A DNA stretch of 64,000 nt from Anaeromyxobacteraceae bacterium (GTDB lineage Bacteria > Myxococcota > Myxococcia > Myxococcales > Anaeromyxobacteraceae). Location of the stretch: NCBI GenBank assembly GCA_047602405.1, contig JASGHJ010000002.1, forward strand, positions 2,528,001-2,592,000. The letters run 5' to 3'. Made by a program: the position numbers and the translations under genes. The notes below the pieces were generated by a model that searched no databases, was not told the DNA's origin, and saw nothing but the letters and a program-made list of their open reading frames with translations. The first letter of the stretch is position 1. Each line of letters opens with the position of its first letter. This document shows positions 1-64,000 of the stretch, piece by piece.

Positions 1-2
1 TC

Positions 3-806
3 TGGTCCGAGCTCTTCGTGTTCCTCGTCCCGGCCCTCGTCGCGACCGCGGGCTCCGGCCTCCGCCTCCGCGCCTACCTCGGGCTCGGCCGCACCGAGCC
101 CGCCCTGCTCGTGCTCGGCGGGCTCGCCGGCGCCGCGGGGACGCTGCTCGCGGTGGTGCTGCAGGCGGGCGTCGTCCGGGTGGTGCCGCCCGCGTGGCTC
201 GAGTCCTTCGACGTCGCCCAGCACTTCCGCGGCCCGGCCTGGGAGCGCTGGGCCATCGCCGCCACCGCCTCCATCGCGGCGCCGCTCTGCGAGGAGGTCG
301 CCTTCCGCGGCTACCTCCTGCGCACGCTCCGCCTGCGGCGCGGCCCGGGCGCCGCCATCGCGATCTCCGCCGCGCTCTTCGCGGTCACGCACCTCAACCC
401 GGTCCTCCTCGTCGGCCTGGTGGGCCTCGGCGTCCTCTTCGGCTGGCTCGCCGTGCGCGGGGGCTCCCTCTGGCCCGCGGTGGCCGCCCACGCCGGCAAC
501 AACGCGGTCGTGTCCTGGGCGCTCGTGCACGCCGACGAGGCCGGCGCGCGCGACGTCGCCGCCGCCCCGCCGCAGGCCGGCCCGCTGCTCGCGACCCTGG
601 TCCTCGGCCTCGCCGTGCTCGTGCCCGTGCTCGTCGCCTTCGCGCGCGCCGCGGCCACGCTGCCCCCGCCGCAGGACCCGCTCGCGCCCCGGGATCCGGC
701 GTCGCCTCCGGGCCCGTTCCGGCTCGCGCGCGTGCCCCTCGCGCTCCGGCTGGCGGTCCCTGCCGGCGCGCTCGCGCTCGCGGCGCTCGCGCTGCTCCGG
801 CGATAG
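3..806 (+). CDS. CPBP/CAAX-family intramembrane metalloprotease (probably 5'-truncated by window edge)
   Basis: EExxFRG motif (EEVAFRGY), FAVTH and HxxxN (AHAGNN) motifs, multiple TM segments; frame open to window start. Confidence 0.85.
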   Translation, partial: WSELFVFLVPALVATAGSGLRLRAYLGLGRTEPALLVLGGLAGAAGTLLAVVLQAGVVRVVPPAWLESFDVAQHFRGPAWERWAIAATASIAAPLCEEVAFRGYLLRTLRLRRGPGAAIAISAALFAVTHLNPVLLVGLVGLGVLFGWLAVRGGSLWPAVAAHAGNNAVVSWALVHADEAGARDVAAAPPQAGPLLATLVLGLAVLVPVLVAFARAAATLPPPQDPLAPRDPASPPGPFRLARVPLALRLAVPAGALALAALALLRR

Positions 807-880
807 CCTGGTTCGCCCCTCGTCTCCGGGCCGCCTCGCGGCCCTGCGCGCGGAGCTGACGGCGCGCCCGGGGGCGGGCC

Positions 881-1501
881 TCACAGCCGCCCCATCCACT
901 CCACCACCTCCCGCCCCACCCGTGGCAACCCGGCGGACCAGGTCGGGTCCGCGCCCGGCACCACCTCCACCGCGGCGGCCGCGCCGAGCACCGCCCGGAG
1001 CCCCTCGGGCCCCGCGGCCGCGCCGCGCTCGGGCAGGACGACGAGCACCGGCACACCTCCGGGGAGCGCCCCGGCTGGCACCCCCGCGGGCGCCACGAGG
1101 GCCACCCCCGCGCAGCGCCCCGGCCCGGCCTCGGCGGCGAGCGCGAGCGCCGTCGCCGCACCCGCCCCGACCCCCGCGATCGCCGCCGGCCCGCGCGCGG
1201 AGGCCTCGAGGTGGGCGAGCGCCGCGCGCGCGTCGTCGAGCGCGCGGGCCGGGTCGGCCGTCCCCTGCGAGGCGCCCACCCCGCGGTGCTGGAACCGCAG
1301 CGACGGGTGTCCCGCGCGCGCCGCGGCCCAGGCGAGCTCCGCGACGGCGGGCGCGTCCATGCCACCCCCGGGCCCCGGCGCCGGGCAGACGAGCAGTGCG
1401 GGTCGGCGTGACCCGCGGTGGAAGAGCCCCTCGAGGACCAGCGCGCCGCCGTCGGCGGCGACGAGCGCGGGGCGCTCGAGGAACTGGCCGGCGAGCACCA
1501 T
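881..1501 (-). CDS. Alpha/beta hydrolase-fold protein (nucleophile elbow looks degenerate)
   Basis: GGGMD...LRFQHRGVGASQG pattern typical of small a/b hydrolases; GVGAG replaces GxSxG; start taken at MVLAG. Confidence 0.7.
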   Translation of the reverse strand: MVLAGQFLERPALVAADGGALVLEGLFHRGSRRPALLVCPAPGPGGGMDAPAVAELAWAAARAGHPSLRFQHRGVGASQGTADPARALDDARAALAHLEASARGPAAIAGVGAGAATALALAAEAGPGRCAGVALVAPAGVPAGALPGGVPVLVVLPERGAAAGPEGLRAVLGAAAAVEVVPGADPTWSAGLPRVGREVVEWMGRL

Positions 1502-1593
1502 CGCCGGAATCCTACCGGGACCTCGGCCGTTCGACGTGCAGATCGACACCAGGCGCCGTACATGGTCGGATGGAGCCGAGATCCGGAGGACCC

Positions 1594-2142
1594 GTGAACC
1601 GCACCCTCATCGCCCTGTCCCTCGCCGCCGCCCTCGCCCTCCCCGCCCTGGCCTCCGCCCAGGAGCAGAAGCGCGGGCCGTCCACCGTCGCCGAGCGCCG
1701 GCGCGTCGTCGAGATCACCCGGCGCCTCGAGAAGGTCCCCTTCTCGAAGAGCGCCGACAACGACCGGGTGTGGCTCATGACCTGGATCGACGAGGTCCCG
1801 GACGTGAACATCCGGTACTGCCCCGGCCCGCTGTACGGGCTCATCGAGGGTCAGTACGAGGGCCGGGCGTTCTGGGTGCAGTCGCTCTTCGGGATGTCGG
1901 CGTACCTCGTCGAACACTACCCGGACCGGGAGAAGGCCGACTGGATCAAGGTCCAGATCGCCGGGCTCGAGAGCGCGATCGCGTCCTACCAGACGGCGCG
2001 CAAGGGCGACGAGGTCGGGAAGATCCCCGCGCTCGAGAAGCTCGTGAAGGCGAAGGCGGCGGGGACGCTCGCGAAGGTCGTGCGCGAGGAGATGGAGGCG
2101 TGCGACCCGAACTTCACGCCCATCCCGTCCGACGCCATCTAG
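1594..2142 (+). CDS. Exported hypothetical protein
   Basis: GGAGG RBS before GTG, signal-peptide-like N-terminus (NRTLIALSLAAALALPALASA), strong GC3 codon bias. Confidence 0.75.
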   Translation: MNRTLIALSLAAALALPALASAQEQKRGPSTVAERRRVVEITRRLEKVPFSKSADNDRVWLMTWIDEVPDVNIRYCPGPLYGLIEGQYEGRAFWVQSLFGMSAYLVEHYPDREKADWIKVQIAGLESAIASYQTARKGDEVGKIPALEKLVKAKAAGTLAKVVREEMEACDPNFTPIPSDAI

Positions 2143-2148
2143 GAAGAC

Positions 2149-3354
2149 CTACCCCCGCCGCAGCACGAGGCACTTCAGGTAGCGCCCCTCCCGGAACTGC
2201 AGCGACACCGGGTGGTCGGGCGGCTGGCGCGTCTCGCGCACGAGCTGGAGGTCGACCTTCGCCTTGAAGGCGGCCTCCTTCACCGCGTCGGTGAACTGCT
2301 CCGCCGAGACCCGCGCCGAGCACGAGGCGGTCACGAGGAGCCCGCCCGGCGAGAGCACCGCGAGCGCGGCCCGGTTGAGCGACGCGTAGCCGGCGAGCGC
2401 CCCCTCCACCGCCTTCTGGGACTTCGCGAACGCGGGCGGGTCGCACACGACGAGGTCGAACCGCCGCCCCTCCCGCTTGTAGCGCGCGAGGATCTCGAAC
2501 GCGTCCTCGGTCGCGAACGCGTGGTCGGCCATCTGCAGGCCGTTCACCTTGAAGTTCTCGCGGGCGAGCGCGATGGCGTCGGCGTCCACGTCGACGGTCA
2601 CGACGTGCTTCGCGCCGCCGAGCGCGGCCGCCACCGAGAAGCCGCCGGTGTAGCCGAACAGGTTGAGCGCCTCGGCGCGCCCGCGCGCGAGCTCGCGCAC
2701 CATCCGCCGGTTCTCCCGCTGGTCGAGGAAGAACCCGGTCTTCTGCCCGCGCCGCACGTCCACGAGCACCTTCATCCCGTGCTCGTCGATGGTGATCTGC
2801 TCCGGGGGCTCGGCGCCCCACAGCACCTTCCCGGAGCCCTTCTCGTCGCCGCCGCCGTCGTCCGCGTCGTCGCGCCCGATCTCGTCGCGCCCGAAGACGC
2901 CGGCGATCCCGGGGACCTCCGCGCGGAGCGCCTCGACGATCGCCCCGCGGTGCGGCGTGAGCCCCGCCGAGTAGAGCTTCATCACGAGGAAGCGGTCGTA
3001 CCGGTCCACGACGATGCCCGGCAGGCCGTCGGACTCGCCGTGCACGACGCGGTACCCGGTCGTGCCCTCTACGAGCTCGGCCCGCAGCGCGTGGGCCCGC
3101 GCGATGCGCCGCCGCCAGAACGCGGCGTCGACCGCCTCGGCCGGCTCGCGGGTGAGCACGCGCACCGTGATGGCGGAGTGCGGATTGAGGTAGCCGCGCG
3201 CGACGAAGCGGCCGCCCTCGGTCACGTCCACGATGGTGCCCGCGGCGAGCCCCTTCGGCGCGCGCTCGATGGCCTTCCTGAACACCCACGGGTGGCCCGC
3301 CCGCAGGTGCCGGACGAGATCCTCCTGCAGCGCGAGCTGGGGGACGTCGCTCAT
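2149..3354 (-). CDS. rlmI: RlmI-like class I SAM-dependent rRNA m5C methyltransferase with PUA domain
   Basis: GHPWVF, ESDGLPG, GQKTGFFLDQR, LNLFGYTGGFS and DPPAF motifs. Confidence 0.85.
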   Translation of the reverse strand: MSDVPQLALQEDLVRHLRAGHPWVFRKAIERAPKGLAAGTIVDVTEGGRFVARGYLNPHSAITVRVLTREPAEAVDAAFWRRRIARAHALRAELVEGTTGYRVVHGESDGLPGIVVDRYDRFLVMKLYSAGLTPHRGAIVEALRAEVPGIAGVFGRDEIGRDDADDGGGDEKGSGKVLWGAEPPEQITIDEHGMKVLVDVRRGQKTGFFLDQRENRRMVRELARGRAEALNLFGYTGGFSVAAALGGAKHVVTVDVDADAIALARENFKVNGLQMADHAFATEDAFEILARYKREGRRFDLVVCDPPAFAKSQKAVEGALAGYASLNRAALAVLSPGGLLVTASCSARVSAEQFTDAVKEAAFKAKVDLQLVRETRQPPDHPVSLQFREGRYLKCLVLRRG

Positions 3355-4739
3355 CTCCGTGCCTTCCTGGTCGCGGCGGCCTCGCCGGCCCTGCCGCGCC
3401 TGCCGGCCTCGCCGGGCCCCGGCGCGGGTCGGCCCGACCGCTGGGGCCGGGCGCGCTCGGTGCGCGCCCTCGAGAAGTTTCCGACCACGAGCCCGGGCCG
3501 GGCCGCCCGGAGCGCGCGCACGAGTGCCGCGATGCCGAGCGCGGGGCCCCGCCCGCCGCGGTCCGCGGCGATGGCCCAGTAGACGTCGGGATCGATGGCG
3601 AGCGGGCGGGTCTGGATCTGGTCGACGCCGGCGTCCGCGACGAGCGCGGCGAGCGCCTCGACCTCGCCCGCGCGATCCGTGACGCCGGGGAACGTGAGGA
3701 GGTTGAGCGCCACGTACGCGCCGCGCGCCTTCGCGGTCCGGATCGAGCGGAACACGTCGGCGAGGCCGTAGCCGGTGGGCCGGTAGTAGGCCCGGTAGAG
3801 GTCCTCGTGCGCCGAGTTGAGCGAGATGCGCACCGAGTCGAGCCCGGCGTCGCAGAGCTTCCCGAGCGCGTCGGGGAGCGAGCCGTTCGTGTTCGCGTGG
3901 ATCGAGCCCTTCGACGTTTCCGCACGCACGAGCCGGATCGCCCGCTCGAGCTCCTTCCAGCGCGTGAGCGGCTCGCCCTCGCAACCCTGGCCGAAGCTCA
4001 CCATCAGCTTCCCGCGGGCGCGGCGGAGGTGCCGGAGCGCGACCTCGGCCATCTCGGCCGCGGTGGGCGCGCGCGGGATGCGCTCGTGCGACGAGGGCGG
4101 CATCCCCTCCTGCGTCTCGGAGAGGCAGCCGACGCACGAGGCGTTGCACGAGGCCGACGACGGGATCGCCCCCTCGTCGCGCGCGTAGAAGGTGTTCTGC
4201 GCGGTGAAGCAGCGCCACTCGAGCGCGCAGCGCGCGAGCTGCCGGTAGATCGGGTTCGGCGTCTCGGCGAGCGTCCGCTCGACGAGCGCCGGCAGGTCCG
4301 AGGTCGAGTGCGACGCCGGGCTCCAGTGGCCGCGCCGGTCGGTGTGGAGCGCCCAGACCGCGGGGCCGTCCGGGCCGAGCGCCGCCGCGGTGTACGCCCA
4401 TTGCGGGAGCACCGGCGCCTCCGCGGCGGTCGCGAGCGGCGGGCGCGCGGCGGCGGGCAGGAAGGTGCGGGTGAAGCCGGGCGGCAGGGCTGCGCCCACC
4501 GCGTGCGGGACGAAGCGGCGCCGCCCGACCCGGGCCTCCCTGAGCACCACCTGCGCGCCGGTCCCGGGATCGATCCCGACGGGCCGGCGCCCCGGCAGGT
4601 ACGTGAGCGTCGCGCCCTCCGGCAGTGCGAGCGGCCGCTCCCGGGGGAGGAGCGTCTCGCCGCCCGAGCGGACGGCCGCGAGGAGGTCGGGGTGGTCGTA
4701 GACGACCCCGCGGTCGTCGGCGAAGAGGAGGCGCAGCAT
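3351..4739 (-). CDS. Radical SAM protein
   Basis: CxxxCxxC (CNASCVGC), [15 protein letters not shown]; stop overlaps the rlmI start (ATGA). Confidence 0.85.
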
Positions 4740-4896
4740 CGGTCGGCGGGGTCTTACCACGGAGGCTCGGGCTCACGAAGGTGGTGGCCGGTCTCGAGGG
4801 AAGCTGGACCCCACCCGCTGACAGCTTGAATTTCCTCGGGTTCCGGGCCTTCGCCCCCCGGCACCCCGATTGGACGGTCCGCCCGGCGTCCGGCCG

Positions 4897-4921
4897 GGAA
4901 TCTACCGGGCGGGCGGCTGTT
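4897..4921 (+). promoter_or_regulatory. Candidate ECF (SigR/SigH-type) autoregulatory promoter GGAAT-N17-GTT
   Basis: GGAAT at 4897-4901 and GTT at 4919-4921, about 110 bp upstream of a SigR/SigH-like sigma gene. Confidence 0.4.
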
Positions 4922-5032
4922 TCTCCCGGAAGAGCGGGGGGTTCGCTTGGCGCGGCGGCGGGGCGCAAGGTAGTAACGATCGATCGCGGCGCTGGAGTCC
5001 GCGCGGCAGTGCACGAGTCATCGGGGAACCTG

Positions 5033-5677
5033 ATGTTCGACCTTCGGCAGAACGACCTGACGCGCGAGGAGTTCGAGGCGCTGGCCCTGCGCCACCTCGA
5101 CCCGCTCTACTCGGCGGCGCTGCGTCTCACGAAGAACGACCGCGACGCGGAGGATCTCGTGCAGGACACGTTCCTGCGCGCCTACCGGTTCTTCGACAAG
5201 TTCGAGCGCGGCACGAACATCAAGGCCTGGCTCTTCAAGATCCTCACGAACACCTTCATCAACCGGTATCGCCGCTCCGTGAAGGAGCGCTCCATCGTCG
5301 AGGGTTCGGAGCGCGAGGCGGTGCACGAGCGCTTCGTCTCCCGGGACGCCGCCGACTACGCCGCGAACCCGGAGCAGTACTTCTTCGACCGCCTGCTCTC
5401 CGACGACGTGCTCCGCGCCGTCGACTCCCTGCCCATCGACTTCCGGATGGTCGTGATCCTCGCCGACCTGCAGGAGTTCTCCTACAAGGAGATCGCCGAG
5501 ATCCTGGACGTGCCGGTGGGCACCGTCATGAGCCGGCTCTACCGCGGGCGGCGCCTCCTGCAGAAGGCCCTCGCCTCCTACGCGGTCGACTCGGGCGTGG
5601 TCTCCGACGACGGCGCCGACGACGGCGCTCCCCTCGACCTCGATGCCTGGCGGAAGCGCAAGGGGCGCTCCGCCTGA
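5033..5677 (+). CDS. rpoE1: ECF sigma factor (SigR/SigH-like; positional counterpart of myxobacterial RpoE1)
   Basis: [50 protein letters not shown]; lies upstream of an anti-sigma and frzS. Confidence 0.85.
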
Positions 5678-5694
5678 ACGGGAACGACCGCGCC

Positions 5695-6510
5695 ATGTCG
5701 ATCGAACCCCTGAACGCCGCGATGGACTGCACCGAGCTCGAGCGCTCGGTGGACGCCTGGCTCGACGGCGAGCTCGACGACCGCGACCGCACCGAGGTCG
5801 ATCGTCACCTCGAGGCCTGCCCGCGCTGCCGCCCGCTCGCCGACGCGCGCGCCCGCCTCCGCCTCGCCACCCGCGCGAAGCTCAAGGAGGCCATGGGCCC
5901 CGGCGCCGCCGCAGGCGTCGCGCCGCCCGCGCTGCGCGCGCGCGTCGTCACCGCGCTCGCGAAGGAGCGCCGCCCGCTCTGGCGCCGCGTGCTCGCGCCC
6001 GTGCCCCTCGCGACGCTCGCCGCCTGCGCCGCCGGCGCGCTCGTCGTGATCGCGATGCGCCCCGACGACACGCTCCTCGAGGAGGCCATCGCGAAGCACC
6101 ACCGCGACCTCCCGCTCGAGGTCACCACCGCCTCGATGGCGGAGGCCACCCTGCCCGCCTGGTTCACCGGCAAGCTCGACTTCAAGCCCACCCCGCCCAA
6201 GCTCGAGGACGGCGGTGCGCGCATGATCGGTGCGCGGCTCTCCCACCTCCGCGAGTGGCCGGCGGCCTACTTCCGGTACGCGCTCCCGCGCGGCAACGCC
6301 GGGCTCTTCATCGTGGACGACCCGTCCGGCAAGTTCGGGACGGCCGGCCGCGAGGTCCAGGTGGGTCCGGACACGGTCCGGCTCGCGAACGCGAAGGGCT
6401 ACAACGTCGCGGTCTGGCGCCAGGACGAGATCGTCTACTCGCTCGTCTCGGATCTCGACGAGGGCGACCTCTTCAAGCTCGTGCGGGCCGCCCGGGCCGA
6501 TCACCGCTAG
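5695..6510 (+). CDS. Zinc-binding (zf-HC2) transmembrane anti-sigma factor
   Basis: HLEACPRC (HxxxCxxC), one TM segment, periplasmic domain; directly follows the ECF sigma. Confidence 0.85.
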   Translation: MSIEPLNAAMDCTELERSVDAWLDGELDDRDRTEVDRHLEACPRCRPLADARARLRLATRAKLKEAMGPGAAAGVAPPALRARVVTALAKERRPLWRRVLAPVPLATLAACAAGALVVIAMRPDDTLLEEAIAKHHRDLPLEVTTASMAEATLPAWFTGKLDFKPTPPKLEDGGARMIGARLSHLREWPAAYFRYALPRGNAGLFIVDDPSGKFGTAGREVQVGPDTVRLANAKGYNVAVWRQDEIVYSLVSDLDEGDLFKLVRAARADHR

Positions 6511-6665
6511 GGCAGGAGCGAGCGGGCCCCCGGCAAGCGGCCGATACCGCCCGCGGGCGTCCCGATCACAGGGTAGGCCCTTCGGCTTTACTCGTTCCGG
6601 TGCACGCCGGTAACATCGCGGCCGAGCCCCGGGACCGCTCTTCGCGGACCTGCGCCTCCCCTGAC

Positions 6666-8501
6666 ATGGCACGCATCCTCCTCATCGAGAACGACGCCAG
6701 CTTCGCGGCCTCGCTGGCCAGGGTCCTCTCCGCGACCGGGCACGAGACCGAGGTCGTGGGCGAGGGCAAGGAGGGGCTCGCGCGGGCGACCTCCCAGCAC
6801 CCCGACGCGATCGTCCTGTGCGTCGAGCTGCCCGACATGAGCGGCTACCTCGTCTGCCAGAAGCTCAAGAAGGACGAGGCGCTCCGGTCCATCCCGCTCG
6901 TCCTCACGAGCGCCGACGCCACCGAGAAGAGCTTCGCCGACCACCAGAAGCTGAAGGTCCGCGCCGACGCGTACCTCCTGAAGCCCTTTCCGCCCCAGAC
7001 GCTCATCGACTCGCTGCAGCACCTCGTGGAGCTGCCCGATCGCCCGGCGGGCGCGCCCCCCGACGAGGAGGAGCTGGTGCGCTTCGAGGACGGCGGCGAC
7101 CTCGGCATGCCGTCGCTCGACCTCGACGCCCTCGGCGACGAGTCCCCTCACCTGCGCGAGGATCCCCGCCCGGCGGCCCCCCCGCGCGACGAGGACGATG
7201 CGTTCCTGGATTCGCTCATGGGGCTCGGTGACGAGCACCCCGCCGGGCACGACGCGCCGGCGGAGGACCACCCCGACGAGGCGCTCACGCACGGCGGGCT
7301 CGGGCTCGAGCTCGACCTCGACCCGGAGCTGATGGACCGTCCGCTCGGGGCCGACGACGTGGACGCCGCGGCCGAGGCGGCGCCGGAGGACGCGCGCGAC
7401 CCGATGGCGGAGCTCGAGGCGCTCCGCGACGACCGCGACGATCACCCGGCGCCGAGCGCGCTCTCGCTCGACGACGACGACCTCCCGCCGATCCACCCCG
7501 CGAACGTGGACCTCCTCCGCGCCGCCGGGATGAAGCTGCTCGACGACGACGTGGGCGCCGGCCCCGCCGCGGCGCCGACGCCCGCCCCCGTCCCGGTCGT
7601 GACCCGCCCGACGCTGCCCATCCCCGGCTCCTCCCGCGCCGGCCCCGCCCTCGACCTCCCCCGGCCCGGCCAGGCGCTCAGGTCGGCCGAGTCGACGCAG
7701 CCGACCGCGCCCGTGGCCTCCCTCTCCTCGAGCCAGGCCGAGCGGCTCGAGCGCGAGCTCGCCGAGGTCCGCGAGCACCTCGCCGACGCCCGCGCCGAGG
7801 TCCTCTCCCGCGAGTCCGAGGTCCGCCAGCTCAAGGACAAGGTCGGGAGCAGCAACCGCCGCGCCGAGCAGGCCGAGGCCGAGGTCCGCCAGCTGCGCAC
7901 CGAGGCCGGGGAGCTCGACGAGCTGAAGGCCCGCGTCGCGGCCGCCGAGCGGCGCGCCGAGGACGCCACCGGCGCCCGCGCCGAGGCCGAGCGCCGCGCC
8001 GCGGAGGCCGAGCGCAAGGCGTCCGACGCCGACCGCAGGCTCGCGGAGGCCCAGCGCCGCGTCGAGGAGGCCGCCCAGGGCGCCGCCGCGGCGAAGGCCG
8101 AGCTCGACGCGCAGGCCGCCGCCGGCCGCGAGGCCGCCCAGAAGGCCGAGGCGCTGCGCGCGGAGCTCGCCGCCGCGCGCGCCGACCTCGAGGCGGCCCG
8201 CGCGGAGCTCGCCGAGGCGAAGGCGCATCCCGCCGTCGACCCCGCCGCGAGCGCCGCCCTCCAGGCGCGCATCGCCGAGCTCGAGGCCTCGTCCGCGAAG
8301 CACGAGGACCGGGTCGTGAAGGCCTACCAGAAGATCCGCAACGACGAGAAGGTGCGCGACAAGGTCCGCAAGGCCCTCTCCATCGCGTCCCAGCTCCTCG
8401 ACGAGGGCATGGTGCCGGATCCCACCGCCGAGCGCCGCTCGGCCGCGTCGGCGGTGGCGACGCCCGCGCCGGTGCCCCGCCCCGAGCGCCAGGGCAGCTG
8501 A
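6666..8501 (+). CDS. frzS: FrzS-like pseudo-receiver plus acidic linker plus coiled-coil protein
   Basis: Receiver with GYLVCQKLKKD and HQKLKVRADAY, Cys at the phospho-Asp position (DAIVLCVEL), long heptad-rich C-terminus; rpoE1/anti-sigma synteny. Confidence 0.75.
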   Translation: MARILLIENDASFAASLARVLSATGHETEVVGEGKEGLARATSQHPDAIVLCVELPDMSGYLVCQKLKKDEALRSIPLVLTSADATEKSFADHQKLKVRADAYLLKPFPPQTLIDSLQHLVELPDRPAGAPPDEEELVRFEDGGDLGMPSLDLDALGDESPHLREDPRPAAPPRDEDDAFLDSLMGLGDEHPAGHDAPAEDHPDEALTHGGLGLELDLDPELMDRPLGADDVDAAAEAAPEDARDPMAELEALRDDRDDHPAPSALSLDDDDLPPIHPANVDLLRAAGMKLLDDDVGAGPAAAPTPAPVPVVTRPTLPIPGSSRAGPALDLPRPGQALRSAESTQPTAPVASLSSSQAERLERELAEVREHLADARAEVLSRESEVRQLKDKVGSSNRRAEQAEAEVRQLRTEAGELDELKARVAAAERRAEDATGARAEAERRAAEAERKASDADRRLAEAQRRVEEAAQGAAAAKAELDAQAAAGREAAQKAEALRAELAAARADLEAARAELAEAKAHPAVDPAASAALQARIAELEASSAKHEDRVVKAYQKIRNDEKVRDKVRKALSIASQLLDEGMVPDPTAERRSAASAVATPAPVPRPERQGS

Positions 8502-8523
8502 CGCCGCCCCGCGCCGCGAGGGC

Positions 8524-8835
8524 TCAGACGGCCTCCTCTGCGTCGTCCGGCGCCGCGGCGTCGTGGAGCGACACGCCGAAGTAGCGCAGGAGCCGCTCGT
8601 GGTGGCGCGTCAGCCCGCGCACCGCGAGGTGGCGCTCGCGCCCGGCCAGCCCGCGGGCGACCGCGGCGATGCCCAGGTCCGAGGCGGACCGCACCCGCGT
8701 GAAGTCGACGACGACCGGTCGCTCGCCTGGCACCTCGGCGAGCCAGGCGGCGAGCCGGGTCGCCGCCGGCGCGTCGAAGTTCCCGTCCACCGTCACGACG
8801 ATCCGCCCGTCGGTTCCCCGGCCGATGTCCATCAT
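8524..8835 (-). CDS. Small STAS-domain-like protein
   Basis: VTVDGNFD...VVVDFTRVRSASDLGIAAV pattern typical of STAS domains. Confidence 0.6.
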   Translation of the reverse strand: MMDIGRGTDGRIVVTVDGNFDAPAATRLAAWLAEVPGERPVVVDFTRVRSASDLGIAAVARGLAGRERHLAVRGLTRHHERLLRYFGVSLHDAAAPDDAEEAV

Positions 8836-8936
8836 GCGCCACCTCGCGGTCACGAGGTGGGGGCCGCCGGGCGAGGGCGCAAGCGCGCGCCCCTTCGCGG
8901 CCGAGTTCTCCACGCCCTCCTGGGGCAGCAGCCGAG

Positions 8937-9287
8937 TCAGTGCGCGGTCGGCTCGGGCTCCTCCGCCGGCGCAGCGTCCTCGCGGTCGTCCGCGGCGCGC
9001 ATCGCGCCGATGGCGGCCGCGAGCGCCAGGAGGTTCGCGGGCGACATCGCCGCCCGGAACGCCCCCTTCACGACCGGGCGCACGGCCGGCCAGAGCCCGC
9101 CGCCCAGCACGAACCCCGCCCCGGCCGCGACCGCGAGCACCGTCATCGGCTGCTCCCGGATCCGCCGCGACAGCTCGATGCGCTCGGCGAACCTCGCGAT
9201 CGCCTCCCGGGCCTCGTCGCCCACCGAGCGCAGCGCCTCGCCCACCTGCGCCGCGTCCTCCACCCCCAGCCCCGTCCGCTCGGCCAT
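8937..9287 (-). CDS. YqjD/ElaB(DUF883)-like small membrane-anchored protein
   Basis: IREQPMTVLAVAAGAGFVLGG motif; GGAGG RBS. Confidence 0.6.
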   Translation of the reverse strand: MAERTGLGVEDAAQVGEALRSVGDEAREAIARFAERIELSRRIREQPMTVLAVAAGAGFVLGGGLWPAVRPVVKGAFRAAMSPANLLALAAAIGAMRAADDREDAAPAEEPEPTAH

Positions 9288-9299
9288 CCGTGCCTCCGC

Positions 9300-9527
9300 T
9301 CAGGTCTTCGAGAAGATCCGCCCCAGCACGAAGCCGAGCCCCGCGGCGACGCCGATGGCGATGCCGGGTTGCTCGCGGACGAACGCCCGAAGGTTCTCGC
9401 CCGCCTCGTCGGCCCAGCCGCGGACGTCCTCCAGCCGCTCCTCCATCCGCCGCCCCACCTCGCCCACCCGGGCTCCGACGTCGCCCGGCAGGCCGCCGCC
9501 CGCCTTCTCCCCGTGTCCGTTCTCCAT
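9300..9527 (-). CDS. YqjD/ElaB(DUF883)-like small protein
   Basis: FVREQPGIAIGVAAGLGFVLGRI C-terminal anchor. Confidence 0.7.
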   Translation of the reverse strand: MENGHGEKAGGGLPGDVGARVGEVGRRMEERLEDVRGWADEAGENLRAFVREQPGIAIGVAAGLGFVLGRIFSKT

Positions 9528-9649
9528 CGCTCTCCCCGTCAGGCCGCCTCGAGCCCGCTCGACGGGGAAGATACGGAGCGTCGCGCGCGGGCCACAGGCC
9601 CCCGGGCGAGCGGGCGCGCCCGCGCCCGCGGCCATCGCCCCGCGGCAGG

Positions 9650-11251
9650 TCAGGCGCGCCGCGCGCGGCGCCTGCGCAGCGCCCCGAGGAGCTCCTCGAG
9701 CTCGGGGAGCCCGAGCGCCTTCGCGGCGCCGAGGTACGTGAGCACGCCCGCGAGGACCGGCAGGAGCCCGACGAGCAGCTGGCGCGGCACCCCGTGGATC
9801 CCCGCCGCGAGGCACCCCCTCGCCACGCCCTCGAGCGTGGCCCACGAGGCGGCCGCCAGCGGCGCGGACGCGAGGAGCACGCGGCCGAGCTGGCGGACGA
9901 GCGAGGGCCCGCCGAAGGAGCCCTGCACCCGTTGGAAGGACCACGCGAGCACGAGGTAGTTCACCCAGGCCGCGGCGGAGGTGCCGAGCGCCACGCCGCG
10001 GTGGCCGAGCACGGGCCACAGTCCGGCGCAGAGGACGACGTTCGCGAGCATCCCGGCGACGCTGCCGGCCACGGGGATCCGGGGCCGGTCGAGGGCGTAG
10101 AAGGCGGGGGCGAGCACCTTCACGCCGGAGTAGGCGTAGAGCCCGCCCGCGTAGAAGACGAGCGCCTCCGCGGTGCCGCGCGCGGCGTCCGGGCCGAACC
10201 GGCCGTGCTCGTAGATCATCGAGATGATGGGGAGCGCCAGCACCGCGAGCCCCACCGCGGACGGCACGTTCAGGAAGGCGACGAGGCGCATGGCCGAGCC
10301 CGCCATCTCCCGGACCGCGGCGTGGTCCCGGGCGGCGACGCGCTGGGCGATGCCGGCCCCCGCCACCGTGGCGATCGCGACGCCGAACACGCCGAGCGGC
10401 AGCTGCATGAGCCGGAACGCGTTCGAGAGCCAGGTCGCGCCGCCCTCCTGGTGCGACACGAACCACGTGCTGACGAGCACGTTCACCTGCGTCGCCGAGA
10501 GCCCGACCACGGCGGCCGCCATGAGCCGCCCGATGCGCCGGACCGACGGATCGCCGAGGTCGCGGGGCGCGAGGCGCGGCCTCGGGATGTAGCCCTGGGC
10601 CTGGAGGCTCGGCAGCTGGATGACGAGCTGCAGGAGGCCGCCGATCATCGTCCCCACCGCCCAGCCCGTGAGCGCCCGCTCGGGAGGCCAGCCCAGCTGC
10701 CAGATGACGACGCCGGCGGCGATCGAGCCGGCGTTGAACATCGTGGAGGCGAGCGCCGGGGCGGTGAAGCGCCCCTGCGCGTTGAGGATGCCCATCGCCA
10801 GCGCCGCCAGCGAGACGAGGAGCAGGAACGGCATCATGATCCGCGCGAGCCGGGTCGCGAGGTCCGGGGCCGTGAGCCCAGGCGCGAGCGCGGCCACCAG
10901 CCCGTCGGCGAAGAGCACCCCGAGGAGCACCAGCGTGCCGAGCACGAGGCACACGAGCGCGGTCATCACGTCGGCGAGCCGGTGCGCGGCCCCGTCCCCC
11001 TGGTTCCGCCGGACGTCCGCGAACGTCGGCACGAACGCGGAGGACAGCGCCCCCTCGGCGAAGAGGTCGCGCAGGATGTTCGGGATGCGGAACGCGACCA
11101 CGAAGGCGTCGGTCAGGTGCCCCGCGCCGAAGAGCGCGGCGAACAGCTGATCCCGGAGCAGCCCCAGCACGCGGGACGACATCGTCGCCGCCGAGAGCCA
11201 GATCGCCCGGCCGACCTTGACCGTCCCGTCGCCGGGCGGGGCCCCCGCCAC
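9650..11251 (-). CDS. murJ: Lipid II flippase MurJ (MviN)
   Basis: SRVLGLLRD, AFRIPNILRDLFAEGALSSAFVP, RLMQLPLGVFG; GTG start overlaps the upstream stop. Confidence 0.92.
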   Translation of the reverse strand: MAGAPPGDGTVKVGRAIWLSAATMSSRVLGLLRDQLFAALFGAGHLTDAFVVAFRIPNILRDLFAEGALSSAFVPTFADVRRNQGDGAAHRLADVMTALVCLVLGTLVLLGVLFADGLVAALAPGLTAPDLATRLARIMMPFLLLVSLAALAMGILNAQGRFTAPALASTMFNAGSIAAGVVIWQLGWPPERALTGWAVGTMIGGLLQLVIQLPSLQAQGYIPRPRLAPRDLGDPSVRRIGRLMAAAVVGLSATQVNVLVSTWFVSHQEGGATWLSNAFRLMQLPLGVFGVAIATVAGAGIAQRVAARDHAAVREMAGSAMRLVAFLNVPSAVGLAVLALPIISMIYEHGRFGPDAARGTAEALVFYAGGLYAYSGVKVLAPAFYALDRPRIPVAGSVAGMLANVVLCAGLWPVLGHRGVALGTSAAAWVNYLVLAWSFQRVQGSFGGPSLVRQLGRVLLASAPLAAASWATLEGVARGCLAAGIHGVPRQLLVGLLPVLAGVLTYLGAAKALGLPELEELLGALRRRRARRA

Positions 11252-12393
11252 TAGTGCTTCCCGCCCACGTTCGTCTTCGACGCCATCTCCTTCTTCGTCA
11301 GCCAGGCCTTCGCCTGCGACTGGATGGTCTGCGGGACGTTGCGGTCGCGGGAGAGCTCCTTGATGTCGCGCTCCTGGAGCGTGAGGAGCATCTTGAGCGC
11401 GGTGGGGAGCGGGACCTTCGGGTTCTTCACGAGCGAGAGCTTGATCGCGTAGGTCTTCAGGAACTCGCGGTTCGAGTAGATGTAGCGCAGGACCTCGCCG
11501 TGGATGACGCGCGAGTTGGCGAGCGAGAGGATCTCGCCGTCGGTGATGCGCGGGCTCGTCGCCGCCGCCAGGCACACGAGCTTGTTCGAGTCGCGCAGGA
11601 GCAGCGTGCGCGCCTCCTTGTTGCCCATGGTGGCGAGCTTCACCTTCTCGGAGACGGTCATCTTCATGACCTTCTGCGAGATGGTGAGCTTCTTCTGCGC
11701 CTCCTCGGCGCTCTCGGCGGGGGTGGCCGCCGCCTCCTCCTTCTCGTGCGCGAGCTCCGCCTGGTACTGGGCGAGGAGCCCCTCCGCCGTCTCCTCCGGC
11801 TCCGGCGGCTTCGCGGTCGGGTCGACCCCGTGCACGCGGAGGTGGGCGGCGACGAGCTGGGGGACGTCGAGGAGGGTGAGGCCGTTGCGGACGCAGAAGT
11901 CGCAGGCGCCGTCGATCGACGAGGCGAGCGCGTTCGGGTTCTGGCAGAGCGCCCGGATGATGGGATCGTGGCGCAGGAGCCGGAGCTCGTTCTGCCGCAC
12001 GATGTCGGCGAGCTTCTGCGACACCCCCGACGCGAGCCGCGCGACGGTCTCGTCGGGCGTCGCCGGGTTCAGGAGGAGGAGCTCGAGCGCCGGCTCCTTC
12101 GCGGCGAAGCGGTCGGCGAGCCAGTCGAGGACCTGGCCCTTCAGGTCCTCGGCGCGGAGCGCCACGCCCCAGATCTTGTCCGGCAGCCCCTCCGCGGTCT
12201 TCGCGGCGGTGGTGCGCACGCCCTCGTCCGGGTCGAACGTGAGCATGTAGAGCAGCGTGACGAGGTCGTCCGGCGCGACCGCGGGGACGAGTCCCTTCGC
12301 GCCCATCATCCGGAGCGGGGGCGGCGCCTTCTCGTCCGCGTGCTTCTGCAGCGGCTTCGGGAGCGTGTCGAGGGGCAGCGGACGGTCGGGCAT
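11251..12393 (-). CDS. Conserved hypothetical protein, helical-repeat-like
   Basis: Strong codon bias; KVKLATMGNKEARTLLLRDSNKLV and LVKNPKVP segments. Confidence 0.7.
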   Translation of the reverse strand: MPDRPLPLDTLPKPLQKHADEKAPPPLRMMGAKGLVPAVAPDDLVTLLYMLTFDPDEGVRTTAAKTAEGLPDKIWGVALRAEDLKGQVLDWLADRFAAKEPALELLLLNPATPDETVARLASGVSQKLADIVRQNELRLLRHDPIIRALCQNPNALASSIDGACDFCVRNGLTLLDVPQLVAAHLRVHGVDPTAKPPEPEETAEGLLAQYQAELAHEKEEAAATPAESAEEAQKKLTISQKVMKMTVSEKVKLATMGNKEARTLLLRDSNKLVCLAAATSPRITDGEILSLANSRVIHGEVLRYIYSNREFLKTYAIKLSLVKNPKVPLPTALKMLLTLQERDIKELSRDRNVPQTIQSQAKAWLTKKEMASKTNVGGKH

Positions 12394-12395
12394 CT

Positions 12396-12944
12396 TCAGG
12401 CTTCCTCTCCGGCGGAGGGGGCCGGCGGGGCGGGGCGGGGCTCGGCCAGGCCGAGCGAGAGCGGGGAGAGCTCGAGGACGGGTGCCCTGCGCTGGCGCCA
12501 GCGGTGGCGGAGCTTCCCGAGCCAGACGTTGACCGGGTTCCCGCGGGGCAGGAACGGCAGCACCGGCGACGAGCGGCGGCCGAGCGCGAGGCGCGCCGCG
12601 GTGAGCGCCTCGTCGTCGGGCCACAGGTCGAGGCCGCGCTTCACGTGGCGCACCGCGCGCTCGCGCTGGTTGAGCGCGAGGTGCGCGCGGGCGGCGTTGA
12701 GGAGCAGCTCCGGGGAAGGCCCGGACGTGCGCAGCGCCTGGTCGCACAGGAGCACGCCGAGGTTCGAGTTCCGCTCGACGAGCACGAGCGTCACGCCGTA
12801 CCAGCTCATGGCGCGCGGCTCGCGGGGATTGGCGCGGTGGGCCCGCTCGAAGGCGGCGTGGGCGAGGTCGAGCGACCGCGCCACGAAGGCCGCGAGCCCC
12901 CGCTCGAGGGCCTCCGCGCCTGGGCTCCTCCCCTCGGGGTTCAT
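12396..12944 (-). CDS. TPR-like hypothetical protein
   Basis: TPR-like helices; co-oriented in the coaX operon. Confidence 0.6.
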   Translation of the reverse strand: MNPEGRSPGAEALERGLAAFVARSLDLAHAAFERAHRANPREPRAMSWYGVTLVLVERNSNLGVLLCDQALRTSGPSPELLLNAARAHLALNQRERAVRHVKRGLDLWPDDEALTAARLALGRRSSPVLPFLPRGNPVNVWLGKLRHRWRQRRAPVLELSPLSLGLAEPRPAPPAPSAGEEA

Positions 12945-12976
12945 GGCCGGGCTCCCGGAGGCGGTCGGGGCCGCGC

Positions 12977-13744
12977 TCACCGGTTCCGCTCGTGCAGGAT
13001 CCGCAGCCCCTGCAGCGTGAGGTGCTCGTCGACCTCGGTGATGGCCTTCGACACGCCCGCCACGAGCGCGGCGAGCCCGCCGGTCGCGACGACCGTCGGC
13101 CCGAACCCGAGCTCGGCCGCCATCCGGTCGCAGATCCCGTCGACCAGGCCGACGTAGCCGTAGACGAGGCCGCTCTGCATCGAGGCGACCGTGTTCTTGC
13201 CCACCACCTGGGGCGGCCGGAGGAACTCGACCCGCGGCAGCTTCGAGGCGTTGCGGAAGAGCGCCTCCATCGAGATCGCGATCCCCGGGCAGATCGCGCC
13301 GCCGAGGTACTCGCCCCGCGGGGAGACCGCGTCGAACGTCGTCGCGGTGCCGAAGTCCACGACGACGAGCCCCTTCTTCCACTTCTCGAACGCGGCCACC
13401 GCGTTCACGACGCGGTCGGCGCCGACCTCGCGCGGGTTGTCGTAGAGGATCGGCATGCCGGTCTTCACGCCCGGCCCGACGAACATCGGCTTCACCGCGT
13501 TGAAGTAGCGGGCGCACATCCGCTCGAGCGCGAGCTGCAGCGGCGGCACCACGCTCGACACCGCGATGGCGTCCACCCGGGCCGGGTCCAGGCCCTCCAC
13601 CTGGAAGAGCTGCCGGACGAGGATGCCGTACTCGTCCGACGTGCGCGTGTGGCTCGTCTCGATGCGCCAGTGCTGGCGCAGGTGGTCGCCCTCGAAGGCG
13701 CCCAGGACCGTGTTGGTGTTGCCGACGTCGATGGCGAGCAGCAC
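12977..13744 (-). CDS. coaX: Type III pantothenate kinase
   Basis: [31 protein letters not shown]. Confidence 0.95.
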
Positions 13745-13775
13745 GGGCGGAGACTACTTTCGCCCACCCTGGCGG

Positions 13776-14853
13776 TCAACGCGGCCGCAGGAGCGTCACG
13801 TCCCCCGCCACGAACCGCCGCACCGCCCCGGCCGCGGCCGGATTGGCGGCGTCCAGCCGGACGAGGAGCGCGCCCGTCGGGTCGAGGTCCTCGGCCACGC
13901 CCTCGTACTCCCCCTCGTCGGCCCGCACGATCACGCGCTGGCCGAGGGTGACCGTGCGCTCCCGCCAGGCGTCGAGGATCGCCCCGAAGCCCCGCTCGGC
14001 GTGGACGTCCAGCCACTCCTCGAGCCCGGTGAGGCAGGCCGCCGCGAAGAGCGCGCGGGGGGCGGGCCCGCCGCGCTCGATGGCGACGGACGTGGCGATC
14101 GGCTTCGAGCTCCGGCGGGAAGTCCTCCCGCCGCATGTTGACGTTCACGCCCACGCCCACCACCACCCACTGGACGCGGTCCGGATCCGCTGCGAGCTCG
14201 GTGAGGATGCCGCCGAGCTTCTTCCCCGACGCGTACAGGTCGTTCGGCCACTTGATGCCGGCCGGCACCCCCGCGTGGCGCAGGGCCTCGCAGATCGCGA
14301 TCGAGGTCACGAGCGTCAGCTCGGCGGCGCGGACGGGCGACAGGTCGGGGCGGAGCACCGCCGAGAAGTAGAGGTTCTTCCCGGGCGGGCTGACCCAGCT
14401 GCGGCCGCGGCGGCCCCGCCCGGCGGTCTGGGTCTCGGCGATGACGACGGTGCCGTGCTCGGCCCCCTCCCCCGCGAGCTCCTTCGCGCGGTCGTTCGTC
14501 GAGCCGAGCTCGTGGTGGGTCTCGAGCTCCTGACCGAGGTCGTGGGTGTTGAGGAGCGGCCTGAGCTCGAGCGGGGTGAGCCGGTCCGGCACCGCCGCGA
14601 GCCGGTAGCCGCGGGCGGGCACCGCGTCGATCCGGTACCCGTGGCCGCGGAGCGCCTCGACGTGCTTCCAGACGGCCGCCCGGGAGAGCCCGAGCTTGCC
14701 CGAGATCGCCTCCCCGGAGACGAACTCGTCGCCCGCCTCCGCGAGGAACGCGAGCACGAGCTCCTCGTTGCCGCCGGAGGAGTTGCCGGGGCCCGCCCCG
14801 CTCCCGGAGGAGGGGTCGGAGCCGTACTCGGAGTTGCTCCCGGGGCCGGGCAT
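13776..14853 (-). CDS. birA: Bifunctional biotin-protein ligase/repressor BirA, interrupted by a +1 frameshift near 14105
   Basis: HTH (SGEAISGKLGLSRAAVWKHVEAL), QTAGRGRRGRSW, IKWPND, KLGGIL; the C-terminal part (IATSVA...GALLVR...GDV) continues in another frame to TGA at 13776. Confidence 0.9.
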
Positions 14854-14950
14854 GAGGTCCCGATGAAAGGCACTCCCCACGAGGGCCGTCAAGCGCGAGG
14901 ACCGATGATTTGCGGCCCGCCCGCGGGTACATCCCGGAGGGAGACCCACC

Positions 14951-15979
14951 ATGACCGCCACCGCCGCCGCCGTCCGCGACCTCGAGGCCCACCGGGAGGT
15001 GCTCACCGGGCACTGCTACCGGATGCTCGGCTCCCCCGCGGAGGCCGACGACGCCGTCCAGGAGACGATGATCCGGGCGCTCCGCGCCATCGACCGGTTC
15101 GACGGCCGGGCGTCGCTGCGCACCTGGCTCTACCGGATCGCGACCAACGTCTGCCTCGACCTCCTCGCCGACCGCGGGCGCCGCGAGCGCCCGGTGGGGC
15201 TCGGCCCCGCCGGCACGGTCGACGACACGCTCGTGGAGCGGCCGCGGACGCACTGGCTCGAGCCCGTGCCCGACCTGCAGGCCGTCCCCGCCGACGGCGA
15301 CCCCGCCGAGCGCGCCGCGCTCCGCCAGAGCATCCGGCTCGCCTTCGTGGCGGCGCTGCAGCACCTCCCCGCCCGGCAGCGGGCCGCCCTCCTCCTCGCC
15401 GACGTGCTCGGCTGGAGCGCGGCGGAGATCGCGGAGGCCCTCGCGACGACCGTCGCCGCGGTGAACTCGGCGCTGCAGCGGGCGCGCGCGACCCTCGCCG
15501 AGCGCGCGCCGGCCGTGGAGGGCGCCGGCCGGATCGGGCCCGAGGACGAGGCGCTCCTCGCCCGCTACGTGGAGCTCTTCGAGCGCTACGACATCGAGGC
15601 GCTCGCGCGCCTGCTCTGCGAGGACGCGGTGCTCTCGATGCCGCCGTACACGCTCTGGCTCCAGGGCCCGCAGGACGTGGCGGCGTGGATGCTCGGGCGC
15701 GGGATCGGCTGCCTCGGCTCGCGGCTCGTACCCACCCGCGCGAACGGGCTGCCGGCGTTCGGCCAGTACCGGCGCACCCCCGGCGGAGGCCACCGCGCCT
15801 GGTCGCTCGTCGTGCTGGAGCTCCGGGGCGGGAAGATCGGGGCGATGACGCACTTCCTCGACGTGGAGCACCTGTTCCCGCGGTTCGGGCTGCCGCTCGA
15901 GCTCGCGCCCCGGCCGGAGGCCGCCGGGGAGCACGCCGGGCGGGGCGCGGAGGTGACCTACATCGTCCCCTCGACCTGA
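14951..15979 (+). CDS. ECF sigma factor with C-terminal SnoaL-like extension (SigG-like)
   Basis: [49 protein letters not shown]. Confidence 0.88.
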
Positions 15980-16022
15980 GGGGCGTTGACGCGACCCCGC
16001 GACCGGCCCCACGCTCGGTCGC

Positions 16023-17312
16023 ATGAACGGTGGACCTCGGGCCCTGACGGGGCTCCTCTCCCTGGCCCTGCTGGCGATCGCGCCGCTCCTCGCCGGCTGC
16101 GCCGACGGTCAGGGCGCGCCGACGCGCAGCGCCTCCGCCGCGGCCGCGAGCACCGCCGTGACCTGGTCGGTCGTGGAGGCGGGTGGCGGCAGCGTGAGCG
16201 CGGCCGGGCTCTACTCCGCCCCCGCCACCGAGGCCACCTACCACGTGCGCGCGACCAGCGTCGCCGACGCCTCCGTGCACGGCGACGCCTCCGTGACCGT
16301 GAAGGCCGCCGGCGCCGGCGGGCCCGCCGCCATGGCGCTGCTCGCGCACGCCGACCCGTACGACGGCGCGCCGTCGGGCGGCGCGAAGGCGCTCGACCTC
16401 GGCGCCGCGCGCGGGCAGGTGCTCCTGTTCTGGAAGAACGACGGCAACGGTGGCGAGAGCCACGACGCGAGCATCCGCGGCTGGCTGCCCGGCGTGGCGG
16501 CCGCCTACGTGGTCGAGACGGCCCCCTCCTCGACCGGCCCGTGGACCGCCCGGGTGACGGTCTCGACGAGCCCGCGCACCGGCACGGCCCAGAACACGCT
16601 CACGAGCCGCCAGCACCTCTTCTCGGCGGCCGGCGACCGCTGGCTGCGCGTGCGGGTGACCGCGGGCGACACGAGCCTCGGCCGGGTGGACGTGCTCGAC
16701 GCGACGAACGGCGCCGCCGACTCGTTCGTCATCTTCGGCGACTCCATCACGCAGTACGCGGCCGAGGCGAGCCCCTCCACCTCGATCGCCGACCGGGTCG
16801 CGGCGCTGACCGGGGGCGCGCACCACCCCGTCGTCGAGGGCGCGGGCATCACCTACGACAAGTACGACGGCGACGCGCCCGCCGGGAACGACACCGACGC
16901 GCGCCAGCGGCTCCTCGACGACCTGCCGCTCCACCCCGGCAGGTACGTCGGCCTCGCCTACGGCACGAACGACTCGGTGAACGACGCGACCGAGGTCGCC
17001 GCGTTCAAGGCCGCGTTCCGCACCTGCCTCGACCGGATCCTCGCGGCCGGGAAGGTGCCGATGGTGGCGACCGTGCCCTGGAACGCGGAGCAGACCACGA
17101 TCGTGGCGCGCAACCAGCACCTCGCGGCGGTGCTCGCCGAGGCCGCCTACGCGGGGAAGTGGATCGCCGGGCCGGACCTGTACGCGTTCTTCAGCCAGCC
17201 CGCGAACCAGCACTTCATCACCGACGGCGACGGGCTCCACCCGAGCGTCGCCGGCGAGTCGGAGTGGCGCCGCCTGTGGGCGGAGGCCATCGTCGCGAAC
17301 GTGTACAGGTGA
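16023..17312 (+). CDS. Lipoprotein with Ig-like segment and SGNH/GDSL hydrolase domain
   Basis: Lipobox LAGC, GDSIT, GTND, DGLHP. Confidence 0.85.
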   Translation: MNGGPRALTGLLSLALLAIAPLLAGCADGQGAPTRSASAAAASTAVTWSVVEAGGGSVSAAGLYSAPATEATYHVRATSVADASVHGDASVTVKAAGAGGPAAMALLAHADPYDGAPSGGAKALDLGAARGQVLLFWKNDGNGGESHDASIRGWLPGVAAAYVVETAPSSTGPWTARVTVSTSPRTGTAQNTLTSRQHLFSAAGDRWLRVRVTAGDTSLGRVDVLDATNGAADSFVIFGDSITQYAAEASPSTSIADRVAALTGGAHHPVVEGAGITYDKYDGDAPAGNDTDARQRLLDDLPLHPGRYVGLAYGTNDSVNDATEVAAFKAAFRTCLDRILAAGKVPMVATVPWNAEQTTIVARNQHLAAVLAEAAYAGKWIAGPDLYAFFSQPANQHFITDGDGLHPSVAGESEWRRLWAEAIVANVYR

Positions 17313-17342
17313 CGGTCGAAGGACAACGGTGCCGTGGGGGCG

Positions 17343-17740
17343 AAACGCGCCTCCGCGATGGCGCTTGCTCGGACGGGTTTGAGACGGGACAGATCGCCGG
17401 AACCGTTGCCGTTCCATGGCGGTGATCGGCGGCAGCAGGCCGTCGATTGAGATGCGCGTGACGGCACAGCGCGCTGCGCGCGCCATGCCGTCACACGCCC
17501 ACATCTCTAGGCCTGCAATGCTGCGACTTGGAGACGGAACCTCGCCCGTCCCCAGTATCGATGCATTGCAGGCCAAGGAACCATCGCGCGGGGACGGCGC
17601 CGTGCGCGCAGCGCACGACGTCGTCACGCGCACATGGTCCGCAGGCCTGCTGCGCGATCACCGCCGTGCAACAGCCACGGTTCCGGCGATCTCTTCCGTC
17701 TCAAACCCGTCCGAGCAAGCGCTGTCGCGGAGGCCCGTTT
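17343..17740. repeat. About 400-bp imperfect palindrome (fold-back) between convergent genes
   Basis: 17343-17441 is the reverse complement of about 17644-17740; inner arms also pair (GGCCTGCAATGC / GCATTGCAGGCC); centre about 17541. Confidence 0.9.
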
Positions 17741-17796
17741 GGCTCCTGCGGACACGCATGCCGACAGCGAAAGCCCGCGCGGAGACGCCGAGGGAC

Positions 17797-18630
17797 TCAG
17801 CCCAGCTCGAACGAGACGTCGACCGCGCGCGCCGAGTGCGTGATCGCGCCCATCGAGACGAAGTCGACGCCGGTCGCGGCCACCCGCGGCAGCCGCTCGA
17901 GGGTCATGTTGCCGGAGGCCTCGAGGAGCACCTTGCCGGCGGCGCGCCGGACGGCCTCGGCCATGGCGGCGTCGTCCATGTTGTCGAGGAGGACGATGTC
18001 CGCGCCGGCGGCGATGGCCGCCTCGAGCCCGGGCAGGTCCACCACCTCGACCTCGATCTTCAGCATCGCGCCGGCGTTGGCGCGCGCGCGGCGGACCGCC
18101 TCGGCGACGCCGCCCGCGGCCGCGACGTGGTTGTCCTTCACGAGGATGCCGTCGCCGAGCGAGGTGCGGTGGTTCTTGCCCCCGCCCGCGCGGACCGCCG
18201 CCTTCTCGAGCGTGCGCCAGCCCGGCGTGGTCTTGCGCGTGTCGAGGAGCCGGGTCTTCGCGCCGCCTGCGGCGAGTGCGTCGACGCACCGGCGCGTCGC
18301 GGTCGCGACGCCGGAGAGGCGCTGCAGGAAGTTGAGGGCGGTGCGCTCGGCGGCGAGGAGCGCGCGGACCGGGCCGCGCGCGGTGCCCACGAGGTCCCCG
18401 CGCCGTGCCCGGGCGCCGTCCTCGAGCTCGAAGCGACACTCCGCCCCGAGCTTCTGGAAGACGCGGCAGGCGACCGCGGTCCCGGCGAGGACCAGCTCCT
18501 CCTTCACGAGGAACCGGCCCTCACCGGCCGCGGCGGGATCGATCGTCGCCTCGCTCGTCACGTCGCCGAGGAGGAGATCCTCCTCGAGCGCGAGCTCGAT
18601 GAGCCGCTCGACGTGCGCCGGGAGCGACAT
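17797..18630 (-). CDS. nadC: Nicotinate-nucleotide pyrophosphorylase (quinolinate phosphoribosyltransferase)
   Basis: ERTALNFLQRLSGVAT, DTRKTTPG, LVKDNH, LLDNM, EASGN. Confidence 0.96.
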   Translation of the reverse strand: MSLPAHVERLIELALEEDLLLGDVTSEATIDPAAAGEGRFLVKEELVLAGTAVACRVFQKLGAECRFELEDGARARRGDLVGTARGPVRALLAAERTALNFLQRLSGVATATRRCVDALAAGGAKTRLLDTRKTTPGWRTLEKAAVRAGGGKNHRTSLGDGILVKDNHVAAAGGVAEAVRRARANAGAMLKIEVEVVDLPGLEAAIAAGADIVLLDNMDDAAMAEAVRRAAGKVLLEASGNMTLERLPRVAATGVDFVSMGAITHSARAVDVSFELG

Positions 18631-18668
18631 GCCGATCCGCTGCCGGTGGCGCAGGCCACCGGACCGCG

Positions 18669-19004
18669 CTAGCGCTTCTTCGCCTTCCTGGCGGCCTTCT
18701 TCTTCGCGGGCTTCCTGGCCGCCGGCTTCCTGGCGACCTTCTTCGCCGCCTTCTTCTTCGCGACCTTCCTGGCGCCCTTCGTCTTCGGCGCCGCCTTCTT
18801 CGGCGCCGCCTTCTTCGCGGCCTTCTTCGCCGGCTTCCGCGCCGCGATCTTCTTCTTCACGGCCGCGACGGCCTCGGAGCCCGCCTCCACGGCGTTCTTC
18901 GCCATGTCGGTCACGGCGGCCACGGCGTTCTGCGCGGCCTGCACGATCGGGTTCTCGCTCGTGGGCGCGGGCGCGCCCGGGTTCGTGTTCTCGTTGTTCT
19001 CCAT
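18669..19004 (-). CDS. Possible independently translated histone-H1-like protein (111 aa) nested in frame in the valS 3' end
   Basis: AGGAGG RBS (minus strand, 19011-19016) before ATG MENNENT; PAKKAAKK repeats. Confidence 0.5.
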   Translation of the reverse strand: MENNENTNPGAPAPTSENPIVQAAQNAVAAVTDMAKNAVEAGSEAVAAVKKKIAARKPAKKAAKKAAPKKAAPKTKGARKVAKKKAAKKVARKPAARKPAKKKAARKAKKR

Positions 19005-21710
19005 CGGATCCCTCCTGGCGGTGTCGTCCGCGGTGCCCGTCAGCATCGCACGATGCGCGCTGAGCTTGCTCATCTTTTCGACGAGCTCATCCGCCCGGGC
19101 CCTGTCCTTCTCCACGACCTCCGGCGGCGCCTTCGCGACGAACCCCGGGTTGTCGAGGCGCTTCCTCAGCCCCGCGAGGTCCGCCTCGATCTTCTCGATT
19201 TCCTTCGTGATCCTGGCCCCTTCGGCGGCGAGATCGATCGCACCCGCGAGGCCGACGCGCAGCTCGAAGAGGCTGCCGACCGCGACGGCGGACGCGGGAC
19301 GCCTCGACGGGGGACCCGCGACGATCCGCACCTTCGCGTTCGCGAGCCGCTCGATGCGCGCGAGCTCTTCACGCACCGTGGCCGACGACGCCGGGTCGAG
19401 CGCGCCGACCTCGACGTCCTCGAGCGCCACCTTGTAGGGGACGTTCATCTCGCCGCGGACGTTCCGGATCGCGTCGACGACGCCGATGATCGCCCCGAAG
19501 CCGCGCTCGGCCCCCTCGTCGACCGCCCCCTTCGCGGGGTAGGCGGCGGCGTAGATCGAGTCCGGCCACGCGTCGGCCTTCACCTTCCCGCGGAGCGCGT
19601 GCCACAGCTCCTCGGTGATGAAGGGCATGAACGGGTGCAGGAGCCGGAGCGCCGTCGAGAGCGCGTGCACGAGCGTCGCCCGGGCGGCCTGCTTGCGCGC
19701 GGCGTCGTCGCCGTAGAGCGCCTCCTTCGCGAGCTCGATGTACCAGTCGCACAGGTCGCCCCAGACGAACTGGTAGACCGTGGAGGCGGCGTCGTTGAAC
19801 CGGAACGCCTCGAGCGCGTCGACCGTGTCGTTCACCGCGCGCTGCGTGCGGGCGAGGATCCACCGGTCGGCGGAGGTGAGGGCCGCGCCGGCGAGCGCGC
19901 CCTCGTGGTGCTCGTACCCCTCGAGGTTCATGAGCGCGAAGCGGGTCGCGTTCCAGAGCTTGTTCGCGAACGCGCGGTAGCCCTCGATGCGGTCCTTCGC
20001 GAGCTTGATGTCGCGCCCCTGTGCGGTGAGCGCGGCGAGCGTAAAGCGCAGCGCGTCCGCGCCGTACTGCTCGGTCATGACGAGGGGATCGATGACGTTC
20101 CCCTTCGTCTTCGACATCTTCTGCCCCTTCTCGTCCCGCACCATCGGGTGCAGGTAGACGTGGCGGAAGGGGACCTCGCCCATGAAGTGGATGCCCATCA
20201 TCATCATCCGGGCGACCCAGAAGAAGATGATGTCGTGCCCGGTCTCCATGACGGAGGTCGGGTAGAACTTCGCGAGCGTGGCGGTCTTCTCCGGCCAGCC
20301 CATGGTCGAGAACGGCCACAGGCCGGAGCTGAACCAGGTGTCGAGCACGTCCTGGTCCTGCCGGAGCTCGGCCTTGCCGCAGAAGGCGCAGGCGGACGGC
20401 GTCTCCCGCGCGACGGTCACGTGGCCGTCCGGGCAGTACCACGCCGGGATCTGGTGGCCCCACCAGAGCTGGCGGCTGATGCACCAGTCGTGGATGTTGC
20501 GCATCCAGGCCATGTACGTGTTCGTCCAGGACTCCGGGACGAAGCTCGTCTTCCCCTGCTCCACCGCCTCGATCGCCGGCCGCGCGAGCGGTGCGATCTT
20601 CACGTACCACTGGTCGGAGAGGAGCGGCTCGAGCACGGTCTGCGAGCGCTGGCAGCGGCCGAGCGGGAGCACGTGCGGCTTCGTGCCCCGGTCGAGCCCC
20701 TGCTCGGCGAGGAGCGCCTTGACCTGCTTGCGCGCCTCGAAGCGCCCCACGCCGGCGAGCGGGCCCGCGGCGGCGGTCATCCGGCCGTCGAAGCCGATGA
20801 CGGTGATCATCTCGAGGCGGTGGCGCTTGCCGACCTCGAAGTCGTTGAAGTCGTGCGCCGGGGTCACCTTCACGGCGCCGGTGCCGAAGGCCGGGTCGAC
20901 CAGGATGCCGTCGGCGACGATGGGGAACTCGCGCCCGGTGAGCGGGTGGCGGACCTTCTTCCCCACGACCGCCCGGTAGCGCTCGTCGTCGGGGTGCACC
21001 GCGATCGCGGTGTCGCCCAGCATCGTCTCGGGGCGGGTGGTGGCGACGACGATCTCACCGGAGCCGTCGGCGAGCGGGTACGCGAAGCTCCACAGCTCGC
21101 CCCGGTGCGCCTCCTCGTGCTCGACCTCGAGGTCGGAGAGCGCGGTGCGGCAGTCGGGGCACCAGTTGATGAGCTTCTTCTCGCGGTAGATGAGCCCCTC
21201 CTCGTGCAGGCGCACGAAGACCTCGCGCACCGCGCGGGAGAGCCCCTCGTCCATCGTGAAGCGCTCGCGCTCCCAGTCGAGCGAGGCGCCGAGCGCCTGG
21301 TGCTGCTCGCCGATGCGGGAGCCGTACTTCTCCTTCCACTGCCAGACCCGCTTCAGGAACTCCTCGCGCCCGAGGTCGTGGCGGCTCTTCTTCTCGGTCG
21401 CCTTGAGCTCCTTCTCGACGACCATCTGGGTCGCGATGCCCGCGTGGTCGGTGCCGGGGAGCCAGAGCGTCTCGAAGCCGCTCATCCTCTTCCAGCGGAC
21501 GAGGACGTCCTGCAGGGTCGCGGTGAGCGCGTGGCCGAGGTGCAGCGAGCCCGTCACGTTGGGCGGGGGCAGCACGATCGAGAAGGGCGGCTTCCCGGAG
21601 TGCTCGTCCGCGTGGAAGTACCCCCGCTCCTGCCAGAACGGGTACCAGCGCGCCTCGACCTCGCGGTGCTCGTAGCCCTTCGCGAGCTCCGCCCGCGTCT
21701 CGTCGTTCAT
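18669..21710 (-). CDS. valS: Valine--tRNA ligase with a Lys/Ala-rich C-terminal extension
   Basis: PPPNVTGSLHLGHA (HIGH motif), KMSKT, WCISRQLWWGH, C-terminal coiled coil (LDNPGFVAKAPPEVV). Confidence 0.97.
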   Translation of the reverse strand: MNDETRAELAKGYEHREVEARWYPFWQERGYFHADEHSGKPPFSIVLPPPNVTGSLHLGHALTATLQDVLVRWKRMSGFETLWLPGTDHAGIATQMVVEKELKATEKKSRHDLGREEFLKRVWQWKEKYGSRIGEQHQALGASLDWERERFTMDEGLSRAVREVFVRLHEEGLIYREKKLINWCPDCRTALSDLEVEHEEAHRGELWSFAYPLADGSGEIVVATTRPETMLGDTAIAVHPDDERYRAVVGKKVRHPLTGREFPIVADGILVDPAFGTGAVKVTPAHDFNDFEVGKRHRLEMITVIGFDGRMTAAAGPLAGVGRFEARKQVKALLAEQGLDRGTKPHVLPLGRCQRSQTVLEPLLSDQWYVKIAPLARPAIEAVEQGKTSFVPESWTNTYMAWMRNIHDWCISRQLWWGHQIPAWYCPDGHVTVARETPSACAFCGKAELRQDQDVLDTWFSSGLWPFSTMGWPEKTATLAKFYPTSVMETGHDIIFFWVARMMMMGIHFMGEVPFRHVYLHPMVRDEKGQKMSKTKGNVIDPLVMTEQYGADALRFTLAALTAQGRDIKLAKDRIEGYRAFANKLWNATRFALMNLEGYEHHEGALAGAALTSADRWILARTQRAVNDTVDALEAFRFNDAASTVYQFVWGDLCDWYIELAKEALYGDDAARKQAARATLVHALSTALRLLHPFMPFITEELWHALRGKVKADAWPDSIYAAAYPAKGAVDEGAERGFGAIIGVVDAIRNVRGEMNVPYKVALEDVEVGALDPASSATVREELARIERLANAKVRIVAGPPSRRPASAVAVGSLFELRVGLAGAIDLAAEGARITKEIEKIEADLAGLRKRLDNPGFVAKAPPEVVEKDRARADELVEKMSKLSAHRAMLTGTADDTARRDPMENNENTNPGAPAPTSENPIVQAAQNAVAAVTDMAKNAVEAGSEAVAAVKKKIAARKPAKKAAKKAAPKKAAPKTKGARKVAKKKAAKKVARKPAARKPAKKKAARKAKKR

Positions 21711-21814
21711 GATCGTCTCCTGGGTCGACGCCGGACGGCGGCGGCGGCCCGAGTCTCGGGTTCGAAAGGGACCGTGGGCTGTGAACGTCCTCGGCGCTCG
21801 CGCCCCGGCGGTGC

Positions 21815-23254
21815 TCAGCCCTGGCGGTTCTTCACGAGCCGGTCGAGGTTCTCCCGGATGATGGTCTCCGCGAGCTGCGGGACCACCTCCCATACGATCC
21901 GCTCGATCACCTCGCGCGAGGCGCCGGTGAGCGCGGCGCGCAGGGCGGCCTCGCCGCCGTCCGCGGCGGCCGGCGCGGGCGCGGGCGCGGGCTTCGGCGC
22001 CTCCGGGGCGTGGCCGGTGGAGGCGGCGGGCGGAACGAACTCGTGCATCGGCGCGAGCTCGGCCTGCGGGCCGTCGTCGAGGCCGAGGTCGATGGCGAGC
22101 GGCTCCCTCGGCGCGGCCGCGGCCGGCGCCGCGGCCGGCGCGGGGGCGGGCCTCGGCGCGGCCGGCGGCGCCACGGCCGCGGCGACGTCGCTCCAGTCGT
22201 CGGAGTCGGCGGGCGGCGGCGGTGCGACCGGGGCCGGTGCGACCGGGGCCGGTGCGACCGGGGCCGGGGCGGGCGCAGGCGCGGGCCGCGGCGGGGCCTC
22301 GGCGCCGAGGCCGAACGGATCCCTGCGCGCGCTCGGGGCGGCCGGCGCGGGCGGCGGCGGACGGGGCGCGGGCGCGGGCGGCCGGGGCGCGCCCATCGGC
22401 GGCATGCCGGGCTGGGGCATCGCCGGCCGTGGCGCCATGCCGGGCGCGGGCGCGCCGGGTGGGCGGGCGCCGGGCGGCATCCCCGGCGGCGGGCGGGCGC
22501 CCGGAGGCATCGCCCCCGGAGGCATCGGGGGACGCGCGCCGGGCGGCATCGGGGGCCGCGCGCCCGGAGGCATCGCGCCGGGCGGCATCGCTCCGGGAGG
22601 CATCGGCGGACGGGCGCCTGGGGGCATCGCGCCCGGAGGCATGCCCGGCGGGCGCGCGCCGGGCGGCATCCCGGGCGGCGGGCGGGCACCCGGCGGCATC
22701 GCGCCGGGAGGTGGCATGGCGCCCGGGGGCCGGGCGACCGGCATGTTCGGGTTCGAGGGCGGGCGCAGGCCAGGCGGCGGGGCGGCGGGGCGCGGCGCGG
22801 CGGCGGGTGCGGCCGGGGCCTGCGGCATCGGCATGTTCGGCCGCGGCGCGGGGCGGGCCATGCCGGGCGCGGGCGCCGGCGCGGGCTTGCCCGTGACGAG
22901 CTCGTTCACCTTGTCGATGAGCGCCTGGCTCTCGAAGGGCTTGCCGATGTGGCCGTCCGCCTTCGCGGCGCGCGCGCGGCTCTCGTCGAACGCCTCGAAC
23001 GTGCCGGAGAGGAGGAGGACAGGGATCTTCGCGAGCGCCGGGTCGGCCTTCACCGCCTCGCAGACCTCGTAGCCGTTCCGCCTCGGCATGACGACGTCGG
23101 CGAGGATGACGTCGGGCCTGAGCTCCCGCGCCTTCGCGATGGCGTCCTCGCCGTTGTCGACGGACGTGACCTTGTAGTCCTCGTTCGCGAACGTGATCCC
23201 CACCACCTTCTGGATGGTGATGGAGTCGTCGGCGAGGAGCAGGTTCTTGGGCAT
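21815..23254 (-). CDS. romR: RomR polarity response regulator (receiver, Pro-rich linker, conserved C-terminal helix)
   Basis: MPKNLLLADDSITIQKVV receiver, PPGA repeats, ASREVIERIVWEVVPQLAETIIRE; adjacent to valS. Confidence 0.9.
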   Translation of the reverse strand: MPKNLLLADDSITIQKVVGITFANEDYKVTSVDNGEDAIAKARELRPDVILADVVMPRRNGYEVCEAVKADPALAKIPVLLLSGTFEAFDESRARAAKADGHIGKPFESQALIDKVNELVTGKPAPAPAPGMARPAPRPNMPMPQAPAAPAAAPRPAAPPPGLRPPSNPNMPVARPPGAMPPPGAMPPGARPPPGMPPGARPPGMPPGAMPPGARPPMPPGAMPPGAMPPGARPPMPPGARPPMPPGAMPPGARPPPGMPPGARPPGAPAPGMAPRPAMPQPGMPPMGAPRPPAPAPRPPPPAPAAPSARRDPFGLGAEAPPRPAPAPAPAPVAPAPVAPAPVAPPPPADSDDWSDVAAAVAPPAAPRPAPAPAAAPAAAAPREPLAIDLGLDDGPQAELAPMHEFVPPAASTGHAPEAPKPAPAPAPAAADGGEAALRAALTGASREVIERIVWEVVPQLAETIIRENLDRLVKNRQG

Positions 23255-23359
23255 GGTGGACGTCCGTGAGCTCTCGGTTCCTGAACCGTTACGAAGTACC
23301 CCCGCCCCGAAGCTCATGTCAACAAATGCGCGGGTTTGTGGCCGATCCGCCCTCTCCCC

Positions 23360-24172
23360 TCATGCGCCGAAGAGCGCATCCCACGGAGGCCGCAGGACCT
23401 CGGCGTCACCCTCCGCGAGGCCGAGGACGCGGTCCGCCACCACCCCCACCCCGGTGCCGCCGGCGTCGATGAGGAGGACCGTCCTCGGCGTGCCGGTCGA
23501 GCCGGGCCGGCCCGGCTCCACGATGTCGAACGGGGGCGCGTCGCCGTAGAGCACCCCGACGTCGATGACGGCGTGCAGCGCGCGGGCGTGGTGCAGGAGC
23601 CCGCGGTGGTGGTGCGGCGTGAGCGGGACCGGCGCGAGGCGGGGGTTCTCGAGCACCTGCACGAGCAGCGAGAGCGGCACGCCGAACACGCGCCCGGCCC
23701 GCGCGAAGCGCAGCTCCCGGTCGGGCACGAGCCCGAGGTCCGGCGGCGGCTCCGCCGTGGGCTCGTCGGCCGGCGCGATGGGCGCGAAGCCGAGCGAGGA
23801 GACCGCGAGCTCGAGCGCGATCTCGCCCTTCACCACCATCACGCCCGCGAAGGGCGCGGGCTGGGGGAGCGGGGTCGGCGCGGGCAGCTGGAAGAACGCG
23901 ACGTCGGTGAGGTCGGAGATGCCGTGGACGGCGTCCACCCGGAGCGCGACCGGGGGCGTACCCTCGGTTAGGAGCGCGAAGCCGGAGGGGCCGGCCGGGA
24001 GCCCGAGCACCGTCGAGACGAACGCGGTCTCCACGCGCTCGCCGCGCGAGTGGACCTCCCCCTCCCCGGGGGCGACCGCGGCGATCTCCCGGACGTGCGA
24101 GAGCCGGAGCGCGAAGCGCACACCGCCCGCCGAGAAGACGACGACCTTTCGCTCGGCGGGGAGGGAGGGCAC
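23360..24172 (-). CDS. Protein with two CheW-like domains
   Basis: VVFSAGGVRFALRLSHVREI and FGVPLSLLVQVLE...PVPLTP...VGVVADRVLG. Confidence 0.75.
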   Translation of the reverse strand: MPSLPAERKVVVFSAGGVRFALRLSHVREIAAVAPGEGEVHSRGERVETAFVSTVLGLPAGPSGFALLTEGTPPVALRVDAVHGISDLTDVAFFQLPAPTPLPQPAPFAGVMVVKGEIALELAVSSLGFAPIAPADEPTAEPPPDLGLVPDRELRFARAGRVFGVPLSLLVQVLENPRLAPVPLTPHHHRGLLHHARALHAVIDVGVLYGDAPPFDIVEPGRPGSTGTPRTVLLIDAGGTGVGVVADRVLGLAEGDAEVLRPPWDALFGA

Positions 24173-24195
24173 GGGCGCATGATATACAGGTCTCG

Positions 24196-25590
24196 ATGGG
24201 CTCGGCCGTCCTCCTCGTCGACGACGAGCGGTTCGCGCGCACGGTCTACTCGGACTACCTGCGCAGCGCCGGCCATGAGGTCGAGGTCGCGGAGGGCTTC
24301 GAGTCGGCCCTCGTCCTCCTCGCCACCCGCAAGTTCGACGTCCTCCTCACCGACGTGATCCTGCCGGGGTCCCGCGACGGCCTGGCCCTCATGGACGCCG
24401 CGAAGGGGCTCGACCCGAACATCGGCGTCATCGTCATCACCGCCCTCGACAAGGTCGATCCGGCGGTGCGCGCGATGAGGAGCGGCGCCAGCGACTACCT
24501 CGTGAAGCCGGTGACGCCGGAGGCCCTCCAGCTCGCGGTGCAGCGCTGCCTCGCGACGCGGGCGCTCCTCGCCGAGAACCAGGTCCTGCGCTCCCACCTC
24601 AAGCTCTTCGAGGCCGGCCAGCGCATCGCCTCCTCGCTCGAGCGCGAGCACCTCGTCCCCACGGCCCTCGCCGCGGTCGCGCAGGAGCTCGAGGCCCCGG
24701 CCGCGGCGCTCTTCGAGCGCACCGCGGAGGGGGCCTGGCTCCCGACCGGCGCCCACGGGATGGCGGGCGACGAGCCGAAGGAGCTGCTCGAGCGCTGCCA
24801 CGCCACGCTCGACGGGCTCGACGCCTTCGGCGCGGCGCTCACCGCCGTGCGCCTGCCCGGCTCGACCGAGCGGGGCGCGAACCACGCGGCGCTCCTCACG
24901 GTCGTGAACGAGGGGGCGCTCCTCGGCGCGGTCGCGGTGAAGGTCTCCGGCGAGAGCCGGCCGGACGCCGCGATGGGCGCGGCGTTCCTGTGCCGCCACC
25001 TCGCGCTCGCGCTCGCGAACCTCGGCCGCCTGCAGCAGGTCGAGAACCTCGCCTACCTCGACGACCTCACCCACCTCTACAACGTCCGCTACCTCGACCT
25101 CGCGCTCGATCGCGCCATCTCCGGCAACCGGCCCTTCACGGTCCTGTTCATGGACCTCGACCGGTTCAAGTCGGTGAACGACCAGCACGGCCACCTGTCG
25201 GGCTCGACGCTCCTCGTGGAGGTGGCGCGGGTGCTCCGCAGCTGCGTGCGCGACGAGGACGTGGTCGTGCGCTACGGCGGCGACGAATACGTCACGCTGC
25301 TCGACGGCATCGACTCGGGCGGCGGCCTCAAGGTCGCCGAGCGCATCCGGCGCGCCATCGAGGACCACCGGTACCTGTCGCGGGAGGGCGCGCGGGTCCG
25401 CGTCACCGCGTCCATCGGCCTCGCGAGCTGGCCGGAGCACGCCTCCGGCAAGCGGGAGATCCTCGACCTCGCCGACCGCGCGATGTACCGGGGCAAGCGC
25501 ACCACCCGGAACGTCGTCTACATGGCGAGCCACGACCTGCCGCCGGTGCCGCCGGGCGAGCGGGACGGCGGCATCCTGCCGCAGCCGTGA
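24196..25590 (+). CDS. Response regulator diguanylate cyclase (REC, GAF-like, GGDEF)
   Basis: N-terminal receiver; DDLTHLYN, DLDRFKSVND, RxxD I-site (RDED), RYGGDEY. Confidence 0.92.
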   Translation: MGSAVLLVDDERFARTVYSDYLRSAGHEVEVAEGFESALVLLATRKFDVLLTDVILPGSRDGLALMDAAKGLDPNIGVIVITALDKVDPAVRAMRSGASDYLVKPVTPEALQLAVQRCLATRALLAENQVLRSHLKLFEAGQRIASSLEREHLVPTALAAVAQELEAPAAALFERTAEGAWLPTGAHGMAGDEPKELLERCHATLDGLDAFGAALTAVRLPGSTERGANHAALLTVVNEGALLGAVAVKVSGESRPDAAMGAAFLCRHLALALANLGRLQQVENLAYLDDLTHLYNVRYLDLALDRAISGNRPFTVLFMDLDRFKSVNDQHGHLSGSTLLVEVARVLRSCVRDEDVVVRYGGDEYVTLLDGIDSGGGLKVAERIRRAIEDHRYLSREGARVRVTASIGLASWPEHASGKREILDLADRAMYRGKRTTRNVVYMASHDLPPVPPGERDGGILPQP

Positions 25591-25608
25591 CGACCTGACG
25601 GAGCCCGG

Positions 25609-25649
25609 AAAAGCGTGGGGCCAGGACCCGTTGTAGGTCCTGGCCCCAC
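25609..25649 (-). terminator. Intrinsic terminator, 14-bp stem with U-tail on the minus strand
   Basis: GTGGGGCCAGGACC / GGTCCTGGCCCCAC stem; AAAA at 25609-25612 on plus. Confidence 0.7.
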
Positions 25650-25745
25650 TGACGACGACACCCGGGTTCCGCCCTTCAGAGCACGTAGTAGCGGTTGCCC
25701 TCGTCACCGGAGGCGGCTTCTCCGACCCGCCCGCCGTATGGGATC
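25609..25745 (-). ncRNA. Candidate sRNA or structured groEL 3' UTR
   Basis: Non-coding structured segment between a TTGACC box with overlapping palindrome and a terminator. Confidence 0.3.
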
Positions 25746-25825
25746 TACCTAACCTGCGGACATGGATCGGTCAATGACGAGTTGCGTCATCGAGAGATCC
25801 CCGGAGGTTAGGCCGATCGATCTCC

Positions 25826-27578
<1,753 letters not shown>

Positions 27579-27635
27579 GCGGCCCCGGGTCGGGAGCGGC
27601 TTGACCGTCCCCGCGTTCGGGCGTCTCGTCACGGC

Positions 27636-28712
27636 ATGCCGGGTGACGATCACAGGCCGGAGGACGAGGTCGAGAAGCTGCTCGAGGCCTCCGCGGCCGC
27701 GTTCGAGGCGGGCGAGCTCGAGGAGGCGCTCGCGCGCGCCGAGGACGCGCTCGCCCTCGAACCCCGCTCGGTCGCCGCGCTCCACCACCGCGCCGCCGCC
27801 CTCGCCGAGCTCGGCCAGATCGAGGAGGCCCAGGCCGCCTACGAGAAGGCGCTCGTCCCGGGGAAGGACGACCCGGAGCTCCTGCTCGGCGCCGCCGACT
27901 TCCTCGTGAACGTGCAGGCGGGCGACGACGACGCCGGCGACCCGGACCGCCTCGAGCGCGCCCTCGAGCTCGCGCGCAAGGGCGGCAAGCTCGCCACGAA
28001 GGCCGGGGACCACCCGCTCGCCGGCGAGCTCGCCATCGTGCAGGCGGCCGCGCTGAACCAGCTCGGGCGGAACGCCGAGGCGCTCGAGCGGCTCCTCCGC
28101 GGCGACGAGACGTCCCCCGACACGTGGCTCGAGCGCGCCGCCGCGCTCTTCGAGCTCTGCCGCTTCGACGAGGCGCGCGGCGCCGCCGAGCGCGCCGAGG
28201 CGCTCGCCCCCGAGGCCGGGTGGGCTCAGCACCTGCTCGGCCTCCTCGCCGAGCGCCGCGGCGACGAGGCGGAGGCGAAGCGGCGCTTCCGCCGCGCGCG
28301 CGACCTCGACCCGGACGCGTTCCCGCTCGCCATCGGGCTCTCGCACAAGGAGTTCGAGCGCGTCGTCGAGGAGGCGCTCGAGGAGATCCCGGAGGAGGTC
28401 CGCCGCTACCTCGCGAACGTGCCGATCACCGTCGAGGACCTCCCCGCCGACCACGACCTCCTCGGCGCCGACCCGCCGCTCTCGCCCGGCATCCTCGGGC
28501 TGTTCCGCGGCGCACCCTACGGCGCGAAGGCCGCCATCGGCGATCCGTGGAGCCACCTCCCCTCCTCGATCGCGCTCTACCAGCGGAACCTCGAGCGCTA
28601 CGCCCGCGACCGAGACGAGCTCATCCAGGAGATCGGCGTCACGCTCGTCCACGAGGTCGGCCACTTCCTCGGCCTCGACGAGGACGAGCTGTGGGAGCGG
28701 GGGCTGGGGTAG
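27636..28712 (+). CDS. TPR protein with C-terminal zincin-like metallopeptidase domain
   Basis: TPR repeats, ILGLFRG, HEVGHFLG (HExxH). Confidence 0.85.
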   Translation: MPGDDHRPEDEVEKLLEASAAAFEAGELEEALARAEDALALEPRSVAALHHRAAALAELGQIEEAQAAYEKALVPGKDDPELLLGAADFLVNVQAGDDDAGDPDRLERALELARKGGKLATKAGDHPLAGELAIVQAAALNQLGRNAEALERLLRGDETSPDTWLERAAALFELCRFDEARGAAERAEALAPEAGWAQHLLGLLAERRGDEAEAKRRFRRARDLDPDAFPLAIGLSHKEFERVVEEALEEIPEEVRRYLANVPITVEDLPADHDLLGADPPLSPGILGLFRGAPYGAKAAIGDPWSHLPSSIALYQRNLERYARDRDELIQEIGVTLVHEVGHFLGLDEDELWERGLG

Positions 28713-28733
28713 GCACCGGCGCCGAACGACAAA

Positions 28734-28805
28734 CCCCTCCCCTCGCTGGGGCGAGGAGAGGGGCGGGAGCAAGCTGCCGGGGAGGGGTGCGCCGAGCACC
28801 CCTCC
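28734..28805. terminator. Two GC-rich hairpins between convergent genes
   Basis: CCCCTCCCCTCGC / GCGAGGAGAGGGG and GGAGGGGTGC / GCACCCCTCC. Confidence 0.5.
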
Positions 28806-28811
28806 AGCAAG

Positions 28812-30314
28812 TCAGTTGTCGAGCTCCGCCTCGTCGGCCGGGGCCGAGGTCGAGTCGGGGTACGGGCGCCAGCGGGCCTTCACGATGGTCGTGCCGGGGG
28901 TCACGGCCGCGAGGAAGGCCTCGAGGGTCATGCCGCCCTCGGCGAGGTCGTTGAGCGAGGCCTTCGAGAGGTCGACCACGATGCCCGCGATGGTGACCGA
29001 GGACGCCGTCTTCGCCGTCACGAGGCCGCGGAGGAAGGCGCGATTGGCGGGCTTGAAGTCCTTGAGCTCGAAGCGGGTCGCGTTGACCGCGGTGCCGTCC
29101 TTCGACATCGTGCCGCGGACCTCGACGGCGGTGCCGACCGTGGCGGCGGCGACGCCGAGGCCCTGGGTGGACGGGGTCACGTTCACCTTGAGGCCGAGGA
29201 CGGTGATGGTGCCGGCCGTCTCGTCCCTCGCCTCGACGTTCGCCTCGATGCGGACCGACGCCTTGAACTGGATCTTCGAGGCCGCGAGCACGCCATCCTG
29301 GCCGACCGCGCCCTCGACCTCGACCTTCACGCCCTCCACGAGGTCGTCCGCCGTGCCGCCCACGTAGCTCGTGCTCGCCGAGTACGAGACCTTGGTGTCG
29401 CCGATGCTGAAGCCGGTGAGGGTGAGGTTCGTGACGATGCCCTCGACCTCGTGCTCGCCCTGGTGCTCGGACTCGTCCTCGCGCTCGTCCTCCTGCTTCA
29501 CGGAGAGGGCGAACAGCGCGCCGGCGTCGTTCTTCGACCCGTCGGTCTTCACCTCGAGGAAGTCGTCGACGGCGATGACCGGGGCGGGCGTGATCTTCGA
29601 GACGTCGATCGCGAGCTCGGACGTGCCGCCCTTCGAGAAGGAGAGGTCGACGGTGGTGCCGCTCACGGCCACGACCCAGCCCTTCACCTCCTGGTCCTCG
29701 CCCTGCCGGTCGTCGCGGACGCGGACCATCGTGGCCGAGAGGCCGCCCTTGCCGTCGCCGTGGCCGGAGACCTCGACGCGGGTGCCGGCCGTGAGCGAGG
29801 TCCTGTCGACCTTGTCGCCGTGACGGTCGACGACGTTCGTGTCGTCGTCCATCGAGACGTGGTGGCCCAGGACGTCGAGCGAGTTCGCGTCGTGCGCCTC
29901 GACCTCGCCCTCGACCTCGTGCTCGAACTCGACCTCGGCGGCCTCGGCCTCGCCGCCGGAGGAGCCTTCGGAGAGCGCGCCCGCGGCGGTGCCGGCGGCG
30001 CGGACGGTCACGATCATGCCGGTGACGAGGTACTTCGAGAGATCGGCGTTCGAGGCGAGGGTGACGGAGGCGACCGCCTCGTCCGGCATCGAGAGCCTCG
30101 CGCCGGCGACGCGGTAGGTGGTGCCGTTCACGGTGAAGCCGGCGGCGGTGATGGCGGAGATGGCGCCGCGGGAGGTGGGGCCGGTGGCGGCCGGGCCGTT
30201 GCCGTCGCCCTTCGGGCCGGCGGAGCCGCCGCAGGCGGCGACGAAGGAGGAGGCGACGAGGGCGAGGAGCAGCTTCGAGAGGGTGTTCCTGGAGGGCTGC
30301 GTCTTGGAGATCAT
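28812..30314 (-). CDS. Lipoprotein with multiple DUF5666-like beta repeats
   Basis: Lipobox VAAC; repeated G.V......VEV.G...A..I units. Confidence 0.8.
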   Translation of the reverse strand: MISKTQPSRNTLSKLLLALVASSFVAACGGSAGPKGDGNGPAATGPTSRGAISAITAAGFTVNGTTYRVAGARLSMPDEAVASVTLASNADLSKYLVTGMIVTVRAAGTAAGALSEGSSGGEAEAAEVEFEHEVEGEVEAHDANSLDVLGHHVSMDDDTNVVDRHGDKVDRTSLTAGTRVEVSGHGDGKGGLSATMVRVRDDRQGEDQEVKGWVVAVSGTTVDLSFSKGGTSELAIDVSKITPAPVIAVDDFLEVKTDGSKNDAGALFALSVKQEDEREDESEHQGEHEVEGIVTNLTLTGFSIGDTKVSYSASTSYVGGTADDLVEGVKVEVEGAVGQDGVLAASKIQFKASVRIEANVEARDETAGTITVLGLKVNVTPSTQGLGVAAATVGTAVEVRGTMSKDGTAVNATRFELKDFKPANRAFLRGLVTAKTASSVTIAGIVVDLSKASLNDLAEGGMTLEAFLAAVTPGTTIVKARWRPYPDSTSAPADEAELDN

Positions 30315-30341
30315 GGGTGGGTCCGTCCTTTCAGCCGGGAC

Positions 30342-30368
30342 ACACCGATCGCTGCGGCGATGCGACAC
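30342..30368 (-). promoter_or_regulatory. Candidate ECF promoter GTGTCGCA-N13-CGGTGT facing the DUF5666 gene
   Basis: Same bipartite motif and spacing as 30461-30487. Confidence 0.55.
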
Positions 30369-30460
30369 GCCTCCGAAGGGGCGTCTTTTCGAACCGTGGC
30401 CGCGCCCATCTGCGAGAGAATGAGGTGCGGAGAAGAGGTCGTGCCGTGTGCGACACGGGG

Positions 30461-30487
30461 GTGTCCCACGGCGCGCGCGAGCGGTGT
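30461..30487 (+). promoter_or_regulatory. Candidate ECF promoter GTGTCCCA-N13-CGGTGT facing the sigma/anti-sigma/caspase operon
   Basis: Same bipartite motif and spacing as 30342-30368. Confidence 0.55.
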
Positions 30488-30510
30488 AACCGCCACAGGA
30501 GAGCGGGACC

Positions 30511-31029
30511 TTGGCCGACGGCCCGAGCAGAGCCGCAGCGCTGTACCGCACCTACGGCCCCGCCGTTTACCGGCGGTGCCTGAAGCTGCTCCGCGACCCC
30601 GAGGTGGCGAAGGACGCCACGCAGGACGTGTTCATGAAGCTCGTGAAGGACATGGACCGGCTCACCGACGAGCACGCCCTGCCGTGGATCTACCGGGTCG
30701 CGACGAACCACTGCCTCAACCTGCTCCGCTCCCGCCGCCGCCGCGGGGAGGAGGTCGACGTGGCCGACGACGCGCTCGACCTCGCCCCCGCCCGGCCCCA
30801 GGGCTCGGCCGCCGGCGACGACCACTCCCCTTACCCGGCGCGCGCGCTCGCGGCCTCGGTGCTCGCGCAGTTCGACGAAGGGACGCAGGCGGTCGCGGTC
30901 GGCATCCTGGTCGACGGGATGGAGCAGGAGGAGCTCGCGGGTGCCCTCGGCATCTCGCGCAAGACCGTCCAGCGGCGCCTCGAGCGGTTCCTCGAGCGCG
31001 CGCGCGCCTTCCTGTCGGGAGCCGACTAG
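30511..31029 (+). CDS. ECF sigma factor
   Basis: AKDATQDVFMKL, WIYRVATNHCLNLLR, QEELAGALGISRKTVQRRL; TTG start after an AGGAG RBS. Confidence 0.88.
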   Translation: MADGPSRAAALYRTYGPAVYRRCLKLLRDPEVAKDATQDVFMKLVKDMDRLTDEHALPWIYRVATNHCLNLLRSRRRRGEEVDVADDALDLAPARPQGSAAGDDHSPYPARALAASVLAQFDEGTQAVAVGILVDGMEQEELAGALGISRKTVQRRLERFLERARAFLSGAD

Positions 31030-31779
31030 ATGACCGCCTCGCCCGGGACCCCCTGCCCCTCCGACCTCGCCCTCGAGGCGCACCTCCTCGACCCCGCGGC
31101 CTCGAAGCTCGGGCCCCACCTCGCCGCCTGCGCCGCCTGCGCCGCGCGCCTCCACGCGATGGAGCGCCAGGGCGAGGACTTCCGGCGCTTCGTCTACCCG
31201 GTCACCGTGGAGAAGGTGGAGGAGGCCGCCGGGAAGTCCCGCCGCCGCTCCTTCTGGCTCCTCGCGCCGGTGCCGATCTTCGCGGCGCTGCTCGCGGTCG
31301 TGATGCTCCGGCCTGCAGTCCAGCCCCCGGGCGACGACTACACCGGCCTCAAGGGCGCGGCCGGCGGGGTCGGGCTCACCGTGTTCACGCCGGGGAGCGC
31401 CGGCGCGACGCCGCTCGCCGACGGCGCGCACCTCGGCGCCTCCGCCGCGCTCCGGTTCCGCGTCCGCACCGCCGAGCCGTGCCGCCTGCTCCTCTTCTCC
31501 GTCGACGCGACGGGCGCGGTCTCCCGGCTTCACACCGAGGAGGGCGCGCTCCCCCCCGGGCAGCACGACCTCGAGGGCGGCGCGGTGCTCGACGGCAAGG
31601 CCGGACCGGAGCGGTTCTACGCGCTCTGCGCAGGTGGCCTCGCGTGGCCCGACGTGGAGGCGCTCGCGAAGGGCGCCGCCGGCGGCGGCCCGGACGCCGT
31701 GCGCCGGGCCGGTGCGCTCGGCGGCACCGCCGCGAAGCTCGCCCAGGCGAGCGTGCTCGTCGAGAAGGACGCTCCGTGA
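31030..31779 (+). CDS. zf-HC2 transmembrane anti-sigma factor with periplasmic (DUF4384-like) domain
   Basis: HLAACAAC, TM FWLLAPVPIFAALLAVVML; start abuts the sigma stop. Confidence 0.75.
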   Translation: MTASPGTPCPSDLALEAHLLDPAASKLGPHLAACAACAARLHAMERQGEDFRRFVYPVTVEKVEEAAGKSRRRSFWLLAPVPIFAALLAVVMLRPAVQPPGDDYTGLKGAAGGVGLTVFTPGSAGATPLADGAHLGASAALRFRVRTAEPCRLLLFSVDATGAVSRLHTEEGALPPGQHDLEGGAVLDGKAGPERFYALCAGGLAWPDVEALAKGAAGGGPDAVRRAGALGGTAAKLAQASVLVEKDAP

Positions 31780-33293
31780 ACCGGATCCTCCTCGCCCTCG
31801 GCCTCGCCGCCGCGGCGCTCGCCGCGCCCGCCCCGGCCCGCGCGGCCGCCGCGCGCTTCGCGGTGGTCGCCGGCGTCAACGAGGGCGCACCCGGCCGGCC
31901 GAAGCTCTGGTTCGCCGAGAAGGACGCCGAGCGGTTCCGCCGCGCGCTCGTCGAGCTCGGCGGGTTCGAGGACGACCGGGTCACGGTCGTGCCGGGCGGC
32001 CGCGCCGACGCCTTCCGCGACGCGCTCGCCACCACCGAGGCCAAGATCGCCGCCGCGCGGAAGCGGGGCGAGCAGGCCCTGCTCGTCGTCTACTACTCCG
32101 GCCACGCCGGCCCGGGTGGCCTCGAGTTCGGCCCCGCCCGCGTCGCCTTCGACGAGCTCCGCGCGCTCGTGGCCGCCTCCGCCGCCGAGACCCGCATCGT
32201 CATCGTGGACGCCTGCGAGGCCGGCGCGCTCACCCAGGTGAAGGGCGCCTCGCCCGCCCCGAGCGTCGACTTCGCCCTCCCCTCGCAGGAGGTGAAGGGC
32301 ACCGCGTTCCTCGCCTCGACCGCGGTCGGCGAGGCCGCGCAGGAGTCCGGCCGCCTCGGCGGCAGCTTCTTCACGCACCACCTCGAGGTCGCGATGCGCG
32401 GCGCGGGCGACGCGGACGACGACGGCGTCGTGACGCTGTCGGAGGCGTTCCGCTACACGGCGTCCCGCACCGTCGCCGAGACCGCCGGCACGACCCAGGG
32501 GCCCCAGCACCCGACGTACGACTTCCGGATGTCCGGCCGCGGCGACGTGGTCCTCTCCGACCTGCGCCGCGCGGAGGCCCACCTGCGCGTCCCCGCCGAC
32601 CCCGGCGCGCTCTACGTCCTGAAGGGCCCGAAGGGGCTCGTCGCCGAGGTGCAGGCCGGCCCCGCGCCGCTGCGGCTCGCGATGCCCGCGGGCCGCTACG
32701 ACGTCGAGCGCCGCGCGCGCAACGGCCGCGCCTCGGGCGGCGTCTCGCTCGGCAAGGGCGACGACGCCACCCTCCCCCAGCTCGAGCCGACCCGCTACGA
32801 GGTCGCGCGCTCGAAGGGCGGCCCGCTGCCGACCGAGAGCTTCGCGGGCATGGGCGTGCACGCGATCTCGCTGCCGGGCGGCGGCTTCGCCCCGGCGCTG
32901 CGCGGCGGCGTGCGCCGCGAGGTCGGGCCGGCGGGGCTCGTCGTCTCCCTCGAGTACGCGGCGCGCGACGTGACCGACCAGGGGAAGCGCTACGCCTACT
33001 CGCGGATGGGGGCCTCGGCCGCGCTCGTGCTCCCGGTGTTCGGCGGCTCGAAGCTCGTCGAGGCCGGCGTGTTCGGCGGCTACGGCTACGCGACGCAGAC
33101 CTGGAAGGCCGACCGCCGCTCCTTCAGCGCGGGCGACGTGACCGGCGGCTTCGCGCTGCGGGCGTCGGTGCCGGTCGGGCGGCTGCGCGCCGCGGTGGAC
33201 GCCGAGGGCGGCGTCCGCACGTTCCAGCTCGATGGCGCCCGCACGACGCGCCCGGCGGCCTCGGCCGCGCTCGTCATCCTGTACGGGTTCTGA
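31776..33293 (+). CDS. Exported caspase-family (C14, metacaspase-like) peptidase with a C-terminal beta-rich domain
   Basis: Signal peptide, YYSGHA and IVDAC His/Cys dyad, GGSFFTHHL, DADDDGVVTLSE, terminal ILYGF; GTGA overlap with the anti-sigma. Confidence 0.88.
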   Translation: MNRILLALGLAAAALAAPAPARAAAARFAVVAGVNEGAPGRPKLWFAEKDAERFRRALVELGGFEDDRVTVVPGGRADAFRDALATTEAKIAAARKRGEQALLVVYYSGHAGPGGLEFGPARVAFDELRALVAASAAETRIVIVDACEAGALTQVKGASPAPSVDFALPSQEVKGTAFLASTAVGEAAQESGRLGGSFFTHHLEVAMRGAGDADDDGVVTLSEAFRYTASRTVAETAGTTQGPQHPTYDFRMSGRGDVVLSDLRRAEAHLRVPADPGALYVLKGPKGLVAEVQAGPAPLRLAMPAGRYDVERRARNGRASGGVSLGKGDDATLPQLEPTRYEVARSKGGPLPTESFAGMGVHAISLPGGGFAPALRGGVRREVGPAGLVVSLEYAARDVTDQGKRYAYSRMGASAALVLPVFGGSKLVEAGVFGGYGYATQTWKADRRSFSAGDVTGGFALRASVPVGRLRAAVDAEGGVRTFQLDGARTTRPAASAALVILYGF

Positions 33294-33296
33294 ACC

Positions 33297-34730
33297 ATGA
33301 GCCTCCTCGTCCGCCACGATCCGCTCGTGCTGAGCGTAGCGCCCGCGAAGCGGGCGCGGAGTCGAAGCACGCCCTTCGCCTTCGCGCTCGTCCTCCTCGC
33401 CGCCTGCGGCGACGGCGTCTACACGACGCGCGGGCTGCCCTCGACCGGCGGCCCTGGCGACGGCAACACCTGCGACGCGAACCAGGTCTTGTGCGCCGAC
33501 GACCCCACCCGCACCTGCCGCCAAGAGACAGACGCGAGATGTGGATCCAGCTGCGACCCGTGCCCTGACGGGCCCTCCGGGACCCAGAAGGTCTGCAACC
33601 TCGGGCGGGCGCCCGACGGTCACGGACAGTGCGGCTACGCCTGCGCCGACGGCTTCTTCGCGTGCGCCACCGGCTGCTGCGGCACGACCGCGGTCGCGGC
33701 GGGCGGGGACTCGAGCTACGCGATCGTCTCGGACGGCACCGTCCACGCCTGGGGCGCGAACGGGTCGGGCCAGCTCGGCGACGGGTCGACGATCGACCGG
33801 AAGGCGCCCGTGCTCGTGAAGCTCGCGGCCGGCGCGGCGGCCTCGGGGATCGCCGCGGGCCCGACGCACGCCTGCGCCATCGTGGGCGGCGGCGCGGTCC
33901 GCTGCTGGGGGTCGAACACGAGCGGCGAGGTCACGGGCGCGGCGACGAGCGGCGCCATCTCGACCCCGACGGTCACACCGGTCACCGCGAACGCCGTGGC
34001 GGTGGCCGCGGGCGGCGCGCACACCTGCGCCGTGCTCGACACCGGGGCCGTCACCTGCTGGGGCGCCGCCGCGCAGACGGCGGGCGCGGCCTCGATCACC
34101 GGCGCGACCGCGATCGCCGCGGGCGCCGGCCACACCTGCGCGCTCGTCGCGGGCGGCGCCGTGAAGTGCTGGGGCGCGAACGACGCAGGACAGCTCGGCG
34201 GGACACCGGCGAACGGCGTCGCGACGCCGATCGCGGCGGGCATCGAGAAGCTCGCCGCGTACGGCGACCACACCTGCGCCGCCACCCGGAACACGAATGG
34301 TGACAGCAAGATCGTGGATGGGCTCCGCTGCTGGGGCGCGGTGCTCGGGGCGAGCTGGCAGTTCGCGACGCCGTTCCAGCCCACGCCCGCCATCCCGATG
34401 AAGGACGCCTCGCAGTCCAGCATCCGCAAGCCCGTGGTGTCCGTCGCGACCGGGCGCACCCAGGTCTGCCTCTTCGCAGAGCTCGCGCCCGCGTGCCTCG
34501 GCCCCGAGAACGCCCTCGGCCAGCTCGGCGGAGCGGCCATCGTGCCCGAGCCCTCGACCGTCTCCGCCGCGGGCGGCGCGACCGACCTCGCGACCGGCGA
34601 CGATCACGCCTGCGCCATCCTCCCCTCCGGTGCGCTCCGCTGCTGGGGCGACAACTCGAGCGGCCAGCTCGGCGACGACACGAAGATCACCCCGGACGTC
34701 GGGATCCTGAAGGCGCCGAAGGGCACCTGA
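33297..34730 (+). CDS. Lipoprotein with Cys-rich N-terminus and RCC1 repeats
   Basis: LLAAC lipobox; repeated AGxxHTCA...V.CWG.N..GQLG. Confidence 0.85.
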   Translation: MSLLVRHDPLVLSVAPAKRARSRSTPFAFALVLLAACGDGVYTTRGLPSTGGPGDGNTCDANQVLCADDPTRTCRQETDARCGSSCDPCPDGPSGTQKVCNLGRAPDGHGQCGYACADGFFACATGCCGTTAVAAGGDSSYAIVSDGTVHAWGANGSGQLGDGSTIDRKAPVLVKLAAGAAASGIAAGPTHACAIVGGGAVRCWGSNTSGEVTGAATSGAISTPTVTPVTANAVAVAAGGAHTCAVLDTGAVTCWGAAAQTAGAASITGATAIAAGAGHTCALVAGGAVKCWGANDAGQLGGTPANGVATPIAAGIEKLAAYGDHTCAATRNTNGDSKIVDGLRCWGAVLGASWQFATPFQPTPAIPMKDASQSSIRKPVVSVATGRTQVCLFAELAPACLGPENALGQLGGAAIVPEPSTVSAAGGATDLATGDDHACAILPSGALRCWGDNSSGQLGDDTKITPDVGILKAPKGT

Positions 34731-34881
34731 ACCCGGCAAGTTCTGCAGCGTTTCGCGTCCCCCGAAGGCGCGACCGCCCGGCACTTAACGCCCGGCGCCA
34801 TCGTGTCGAAGAGCCCATCGGACAAGGCGGCCGCCACCCCGTCGCAAGCGGGGTGGGGCCTCGCCTGCCAGCTCCGGCGGC

Positions 34882-36714
34882 TCACACCCGCTGCGAGCGG
34901 TCGCGCCCGAACTCCGCACCGACCCACTTCCTCCCCTTCACGATCCACTCGATGGTGTCCGGCACGCGCCCGAAGACCTCGGCGATGCCGCCGTGAACCA
35001 CCACGAGGTGGTGGAACGGGCAGAGCGGGAGGATGTTCCACGGCTCGTCGGGCCCGCCGCGGCTCCTCCACCAGACATGGTGACCGTGCTTCGCCCGGCC
35101 GCTGCACCCGGGCGCCTGGCACCTCGACATGAGGCTGCGCTGCTTCTGGGACAGGGTCCGCGGTGGCACGACCTCCGCGCCCCAGACGGCGTTGAAGTGG
35201 CGCGCGAGGTCGCCGTAGCAGGCGCCGAGCTCGCGCTTCAGGTCGTTCCGGGCCTTGCGGGCCGCCCGGATCGCGAGCTCGACGAGGTCCGCCACCCCCT
35301 TCGGGACCCAGACGTCGAGCTCCCGCCGCGCACACATCTGCGCATCGAGCTTCGCCGCGACGGCCTCCCGGACCTCGACGACCGTGAGCCGCTGCGCGTC
35401 CGCCGCGAGCGTCGCCCGCTCGGCCTCGGGGAGCGCCGCGACGAGCGCGAGCTTCGAGTAGGAGAGGCCCTCCTTTCGGGCCCGCTGCAGCGCGGGGCTG
35501 TCCCAGACCTTCAGCTCGAGCGCCGCGCGCGCCTCGACCGTCCGCGCCGCGAGGCCGAGGCGCTCCTTCGCGTAGTGACGGAAGTCGACGAAGCCCGCCC
35601 GGCGATGCCCCTGGGTGCCCTTCACGATCGCGGCACAGTAGCCGACGACGTCGTCCCAGGCCTTCCGCTCCTGGCACAGCCCGACGAGCGTCGCGTCGAG
35701 CTCCTCCGCGGTCGCGTACTCGAGCGGGACGACCTCGGGCGCCGCGACCTCGGAGTACCCCTCGAGCTTCGCCCAGTCGTCGGTCACGAGCTCGGACTGG
35801 TACTCCGAGACCTCCCGCCTCGTCGGCTGCTCGTGCGTCGGCCACGCGTCGGCGGTCGCCTCGCCCGAGGCCGGGTCGGCGGCTCCTGCGACCGGACCGG
35901 CCTCCAGGGGAACGAGGTCGGCCTCGTCGATGGGATGCTCCGAGAGGAACTCCTGCGCGAGCGCCTCGAGGTGCGCGGTGCGCAGCGGGGTCTCGAGGAG
36001 CTCCTTCGCGAGCTCGAAGGCGACGTCGAGGTCCTTCCGGTCCTCCGCGCCGAGCGGGACGCGCAGACGGACGTAGACCTCCTCCTCCTGCGTCGCCTCG
36101 GGTCCGGCCCCGGCGCCCGCGGAGGCCCCACCCTCCGCGTGCGCCGCGTCGTGCAGCGCGAGCCTCACCGCGCGCTCGAGCCTGCGCACGGTCCAGCGCC
36201 GGGCGCGCTCGACCCACACCGCCTCGGCGTCGCCCACCGCGACCCGGAGGACCGTGAGCGCGGCCCGCGGCGTCACCTGCCCGGCGTGCACCGCGGCGCG
36301 GAGGAGCGGCCGCTTCTCGAGCCCGCGCGCGAGCTGGATCGCCACCTGCGTCGTGCGGCGCTTCATCCCCAGGATGTTCTCTGCGTAGTCGCACACGTTC
36401 GCGAAGCCGAGCTGCGCGAGCCAGCGTCCCTCGGCGAGCGCCGAGAGGAGACGCCCGATCGCGAGGTCGACCGCGCTCGCCATCTGCGCGGACCACGCGA
36501 GGACGCGCTCATGCTCCTCGACGGCATCCGGGGTGCCCTCGATCCGGCGGAGCGCGGCGTGCGTGAGCGTGGGCAGGTCGACGCGTGGCGCGCGCAGGTC
36601 CGGGCGCCCGTCGAGCGGGCGCTTCGGCCCCTGTGGCGCCTCCGGGGCGCCGGCCTCGGGAGCCTTGGGCTCCACTGCCGTGGCCTCGGCGACGATGGGT
36701 TCCACCGCGTTCAT
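34882..36714 (-). CDS. HNH endonuclease with DUF222-like helical N-terminal region
   Basis: C-terminal CQAPGC...HGHHVWWRSRGGPDEPWNILPLCPFHH. Confidence 0.8.
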   Translation of the reverse strand: MNAVEPIVAEATAVEPKAPEAGAPEAPQGPKRPLDGRPDLRAPRVDLPTLTHAALRRIEGTPDAVEEHERVLAWSAQMASAVDLAIGRLLSALAEGRWLAQLGFANVCDYAENILGMKRRTTQVAIQLARGLEKRPLLRAAVHAGQVTPRAALTVLRVAVGDAEAVWVERARRWTVRRLERAVRLALHDAAHAEGGASAGAGAGPEATQEEEVYVRLRVPLGAEDRKDLDVAFELAKELLETPLRTAHLEALAQEFLSEHPIDEADLVPLEAGPVAGAADPASGEATADAWPTHEQPTRREVSEYQSELVTDDWAKLEGYSEVAAPEVVPLEYATAEELDATLVGLCQERKAWDDVVGYCAAIVKGTQGHRRAGFVDFRHYAKERLGLAARTVEARAALELKVWDSPALQRARKEGLSYSKLALVAALPEAERATLAADAQRLTVVEVREAVAAKLDAQMCARRELDVWVPKGVADLVELAIRAARKARNDLKRELGACYGDLARHFNAVWGAEVVPPRTLSQKQRSLMSRCQAPGCSGRAKHGHHVWWRSRGGPDEPWNILPLCPFHHLVVVHGGIAEVFGRVPDTIEWIVKGRKWVGAEFGRDRSQRV

Positions 36715-36847
36715 CGCTCGTGATCATCGCACCCCACCCTGACAGTGAGATCGCACGATCCACCTGGGGCTCAGGGCAGAATCCGAGGGTCCACCCCGTC
36801 CGGATCGGCCCCTCGACCCCGGCGCCCACCCGCGTTACATCCCCGCC

Positions 36848-37240
36848 ATGCCCCGCGGATCCGCCTCGAACACCCGCGCCGTCGCGCGCCTCCGCAAGCT
36901 CTGCCTCGCCCTCCCCTGCGCCGTCGAGAAGGCCTCGCACGGCGAGCCCACCTGGTTCGCCGGCGAGAAGGGCAAGGTCTTCGCCTCGCTCGACGACCAC
37001 CACCACGGGGCCGAGCACCTCTCGGTCTGGATGCCGCTCCCGCTCGGCGCGCAGGAGGACCTCGTGGCGCGCGACCCGGCCCGCTTCTTCCGCCCGCCGT
37101 ACGTCGGCGGGAGGGGCTGGGTCGGCATCGTCCTCGACGGGAAGCCCGACTGGGGCGAGGTGGAGGCGCTGCTCCGGGAGGCGTTCCTGAAGGTCGCGGG
37201 GGCGCGGCTGCGCGACGCCTTCCGGGAGCGCCGGATGTAG
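36848..37240 (+). CDS. MmcQ/YjbR-family protein
   Basis: LCLALP, HGEPTWF, FFRPPYVGGRGWVGI. Confidence 0.85.
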   Translation: MPRGSASNTRAVARLRKLCLALPCAVEKASHGEPTWFAGEKGKVFASLDDHHHGAEHLSVWMPLPLGAQEDLVARDPARFFRPPYVGGRGWVGIVLDGKPDWGEVEALLREAFLKVAGARLRDAFRERRM

Positions 37241-37260
37241 TCCGGAGTGCCCCTCAGGAC

Positions 37261-38214
37261 CTACCCCCGCCCCGCGAGCTCCTTCGCCTTCCTCGCCTTC
37301 CAGGCCTCGATGGCCGCGCGCAGCCTGGGCACCGCGTCGCGCGCCGCCTGGATGCCGGCCTGCATGCAGCGCTTCTTCTGCGTGAAGTCGAGCATGCCGA
37401 CGCCGTCCACGTTCGGCGTCACGAGCACGTCCGCGCCCTGGCGGCGGAAGCCGGTGTTGACCGCGAACATGATGTTCGTCGACTGGAGGATCACGTCGAC
37501 GACGCCCTTGATGTTGGTGTTGCCGACCTTCTCGCCGATGTCGACCGCGACGACGAGGTCCGCCCCGCGGGCACGGGCGACCTCGATCGGGATGTTGTCG
37601 ACGACGCCGCCGTCCACGAGCAGCTTCCCCTGGTGCAGCACCGGCTCGAAGATCCCCGGGATGGCGGAGGAGGCGCGCACGGCCTTCGCGACCGACCCCC
37701 GGTCGAGCACCACCCGCTCGCCCCAGTTGAGATCGGTCGCCACCGCGGCGAACGGCACCTGGAGCTGCTCGATGTTCTCGTGCTTCACCCGCGCCTTCAC
37801 GAAGGCCTCGAGCTTCTCGCCCTTCGCGTAGCCCATGCCCATCACGGCGTTCGCGATGCGGAAGTCGAAGAGGTCGTCCTGCTCGAGCTGGAACGCGGTC
37901 CACTCGAGGTCGAAGCTGTCGCGGTCGCTCGCGTAGATCGCGCCGATGAGCGAGCCGACGCTCGTGCCGACGACCTGCGCGATGGGGATCCGCTCCTGCT
38001 CGAGGACGCGGATGACCCCGATGTGCGCGAACCCGCGGGCGGCCCCGCCCCCGAGGACGAGCGCGATGCGCGGCTCGGGCACCTGCACCGGGGTGCGTGG
38101 CGGCTCCTGGGCGGCGACCGGCGGCGAAGCCGGCTCCGGGGACTTCGGGGGCGCGGTGGGCGTGGTGGCGCAGGCCGCGAGGGCGAGCGCGAGGGGCGCG
38201 ATGACACGGTGCAT
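37261..38214 (-). CDS. Patatin-like phospholipase lipoprotein
   Basis: Lipobox LAAC, GGGAARG, GTSVG, DGG. Confidence 0.9.
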   Translation of the reverse strand: MHRVIAPLALALAACATTPTAPPKSPEPASPPVAAQEPPRTPVQVPEPRIALVLGGGAARGFAHIGVIRVLEQERIPIAQVVGTSVGSLIGAIYASDRDSFDLEWTAFQLEQDDLFDFRIANAVMGMGYAKGEKLEAFVKARVKHENIEQLQVPFAAVATDLNWGERVVLDRGSVAKAVRASSAIPGIFEPVLHQGKLLVDGGVVDNIPIEVARARGADLVVAVDIGEKVGNTNIKGVVDVILQSTNIMFAVNTGFRRQGADVLVTPNVDGVGMLDFTQKKRCMQAGIQAARDAVPRLRAAIEAWKARKAKELAGRG

Positions 38215-38245
38215 GGTGCCCGAGGATACGCTAGCTTGCGGCCCG

Positions 38246-38773
38246 ATGCCGACCGCCCCGACCCCGCGCGTGGAGGTGATCCGCGCACCCGACCGCGTCG
38301 TGCTGCGCTTCCGCGCTCCGCGGGGCCCACGGGTCGCGCTCGGGATCTTCTTCGCCTCGTTCCTCGTGGCCTGGCTCGCCGGGACCGCCGCCGTGATCTC
38401 GATGTTCGCCGACGGCCGGGTCGAGGGGCAGGCGGCGACGCTCGCAGGCATGTGGCTCGTGCTCTGGTGCGGCGGCGCGGCCATCGGGGTGTGGGGCCTG
38501 TGGCGGCTCGTCCTCGCCCGCGAGGTCGTCGAGGCGACCGCGGCCGGGATCGCGGTGCGCCGGGTGCTCGGCCCGCTCGCGACCGGCAGCCGGTACGAGG
38601 CCCGCCGCATCAAGCACCTCCGCCACGACCCCGCCGCCCGCGCGGCCTTCCTGTTCGAGTACGGCGGCGCGGCGGTGCGCTTCGGCCCCGGAACCCCGGC
38701 CGAGGAGGCCGGCCCGGCCCTCGAGGCGCTGCGCTCCGCGCTGCCCGCCGCGGAGATCCTGCCGAAAAATTGA
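38246..38773 (+). CDS. Hypothetical membrane protein (2 TM)
   Basis: Two hydrophobic segments, codon bias. Confidence 0.6.
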   Translation: MPTAPTPRVEVIRAPDRVVLRFRAPRGPRVALGIFFASFLVAWLAGTAAVISMFADGRVEGQAATLAGMWLVLWCGGAAIGVWGLWRLVLAREVVEATAAGIAVRRVLGPLATGSRYEARRIKHLRHDPAARAAFLFEYGGAAVRFGPGTPAEEAGPALEALRSALPAAEILPKN

Positions 38774-38806
38774 CCAGTTGCGCTCGATATCGGACCTTGG
38801 GCTGGC

Positions 38807-41260
<2,454 letters not shown>

Positions 41261-41309
41261 GCCGGACCCGGCCTCGCGCCGGCGAGGGTGGAGCGCGTAG
41301 ACTGGCGGC

Positions 41310-43426
41310 GTGAGCCGATCCACGCCGGCCCCCACCGCGGCCCTGGCCGGGAGCCTCGCCGTCCTCGCGGTCGCGATCGCGCTCGGCGCCACGGTCATCG
41401 GCCAGGCCGAGCGCGCCTGGCGCGCCGAGCAGCGGGCCGCCGCCTCCGCCCGGGCGGCCACCGCGGCCTTCGCCCTGGAGCACGAGGTGTCCCGCGGCCT
41501 CTCGGCCACCTTCACGCTCGCCGCGCTCGTGCTGGTCGACCCGAACTTCGAGGGCTTCGAGGAGCTCGCCGCCCAGCTCCTGCCCAACTACGGCGCGATC
41601 GACACGGTGCAGCTCGCCCCGAGCGGCGTCATCACGCGCATCTTCCCGCTCGACGGGAACGAGTCCGCGATCGGACACGACCTGCTCCGCGACCCCGACC
41701 GGCGCTTCCAGGCGCTCGAGGCGATGCGCACCCGGCAGCTCGTCGTGGCGGGCCCCTTCGAGCTCCGGCAGGGCGGCGTCGGGCTCGTCGGCCGGGTCGC
41801 CGTCTTCCTCCGCGACCCCCGCGCGCCGCAGGGCGAGCGCTTCTGGGGCTTCGTCACGGCGGTGCTCCGCGTCGAGCGCCTGCTCCGCGCGGCGAACCTG
41901 GAGCACCTGCAGGCGGAGGGCTACCGCTACTCGCTCTCGCGGCTCGACCCGGAGCGGCAGGAGGTGGCGTGCTTCGCGGGCTGCGGCGAGCCGCTGGAGG
42001 CGCCGACCACCTTCCCGGTCTCGGTCCCGAACGGCAGCTGGACGCTCTCGCTCGCCCCGGGCGGCGGGTGGCCCGCGCCGCCCTGGCTCCTGCGCGCGTG
42101 GCTCGTCGCCGGCGCGGTGGCGCTCGCCTTCGCGGGGCTCTCCTGGCGGATCTTCCGCTCGCCCGCGGTGCTCCAGCGGGAGGTGGCGGCGCGCACCGAG
42201 GAGCTCGCGCGCGCCAACGAGGCGCTCGCGCGGGAGATGGCGCGGCTGCGCGAGGCGGAGGAGGCCGCCCGCGCCGCGGAGGAGCAGCTGCGCCAGTCGC
42301 AGAAGCTCGAGGCGGTGGGGCAGCTCGCCGGCGGCGTCGCCCACGACTTCAACAACCTCCTCACCGGCATCATGGGCGAGGCCTCCGTGCTCGCCGAGCG
42401 GACCGCGCCCGGCACGGAGGAGCGCGAGGCGGTGGACGCGATCACCTCCACCGCCCGGCGCGCCGCGGAGCTCACCCGCCGGCTGCTCGGCTTCGCCCGG
42501 CGCGAGCCGCTGCGGAGCGAGCGGTTCGACGTGCACGAGGTGATCCGGGAGCTCGCCCGCCTGCTGGCGAGGACGCTCGACGCCCGCGTGGTCGTGGAGC
42601 TCCGGCTCGAGGCGCCCCGCTCGACGGTGAGCGGGGATCCCGGGCGGCTCCAGCAGGCGCTCCTCAACCTCGCGCTGAACGCGCGCGACGCGATGCCCGG
42701 GGGCGGCCGGCTGGTCTTCGAGACCCGGGTCGTCGAGCGCGACGAGGGGTGGCGCACGCGCCAGCACCCCGGGGCGGCCGCGGGGCCGCACCTCGTGGTC
42801 GCGGTGACCGACTCGGGGCCGGGCGTGCCGCCGGAGCTGCAGGGCGGATCTTCGAGCCGTTCTTCACGACGAAGCCGCGCGGCCACGGGACCGGCCTCGG
42901 GCTGGCGCTCGTCTACGGCACCGCCGCCGCGCACGGCGGCGCGGTCGAGCTCGAGAGCCCGCCCGGCGGCGGCGCCCGGTTCGTCGTCTCGCTGCCGCTC
43001 GCGGAGGGGGAGGCCGAGGCCGGGCCGCGGCCGCTGCCCGGGGCGGCGCCGGCCGGGCGCGGTGGCCTCGTGCTCGTCATCGACGACCACGACGTCCCGC
43101 GCGACACGGCGGTCCGGCTCCTCCGCGCGGCGGGGTACGCGGCCCACGGCGCACCCGGCGCCGCCGAGGGGATCGCCTGGTTCCGCCAGCACGGCGCGGC
43201 CGTCCAGGCGGTGCTGCTCGACGTGGCGATGCCCGGCATGGACGGCCTCGCCTGCCGCGAGGAGCTGCTGCGGATCCGGGCGAACGTGCCCGTCGTCTTC
43301 ACCTCCGGCTACGCGAGCGACGGGCGGGCCCAGGGCCTGGCCGCGCGCGGCGAGGCGGGGTTCGTCCAGAAGCCGTTCGACGGGCCGGCCCTGCTCGAGG
43401 CGATCGCGCGCGCGGCGGGGCCTTAG
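41310..43426 (+). CDS. CHASE-sensor hybrid histidine kinase-receiver, frameshifted at about 42843
   Basis: [23 protein letters not shown]; the frame then switches to [16 protein letters not shown] and a receiver domain. Confidence 0.85.
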
Positions 43427-43887
43427 CCCCTGCCCTTGCGCCGCACGTACACCACCTTCTCGACCTCCGCGCAGGCGAGCCCTTCCTCGGAGAGGAGCCG
43501 GACCGTGTACGTGCGGTCCACCGAGCGCGCCCCGGCGTCCAGGGCGGCGCGGATCGCCCGGAGCTCCTCCTCGTCGAGCCGGAGCGTCGCCCGCAGCGTG
43601 TCCCGGCCCGGCTTGAGGAACCGGATGGAAGCCGCCTTGTCCCAGACCACGTAGTCCGGGCCGAGGTTCTTCATCAGCATGATCATGTAGAAGGGATCCA
43701 CGGCGCCGTAGATCGAGCCGCCGAAGATCGTGCCGACGTAGTTCCGCGTCCTGACCGAAAGCGGGAGCTCGACCCTAACCTCGCGCCAGTCCGAGGCGAT
43801 GTAGGTCACCTTCCCGCCGGTGCCGAAGTAGGCCGGGAAGACGTTGAAGCCGTGGCGGGTCACGCGCGTGCGGAGCGACTCGGGCAT
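43423..43887 (-). CDS. DUF4442/PaaI-like hotdog-fold protein
   Basis: [28 protein letters not shown]. Confidence 0.85.
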
Positions 43888-43952
43888 ACGGCCCTGGTTC
43901 TACGTCACGGAGGGTTCACGCGCGAGCCCTTCGGCGGTGTTAGGAGACCCGC

Positions 43953-45092
43953 ATGGGCGAGGGATGCGGCCAGGGGCCGCTCCGGGAGGTGGCCGCGGTG
44001 TTCCTCCGGCTGGGGCTGACCGCGTTCGGGGGGCCGGCGGCGCACGTCGCGTTGATGCAGGCGGAGCTCGTGGAGCGGCGCCGGTGGGTGAGCCGCGAGC
44101 GGTTCCTCGACCTCGTCGCGGCGGCGAACCTCATCCCGGGGCCGAACTCGACCGAGCTCGCCATCCACCTCGGCTACCTGCGGGCGGGGTGGCCCGGGCT
44201 CCTCGTCGCGGGCGCGTGCTTCATCGTCCCCGCCGCGCTCTCGACGGCCGGCCTGGCCTGGGCGTACCTCCGCTTCGGCGCCCTCCCCGACGCGGTGGCG
44301 GTGCTGGCCGCCGTGAAGCCGGTGGTGTTCGTGATCGTCGCCGACGCGCTCTGGAAGTTCCTGCGGTCGAGCGTGCGGCGGACGGCGGACGGCCTGCTCG
44401 CCGCGGCCGCGCTCGCGGCGGCGGCGCTGGGCGCGCCGGAGCTCGCCGTGCTCCTGGCCGGCGGGCTCCTCGCGGCCCTCCGGGCGGGCCCGGCGCGCGG
44501 CGTGGCGGCCGGGCTGGTCGCGCCGCTCGTCGTGCCGCTCGCGGCCGCCGCCGCGCCGGCGGCGCCCGCCACCGCCGCGGGGCTGTTCTGGGTGTTCGCG
44601 AAGATCGGCTCGGTGCTCTTCGGCTCGGGCTACGTGCTGCTCGCGTTCCTGCGCGCCGAGCTCGTCGAGCGGCTGGGCTGGCTCACGACGCCGCAGCTCC
44701 TCGACGCGATCGCGGCGGGCCAGCTCACGCCCGGGCCCCTGTTCTCCACCGCCACGTTCGTCGGGTGGGTGGCCGGCGGCCCCGCGGGGGCGGCGGCGGC
44801 GACGGCCGGGATCTTCCTCCCCGCGTTCGTCTTCGTCGCCCTCTCCGGTCCGCTCGTGCCGCGGGTCAGGGCCTCGCCCACCGCGCGGGCGTTCCTCGAG
44901 GGCGTGGTGCTCGCCTCGCTCGGCCTCATGGCGCTCGTGACGGCGCAGCTCGGTGCCGAGGCGTTCGGCTCGATCACCCAGCTCCTGATCGGGCTCGCCG
45001 CCGCGGTCCTGGTGATCCGCTCCACCGTCGGTCCGGCCTGGATCGTCGCCAGCGCCGCCGCGGCGGGCTGGGCGCTCGCGCTCCTCCGTTGA
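43953..45092 (+). CDS. chrA: Chromate ion transporter (CHR family)
   Basis: TAFGGPAAH, IPGPNSTE, FGSGY, GQLTPGP. Confidence 0.9.
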   Translation: MGEGCGQGPLREVAAVFLRLGLTAFGGPAAHVALMQAELVERRRWVSRERFLDLVAAANLIPGPNSTELAIHLGYLRAGWPGLLVAGACFIVPAALSTAGLAWAYLRFGALPDAVAVLAAVKPVVFVIVADALWKFLRSSVRRTADGLLAAAALAAAALGAPELAVLLAGGLLAALRAGPARGVAAGLVAPLVVPLAAAAAPAAPATAAGLFWVFAKIGSVLFGSGYVLLAFLRAELVERLGWLTTPQLLDAIAAGQLTPGPLFSTATFVGWVAGGPAGAAAATAGIFLPAFVFVALSGPLVPRVRASPTARAFLEGVVLASLGLMALVTAQLGAEAFGSITQLLIGLAAAVLVIRSTVGPAWIVASAAAAGWALALLR

Positions 45093-45099
45093 AGGGGCG

Positions 45100-46356
45100 T
45101 CAGGGCGACCGCGCCGGGGCCACCCGCCCGGCTCCGCGCCCGGCCTCCTCCGCCGCGGCCCCCTCGAGCCGGCGCCGGCGCGGCCCCGCGATGAGCAGGT
45201 GGAGCCCGGCGGCGGCGGCGCCCAGCACGAGGCACGCCCCCCACAGCGCACCGCCGCCCGAGCGCGCCAGCACGGCGCCGCCCGTCGCGGGCGCGAGGAA
45301 GCTCGCGAGCCCCCAGCTCATCGAGAGCGCGCCCTGGTACCGGCCCCGCCGGTCCGGCGGCGCGAGGCTCGCCACCGTCGAGGCCTGGAACGGCTCGCCC
45401 ACCACCTCACCCACCGTCCAGATCAGGACCCCGAGCGCGTAGAGCCCCGGCGTGTGCCCCACGCCGTGGAACGCGTAGCCCGCGCCGGTGAGGAGCGCCG
45501 AGAGCGCGAGCACCCGCCCCGGGTCGCGCCGCGCCACGAGCGCCAGCACGGGCGCCTGGAGGAGCACCACGCCGGCGCCGTTCAGCGCCATGAGCGCGCC
45601 GTAGGTCGACGGCTCGATGCCGTGGGCCGCCATGTCGACGGGCAGCGCCACCTGGAACTGGAAGTAGACGAGCAGCGTGACGAGGTTCACCCCCAGGAAC
45701 GCGAGGAGGTGCGCGTCGCGGAAGGCCACCGCCAGCCCGCGCAGGGCCGGCTCGTGCGCGGCCTGCGCCGCCGGCCGGGTCTCCGGCACGCGGGCCAGCA
45801 CGACGCCGGCGAAGGCGAGGCTGGTCGCGCCGTCGAGGAGGAAGAGCGCGGCGAAGCTGCGCTCGGCGACGAACCCCGCCGCCGCGAGCCCGACCGCCGT
45901 GCCGAGGTTCACCGCCCAGTAGAGGAGCGCGTAGGCGCGCACGCGGTCGGGCGGCGGCACGACGTCCGCGACGGCGGCCTGCAGCGCCGGGCGGTAGAGA
46001 TCGCCGAAGAGCCCGAGCGCGCAGGTGAGCGCCGCCACCGCCCGCACGTCCCGCACGAACCCGAGCGCGACCGCGATGGCGCCGCCGACGACGAGCCCCG
46101 CCGCGAGCGTGGGCCGGCGCCCCACGCGGTCGGCGAGGAACCCGCCGAGGAGGTTCCCGGCCACCGCGCCGAGCCCCCACAGCGAGACGACGAGCCCCGC
46201 CTCTCCCGCGTCGAGCCCGCGCTCGCGCGTCAGGTAGAGGCTCATGAACGGCACGACGAAGGTCGCGAGCCGGTTCACGAGGAGGCCGGTCCAGAGCGTC
46301 CAGTAGACGCGCGGCAGGCCACGGACGACGGCGGAGAGCGCGGGCACGGCGTCCAC
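45100..46356 (-). CDS. MFS transporter
   Basis: Motif A (GFLADRVGRR), about 12 TM segments. Confidence 0.88.
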   Translation of the reverse strand: MDAVPALSAVVRGLPRVYWTLWTGLLVNRLATFVVPFMSLYLTRERGLDAGEAGLVVSLWGLGAVAGNLLGGFLADRVGRRPTLAAGLVVGGAIAVALGFVRDVRAVAALTCALGLFGDLYRPALQAAVADVVPPPDRVRAYALLYWAVNLGTAVGLAAAGFVAERSFAALFLLDGATSLAFAGVVLARVPETRPAAQAAHEPALRGLAVAFRDAHLLAFLGVNLVTLLVYFQFQVALPVDMAAHGIEPSTYGALMALNGAGVVLLQAPVLALVARRDPGRVLALSALLTGAGYAFHGVGHTPGLYALGVLIWTVGEVVGEPFQASTVASLAPPDRRGRYQGALSMSWGLASFLAPATGGAVLARSGGGALWGACLVLGAAAAGLHLLIAGPRRRRLEGAAAEEAGRGAGRVAPARSP

Positions 46357-46417
46357 CGTAGCGGAGGGCCGCCCGGCCGACCACGTGCAGCCCTGCGCGG
46401 GGGCCCCGCGCGGACGC

Positions 46418-46993
46418 TCACCCCTCGCCGGCGGGCTCCGGGCGGTAGAGCCCGCGCTCGGCGACGTACGCGAGGACCTTCCGCGGCACGAGGCCGGAGA
46501 CGTCCTCGCCGCGGGCGATGCGCGCGCGGACCTCGGTCGAGGAGATGCGCGGGAGCACCGGCGCGCCCGGCACGGGGGGCCACCCCTCGCGCCCGACGAC
46601 CACGACGCGCGCGAGCTCCTGCACGCGGTCCCAGCGGTACCACTTGTCGGTGTCGGGCAGGATGTCCGCCCCGACGAGCAGGGTGAACCGGTGGTCCGGG
46701 TGCTTCGCGACGAGGTGCTCGAGCGTGCGGGCGGTTCGCCCGGCGAGCGGGTCGTCCCGGAGCTCCGCCTCGGCGCCGCAGACGCCGACGCCGCGCACGT
46801 GCCGGGCCGCGAGCTCGCACATGCGCAGGCGATCCGCCCACGGCGCGAGCACCTTCCCGAAGGCGTGGCGCCAGGTGGGGAGGAGCCAGACCTCAGAGAC
46901 GTCCTGGGTGGCGAGCGCCCAGTACGCGGCCATCAGGTGGGCGACGTGGGGCGGGTTGAAGGACCCGCCGAGGAGCGCGACCGAGCGGGGCAT
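46418..46993 (-). CDS. nadD: Nicotinate-nucleotide adenylyltransferase
   Basis: GGSFNPPHVAH, GAD, ISSTEVR. Confidence 0.92.
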   Translation of the reverse strand: MPRSVALLGGSFNPPHVAHLMAAYWALATQDVSEVWLLPTWRHAFGKVLAPWADRLRMCELAARHVRGVGVCGAEAELRDDPLAGRTARTLEHLVAKHPDHRFTLLVGADILPDTDKWYRWDRVQELARVVVVGREGWPPVPGAPVLPRISSTEVRARIARGEDVSGLVPRKVLAYVAERGLYRPEPAGEG

Positions 46994-47541
46994 CACTTCA
47001 CCGAGAGCTTCGTCACCCGCTGGAGCGTGACCTTCTCCTTGCGGAGCTCGCGGGCGTCCTCCGAGAAGACCGTCATCTCCACGAGCACCGGCCCGGCGTC
47101 GAGCAGCACGAAGGTGGCCGGGCTGCCGTTCGGCGCGGGGCTGCGCAGGTGACCCGGGGTCACGAAGCAGCGCGGCCCGATCCCGACGAGGGCGGCCTGC
47201 GCGCTGTTGCCGTGCAGGATGAGCACCGCGTTCTCGATGTCGTCCCGGGAGAGCTCCGACTTGTCGTGGACGAGGCACGCGACGCGCCCGTCCACGAGGT
47301 CGACCTGCTTCCTCGGCACCACCTTCGCCTCGTACTCGGGGCAGGCCCGGCTCGCGACCTTCACCACGTTCCTCAGCGGCCCGCCGGCCGGCGGCCCGCG
47401 CCGCACCAGCACGGCCTCGAGGTCGGAGACCCGGCCGCCCAGGAAGAAGACGCGCTCGGCCTGGGCGCGCACGAAGAGGTCGAGCGCGCGGTCGAGCGCG
47501 TCGAGGTTCCCGAACGTGTCGCTGACGATGCCCAGCCTCAC
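46993..47541 (-). CDS. Metallophosphoesterase-fold protein with degenerate metal ligands
   Basis: LGIVSDTFGN, ILHGNS, FVTPGHL. Confidence 0.65.
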   Translation of the reverse strand: MRLGIVSDTFGNLDALDRALDLFVRAQAERVFFLGGRVSDLEAVLVRRGPPAGGPLRNVVKVASRACPEYEAKVVPRKQVDLVDGRVACLVHDKSELSRDDIENAVLILHGNSAQAALVGIGPRCFVTPGHLRSPAPNGSPATFVLLDAGPVLVEMTVFSEDARELRKEKVTLQRVTKLSVK

Positions 47542-47545
47542 GCGA

Positions 47546-47589
47546 AACGCAGCCTCAAGGAAAACGCAGCCTCGGGGGAACGCAGCCTC
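47546..47589. repeat. Three direct copies of AACGCAGCCTC (period 16-17 bp)
   Basis: Copies start at 47546, 47563 and 47579. Confidence 0.85.
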
Positions 47590-47606
47590 GAGGGACCGAG
47601 CCTACC

Positions 47607-48790
47607 TCACGGGCCGTACCGCAGGTAAGGCGCCCGGCGTCGTGCGAACGCGCGGGCCTCCGCGTCGCCCGGCGCCGCCACCTCCCGGAGCCCCGCCCCC
47701 GCCTGGAGCGCGGCCCGCTCCCGGGCGGAGCCCGCCAGCAGGTCGAACGCCGGCACGCCCTCCACGAACTCGTAGGTCTCGGTCCGCCAGCGGAACCGCT
47801 GCGGATCCTGCCGCCGGGCGTGCAGGACGACGGCGAGGCCCGTCCGCCAGGGCCGGAACCGATCGGGCTCGTTCACGAGGAGCTCCACGCCGTGGCACCT
47901 CACCCCGGCGTGCTTGTCCCAGGTGGGCACGAAGGACGCCGGGCGGAAGCCCACGCCCGGGAGCCGCTCCGCCGCGAGGTCGGCGGCGAGCCGGGCCCCG
48001 TCGAGCCACGGCGCGCCCATGAGCTCGAAGGGCTTCGTCGTGCCCCGCCCCTCCGAGAGGTTGGTGCCCTCGAGCAGGCACATCCCCGGGTACACGAGCG
48101 CGGTCTCCGGGGTCGGCATGTTGGGCGACGGGAGCACCCACGGCAGCCCGGTCTCGCGGTACCGCGCGCCGCGCCGCCACCCCTCGCACGGCACGACCTC
48201 GAGCGCCACGTCGAGGCCCCGCTCGGCGCGGAAGAGCGCCGCGAGCTCGCCCACGGTCAGCCCGTGGCGCACCGCGAGGTCGTGGAGGCCGCAGAAGCTC
48301 TCGAACCCCGGGGTGAGCCGCGGCCCCTCGACGTCGAGCCCGCCGATGGGGTTCGGCCGGTCGAGCACGACGAAGCCGATCCCCGCCTCGGCCGCCGCCT
48401 CCATGCAGAGCATCATGGTGGCCTGGTAGGTGTACCAGCGCGTGCCGACGTCCTGGATGTCGAAGACGAGCGCGTCGAGCCCGCGGAGCGCCTCGGCGGT
48501 GGGGCGCAGCGAGGCCTCGGTCGAGCCGTAGAGCGAGTGGACCGGCACGCCGGTGCGCGGGTCCCGCTCGCCGCCGACCGCGGCCATGTACTGGGCGTCC
48601 CCGCGTACGCCGTGCTCCGGCCCGAACAGGGCCGCGAGCGTGACGCCCTTCGCCGCGTGCAGGAGGTCGGCCGCGTGCTCGAGCCGGGCGGTGACCGCGG
48701 TCGGGTTGCACACGAGCCCGACGCGCCGCCCGCGCAGCGCGCGGAAGCGCGTGGCGGCGAGCGCGTCGAGGCCCGACCGGACCCGCCCGC
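47607..48790 (-). CDS. namZ: Exo-beta-N-acetylmuramidase NamZ (DUF1343); start codon unclear
   Basis: LFGPEHG, FDIQDVG, LDRPNP, PSPNMPT, SEGRGTT. Confidence 0.88.
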
Positions 48791-48792
48791 GG

Positions 48793-50247
48793 TCAGGCGC
48801 CCGGGTTCGTGAAGTTGAACGTGAACGAGTAGCGGCCGGGGCGGCTCGCCGGGTAGGTCGCATCGCGGAGGTTCCAGTAGGCGCTGGCGCGGACGTCGCC
48901 GTCGTGCATCGAGTCCTCGAGCACCTCGACGAGGGTGGCGGACCCCGAGGCGTCCACGGTCACCCGCACCTTGAGGACGCCGTTCAGGGCGGGCGCCTCG
49001 GCGAGGCGGGCACGGAAGGTCCGGTCCACGAGGCCCGAGACCGCCTTCTGCAGCGCGTTCACGTCCGACTTCTTGAGGCGCTTCAGGTTGACCCGCTCCT
49101 CGACCTTCGCGAGCTCGGGCTGCGCGGCGGGGCCCGCGGCCCGGAGCGACTCGATGGCCTCCAGCGTCTCGCCGCGCGCGAGGTGGACCTTCCCGAGGCC
49201 GAGCTGCGCCGCCCCGTCCCTCGGATCGACCGCGAGGGCGCGCTTCAGCGCCTTCTCGGCGAGGTCCCACTCCTGCGCGTCGATCCGGAGCTCGGCGAGG
49301 CGGCGCCAGCGCGGGGTCTGCGGGTCGAGCGCGCCGAGGCGCTCGAGGGCCTTCTTCTCGGTCTCCACGTCGGCCGCGGCCCGCGCGGTGTCGGCGAGCG
49401 CCTCGAGGCCCTGCGGGTCCTCCCGGAGCGCCACCGCGGCCTTCCACTGCTCCTTCGCGCTCGCGGGGTCGCCCGCCTTCACGTAGAGCCCCGCGAGCGT
49501 GGCGCGGGCGCGGCGGTCCGAGGGGCTCGCCTCGACCGCCCGGGCCCAGAGCGAGATGGCCTCCCGGTCCTGCCCGGCCGCGAGCGCGAGCTCGCCGAGG
49601 AGCTCGAGCGACGGCACGTAGCGGGCGTCCCCGGCGAGGGCCGCCTCCGCCTCGCGCCTCGCGCCGTCCACGTCCCCGGCCCGGCGCGCGAGCCGGGCGA
49701 GGCCGAGGTGCGCGTCGGGGTTCCCGGCGTCGGCGGCGAGCACGGCGCGGTAGTCCGCGGCGGCCTCGGCGTCGCGCTCCTTCCGCTCGTGGGCCCGGGC
49801 GCGCGCGTGGATCGCGAGCCAGCAGTCCGGCTCGATCGCCAGCGCGCGGGCCACGGCCTGCTCGGCCTGGTCGATCACGTTCCAGTCGACGTACACGAGC
49901 GCCATCCCGACGTGCGGCAGGGCCGACTGCGGGAACTTCTTCGCGAGCGCCTTGAAGGCGGCCCACCGGGCCTCGCCGGCGGGCTGCGCGTACACCGCGA
50001 GGAAGGCCGCCGGCGCGTCGACCGGCGCCCGCGCGGCCGCCTCGGACCAGCGGCGGCGCTCGTCGGCCACGTCGCCCCGCCGGTCGGCGCCGTCGATCGC
50101 GGTCATGGCGCGGGCGACCGGCACGAGGTCCTGCCGCGGCAGCCCGGCCTGGGCCTGCCCCGCGCCCGTCGGACGGGCGGGTTCCGCGGCCGCGGCGAGG
50201 GCCGGGGTGGCGGCGAGGACGAGGAGCGCGAGCCGGGGGAGTCGCAT
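48793..50247 (-). CDS. Exported TPR protein with C-terminal TonB/AgmX-PglI-like domain
   Basis: Signal peptide, many TPR repeats, LNGVLKVRVTVDASG C-terminus. Confidence 0.7.
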   Translation of the reverse strand: MRLPRLALLVLAATPALAAAAEPARPTGAGQAQAGLPRQDLVPVARAMTAIDGADRRGDVADERRRWSEAAARAPVDAPAAFLAVYAQPAGEARWAAFKALAKKFPQSALPHVGMALVYVDWNVIDQAEQAVARALAIEPDCWLAIHARARAHERKERDAEAAADYRAVLAADAGNPDAHLGLARLARRAGDVDGARREAEAALAGDARYVPSLELLGELALAAGQDREAISLWARAVEASPSDRRARATLAGLYVKAGDPASAKEQWKAAVALREDPQGLEALADTARAAADVETEKKALERLGALDPQTPRWRRLAELRIDAQEWDLAEKALKRALAVDPRDGAAQLGLGKVHLARGETLEAIESLRAAGPAAQPELAKVEERVNLKRLKKSDVNALQKAVSGLVDRTFRARLAEAPALNGVLKVRVTVDASGSATLVEVLEDSMHDGDVRASAYWNLRDATYPASRPGRYSFTFNFTNPGA

Positions 50248-50309
50248 CGGAGGTGCCTCCGCGGCGAGCGTACCACGCGATCCCGCCCGCGGCGCGGGCG
50301 CACCCGACC

Positions 50310-51428
50310 TCAGCCGCGGACCCCGATCGCTCGGTAGACGCCGAGGATCTCCCGCGCCACCCCGGGCCAGGCGAGCCGGCGCGCCTCGCGGCGGCCGCGC
50401 TCGCCGTAGGCCACCCGCCGGGCCGGCTCCCGCGCCATCCGGAGGATGGCGCGCGCCCAGGCGTTCACGTCGGCGGGGCGGAGCAGCTCGCCCTCCCGTC
50501 CGTGCTGCACGAGCTCGCGGTAGCCGTCCACGTCGGAGGCGAGCAGCGGCCGGCCCGCCGCCATCGCCTCGAGGAGCGTCACCCCGGTGCTCGGCGCCTG
50601 CGACGGGGCGCAGAAGACGTCGGCGCTCGCGTACCAGTCCGGGAGCGCGTCGTCGGGCACCCGGCCGGCGAAGACGACCTCGCCCGGGTCACCGGGGGCG
50701 ACCGCCGCCCGGGCGCGCGCGAGCCACGGCCCATCGCCGACCACGAGGAGACGGAGCCCCTCCACCTGCCGGGCCGCCCGCTGGTACGCCGCGAGGAGCA
50801 CCGCGAGGCCGTTCTTCGGCTGGACGGTCCCCACCCAGAGGAGGTTGATCCGGCCGTCGGCGAAGACGCGCTGGCGCCGGCCGCGGGCGAAGCGGTCGGC
50901 GTCCACCCCGCCGGGCACGATCTTCACCTCGGCCTGCAGGCGCGGGCCGAGCGCGCCGAGCGCGGCCCGGCAAGGCGCGAGCGCGGCGTCGAGCCGGTCG
51001 AGGTGGCGCTGGAGCGTCCGGCCGGCGAGGAGGGCCGCGAGGCCGCGCCGGGGCGGCGCGCCGGGGTGCAGGGTCCCCACGACCGGACCCGGCGCGTGAT
51101 GCACCGCGAGGAGCGGGAGCACCGGCGAGAGCGGCGCGTGCACGTGGATGACGTCGAACCGCTCGCGCCCGAGCACGTCGCGCAGCGCTCCACCGAGGAA
51201 GGCTCCCGAGGTGCGGCGGGCCAGGGCGCCGCGCGCGAGCACGGTCCGGGACGTGCCGATGCGGATGACGTCCTCGGGCCGCTCGACGCCGGGCGGCAGC
51301 GGCCCGCCCCCCGTCACGATGCGCACCTGGTGGCCCAGCCGGCGGGCCTCGCGCGCGAAGCCCTGCACCTGCGCGGCGAGCCCACCCATGGCGGGCCGGT
51401 ACTCCTCGGTGACGATGCCGATCTTCAC
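50310..51428 (-). CDS. GT4 glycosyltransferase (PimA-like)
   Basis: KIGIVTEEY..GG, FDVIHVH, LLEAMAAGRPLLASD. Confidence 0.85.
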   Translation of the reverse strand: MKIGIVTEEYRPAMGGLAAQVQGFAREARRLGHQVRIVTGGGPLPPGVERPEDVIRIGTSRTVLARGALARRTSGAFLGGALRDVLGRERFDVIHVHAPLSPVLPLLAVHHAPGPVVGTLHPGAPPRRGLAALLAGRTLQRHLDRLDAALAPCRAALGALGPRLQAEVKIVPGGVDADRFARGRRQRVFADGRINLLWVGTVQPKNGLAVLLAAYQRAARQVEGLRLLVVGDGPWLARARAAVAPGDPGEVVFAGRVPDDALPDWYASADVFCAPSQAPSTGVTLLEAMAAGRPLLASDVDGYRELVQHGREGELLRPADVNAWARAILRMAREPARRVAYGERGRREARRLAWPGVAREILGVYRAIGVRG

Positions 51429-51442
51429 GGGCCCTGGCTCGG

Positions 51443-51733
51443 CTAGCGCGGGACGGCAGTCCGCGGCGGCTGGAACGGGATCACCCGGGCGCGCCGGGTC
51501 GCGAGCGGCCGGAGCCGGCGGCCCTGGGGGCCGCGGCGGCCCGCGAGCGGCAGGAGCGCGAGGGCGAGCGACAGCCAGGACCGCGCGGTGGCGAGCGCGA
51601 GCGCCAGGAGCGCGAGCAGGGTACGCAGCACGAGCCAGGCGCGAGCGCCGGGACGGCGGGCAGCGGGCCGCGCGGGCAGGAGCCTGAGATGGACGCGAGA
51701 GGTCGTGAAGCCGGTGGGCACGGGCGCTGCCAC
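51443..51733 (-). CDS. Small hypothetical membrane protein
   Basis: GGAG RBS before GTG, two short hydrophobic segments. Confidence 0.5.
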   Translation of the reverse strand: MAAPVPTGFTTSRVHLRLLPARPAARRPGARAWLVLRTLLALLALALATARSWLSLALALLPLAGRRGPQGRRLRPLATRRARVIPFQPPRTAVPR

Positions 51734-51758
51734 CTCCGGTCTGCATCATGATCACTGT

Positions 51759-52024
51759 GTTGCCGGGGGGCTCGGCGCCCCCCGCCCCGCTGAGCGAAGC
51801 TCATCGGGGCCCCACCCCGGCAGCAGTTGCCGGGAGGCTCGGCGCCCCCCGCCCCGCTGAGCGAAGCTCATCGGGGCCCCACCCCGGCAGCAGTTGCCGG
51901 GGGGGTCGGCGCCGGCCGCCCCGCTGAGCGAAGCTCATCGGGGCCCCACCCCGGCAGCGTTGCCGGGGGGCTCGGCGCCGGCCGTTCCGCTGAGCGGAGC
52001 TCATCGGGGCCCTTCCCGGCAGCA
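51759..52024. repeat. Tandem array of four 66-67 bp palindromic (REP/BIME-like) units
   Basis: Units start at 51759, 51826, 51893 and 51959; each is TGCCGGG...CCGCTGAGC-GAA-GCTCATCGGGG...CCCGGCA. Confidence 0.92.
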
Positions 52025-52098
52025 GGCGGCGGGCTCGTCCACGCATGGGTCCTTCCCCCTGGCGCGCTGGGCCGGGCCGGGGTAATCCAACGCCCGCC

Positions 52099-54486
52099 AT
52101 GGAGCGGACGCTCGCCGAGCTGGGCTGGCCGGACGTGCTCGCGGCGCTGGCGGCCCGCTGCAGGCTGCCGGCGGGCCGCGCGGCCGCGCTCGCCCGCACC
52201 TTTCTTCCCACCGCCCCCGACGTGCGCGAGGAGCTCCTGCGCGTCGAGGAGGCCCGGCGCCTGTCCGAGGCGGGCGCCAGCCTGCCGCTCGGCGGGGTGG
52301 GCGACGTCGAGGGGCACCTCGACCGTGCCGCGAAGGGCGGGACCCTGGAGCCGCTCGCCCTGCGTGAGTGCGCGGCGCTCGTCCGCGCCGCCGCCCGCAC
52401 CCGCGAGGCCCTGTCGGCCCGTGGCGGGGACCTGCCGCGCCTGTGGGCCATCGCGGAGCCGCTGTCGGCGTCCGACGGCCTCGCGGACCGGATCGAGCGG
52501 GCCATCGACCCCTCCGGCCAGGTGTCCGACCGGGCGAGCCCCGAGCTCGCCGCCGCGCGCGAGCGCGCCCGCGGCCTCCACCGCGCGCTCAAGGCCCAGG
52601 TCGAAACGCTCCTCGAGGACCCGGAGATGCAGCGGCACCTCCGGGACACCTACTTCACCATCCGCAACGAGCGGTACGTGCTGCCGGTGCTGGCGAGCGC
52701 CCGCGGCGCGGTGCCGGGCATCGTCCACAACGCCTCGCAGTCCGGGCAGACCCTCTTCGTCGAGCCCGACTCGATGGTCGAGCTCGGCAACGAGCTCTCC
52801 ATCGCGACCGCGATGGCGCTCGAGGAGGAGCACCGGATCCTGCGCGAGCTCACCGCGGCGCTCGGGCGCGGCGCGGGCGGCCTCGTCGGAGACCTCGCGG
52901 TGCTCGGCCGGCTCGACGCGCTGGAGGCCGCGGCACGCCTCGCGTCCGATCTCGACGCGCACACGCCGGAGGTCTCGCCCGCCTCCGCCGGCTTCGAGCT
53001 CCTCTCCCTGCGCCACCCCATCCTCGTCCTGCAGGGGAAGAAGGTGGTGGCGAGCCACGTGCGGCTCGAGGCGCCCGCCCGGGCGCTCATCGTGTCCGGC
53101 CCGAACGGCGGCGGGAAGACGGTGGCGATCACCGCGGTCGGGCTCTCGGCGCTCATGCTGCGGGCCGGCCTGCCGGTGGCGGCGGCGCGCGGCTCGCGCC
53201 TGCCCTTCTTCCTGGAGGTCAAGGCGGCGGTCGACGAGCGCGGCGACCTCGCCCGGGACCTCTCCACGTTCACCGCCCACCTGACCGCCGTGAAGGAGAT
53301 GCTCGCCGGCGCGGTGCCCGGCTCCCTCGTCCTCGTGGACGAGATCGCGGCCGACACCGACCCCCGCGAGGGCGCGGCGCTCGGGGCGGCGGTGCTCGAG
53401 GCGCTCGTCGACCGCGGCGCGACCGTGCTCGTCACGACCCACCTCGACGAGCTGAAGGCGCTCGCCCTCACCGACCCGCGCTACGCGAACGCGCGGGTGG
53501 GCTTCGACGCCGAGGCGCTCCGCCCGACGTACCAGCTCCACCTCGGCACCCCGGGCAGCTCCTCGGCGATCGAGGTGGCGGCCCGGGTCGGCCTGCCGGC
53601 GGCGGTCGTCGAGCGCGCGCGCGCGGCGATGGTGGGCCAGGGCGGCGCGCTGGGCCAGGCGCTCCGGGCGCTCGACGACGAGCGCGCCGGGCTCGCCGCC
53701 GAGCGGCGGCGCGCGGAGGAGGCCCTCGAGCGCGCGCGGCAGGCGGAGGCCCGCGCCCGCGCCGCCGAGGACGCCGCCCGCAAGAGCGAGCGGGAGGCGG
53801 CGGCCCGCCTCGGCGCCGCGCTCGCCGACGAGATCGAGCAGGCGCGCGACGTGGTGGCCGACCTCGTCGCGTCGCTCCAGGCGAAGCCGACGATGAAGGC
53901 GGCGACCGACGCCGCCGCGAAGCTCGAGGCCTGGAAGGCCCAGCTCGCGGGCGCCTCCGCCGCCGCGAAGGCGAAGTCCGACGCCGGGCCCGAGCTCCTC
54001 GAGGGCGCCGCGCTCGCGCCGGGCATGCGGGTCCGCATCGTCTCGCTGGGCCACGAGGGCGAGGTGCTCGAGATCGGCGAGGGCGAGGCGCTCGTGCGCG
54101 CCGGCGCCCTCAAGGTGCGGCGGCCGGTCGCGGATCTGCTGCCGCTCAAGGGTGCCGCGAAGGAGGGCGCGCGGCTCGCGCGCTCGCGCGACGAGAAGCT
54201 CGCGGCGGCGGAGGAGGCGCGACCGGCGGCGGTGCGCGGCGCCGAGCGCAGGCTGGACGTACGCGGGCTGCGGGTGGAGGAGCTGCTCCGCGAGGTGGAC
54301 CGGTTCCTGGACACGCTGTACTCAAACGGGGAGTCCGACTGCGTCATCCTGCACGGCCATGGGACCGGCGCCCTGAAGCAGGCCCTCCGGGATCACCTCG
54401 GTGCGTCGCCGTACGTCGGAGCGTTTCGCAGGGGACACGACCACGAGGGCGGCGACGCGGTGACGCTCGTCACCTTCCGGCGATGA
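52099..54486 (+). CDS. mutS2: MutS2 with Smr domain
   Basis: SGQTLFVEP, GPNGGGKT, LSTFTAH, LDVRG, ILHGHGTGAL. Confidence 0.93.
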   Translation: MERTLAELGWPDVLAALAARCRLPAGRAAALARTFLPTAPDVREELLRVEEARRLSEAGASLPLGGVGDVEGHLDRAAKGGTLEPLALRECAALVRAAARTREALSARGGDLPRLWAIAEPLSASDGLADRIERAIDPSGQVSDRASPELAAARERARGLHRALKAQVETLLEDPEMQRHLRDTYFTIRNERYVLPVLASARGAVPGIVHNASQSGQTLFVEPDSMVELGNELSIATAMALEEEHRILRELTAALGRGAGGLVGDLAVLGRLDALEAAARLASDLDAHTPEVSPASAGFELLSLRHPILVLQGKKVVASHVRLEAPARALIVSGPNGGGKTVAITAVGLSALMLRAGLPVAAARGSRLPFFLEVKAAVDERGDLARDLSTFTAHLTAVKEMLAGAVPGSLVLVDEIAADTDPREGAALGAAVLEALVDRGATVLVTTHLDELKALALTDPRYANARVGFDAEALRPTYQLHLGTPGSSSAIEVAARVGLPAAVVERARAAMVGQGGALGQALRALDDERAGLAAERRRAEEALERARQAEARARAAEDAARKSEREAAARLGAALADEIEQARDVVADLVASLQAKPTMKAATDAAAKLEAWKAQLAGASAAAKAKSDAGPELLEGAALAPGMRVRIVSLGHEGEVLEIGEGEALVRAGALKVRRPVADLLPLKGAAKEGARLARSRDEKLAAAEEARPAAVRGAERRLDVRGLRVEELLREVDRFLDTLYSNGESDCVILHGHGTGALKQALRDHLGASPYVGAFRRGHDHEGGDAVTLVTFRR

Positions 54487-54701
54487 CTGGGGTTTTGCTG
54501 GGCCGACGCCGCGCGTTATTGCACTTCGCGTAGAAATGCCCGTGATGCTGGCGCGTTGCGGCAATCGGATCGCCCCCCGTCGTGCACCCCGGGTGTGGTA
54601 CATACCCGAGAATCCGGGTCCCACCGTTTCGTCCCCCATAGCCGCGACGGGCGGTGCGCTCCGGACACACACCTCGAATCACTCCCGCCGGAGGAACCTG
54701 C

Positions 54702-56090
54702 ATGAAGTCTCCCTGGAAGCAGATCCTGGCTGCCCTCGCCGTCTGTCTGCCGCTGGTGACGTTCGCCCAGACCCCGGCCGCCGAGCCCGCGAAGCCCGCG
54801 GACACCGCGGCCCCCGCCCCGGCGCCCGCGCCCGCGAAGGAGGAGGGCGTCAAGATCACCTGGTACGGCTTCATCCTCGCGAACATGTACTTCGACAGCG
54901 GCACCTTCTCCGCGAAGGACTACCCGGGCGCCGTCGCCCGCGATCCCGCCGGCGCCGGCGGCGCGACGCTCTTCAGCGCCCGCCAGACCCGCTTCGGCAT
55001 CCGCCTGTCCACGAAGGACGCGAACATCACCGGCGCCGAGCTGACCGGTAACGCCGAGTTCGACTTCAAGGGCGGCAACATCCCCTCGACGTTCGCGAGC
55101 ACGACGACCTGCACGGCGCCGGTGCCGCCGGCGACCGCCAACACCTGCACGACGACCACCACCGCGGGCGGCAACTCGAACGCCTGGAACGCGAACGTCC
55201 TCCGCATGCGCATCGGCACGGTCACCGCCACCTGGAAGACCTCGGCCGGCAGCATCGCGGTCCTGGCCGGTCAGGCCCCGGGCCTCGTGAACGGCCTCTT
55301 CGCCGAGTCCGTGACCTGGGTCGCCGACCCGCTCTTCTGGCAGGCCGGCAACATCTGGCGGCGCGCCCCGCAGATCCGTCTCTCCTACGGCAACACCTTC
55401 GGCCCCGCCGCCCTCGGCGTCGAGGTCGCGGCGCTCTCCGGCACGGACGCCACCCCGACCGGCTCCGTCCCCGGCCTCTCCTTCGACTACGGCGCGGCCA
55501 ACCGCTCCCGCAACCCCGAGCTCGAGGCGCACGCCTCCCTCACCGTGAAGCCGATGGCCGGCGTCTCCGCGATGGTCGGCCTGGGCGTCAACCGCGCGAA
55601 GCGCACCTACGACGTCTCCACGAACAAGAAGAACCTCAACGCCTCGGCGTTCGGCCTCGAGTGGGACGTCAACGTCCCGTACGCGCAGCTGAAGGGCGAG
55701 TACTACACGACGAAGGGCGAGGAGGATTCGTACAACGGCGCGACGGCGGTCATCGTCGGCGCGGCCGGCGCCCGTGAGCTCGTGAAGAGCTCCGGCTACT
55801 GGGCGCAGCTCATCCTGAAGCCGGTCGACGCCGTGTGGGTCTACGGCGGCATGGGCTCGGTGAAGGGTGACGACGCGGGCAACGACAAGGTCGCGGCGGC
55901 CGCCCGCGCGACCACCCGCGCGAAGAACCAGCAGACGGCCGCGGGCCTGATCGTCAACTTCTCGAAGGCCTGGCGGCTCGGCGTCGAGTACGTGATGGTC
56001 AAGACCACGTGGCTCGGCGCGACGAACACGGCCGCCGAGATCGCGAACAAGTCGAACCAGTTCGCCATCTCGACCCAGCTGAAGTTCTAG
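54702..56090 (+). CDS. Outer-membrane porin-like beta-barrel (DcaP-like)
   Basis: Signal peptide, YGFI, SARQTRFG, PQIR, terminal QLKF; first gene of an ABC uptake locus. Confidence 0.7.
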   Translation: MKSPWKQILAALAVCLPLVTFAQTPAAEPAKPADTAAPAPAPAPAKEEGVKITWYGFILANMYFDSGTFSAKDYPGAVARDPAGAGGATLFSARQTRFGIRLSTKDANITGAELTGNAEFDFKGGNIPSTFASTTTCTAPVPPATANTCTTTTTAGGNSNAWNANVLRMRIGTVTATWKTSAGSIAVLAGQAPGLVNGLFAESVTWVADPLFWQAGNIWRRAPQIRLSYGNTFGPAALGVEVAALSGTDATPTGSVPGLSFDYGAANRSRNPELEAHASLTVKPMAGVSAMVGLGVNRAKRTYDVSTNKKNLNASAFGLEWDVNVPYAQLKGEYYTTKGEEDSYNGATAVIVGAAGARELVKSSGYWAQLILKPVDAVWVYGGMGSVKGDDAGNDKVAAAARATTRAKNQQTAAGLIVNFSKAWRLGVEYVMVKTTWLGATNTAAEIANKSNQFAISTQLKF

Positions 56091-56108
56091 GCAAGAGACG
56101 CTCCAGGG

Positions 56109-56138
56109 GGCCCGTCCGGGAGAATTCCCGGACGGGCC
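56109..56138 (+). terminator. Intercistronic hairpin (13-bp stem)
   Basis: GGCCCGTCCGGGA-GAAT-TCCCGGACGGGCC. Confidence 0.55.
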
Positions 56139-56185
56139 TCTTCGTCCGAAGCTTGCTGCATCACCGGAACCCACAAGGAGTGGAC

Positions 56186-57340
56186 ATGATGAAGAAGCTC
56201 GCGCTCGTGGTCGCCGCCGCGCTCCTCGCCCTGCCGGGCAGGGGCCTCGCCCAGGTCAAGGTCGGCTTCATCAACTCCATCACGGGGCCGGAGGCCCCCA
56301 TCGGCGAGACCCTGACGAACGGGGTCGAGCTCGCGATGGAGGACCTCGCCAAGAAGGGCATCAAGATCCAGCTCGTGAAGCAGGACGATACGGGCAAGCC
56401 GCCGGTCGCGATGAGCGCGATGGAGCAGCTCGCCACCGGTGACGAGGTCGCGGCCGTGGTCGGCCCCTACACCTCCGCCAACGCCAACGCCGTGGCGAAG
56501 CTCGCCGCCCAGTACAAGGTCGCCCAGGTGATCCCGGCGGCCTCGAAGGAGGACATCACCCGGCAGGGCAACAAGTACGTGTTCCGGGTGAACGCCCCCT
56601 CGCACAGCTACGCCGAGTCCCTCATCGACCTCGCGCTCTCGCAGGGCAAGCCGAAGACCATCGCCTTCATCTACGAGTCCACCGACTTCGGCACCTCCGC
56701 CGCGGCCGCCGGCAAGGAGTACTCCGCGAAGAAGGGGCTCCAGGTCGTCGGCGACGAGGCCTACCAGAAGGGCGCGCCGGACTACCGCTCCACCCTCACG
56801 AAGGTGAAGGCCGCCAACCCCGACCTCGTCTTCATGGTCTCCTACGTGGCCGACGCGATCCTGCTCATGCGGCAGGCGCGCGAGGTGGGCCTGAAGCCCA
56901 TGGCGTTCCTGGGCGGCGGCGCGGGCTTCGACACGACCCAGTTCGAGAGCGAGAAGGACATCTCCAACCTCGTGTTCTCGACCACCCAGTGGACGCCCGA
57001 CATGGGCACGCCGGGCGCGGCCGACTTCGCGAAGCGGTACCAGGCGAAGTACGGCAAGCCGGCCACCTACCACGCGGCCTGCGCCTACGCCTCGATGATG
57101 ATCGTCGGCGAGACCGTCGGGAAGGTCGGCGGCGACAAGGAGAAGGTCCGGGACGCGCTCGCGAGCGGCAGCTGGACCGGCATCATGGGCGAGGTGAAGT
57201 TCGAGACGTTCGACGGCTTCACGAACCAGAACAAGCACGACATGGCCGTCGTGCAGTACCAGGCCGGCGTGAAGGAGACGGTCTTCCCGCCGAAGTTCGC
57301 GAAGAAGAAGCCGGTGTGGCCCTTCACCTGGGGCAAGTGA
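56186..57340 (+). CDS. livK: Branched-chain amino acid-type ABC substrate-binding protein
   Basis: Signal peptide, KVGFINSITG, VVGPYTS, YVFRVN. Confidence 0.88.
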   Translation: MMKKLALVVAAALLALPGRGLAQVKVGFINSITGPEAPIGETLTNGVELAMEDLAKKGIKIQLVKQDDTGKPPVAMSAMEQLATGDEVAAVVGPYTSANANAVAKLAAQYKVAQVIPAASKEDITRQGNKYVFRVNAPSHSYAESLIDLALSQGKPKTIAFIYESTDFGTSAAAAGKEYSAKKGLQVVGDEAYQKGAPDYRSTLTKVKAANPDLVFMVSYVADAILLMRQAREVGLKPMAFLGGGAGFDTTQFESEKDISNLVFSTTQWTPDMGTPGAADFAKRYQAKYGKPATYHAACAYASMMIVGETVGKVGGDKEKVRDALASGSWTGIMGEVKFETFDGFTNQNKHDMAVVQYQAGVKETVFPPKFAKKKPVWPFTWGK

Positions 57341-57390
57341 TCCAGCGCAACCCGCGCGCGCGCTCCGCCGAGGGGCCCGCGCGTTGACGC

Positions 57391-57428
57391 GGGGCGGCGT
57401 GCCTTCGGGCCGCCGCCCCTTTCTTTTC
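57391..57428 (+). terminator. Intrinsic terminator after the substrate-binding protein gene
   Basis: GGGGCGGCG / CGCCGCCCC stem followed by TTTCTTTT. Confidence 0.75.
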
Positions 57429-57540
57429 CGACGCCGAAGGAGCGAGTTTTTCTGCTCCTCGACGACCCGAAGTCATTGCGAGCCGGCGGTCGCATTCTGT
57501 ACCCTTCCGGACCTTCCCGCTGCACCGCAGAGAGGCACCG

Positions 57541-58407
57541 ATGACCCTGTTCCTGCAGTCCGTGATCAGCGGCGTGCTCGTGGGCGGCGTCTACGCGCTC
57601 ATCGGCATCGGGCTCACGATCATCTTCGGCGTGATGCGCGTCATCAACTTCGCGCACGGCGACCTGCTCATGCTGGGCATGTACGTCACCTGGCTCGTCT
57701 TCAGGTTCCTCGGGCTCGACCCGTTCCTGTCGATCGTGGTCACCGCCCCGGTGATGTTCCTCTTCGGCGCCTTCCTGCAGAAGACGTTCATCAACCGCGC
57801 GCTGAACGCGCTCCCGCAGAACCAGATCCTGCTCACCATCGGCCTCGGGCTCGTGATGTCCAACACGGTGATGCTGATCTTCACCTCGGACTACCAGATC
57901 CTGACCACGACCTACTCGTCCTCGAGCTACAGCCTCGGCGGCATCTCGATCTCCCAGCCGCTCCTCTTCGCCTTCCTCATCACGGCGGCGATCACCGGGG
58001 CGCTGTACTGGTTCCTCCTCAAGACCGACACCGGGCAGGCCATCCGCGCCACCGCGCAGGACCGCGACGCCGCCCAGCTCATGGGCATCAACGTGGGCGC
58101 GATGTCGGTGCTCGCCTTCGGCCTCGGCGCGGCGCTCGCCGGCACGGCCGGCGCGCTGATCTCGCCGACCTACTACATCTTCCCGCAGGTCGGCGGCACC
58201 TTCACCCTGAAGGCCTTCGTGATCGTGGTGCTCGGCGGCATGGGCAGCGTCATCGGCGCGACGCTGGGCGGGATCATCATCGGCGTGACCGAGTCGCTCG
58301 CCGCCGTCTACGTCGCCTCCGGCCTGAAGGAGCTCGTGGTCTTCGTGCTCTTCCTCGCCCTCCTCCTCTTCAAGCCATCCGGCCTCCTGGGCAAGACCCG
58401 GGCATGA
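57541..58407 (+). CDS. livH: Liv-type ABC permease
   Basis: GLTIIFGVMRVINFAHG, GQAIRATAQD, VLGGMGS. Confidence 0.92.
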   Translation: MTLFLQSVISGVLVGGVYALIGIGLTIIFGVMRVINFAHGDLLMLGMYVTWLVFRFLGLDPFLSIVVTAPVMFLFGAFLQKTFINRALNALPQNQILLTIGLGLVMSNTVMLIFTSDYQILTTTYSSSSYSLGGISISQPLLFAFLITAAITGALYWFLLKTDTGQAIRATAQDRDAAQLMGINVGAMSVLAFGLGAALAGTAGALISPTYYIFPQVGGTFTLKAFVIVVLGGMGSVIGATLGGIIIGVTESLAAVYVASGLKELVVFVLFLALLLFKPSGLLGKTRA

Positions 58408-59528
58408 CGGGAGCCACCATGCACCGCGCCGATCCCCTCCCCGCTCGCCCGCCCGCCCCGCGCGGCAGCGCCCTCGTCTGGACCCTCGTGGCCGTCGCCG
58501 CGGTGGTGTTCCTGGCCATCTTCCCGCAGTTCGTGAAGAAGCCCTACGTGCTGCACATGGGCATCATGCTGTTCCTCGCGATCATCCAGGGCCAGGCCTG
58601 GAACGTGATCGGCGGGTACACCGGCCAGTACTCGGTCGGCCACGCCGCCTACTTCGGCGTGGGCGCCTACACGACCATGATGCTGCTCGTGGGCTACCAG
58701 ATGCCGCCGTGGTGGGGCATCTGGCTGGCGGTCGTGAACGCCGTGATCCTCTCGCTCGTGATCGGCTCCATCACGTTCCGCCTGCGCGGGCCGTACTTCG
58801 TGCTCGCCTCGATCTCGGTCGCGGAGATCATCCGGCTCGCCACCCTCCACTTCAAGGGCTTCACCCGCGGCGCCGAGGGCTACCTCCTCGACGCCATCCC
58901 GACGCTCAACCTGTTCGGGACCGAGATCGAGTTCTTCACGAAGCGGCCCTTCTATTACATCGCGCTCGCGCTCGCGGTGGTGTCCGTGATCGTCAACTGG
59001 GCCGTGCAGCACTCGAAGCTCGGCTACTACTTCCAGGCCATCCGCGAGGACCAGGACGCGGCCCACTCGCTCGGGATCAACCTCACCATCTACAAGAACG
59101 TGGCGCTCGCCATCTCGGCGGCCTTCACCGCGCTCGCGGGCGGCTTCTACGCGATGTACGTGAAGTTCGTCGACCCGAACGTCTTCAGCCTCCCCGAGAT
59201 CTCGATCCCCATCGTGCTGGTCGCCATCATCGGCGGCATCGGCACGATCGTGGGGCCGGTCATCGGCGCGATGGTCCTCATCCCGCTCTCCGAGATCCTC
59301 CGCAACCCGAAGGGGCTCGTGCAGGTCGGCATCCTCTCCTCCGACTCCGCCATCGTGACCTTCATCGACGCCCACCTCTCGAACGCCCACCTCCTCTTCT
59401 ACGGCGGGCTCGTGGTCGTGGTGATCCTCTTCGCGCCGGACGGCGTCCTCGGCGTCCTCCGCTCGCTCGCCCAGAAGGCCCGCCGCCGCCGCGCCCCCCA
59501 GGCCGCGCCGCCCGCGGCCGCGGCCTAG
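58404..59528 (+). CDS. livM: Liv-type ABC permease
   Basis: GYTGQYSVGHAAYFGVGAY, RLRGPYF, AIREDQDAA. Confidence 0.92.
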   Translation: MTGATMHRADPLPARPPAPRGSALVWTLVAVAAVVFLAIFPQFVKKPYVLHMGIMLFLAIIQGQAWNVIGGYTGQYSVGHAAYFGVGAYTTMMLLVGYQMPPWWGIWLAVVNAVILSLVIGSITFRLRGPYFVLASISVAEIIRLATLHFKGFTRGAEGYLLDAIPTLNLFGTEIEFFTKRPFYYIALALAVVSVIVNWAVQHSKLGYYFQAIREDQDAAHSLGINLTIYKNVALAISAAFTALAGGFYAMYVKFVDPNVFSLPEISIPIVLVAIIGGIGTIVGPVIGAMVLIPLSEILRNPKGLVQVGILSSDSAIVTFIDAHLSNAHLLFYGGLVVVVILFAPDGVLGVLRSLAQKARRRRAPQAAPPAAAA

Positions 59529-59537
59529 GAGACCGAC

Positions 59538-60263
59538 ATGGCCGACCCCATCCTCAAGATCGAGCACGTCTCCAAGTTCTTCGGAGGCCTCGCCGCCAAC
59601 TCCGACGTCTCGTTCCAGATGGAGCACGGGATGATCATGGGCCTCATCGGCCCGAACGGCGCGGGCAAGACCACCCTCTTCAACTGCATCACCGGCTACT
59701 ACCCGCCCTCCCGCGGCGAGGTGGTGTTCAAGGGCGTGCGCCTCAACGGCCTCGAGCCGGACGACGTCTGCCGCCTCGGGATGGTCCGCACCTGGCAGAA
59801 GGTGCGCCCGCTCGCGAAGCTCAGCGTGCTCGACAACGTCATGGTGGGCGCGCTCGCGCGGACCAACAGCCTCAAGGTCGCCCGCGAGGTCGCCCACGAG
59901 CAGCTCCGGATCGTGAAGCTCGACCATAAATCCTCGTTCCTCGCCGGCGGGCTCCCCATCGGCGAGCGCAAGAAGCTCGAGGTGGCCCGGGCCCTCGCGA
60001 CGAAGCCCGAGCTCCTCCTCCTCGACGAGGTGATGGGCGGCCTCAACCCGGCCGAGTCCGAGGAGATCATCCAGCTCATCCTGGAGCTCAAGAAGGCCGG
60101 CCTCACGCAGATGGTCATCGAGCACGACATGAAGGCCATCATGCGGATCTCCGACCGCATCGTGGTCCTCACCTCCGGCGAGAAGCTCGCCGAGGGCGGG
60201 CCGCGGGAGATCGCCGATCACCCCGACGTCATCGCCGCCTACCTCGGCGAGCGGGTGGAGTGA
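59538..60263 (+). CDS. livG: Liv-type ABC ATPase
   Basis: GPNGAGKTT, LLLDEVMGGLN, IEHDM. Confidence 0.92.
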   Translation: MADPILKIEHVSKFFGGLAANSDVSFQMEHGMIMGLIGPNGAGKTTLFNCITGYYPPSRGEVVFKGVRLNGLEPDDVCRLGMVRTWQKVRPLAKLSVLDNVMVGALARTNSLKVAREVAHEQLRIVKLDHKSSFLAGGLPIGERKKLEVARALATKPELLLLDEVMGGLNPAESEEIIQLILELKKAGLTQMVIEHDMKAIMRISDRIVVLTSGEKLAEGGPREIADHPDVIAAYLGERVE

Positions 60264-60267
60264 CGCC

Positions 60268-60972
60268 ATGCTGAAGATCGAGAACCTCAACTTCGCGTAC
60301 GGGGACCTCCAGGTCCTCTGGGACGTCTCGCTCGAGGTGAAGCAGGGCGAGATCGTGACCGTGGTCGGCGCGAACGGCGCCGGCAAGTCGACCACGCTCC
60401 GCAACGTCTCCCGCCTCGTCCGCCCGACCTCGGGCCGGATCACCTTCGAGGGGCAGGAGATCAACCGGATCCCCTCCCACAAGGTCGTCGAGCTCGGCCT
60501 CATCCAGGTCCCCGAGGCGCGCCGCATCTTCCCGGAGATGACGGTCGTCGAGAACCTCCGCATGGGCTCGTTCGTCAAGACCGCCCGGGCCGACCGCGAC
60601 CGGAACATGGAGCGGGTCTTCTCGCTCTTCCCCCGCCTCGCCGAGCGCAAGGGCCAGCTCGGCGGCACGATGTCCGGCGGCGAGCAGCAGATGCTCGCCA
60701 TCGGCCGCGGCCTCATGGCGAACCCGAAGGTGCTGCTCCTCGACGAGCCGTCCCTGGGCCTCTCCCCGCTGCTCGTGAAGAACATCTTCTCGATCATCCA
60801 GGAGATCAACCGGCAGGGGACGACCGTGCTGCTCGTCGAGCAGAACGTCTACCAGTCCCTCCACATCTCCCACCGCGCCTACGTCATGGAGACCGGGCGG
60901 GTGGTACTCTCCGGCACCGGCGCGGAGCTCCTGGCCGACCCGCACGTGAAGAAGGCCTTCCTGGGCATGTAG
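60268..60972 (+). CDS. livF: Liv-type ABC ATPase
   Basis: GANGAGKST, MSGGEQQML, LDEPSLGL, VEQN. Confidence 0.93.
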   Translation: MLKIENLNFAYGDLQVLWDVSLEVKQGEIVTVVGANGAGKSTTLRNVSRLVRPTSGRITFEGQEINRIPSHKVVELGLIQVPEARRIFPEMTVVENLRMGSFVKTARADRDRNMERVFSLFPRLAERKGQLGGTMSGGEQQMLAIGRGLMANPKVLLLDEPSLGLSPLLVKNIFSIIQEINRQGTTVLLVEQNVYQSLHISHRAYVMETGRVVLSGTGAELLADPHVKKAFLGM

Positions 60973-60989
60973 CAGCTGAGGACCATCAC

Positions 60990-61418
60990 ATGGCGAACGA
61001 GAAGAAGACCGTCGGCGACTGGATGACGAAGAGCCCGATCACGGTCGACGCCGGCGCGTCGATCATCGAGGCGGTCCACCTCCTGCGCGAGCGCAACATC
61101 CGGCGCCTCCCGGTCATGAAGGGCGGCCGCCTCGTGGGGCTCGTGACCGAGCGCATGCTCCTCGGCTACATGCCGGCGAAGGCCACCACCCTCGACCAGT
61201 GGGAGATGCACTACCTCCTGTCGAAGACGCCGGTGACCGAGGCCATGAACCCGACCCCGCACACCGTCCGCGCCGACACGCCCCTCTCCGAGGCGGCCCG
61301 GCTGCTCCACGACCGCAAGCTCAACGGCGTCATCGTGGTGGACGAGGGCGGCGACATGGTCGGCATCATGACGACCACGAACGCCCTCGAGGCGCTGATC
61401 CACTTCTCGGCGCGGTAA
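60990..61418 (+). CDS. CBS-domain pair protein
   Basis: VGDWMTKSPITV, IRRLPV, second CBS repeat. Confidence 0.9.
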   Translation: MANEKKTVGDWMTKSPITVDAGASIIEAVHLLRERNIRRLPVMKGGRLVGLVTERMLLGYMPAKATTLDQWEMHYLLSKTPVTEAMNPTPHTVRADTPLSEAARLLHDRKLNGVIVVDEGGDMVGIMTTTNALEALIHFSAR

Positions 61419-61440
61419 ACCCCGTCGCTACAGCGCCGTT

Positions 61441-61487
61441 CGTCCCTCGTCTCCGGGCCCGCGAAGCGGGCCCGGAGACGAGGGACG
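61441..61487. terminator. Perfect 22-bp hairpin with GAA loop
   Basis: CGTCCCTCGTCTCCGGGCCCGC-GAA-GCGGGCCCGGAGACGAGGGACG. Confidence 0.7.
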
Positions 61488-61500
61488 CCCCTGGCCCCTC

Positions 61501-62150
61501 TCCTGGTGGCGGGTCCGTAGGGCCGCCTCGCGGGGTCTCTCCGCTCCTCGGGCGCAAGGCAAAGGCCCGCCGCGTCGGGGATCCTGGAGACGGCGCCGAG
61601 GATGGGAAGGCCGCGGCACCACCACGCGCGCCATGCGAGGCGGGGGGAGCGTGGTGATCGACGGGAGCAACAGGTCCTTGATGACTGAGGCGGTGCTGGC
61701 CGCCTCGCATGTCACGCTTGGTGCAGATCGCGGCTCCGATCTCGGGCGGGCCTGCCGGCGCCCTGCGGGGCAGAGAGACCCCGCAGGCGGCCTACGAAGC
61801 GTGGAGATGTGGTGAGGCCGCGAGGACGAGCGACGAAGGCCTCTCCAACGCCAACATAGGCGCTCCCACCGCAACCGCCCCCTGCGGCCGTATCGCTGGG
61901 CCTCTCCGCCCGGAGGGCCCTCGGCAGGCCCGCCCAAGATCGGAGCCGCGATCTGCGCGGAGCGTGCCAGGCGAACAACGGCGCCGTCGCCCTCACCTGC
62001 GCGCCCCGCTCGCCTGGCACGCGTGGACGCGCCGCGGGTCACCATCAGCTCCCTGCCGCCCACCAGGATCCCCTCCGCGGCGGGCCTTTGCCCAAGGGCC
62101 CGAGGACGGAGAGGCCCAGCGAGGAGGCCGCCACGGCGACGCCGGCAGGA
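61501..62150. repeat. About 650-bp nested fold-back made of two inverted units of about 260 bp
   Basis: 61521-61587 pairs with about 62063-62129; 61723-61757 pairs with 61922-61956; each unit also has its own terminal IR. Confidence 0.88.
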
Positions 62151-62185
62151 ATGCCGGGAGACGCCGACGGGAGACGCCGGCAGGT

Positions 62186-62935
62186 TCAGCTCTTGAGGAA
62201 GAAGCGGGCCGCGGCCACGAGGCCGATGGAGATCGCGATCCCGCGCATCAGCGTGGGCGAGAGGCGCTGCGCGAAGTGCGCGCCCACGAACCCGCCCACG
62301 ATGGACGCGACCGCCATGACGCCGGCCTCGAGCCAGTGCACGTCGCCGACGATCACGAACAGGCTCGCCGCCATGGTGTTCGTGAAGAGGGCGTTCAGGT
62401 TCTTGAGCGCGTTCGCGTGCTGCTGGCCCTCCCTGAGGAGGAGCCCCATGGCCGCGAGCATCAGGATGCCGATGCCGGCGCCGAAGTAGCCGCCGTAGAT
62501 CGAGATCAGGAGCTGCGCGAGCCAGAGCGCGGCCGGGTGGTTACCGTGGGGCCACCGCGCGAGCGCCGCCTTGAGCGGGTTCTGCAGTGCGAGGAGCAGG
62601 CAGGCGAAGAGGATGAGCCACGGCACCACGAGCGCGAAGACCTTGCCGGGCAGGAGCAACAAGAGGGACGACCCGATGATCCCGCCGATGAGCGACGGGA
62701 CCGCGAAGAAGACCACCCGGTGGCGCATCTCGCCGATGTGCCCGCGGTAGGCGAGCGCGGAGGCGACCTGGCCCGGGTAGAGCGCGATCGTGCTCGTCAC
62801 GTTCGCCGAGACCGGCGTGAGGCCCGCCGCGAGCAGCGACGGGAAGGTCACGAGCGTGCCGCCGCCGGCCACGGCGTTCATCGAGCCGGCCAGGGCGGCG
62901 GAGCCTGCGATCAGGGCGGCGGTCCCGGGCGTCAC
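62186..62935 (-). CDS. Sulfite exporter TauE/SafE family permease
   Basis: NAVAGGGTLVTFP, IYGGYFGAGIGI, ANALKN. Confidence 0.88.
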   Translation of the reverse strand: MTPGTAALIAGSAALAGSMNAVAGGGTLVTFPSLLAAGLTPVSANVTSTIALYPGQVASALAYRGHIGEMRHRVVFFAVPSLIGGIIGSSLLLLLPGKVFALVVPWLILFACLLLALQNPLKAALARWPHGNHPAALWLAQLLISIYGGYFGAGIGILMLAAMGLLLREGQQHANALKNLNALFTNTMAASLFVIVGDVHWLEAGVMAVASIVGGFVGAHFAQRLSPTLMRGIAISIGLVAAARFFLKS

Positions 62936-62960
62936 GGACGTGAGGGTATAAGATGTGGGC

Positions 62961-63179
62961 ATGGCCCTCACCACCGATCGCGGCGAGATCCTCCACTTCT
63001 GCGGGCGGCACGCCCTCTCACCCGCGGTCCGCGACGGCGCGCCCGCCCTGGCGGGCCACGGCGACGGCGCCGGCCGCTGCGGCTGGGCGCGGTTCTTCGA
63101 GGCGATGGCGGAGCGCGGGGTCGGGTTGAAGGTCCCGGACCCCGAGTCCGAGGCGGCGACGTTCGAGAAGCTGTCCTGA
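62961..63179 (+). CDS. Small hypothetical protein
   Basis: Short ORF with GC3 bias filling the gap between tauE and rnr. Confidence 0.5.
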   Translation: MALTTDRGEILHFCGRHALSPAVRDGAPALAGHGDGAGRCGWARFFEAMAERGVGLKVPDPESEAATFEKLS

Positions 63180-63186
63180 GCCCCTC

Positions 63187-64000
63187 TTAGCGCCGCCGCT
63201 TCTTCCCCCTGCCCTGCTCGCGGTGGCCTTCGCCGCGGCGCTGCGACTTGCCGCCGCCAGGCTGCTTTCCCGAAGGCGCGGGGCCTCGCCCCGCCTTCCC
63301 GCCGCGCGGGGCCTGCTTGCCGCCCTTGCGCCGCTCGGCGAGCGCGTCCGCGAGCCGCCGCGGCGGGCCGCCCGGCGCGGTCTCGCCGCGCCGTCCGCGC
63401 GGCGCCTCGGGCCACGCCCCGGCCTCCTGGCGAGCCCGGACCTCGCCCGCCGCGTTGACCGGGGCGAGCTCGATACGCCGCCTGAGGAGCGACACCGAGA
63501 GGATCTCCACGTGCAGGGCGTCGCCGACCCGGTAGGCGCGGCCGCTCGCGGCGTCCACGAGCGCGTGCTGCACCGGGTCGAGCCGCACCTCCGCGCCGAG
63601 CTCCTCGGCGCGCACCATGCCCTCCACGAAGAACGGGCGCAGCTCGACGAACACCCCCGGCTCGGCCACGGCGGCGATGAGGCCGTCGAACCGCTCGCCG
63701 ACCTTGTCCTTCATGAAGAGCGCCGCGTAGAACGCCGCGATCTCGCGCTCGCCCTCCATGGCGGCGCGCTCGCGGTCCGAGGAGAGCGCCGCGAGCTCGG
63801 CGAGCGCCGGCTCGGGCGTCCGCTTCACGTTGCGGCCCTGCCGGATGGCCCACTCCTCCTTCAGCAGCCGGTGCACGAGGAGGTCCGGGTAGCGGCGGAT
63901 CGGCGAGGTGAAGTGCAGGTAGTGCTCGGCGGCGAGGCCGTAGTGGCCGATGTTCTCGGTCGCGTACACCGCCTGCATCATCGCGCGCAGGAGGAGCTGG
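63187..64000 (-). CDS. rnr: Ribonuclease R, 3' part (RNB end, S1 domain, basic tail)
   Basis: GHYGLA..YLHFTSPIRRYPDLLVHR, S1 domain, K/R-rich tail. Confidence 0.92.
   Translation of the reverse strand, partial: QLLLRAMMQAVYATENIGHYGLAAEHYLHFTSPIRRYPDLLVHRLLKEEWAIRQGRNVKRTPEPALAELAALSSDRERAAMEGEREIAAFYAALFMKDKVGERFDGLIAAVAEPGVFVELRPFFVEGMVRAEELGAEVRLDPVQHALVDAASGRAYRVGDALHVEILSVSLLRRRIELAPVNAAGEVRARQEAGAWPEAPRGRRGETAPGGPPRRLADALAERRKGGKQAPRGGKAGRGPAPSGKQPGGGKSQRRGEGHREQGRGKKRRR

Follow-up and report, generated by a model that had tools for sequence, protein, structure and literature searches.

Three genes in the 64,000-nucleotide stretch of DNA that was analysed (the window) probably constitute a switch across the cell envelope, in which a caspase-like enzyme would release itself from the outer membrane and act as the site-1 protease of the anti-sigma factor encoded next to it. 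An ECF sigma factor gene (TTG start, 30511-31029, plus strand; 172 amino acids) has a TAG stop codon that abuts the ATG at 31030 of a 249-amino-acid anti-sigma gene (31030-31779, plus strand), which was identified from a structure model, a motif and Pfam matches across its family. A GTGA overlap at 31776-31779 joins this gene to that of a 505-amino-acid exported C14 caspase-like protease (31776-33293, plus strand; Pfam, alignments and model), and a 3-bp gap (ACC) precedes the ATG at 33297 of the gene for a 477-amino-acid RCC1-repeat lipoprotein with a Cys-rich N-terminal part (33297-34730, plus strand; Pfam RCC1/RCC1_2). The tight coupling of four genes described in an earlier note on this DNA was confirmed in the sequence. 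A gene for a 500-amino-acid lipoprotein (lipobox ..VAAC28; four Pfam DUF5666 matches) is divergent from the sigma operon (30314-28812, minus strand); a longer form of this open reading frame, starting from a GTG at 30551, was dropped, as it would overlap the sigma gene and bury the lipobox. Beyond the end of the DUF5666 gene is a terminator-like hairpin (28733-28764, minus strand), which is weak by itself, with 1 found versus 1.3 in shuffled sequences.

The sigma and anti-sigma genes were immediately upstream of the caspase gene in all 72 informative loci, these being the loci with at least 1.5 kb of upstream DNA among 80 that were fetched, and hence the association is not due to chance. The module is present in six copies in this genome, with the trio intact in each, and reaches about 20 copies in some genomes. 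An RCC1 gene accompanied the module in 27 of 27 close-clade loci and in 0 of 23 elsewhere; in an analysis of gene position that covered 38 close-clade loci, it came immediately after the protease gene in 34, was divergent and upstream in 3 and lay further off in 1, and it was found in 0 of 28 others. The RCC1 lipoprotein is a clade-specific accessory gene, and the core system consists of three genes. For the role as a ligand-binding partner suggested earlier for this lipoprotein, which is a conjecture, the evidence is co-location in the close clade. The survey of gene neighborhoods that the earlier note had called for thus bore out co-conservation of the sigma factor, anti-sigma factor and protease; its grouping of five genes into one system did not hold, and a fixed five-gene system was ruled out by the variation of the RCC1 and DUF5666 genes among loci. 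The anti-sigma family was present in 206 of 243 good-quality genomes sampled from the phylum, and 4,438 clusters at 50% identity were detected with E < 1e-30. Further matches in atlas searches were limited to Myxococcota hypothetical and DUF5666 clusters.

The sigma factor matched TIGR02937 with 71.7 bits (cut-off, 42.9) and Sigma70_r2 above its cut-off, while region 4 matches were below the cut-off; the protein is a short sigma-70 factor with regions 2 and 4 only. The anti-sigma factor (model pLDDT, 87) has a HxxxCxxC zinc-binding domain (H30, C34 and C37), a single transmembrane helix following an RRR sequence, a disordered linker and an Ig-like DUF4384-type domain (residues 114 to 247). With this zinc-binding domain, one transmembrane helix and a gene at position +1, it has the features of the ZAS membrane anti-sigma factors and is predicted to inhibit its cognate sigma factor. 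No family was matched in a Pfam search with the window's own anti-sigma factor; among 111 members of its family, DUF4384 was detected in 72, zf-HC2 in 20, the HxxxCxxC motif in 94 and a hydrophobic segment in 109. Weak PDB matches were obtained to the N-domains of ChrR, RsiW and DdvA, and a fold search with the C-domain returned generic Ig-like matches only (best Z, 8.4).

The protease starts with an N-terminal hydrophobic signal and has SGHA (H110) and DAC (C147) motifs, a calcium-loop-like segment DADDDGVVTLSE at residues 212 to 223, a beta-sandwich, an 8-stranded barrel (residues 353 to 504) and a C terminus of ..ILYGF, and all of the features in the earlier description (signal peptide, His/Cys dyad, EF-hand-like loop and terminal Phe) were recovered. 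A signal-like N terminus was present in 101 of 104 homologues. Peptidase_C14 matched with 30.4 bits (cut-off, 21.4); within the family, C14 was detected in 60 of 61 proteins and CHAT, weakly, in 1 of 61. Foldseek matches of the model to caspase-7, MALT1 and caspase-9 placed the dyad on a caspase fold, as in clan CD family C14; sequence matches leaned towards metacaspases and fold matches towards caspase-7 and MALT1. Metacaspases are monomers with additional strands 7-8, and paracaspases and orthocaspases have a dimer sheet of the caspase kind. H110 and C147 were invariant in 111/111 proteases, as were the S1 residues D50, S108 and D145. D50 and D145 aligned with the CVND and DSC motifs of plant metacaspase-4, and the acidic S1 residues were located on helix 1 and two positions before the Cys, which is the pattern of family C14B. 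As the equivalent Asp and Ser residues determine basic P1 specificity in TbMCA2 (PMC4357240), we infer a basic-P1 pocket with specificity for Lys or Arg.

The C terminus was modelled as eight long strands (pLDDT > 90) with fold matches to Ail, OmpA and OmpX, and its final YGF agrees with the aromatic terminal signal of such barrels; a Pfam search of the barrel produced no match. The outer-membrane barrel proposed earlier was thus reproduced in the structure model, and it is predicted to tether the enzyme to the outer membrane. An 8-stranded barrel leaves both of its termini in the periplasm, and hence the catalytic domain is presumed to be periplasmic.

The evidence for cleavage came from a Lys-Gly pair that is conserved in three exposed positions unrelated to one another, namely in the anti-sigma linker outside the membrane, in the protease loop that follows the catalytic Cys and in the segment that joins the beta-sandwich to the barrel. 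K108-G109 of the anti-sigma factor (31351-31356, plus strand), the candidate site-1 cleavage site, was a median of 12 residues outside the membrane. This site was K-G in 109 and R-G in 2 of the 111 family members, and in a set of 148 sequences that each represent one cluster at 50% identity it was KG in 141 and RG in 4; the K-G background in a comparable window of sequence had a mean of 0.016-0.026 and a maximum of 0.16. The Gly was the sole invariant column in the 111 anti-sigma factors, though it lies in a low-confidence coil. K156-G157 of the protease (32241-32246, plus strand), a candidate autoprocessing site, opens a disordered loop after the catalytic Cys (pLDDT < 50 from K156 onwards), with K in 111/111 and G in 110/111 proteases and the pair present in 120/120 further homologues. 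K347-G348 (32814-32819, plus strand), a candidate release or autoinhibitory site between the beta-sandwich and the barrel, had K/R in 108/111 and G in 105/111 and was present in 102/120 further homologues. The junction residue was frequently Arg where the other two sites had Lys (98/120), and so is not tightly coupled to them. No conserved K-G was detected in the RCC1 and DUF5666 proteins, and a role of the pair in shedding of these lipoproteins was ruled out.

Retention of the anti-sigma site was linked to the presence of the protease. In anti-sigma factors without a protease gene within at least 1.4 kb downstream, K-G was found in 2 of 15, with R-G in 4 and loss in 9, in comparison to K-G in 14 of 14 with a protease; the protease-less proteins fall into three separate lineages in a tree that excluded the linker, and the comparison amounts to three events only. 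One of these lineages retained K/R-G in 6 of 9 members, whose genomes mostly carry a protease module elsewhere. In a divergent subfamily (n = 33), the anti-sigma site and the post-Cys loop were both Arg in 26 pairs, both Lys in 5 (a single nested group), discordant in 1 and ambiguous in 1, a co-switch based on about two changes that were labelled by eye. Two observations fit less readily: one protease-linked anti-sigma factor (L220) has Met instead of Lys, and the six paralogues of this genome share the K-G, which does not account for insulation between them. Many proteases of the divergent subfamily have neither a barrel nor any other anchor and still keep the junction site, and hence autoinhibition fits this site as well as release. 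The earlier suggestion that the caspase is the site-1 protease of the anti-sigma factor gained support from the common K-G, its decay without the protease and the K/R co-switch, all of which are sequence patterns.

The proposed sequence of events would start with activation of the protease by self-cleavage at K156, followed by self-cleavage at K347, which would release the enzyme from the outer membrane and so give it access to a site that is separated from the inner membrane by only some 12 residues. The freed protease would then cut the anti-sigma factor at K108-G109, an RseP-type site-2 cleavage would liberate the sigma factor, and transcription of its own operon and of the DUF5666 lipoprotein gene would provide positive feedback. 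A site-2 protease is available, with two TIGR00054 genes above cut-off in the genome, and RseP cleaves a truncated DdvA in Myxococcus xanthus, according to the available text of PMC11506125. The most likely trigger, although a doubtful one, may be clustering or dimerisation via the variable end of the barrel and the co-encoded lipoprotein, possibly in a Ca-dependent manner.

Conservation of the K-G may reflect cleavage or binding, and cleavage itself could be independent of a signal. A constitutive maturation, in which the protease cuts the anti-sigma K-G during export or assembly and the pieces stay joined until a signal separates them, fits all of the motif evidence equally well and has parallels in anti-sigma factors that self-cleave signal-independently and whose products remain associated (PMC11506125, in part); we consider it unlikely, as the barrel, with its variable end and the extra conserved site just above it, suggests a release that is regulated by a sensor. 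Docking without cleavage would place the anti-sigma Lys in the S1 pocket as a bait or inhibitor, producing a trans-periplasmic clamp like FecA-FecR and leaving the cutting to general proteases. Insertion of Lys/Arg into S1 is a known device of self-inhibition in clan CD (PMC4357240), and loss of the motif alongside its partner is also expected of a binding site. This explanation appears quite unlikely given the invariance of the His and Cys (111/111), the small P1' Gly that is common to the three sites and typical of a scissile bond, and the position of K108 near the inner membrane, distant from a barrel-tethered domain. Least probable, and very unlikely in our assessment, is that the protease is an output or effector, for surface processing, autolysis or cell death of the defence type, which the sigma factor merely switches on, the anti-sigma site being incidental: an autolytic role has been proposed for M. 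xanthus metacaspases (PMC3501461, in part) and a PCaspase adjoining a sigma factor in Haliangium kills cells (bioRxiv 2023.06.23.546230, in part), but the near-invariance of the anti-sigma K-G, its decay without the protease and its co-switch to Arg are left unexplained, the enzyme is exported, a single genome can carry as many as about 20 copies, and its observed neighbors are lipoproteins and not defence genes.

Promoter-like sites for both genes were detected in the region between the sigma and DUF5666 genes. The site ahead of its ribosome-binding site (TGTCCC-N15-GGTGTA, 30462-30488, plus strand) resembles a consensus, TG(T/G)C(C/A)C-N15-GGTGTC, found ahead of 43 of 56 close-clade sigma genes, and autoregulation through this site is likely. 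The top minus-strand intergenic site (TGTCGC-N15-GGTGTG, 30341-30367), about 53 nt ahead of the DUF5666 start, had a score matched by 0 of 200 shuffles. Because this bipartite motif is common to the two genes, the DUF5666 lipoprotein is likely to be an output of the sigma factor, as had been suggested earlier; as part of the module it is a variable accessory, as 10 of 27 close-clade loci and 0 of 23 others had the gene close by, in varied positions. The 48 more distant loci had no promoter motif in common, and a sigma-70 promoter was not found in the region. A genome-wide scan with the promoter matrix showed no enrichment (42 sites versus about 80 expected), and a regulon based on this matrix was dropped. 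The best site of that scan precedes a sister sigma gene.

In regulated intramembrane proteolysis, as in DegS/RseA/RseP and PrsW/RsiW, a periplasmic site-1 cut precedes site-2 cleavage by RseP, and in cell-surface signalling (FecA/FecR/FecI) an outer-membrane partner is encoded alongside the sigma and anti-sigma factors. The present system differs from all of these in its proposed site-1 enzyme, a caspase-fold cysteine protease fused to an outer-membrane part, and from FecI/FecR/FecA in having an 8-stranded barrel rather than a TonB-dependent transducer; no FecR domain was detected in the 111 anti-sigma factors. The M. xanthus act operon (actD and the following gene) reportedly has a timing phenotype, in work by Gronewold and Kaiser of 2001, 2002 and 2007. 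Members of the anti-sigma family carry the annotation 'ActD-like', a label also given to caspases. One locus without a sigma gene (L154) has, in this order, genes for a GGDEF protein, a sigma-54 activator, an epimerase-acetyltransferase, an anti-sigma homologue and a caspase; the last two occupy the actD and actE positions of an act-type operon and have all of the K/R-G sites. The act operon has actA, actB and actC upstream, where the window instead has the sigma and DUF5666 genes.

What was already known is the sigma-metacaspase operon as such. Sigma-70/metacaspase operons were described in M. xanthus DK1622, Anaeromyxobacter, Haliangium, Sorangium, Ralstonia and Fibrobacter (Asplund-Samuelsson 2012, PMC3501461), and according to the available part of that paper they contain, as here, an ECF sigma factor, a hypothetical protein often with one transmembrane helix, a metacaspase and often a lipoprotein. 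These operons are almost certainly the same module, as matched by gene order and not by sequence, in agreement with the earlier expectation that similar clusters might be annotated in myxobacteria. In that part of the paper, the middle gene is not termed an anti-sigma factor, no barrel, cleavage motif or mechanism is noted and cell death is favored. The DdvS/DdvA pair of M. xanthus likewise combines an ECF sigma factor with a zinc-binding single-pass anti-sigma factor, and a caspase-fold protease has been proposed as the site-1 step ahead of RseP; there, a TPR-CHAT protease is within the anti-sigma factor and cleavage is a proposal (PMC11506125, in part), whereas here a separate C14 enzyme is on a predicted barrel and the anti-sigma factor has 249 residues and a small DUF4384 periplasmic domain. 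In Craspase Csx29/Csx30/RpoE (bioRxiv 2022.08.17.504292) and PCaspase/PCc-sigma (bioRxiv 2023.06.23.546230), a caspase-fold protease also cuts a sigma-binding protein, and some Csx30 C-domains are DUF4384, like the domain of the anti-sigma factor here. As far as the available text of these reports goes, those systems are cytoplasmic, RNA- or cA3-triggered, CRISPR-linked, to a type III-E locus in the case of Craspase, and TPR-CHAT based, while this one is predicted to be exported and envelope-spanning. By description only, ECF216 (Casas-Pastor 2021, PMC7826278) is similar in its occurrence in Myxococcales, its zinc-finger, one-helix anti-sigma factor at +1 and its nearby EF-hands; the entry, in the portion available, mentions no caspase and terms the promoter not conserved. 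In the literature searched, which took in little of the subscription literature, we found no account of an anti-sigma factor being cut by an exported caspase that is a distinct protein.

A broader reading, held tentatively and at slightly less than even odds as a whole, is that these enzymes form a large, multi-copy family of outer-membrane receptor-proteases with a sensor, initiator-caspase-like activation, self-release at Lys/Arg-Gly and a dedicated site-1 cut of the enzyme's own anti-sigma factor, of which the genes in the ActD/ActE positions, with their role in the timing of Myxococcus development, would be one pair. A variable surface or barrel would be the sensor, the enzyme would cross the periplasm and the switch would be self-amplifying. 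If the proposed mechanism is true, bacterial caspases would have a function in trans-envelope signalling, and the commonest myxobacterial caspase homologues would acquire a concrete, non-lethal role with exact cleavage sites. The enzyme would represent a new class of site-1 protease with its starting point at the outer membrane, and the so far unexplained last genes of the act operon would have a candidate mechanism.

Translations and a check of the junctions bore out the five genes, tight junctions and motifs described in the earlier note (28812..34730), and family scans matched ECF sigma, Peptidase_C14, RCC1 repeats and DUF5666 among the module genes. Six close caspase copies are present in the genome, every one preceded by a sigma and an anti-sigma gene. 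The five further copies of this trio lie at C2:2355, C2:1977904, C2:3026574, C2:2386498 and C1:990833; several are flanked by different lipoprotein-like genes, and one has a long repeat-plus-barrel C terminus. Eighty caspase-domain loci were fetched, and sigma plus anti-sigma genes were present in all 72 that had enough upstream DNA. RCC1 was limited to the clade nearest to the window module (27/27 loci with both flanks versus 0/23 others), and DUF5666 was present in 10 of these 27, upstream or downstream and in either orientation. By a crude lipobox rule, the first downstream gene was lipoprotein-like in 37/42 close and 14/28 other loci. Co-conservation therefore held for sigma, anti-sigma and caspase and failed for RCC1 and DUF5666, which are accessory; the constancy of the trio alongside this variation indicated a three-gene core with exchangeable lipoproteins. 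The anti-sigma family was matched in 206/243 good genomes sampled from the phylum, a count that takes in weak matches and one unpublished genome (G242). One locus (L126) is from Fibrobacteria, and three genomes (G169, G198 and G215) each had 17 to 22 protease matches, mostly paired with an anti-sigma match.

In the protease model (pLDDT 90), a caspase domain is followed by a beta-sandwich and then by eight long strands. A structure search matched these C-terminal strands to Ail, OmpA and OmpX, in agreement with the predicted outer membrane barrel hinted at previously. The N terminus was signal-like in 101/104 homologues, and the catalytic domain is probably periplasmic. The catalytic dyad (H110 and C147) and S1 residues (D50, S108 and D145) were invariant in 111/111 proteases. 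The S1 residues align with plant metacaspase 4, TbMCA2 has a basic S1 pocket defined by their equivalents (PMC4357240), and the protease would be Lys/Arg specific. A near-invariant DxDxDG loop, to which EF-hand proteins were weakly matched, may bind Ca. Two caspases (L208 and L212) have a lipoprotein N terminus plus a barrel-like end, with an extra K-G in the stretch that links the lipid anchor to the catalytic domain. A Pfam scan of the window anti-sigma itself gave no match; among 111 aligned homologues, 72 matched DUF4384 and 20 matched zf-HC2. In its predicted structure, a helical zinc domain precedes a single transmembrane helix, from which a disordered linker leads to an Ig-like sandwich. 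One protein of 758 aa (P0246) has five stretches matching the anti-sigma profile.

K-G was conserved at three unrelated places, one in the anti-sigma and two in the protease; the K-G background was 0.016-0.026 per window. Anti-sigma 108-109 had K in 109/111 and R in 2/111, protease 156-157 (the loop after the catalytic Cys) had K in 111/111 and G in 110/111, and protease 347-348 (the junction above the barrel) had K/R in 108/111 and G in 105/111. Predicted disorder covers the first two. Caspases and type II metacaspases undergo processing at the place equivalent to 156-157 (PMC4357240). In further 120-sequence sets, each largely one subfamily, the site was kept in 120/120 ActD-like proteins, and protease homologues had the post-Cys site in 120/120 and the junction site in 102/120. 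The site was present in 145/148 cluster representatives of the anti-sigma family, which omit P0246 and P0066 and for which the search profile contains the K-G motif. None of four other K-G dipeptides in the protease was conserved, and a conserved K-G was absent from both the RCC1 and DUF5666 lipoprotein families.

Loss of the protease was examined in same-clade anti-sigmas from 30 loci, one of which was left out at a contig end. K-G was kept in 14/14 with a downstream protease, whereas the 15 without one had K-G in 2, R-G in 4 and a lost site in 9 (through deletion of the linker, Thr or Gln at the site, or absence of the Gly). On a tree built without the linker columns, these 15 formed three lineages, two of which had lost the site outright while the third was degenerate. 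Four protease-less pairs (L180, L182, L226 and L227) are followed by a PAS histidine-kinase-like gene, with a PII-like gene also in two; these neighbors perhaps represent rewired input. In a divergent subfamily (37 loci, anti-sigma found in 33), residues at sites confirmed to be homologous were read by eye; 26 loci had Arg in both the anti-sigma and the post-Cys loop and 5 had Lys in both, with one locus discordant and one ambiguous. As the Lys pairs are nested within the Arg group, the switch amounts to about two concerted changes. The Arg-type loci (L202-L264, alignment A4) have a C terminus of hydrophobic helices or nothing, with no barrel, and in many Myxococcaceae loci among them the protease is divergent from sigma and anti-sigma. 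A counterexample (L220) has Met at the anti-sigma site beside an intact protease, independent variation at the protease junction site counts against coupling, and the sequences compared are kin and not independent.

A bipartite motif, noticed first upstream of DUF5666 genes and then rebuilt solely from sigma upstream regions, TG(T/G)C(C/A)C-N15-GGTGTC, preceded 43/56 sigma genes. The rebuilt motif scored before 14/14 DUF5666 genes tested; for 10 of these sites ≤2/200 shuffles reached the score, and for the other 4, 5-12/200 did. In the module, the best plus-strand site is directed towards sigma (30462-30488) and its minus-strand counterpart towards DUF5666 (30367-30341); a genome-wide scan with the motif gave no enrichment. 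This shared motif supports autoregulation by sigma and, as suggested previously, DUF5666 as a probable output. Nearby, a TPR plus zincin-like metallopeptidase gene (27564-28712, plus strand) adjoins groEL (25826-27487) and is convergent with DUF5666, and a 610-aa ORF (34882-36714, minus strand), weakly matched to HNH at its C terminus (E 0.076) and possibly mobile, is convergent with the RCC1 gene. Two further ECF sigma matches lie at about 4600-6500, with a weak anti-sigma match, and about 14900-16000.

Anti-sigma homologues carry ActD-like annotation. At L154 (G062:C1:3799200-3808900), an act-type order of GGDEF, sigma-54 activator and epimerase-acetyltransferase genes ends in an anti-sigma homologue without the zinc motif and a caspase of the window protease family; no sigma gene was found there, nor was a sigma match at L157. 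The M. xanthus act operon (actD/actE) reportedly has a timing phenotype. The available portions of PMC4880591, PMC9765219, PMC4048283, PMC11980068 and PMC8844925 do not describe actD/actE, and those of PMC8999054 and bioRxiv 2025.11.14.688446 do not describe the trio. Sigma-hypothetical-metacaspase operons of M. xanthus and Anaeromyxobacter are on record without a mechanism (PMC3501461, in part). The nearest mechanistic parallel is DdvA (PMC11506125), in which anti-sigma and protease are fused. The Craspase and PCaspase systems are cytoplasmic and defense related, and ECF216 (PMC7826278, supplement part 21) fits the module only in how the group is described.

Constitutive maturation, a protease that acts as an effector only and docking without cleavage are rival, less likely readings of the mechanism. 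Most likely is a cascade in which a trigger, guessed to arise at the outer membrane, would lead to protease processing at K156, release at K347, an anti-sigma cut at K108 and an RseP-type cut, freeing sigma for positive feedback. Release would allow a barrel-tethered enzyme to reach a site ∼12 residues from the inner membrane, and two RseP-type genes are present in the genome. The nature of the trigger and the part played by RCC1 are guesses. Overall, the module is real and widespread and would be a novel variation on the proteolytic control of ECF sigmas; its candidate cleavage sites are named and directly testable.
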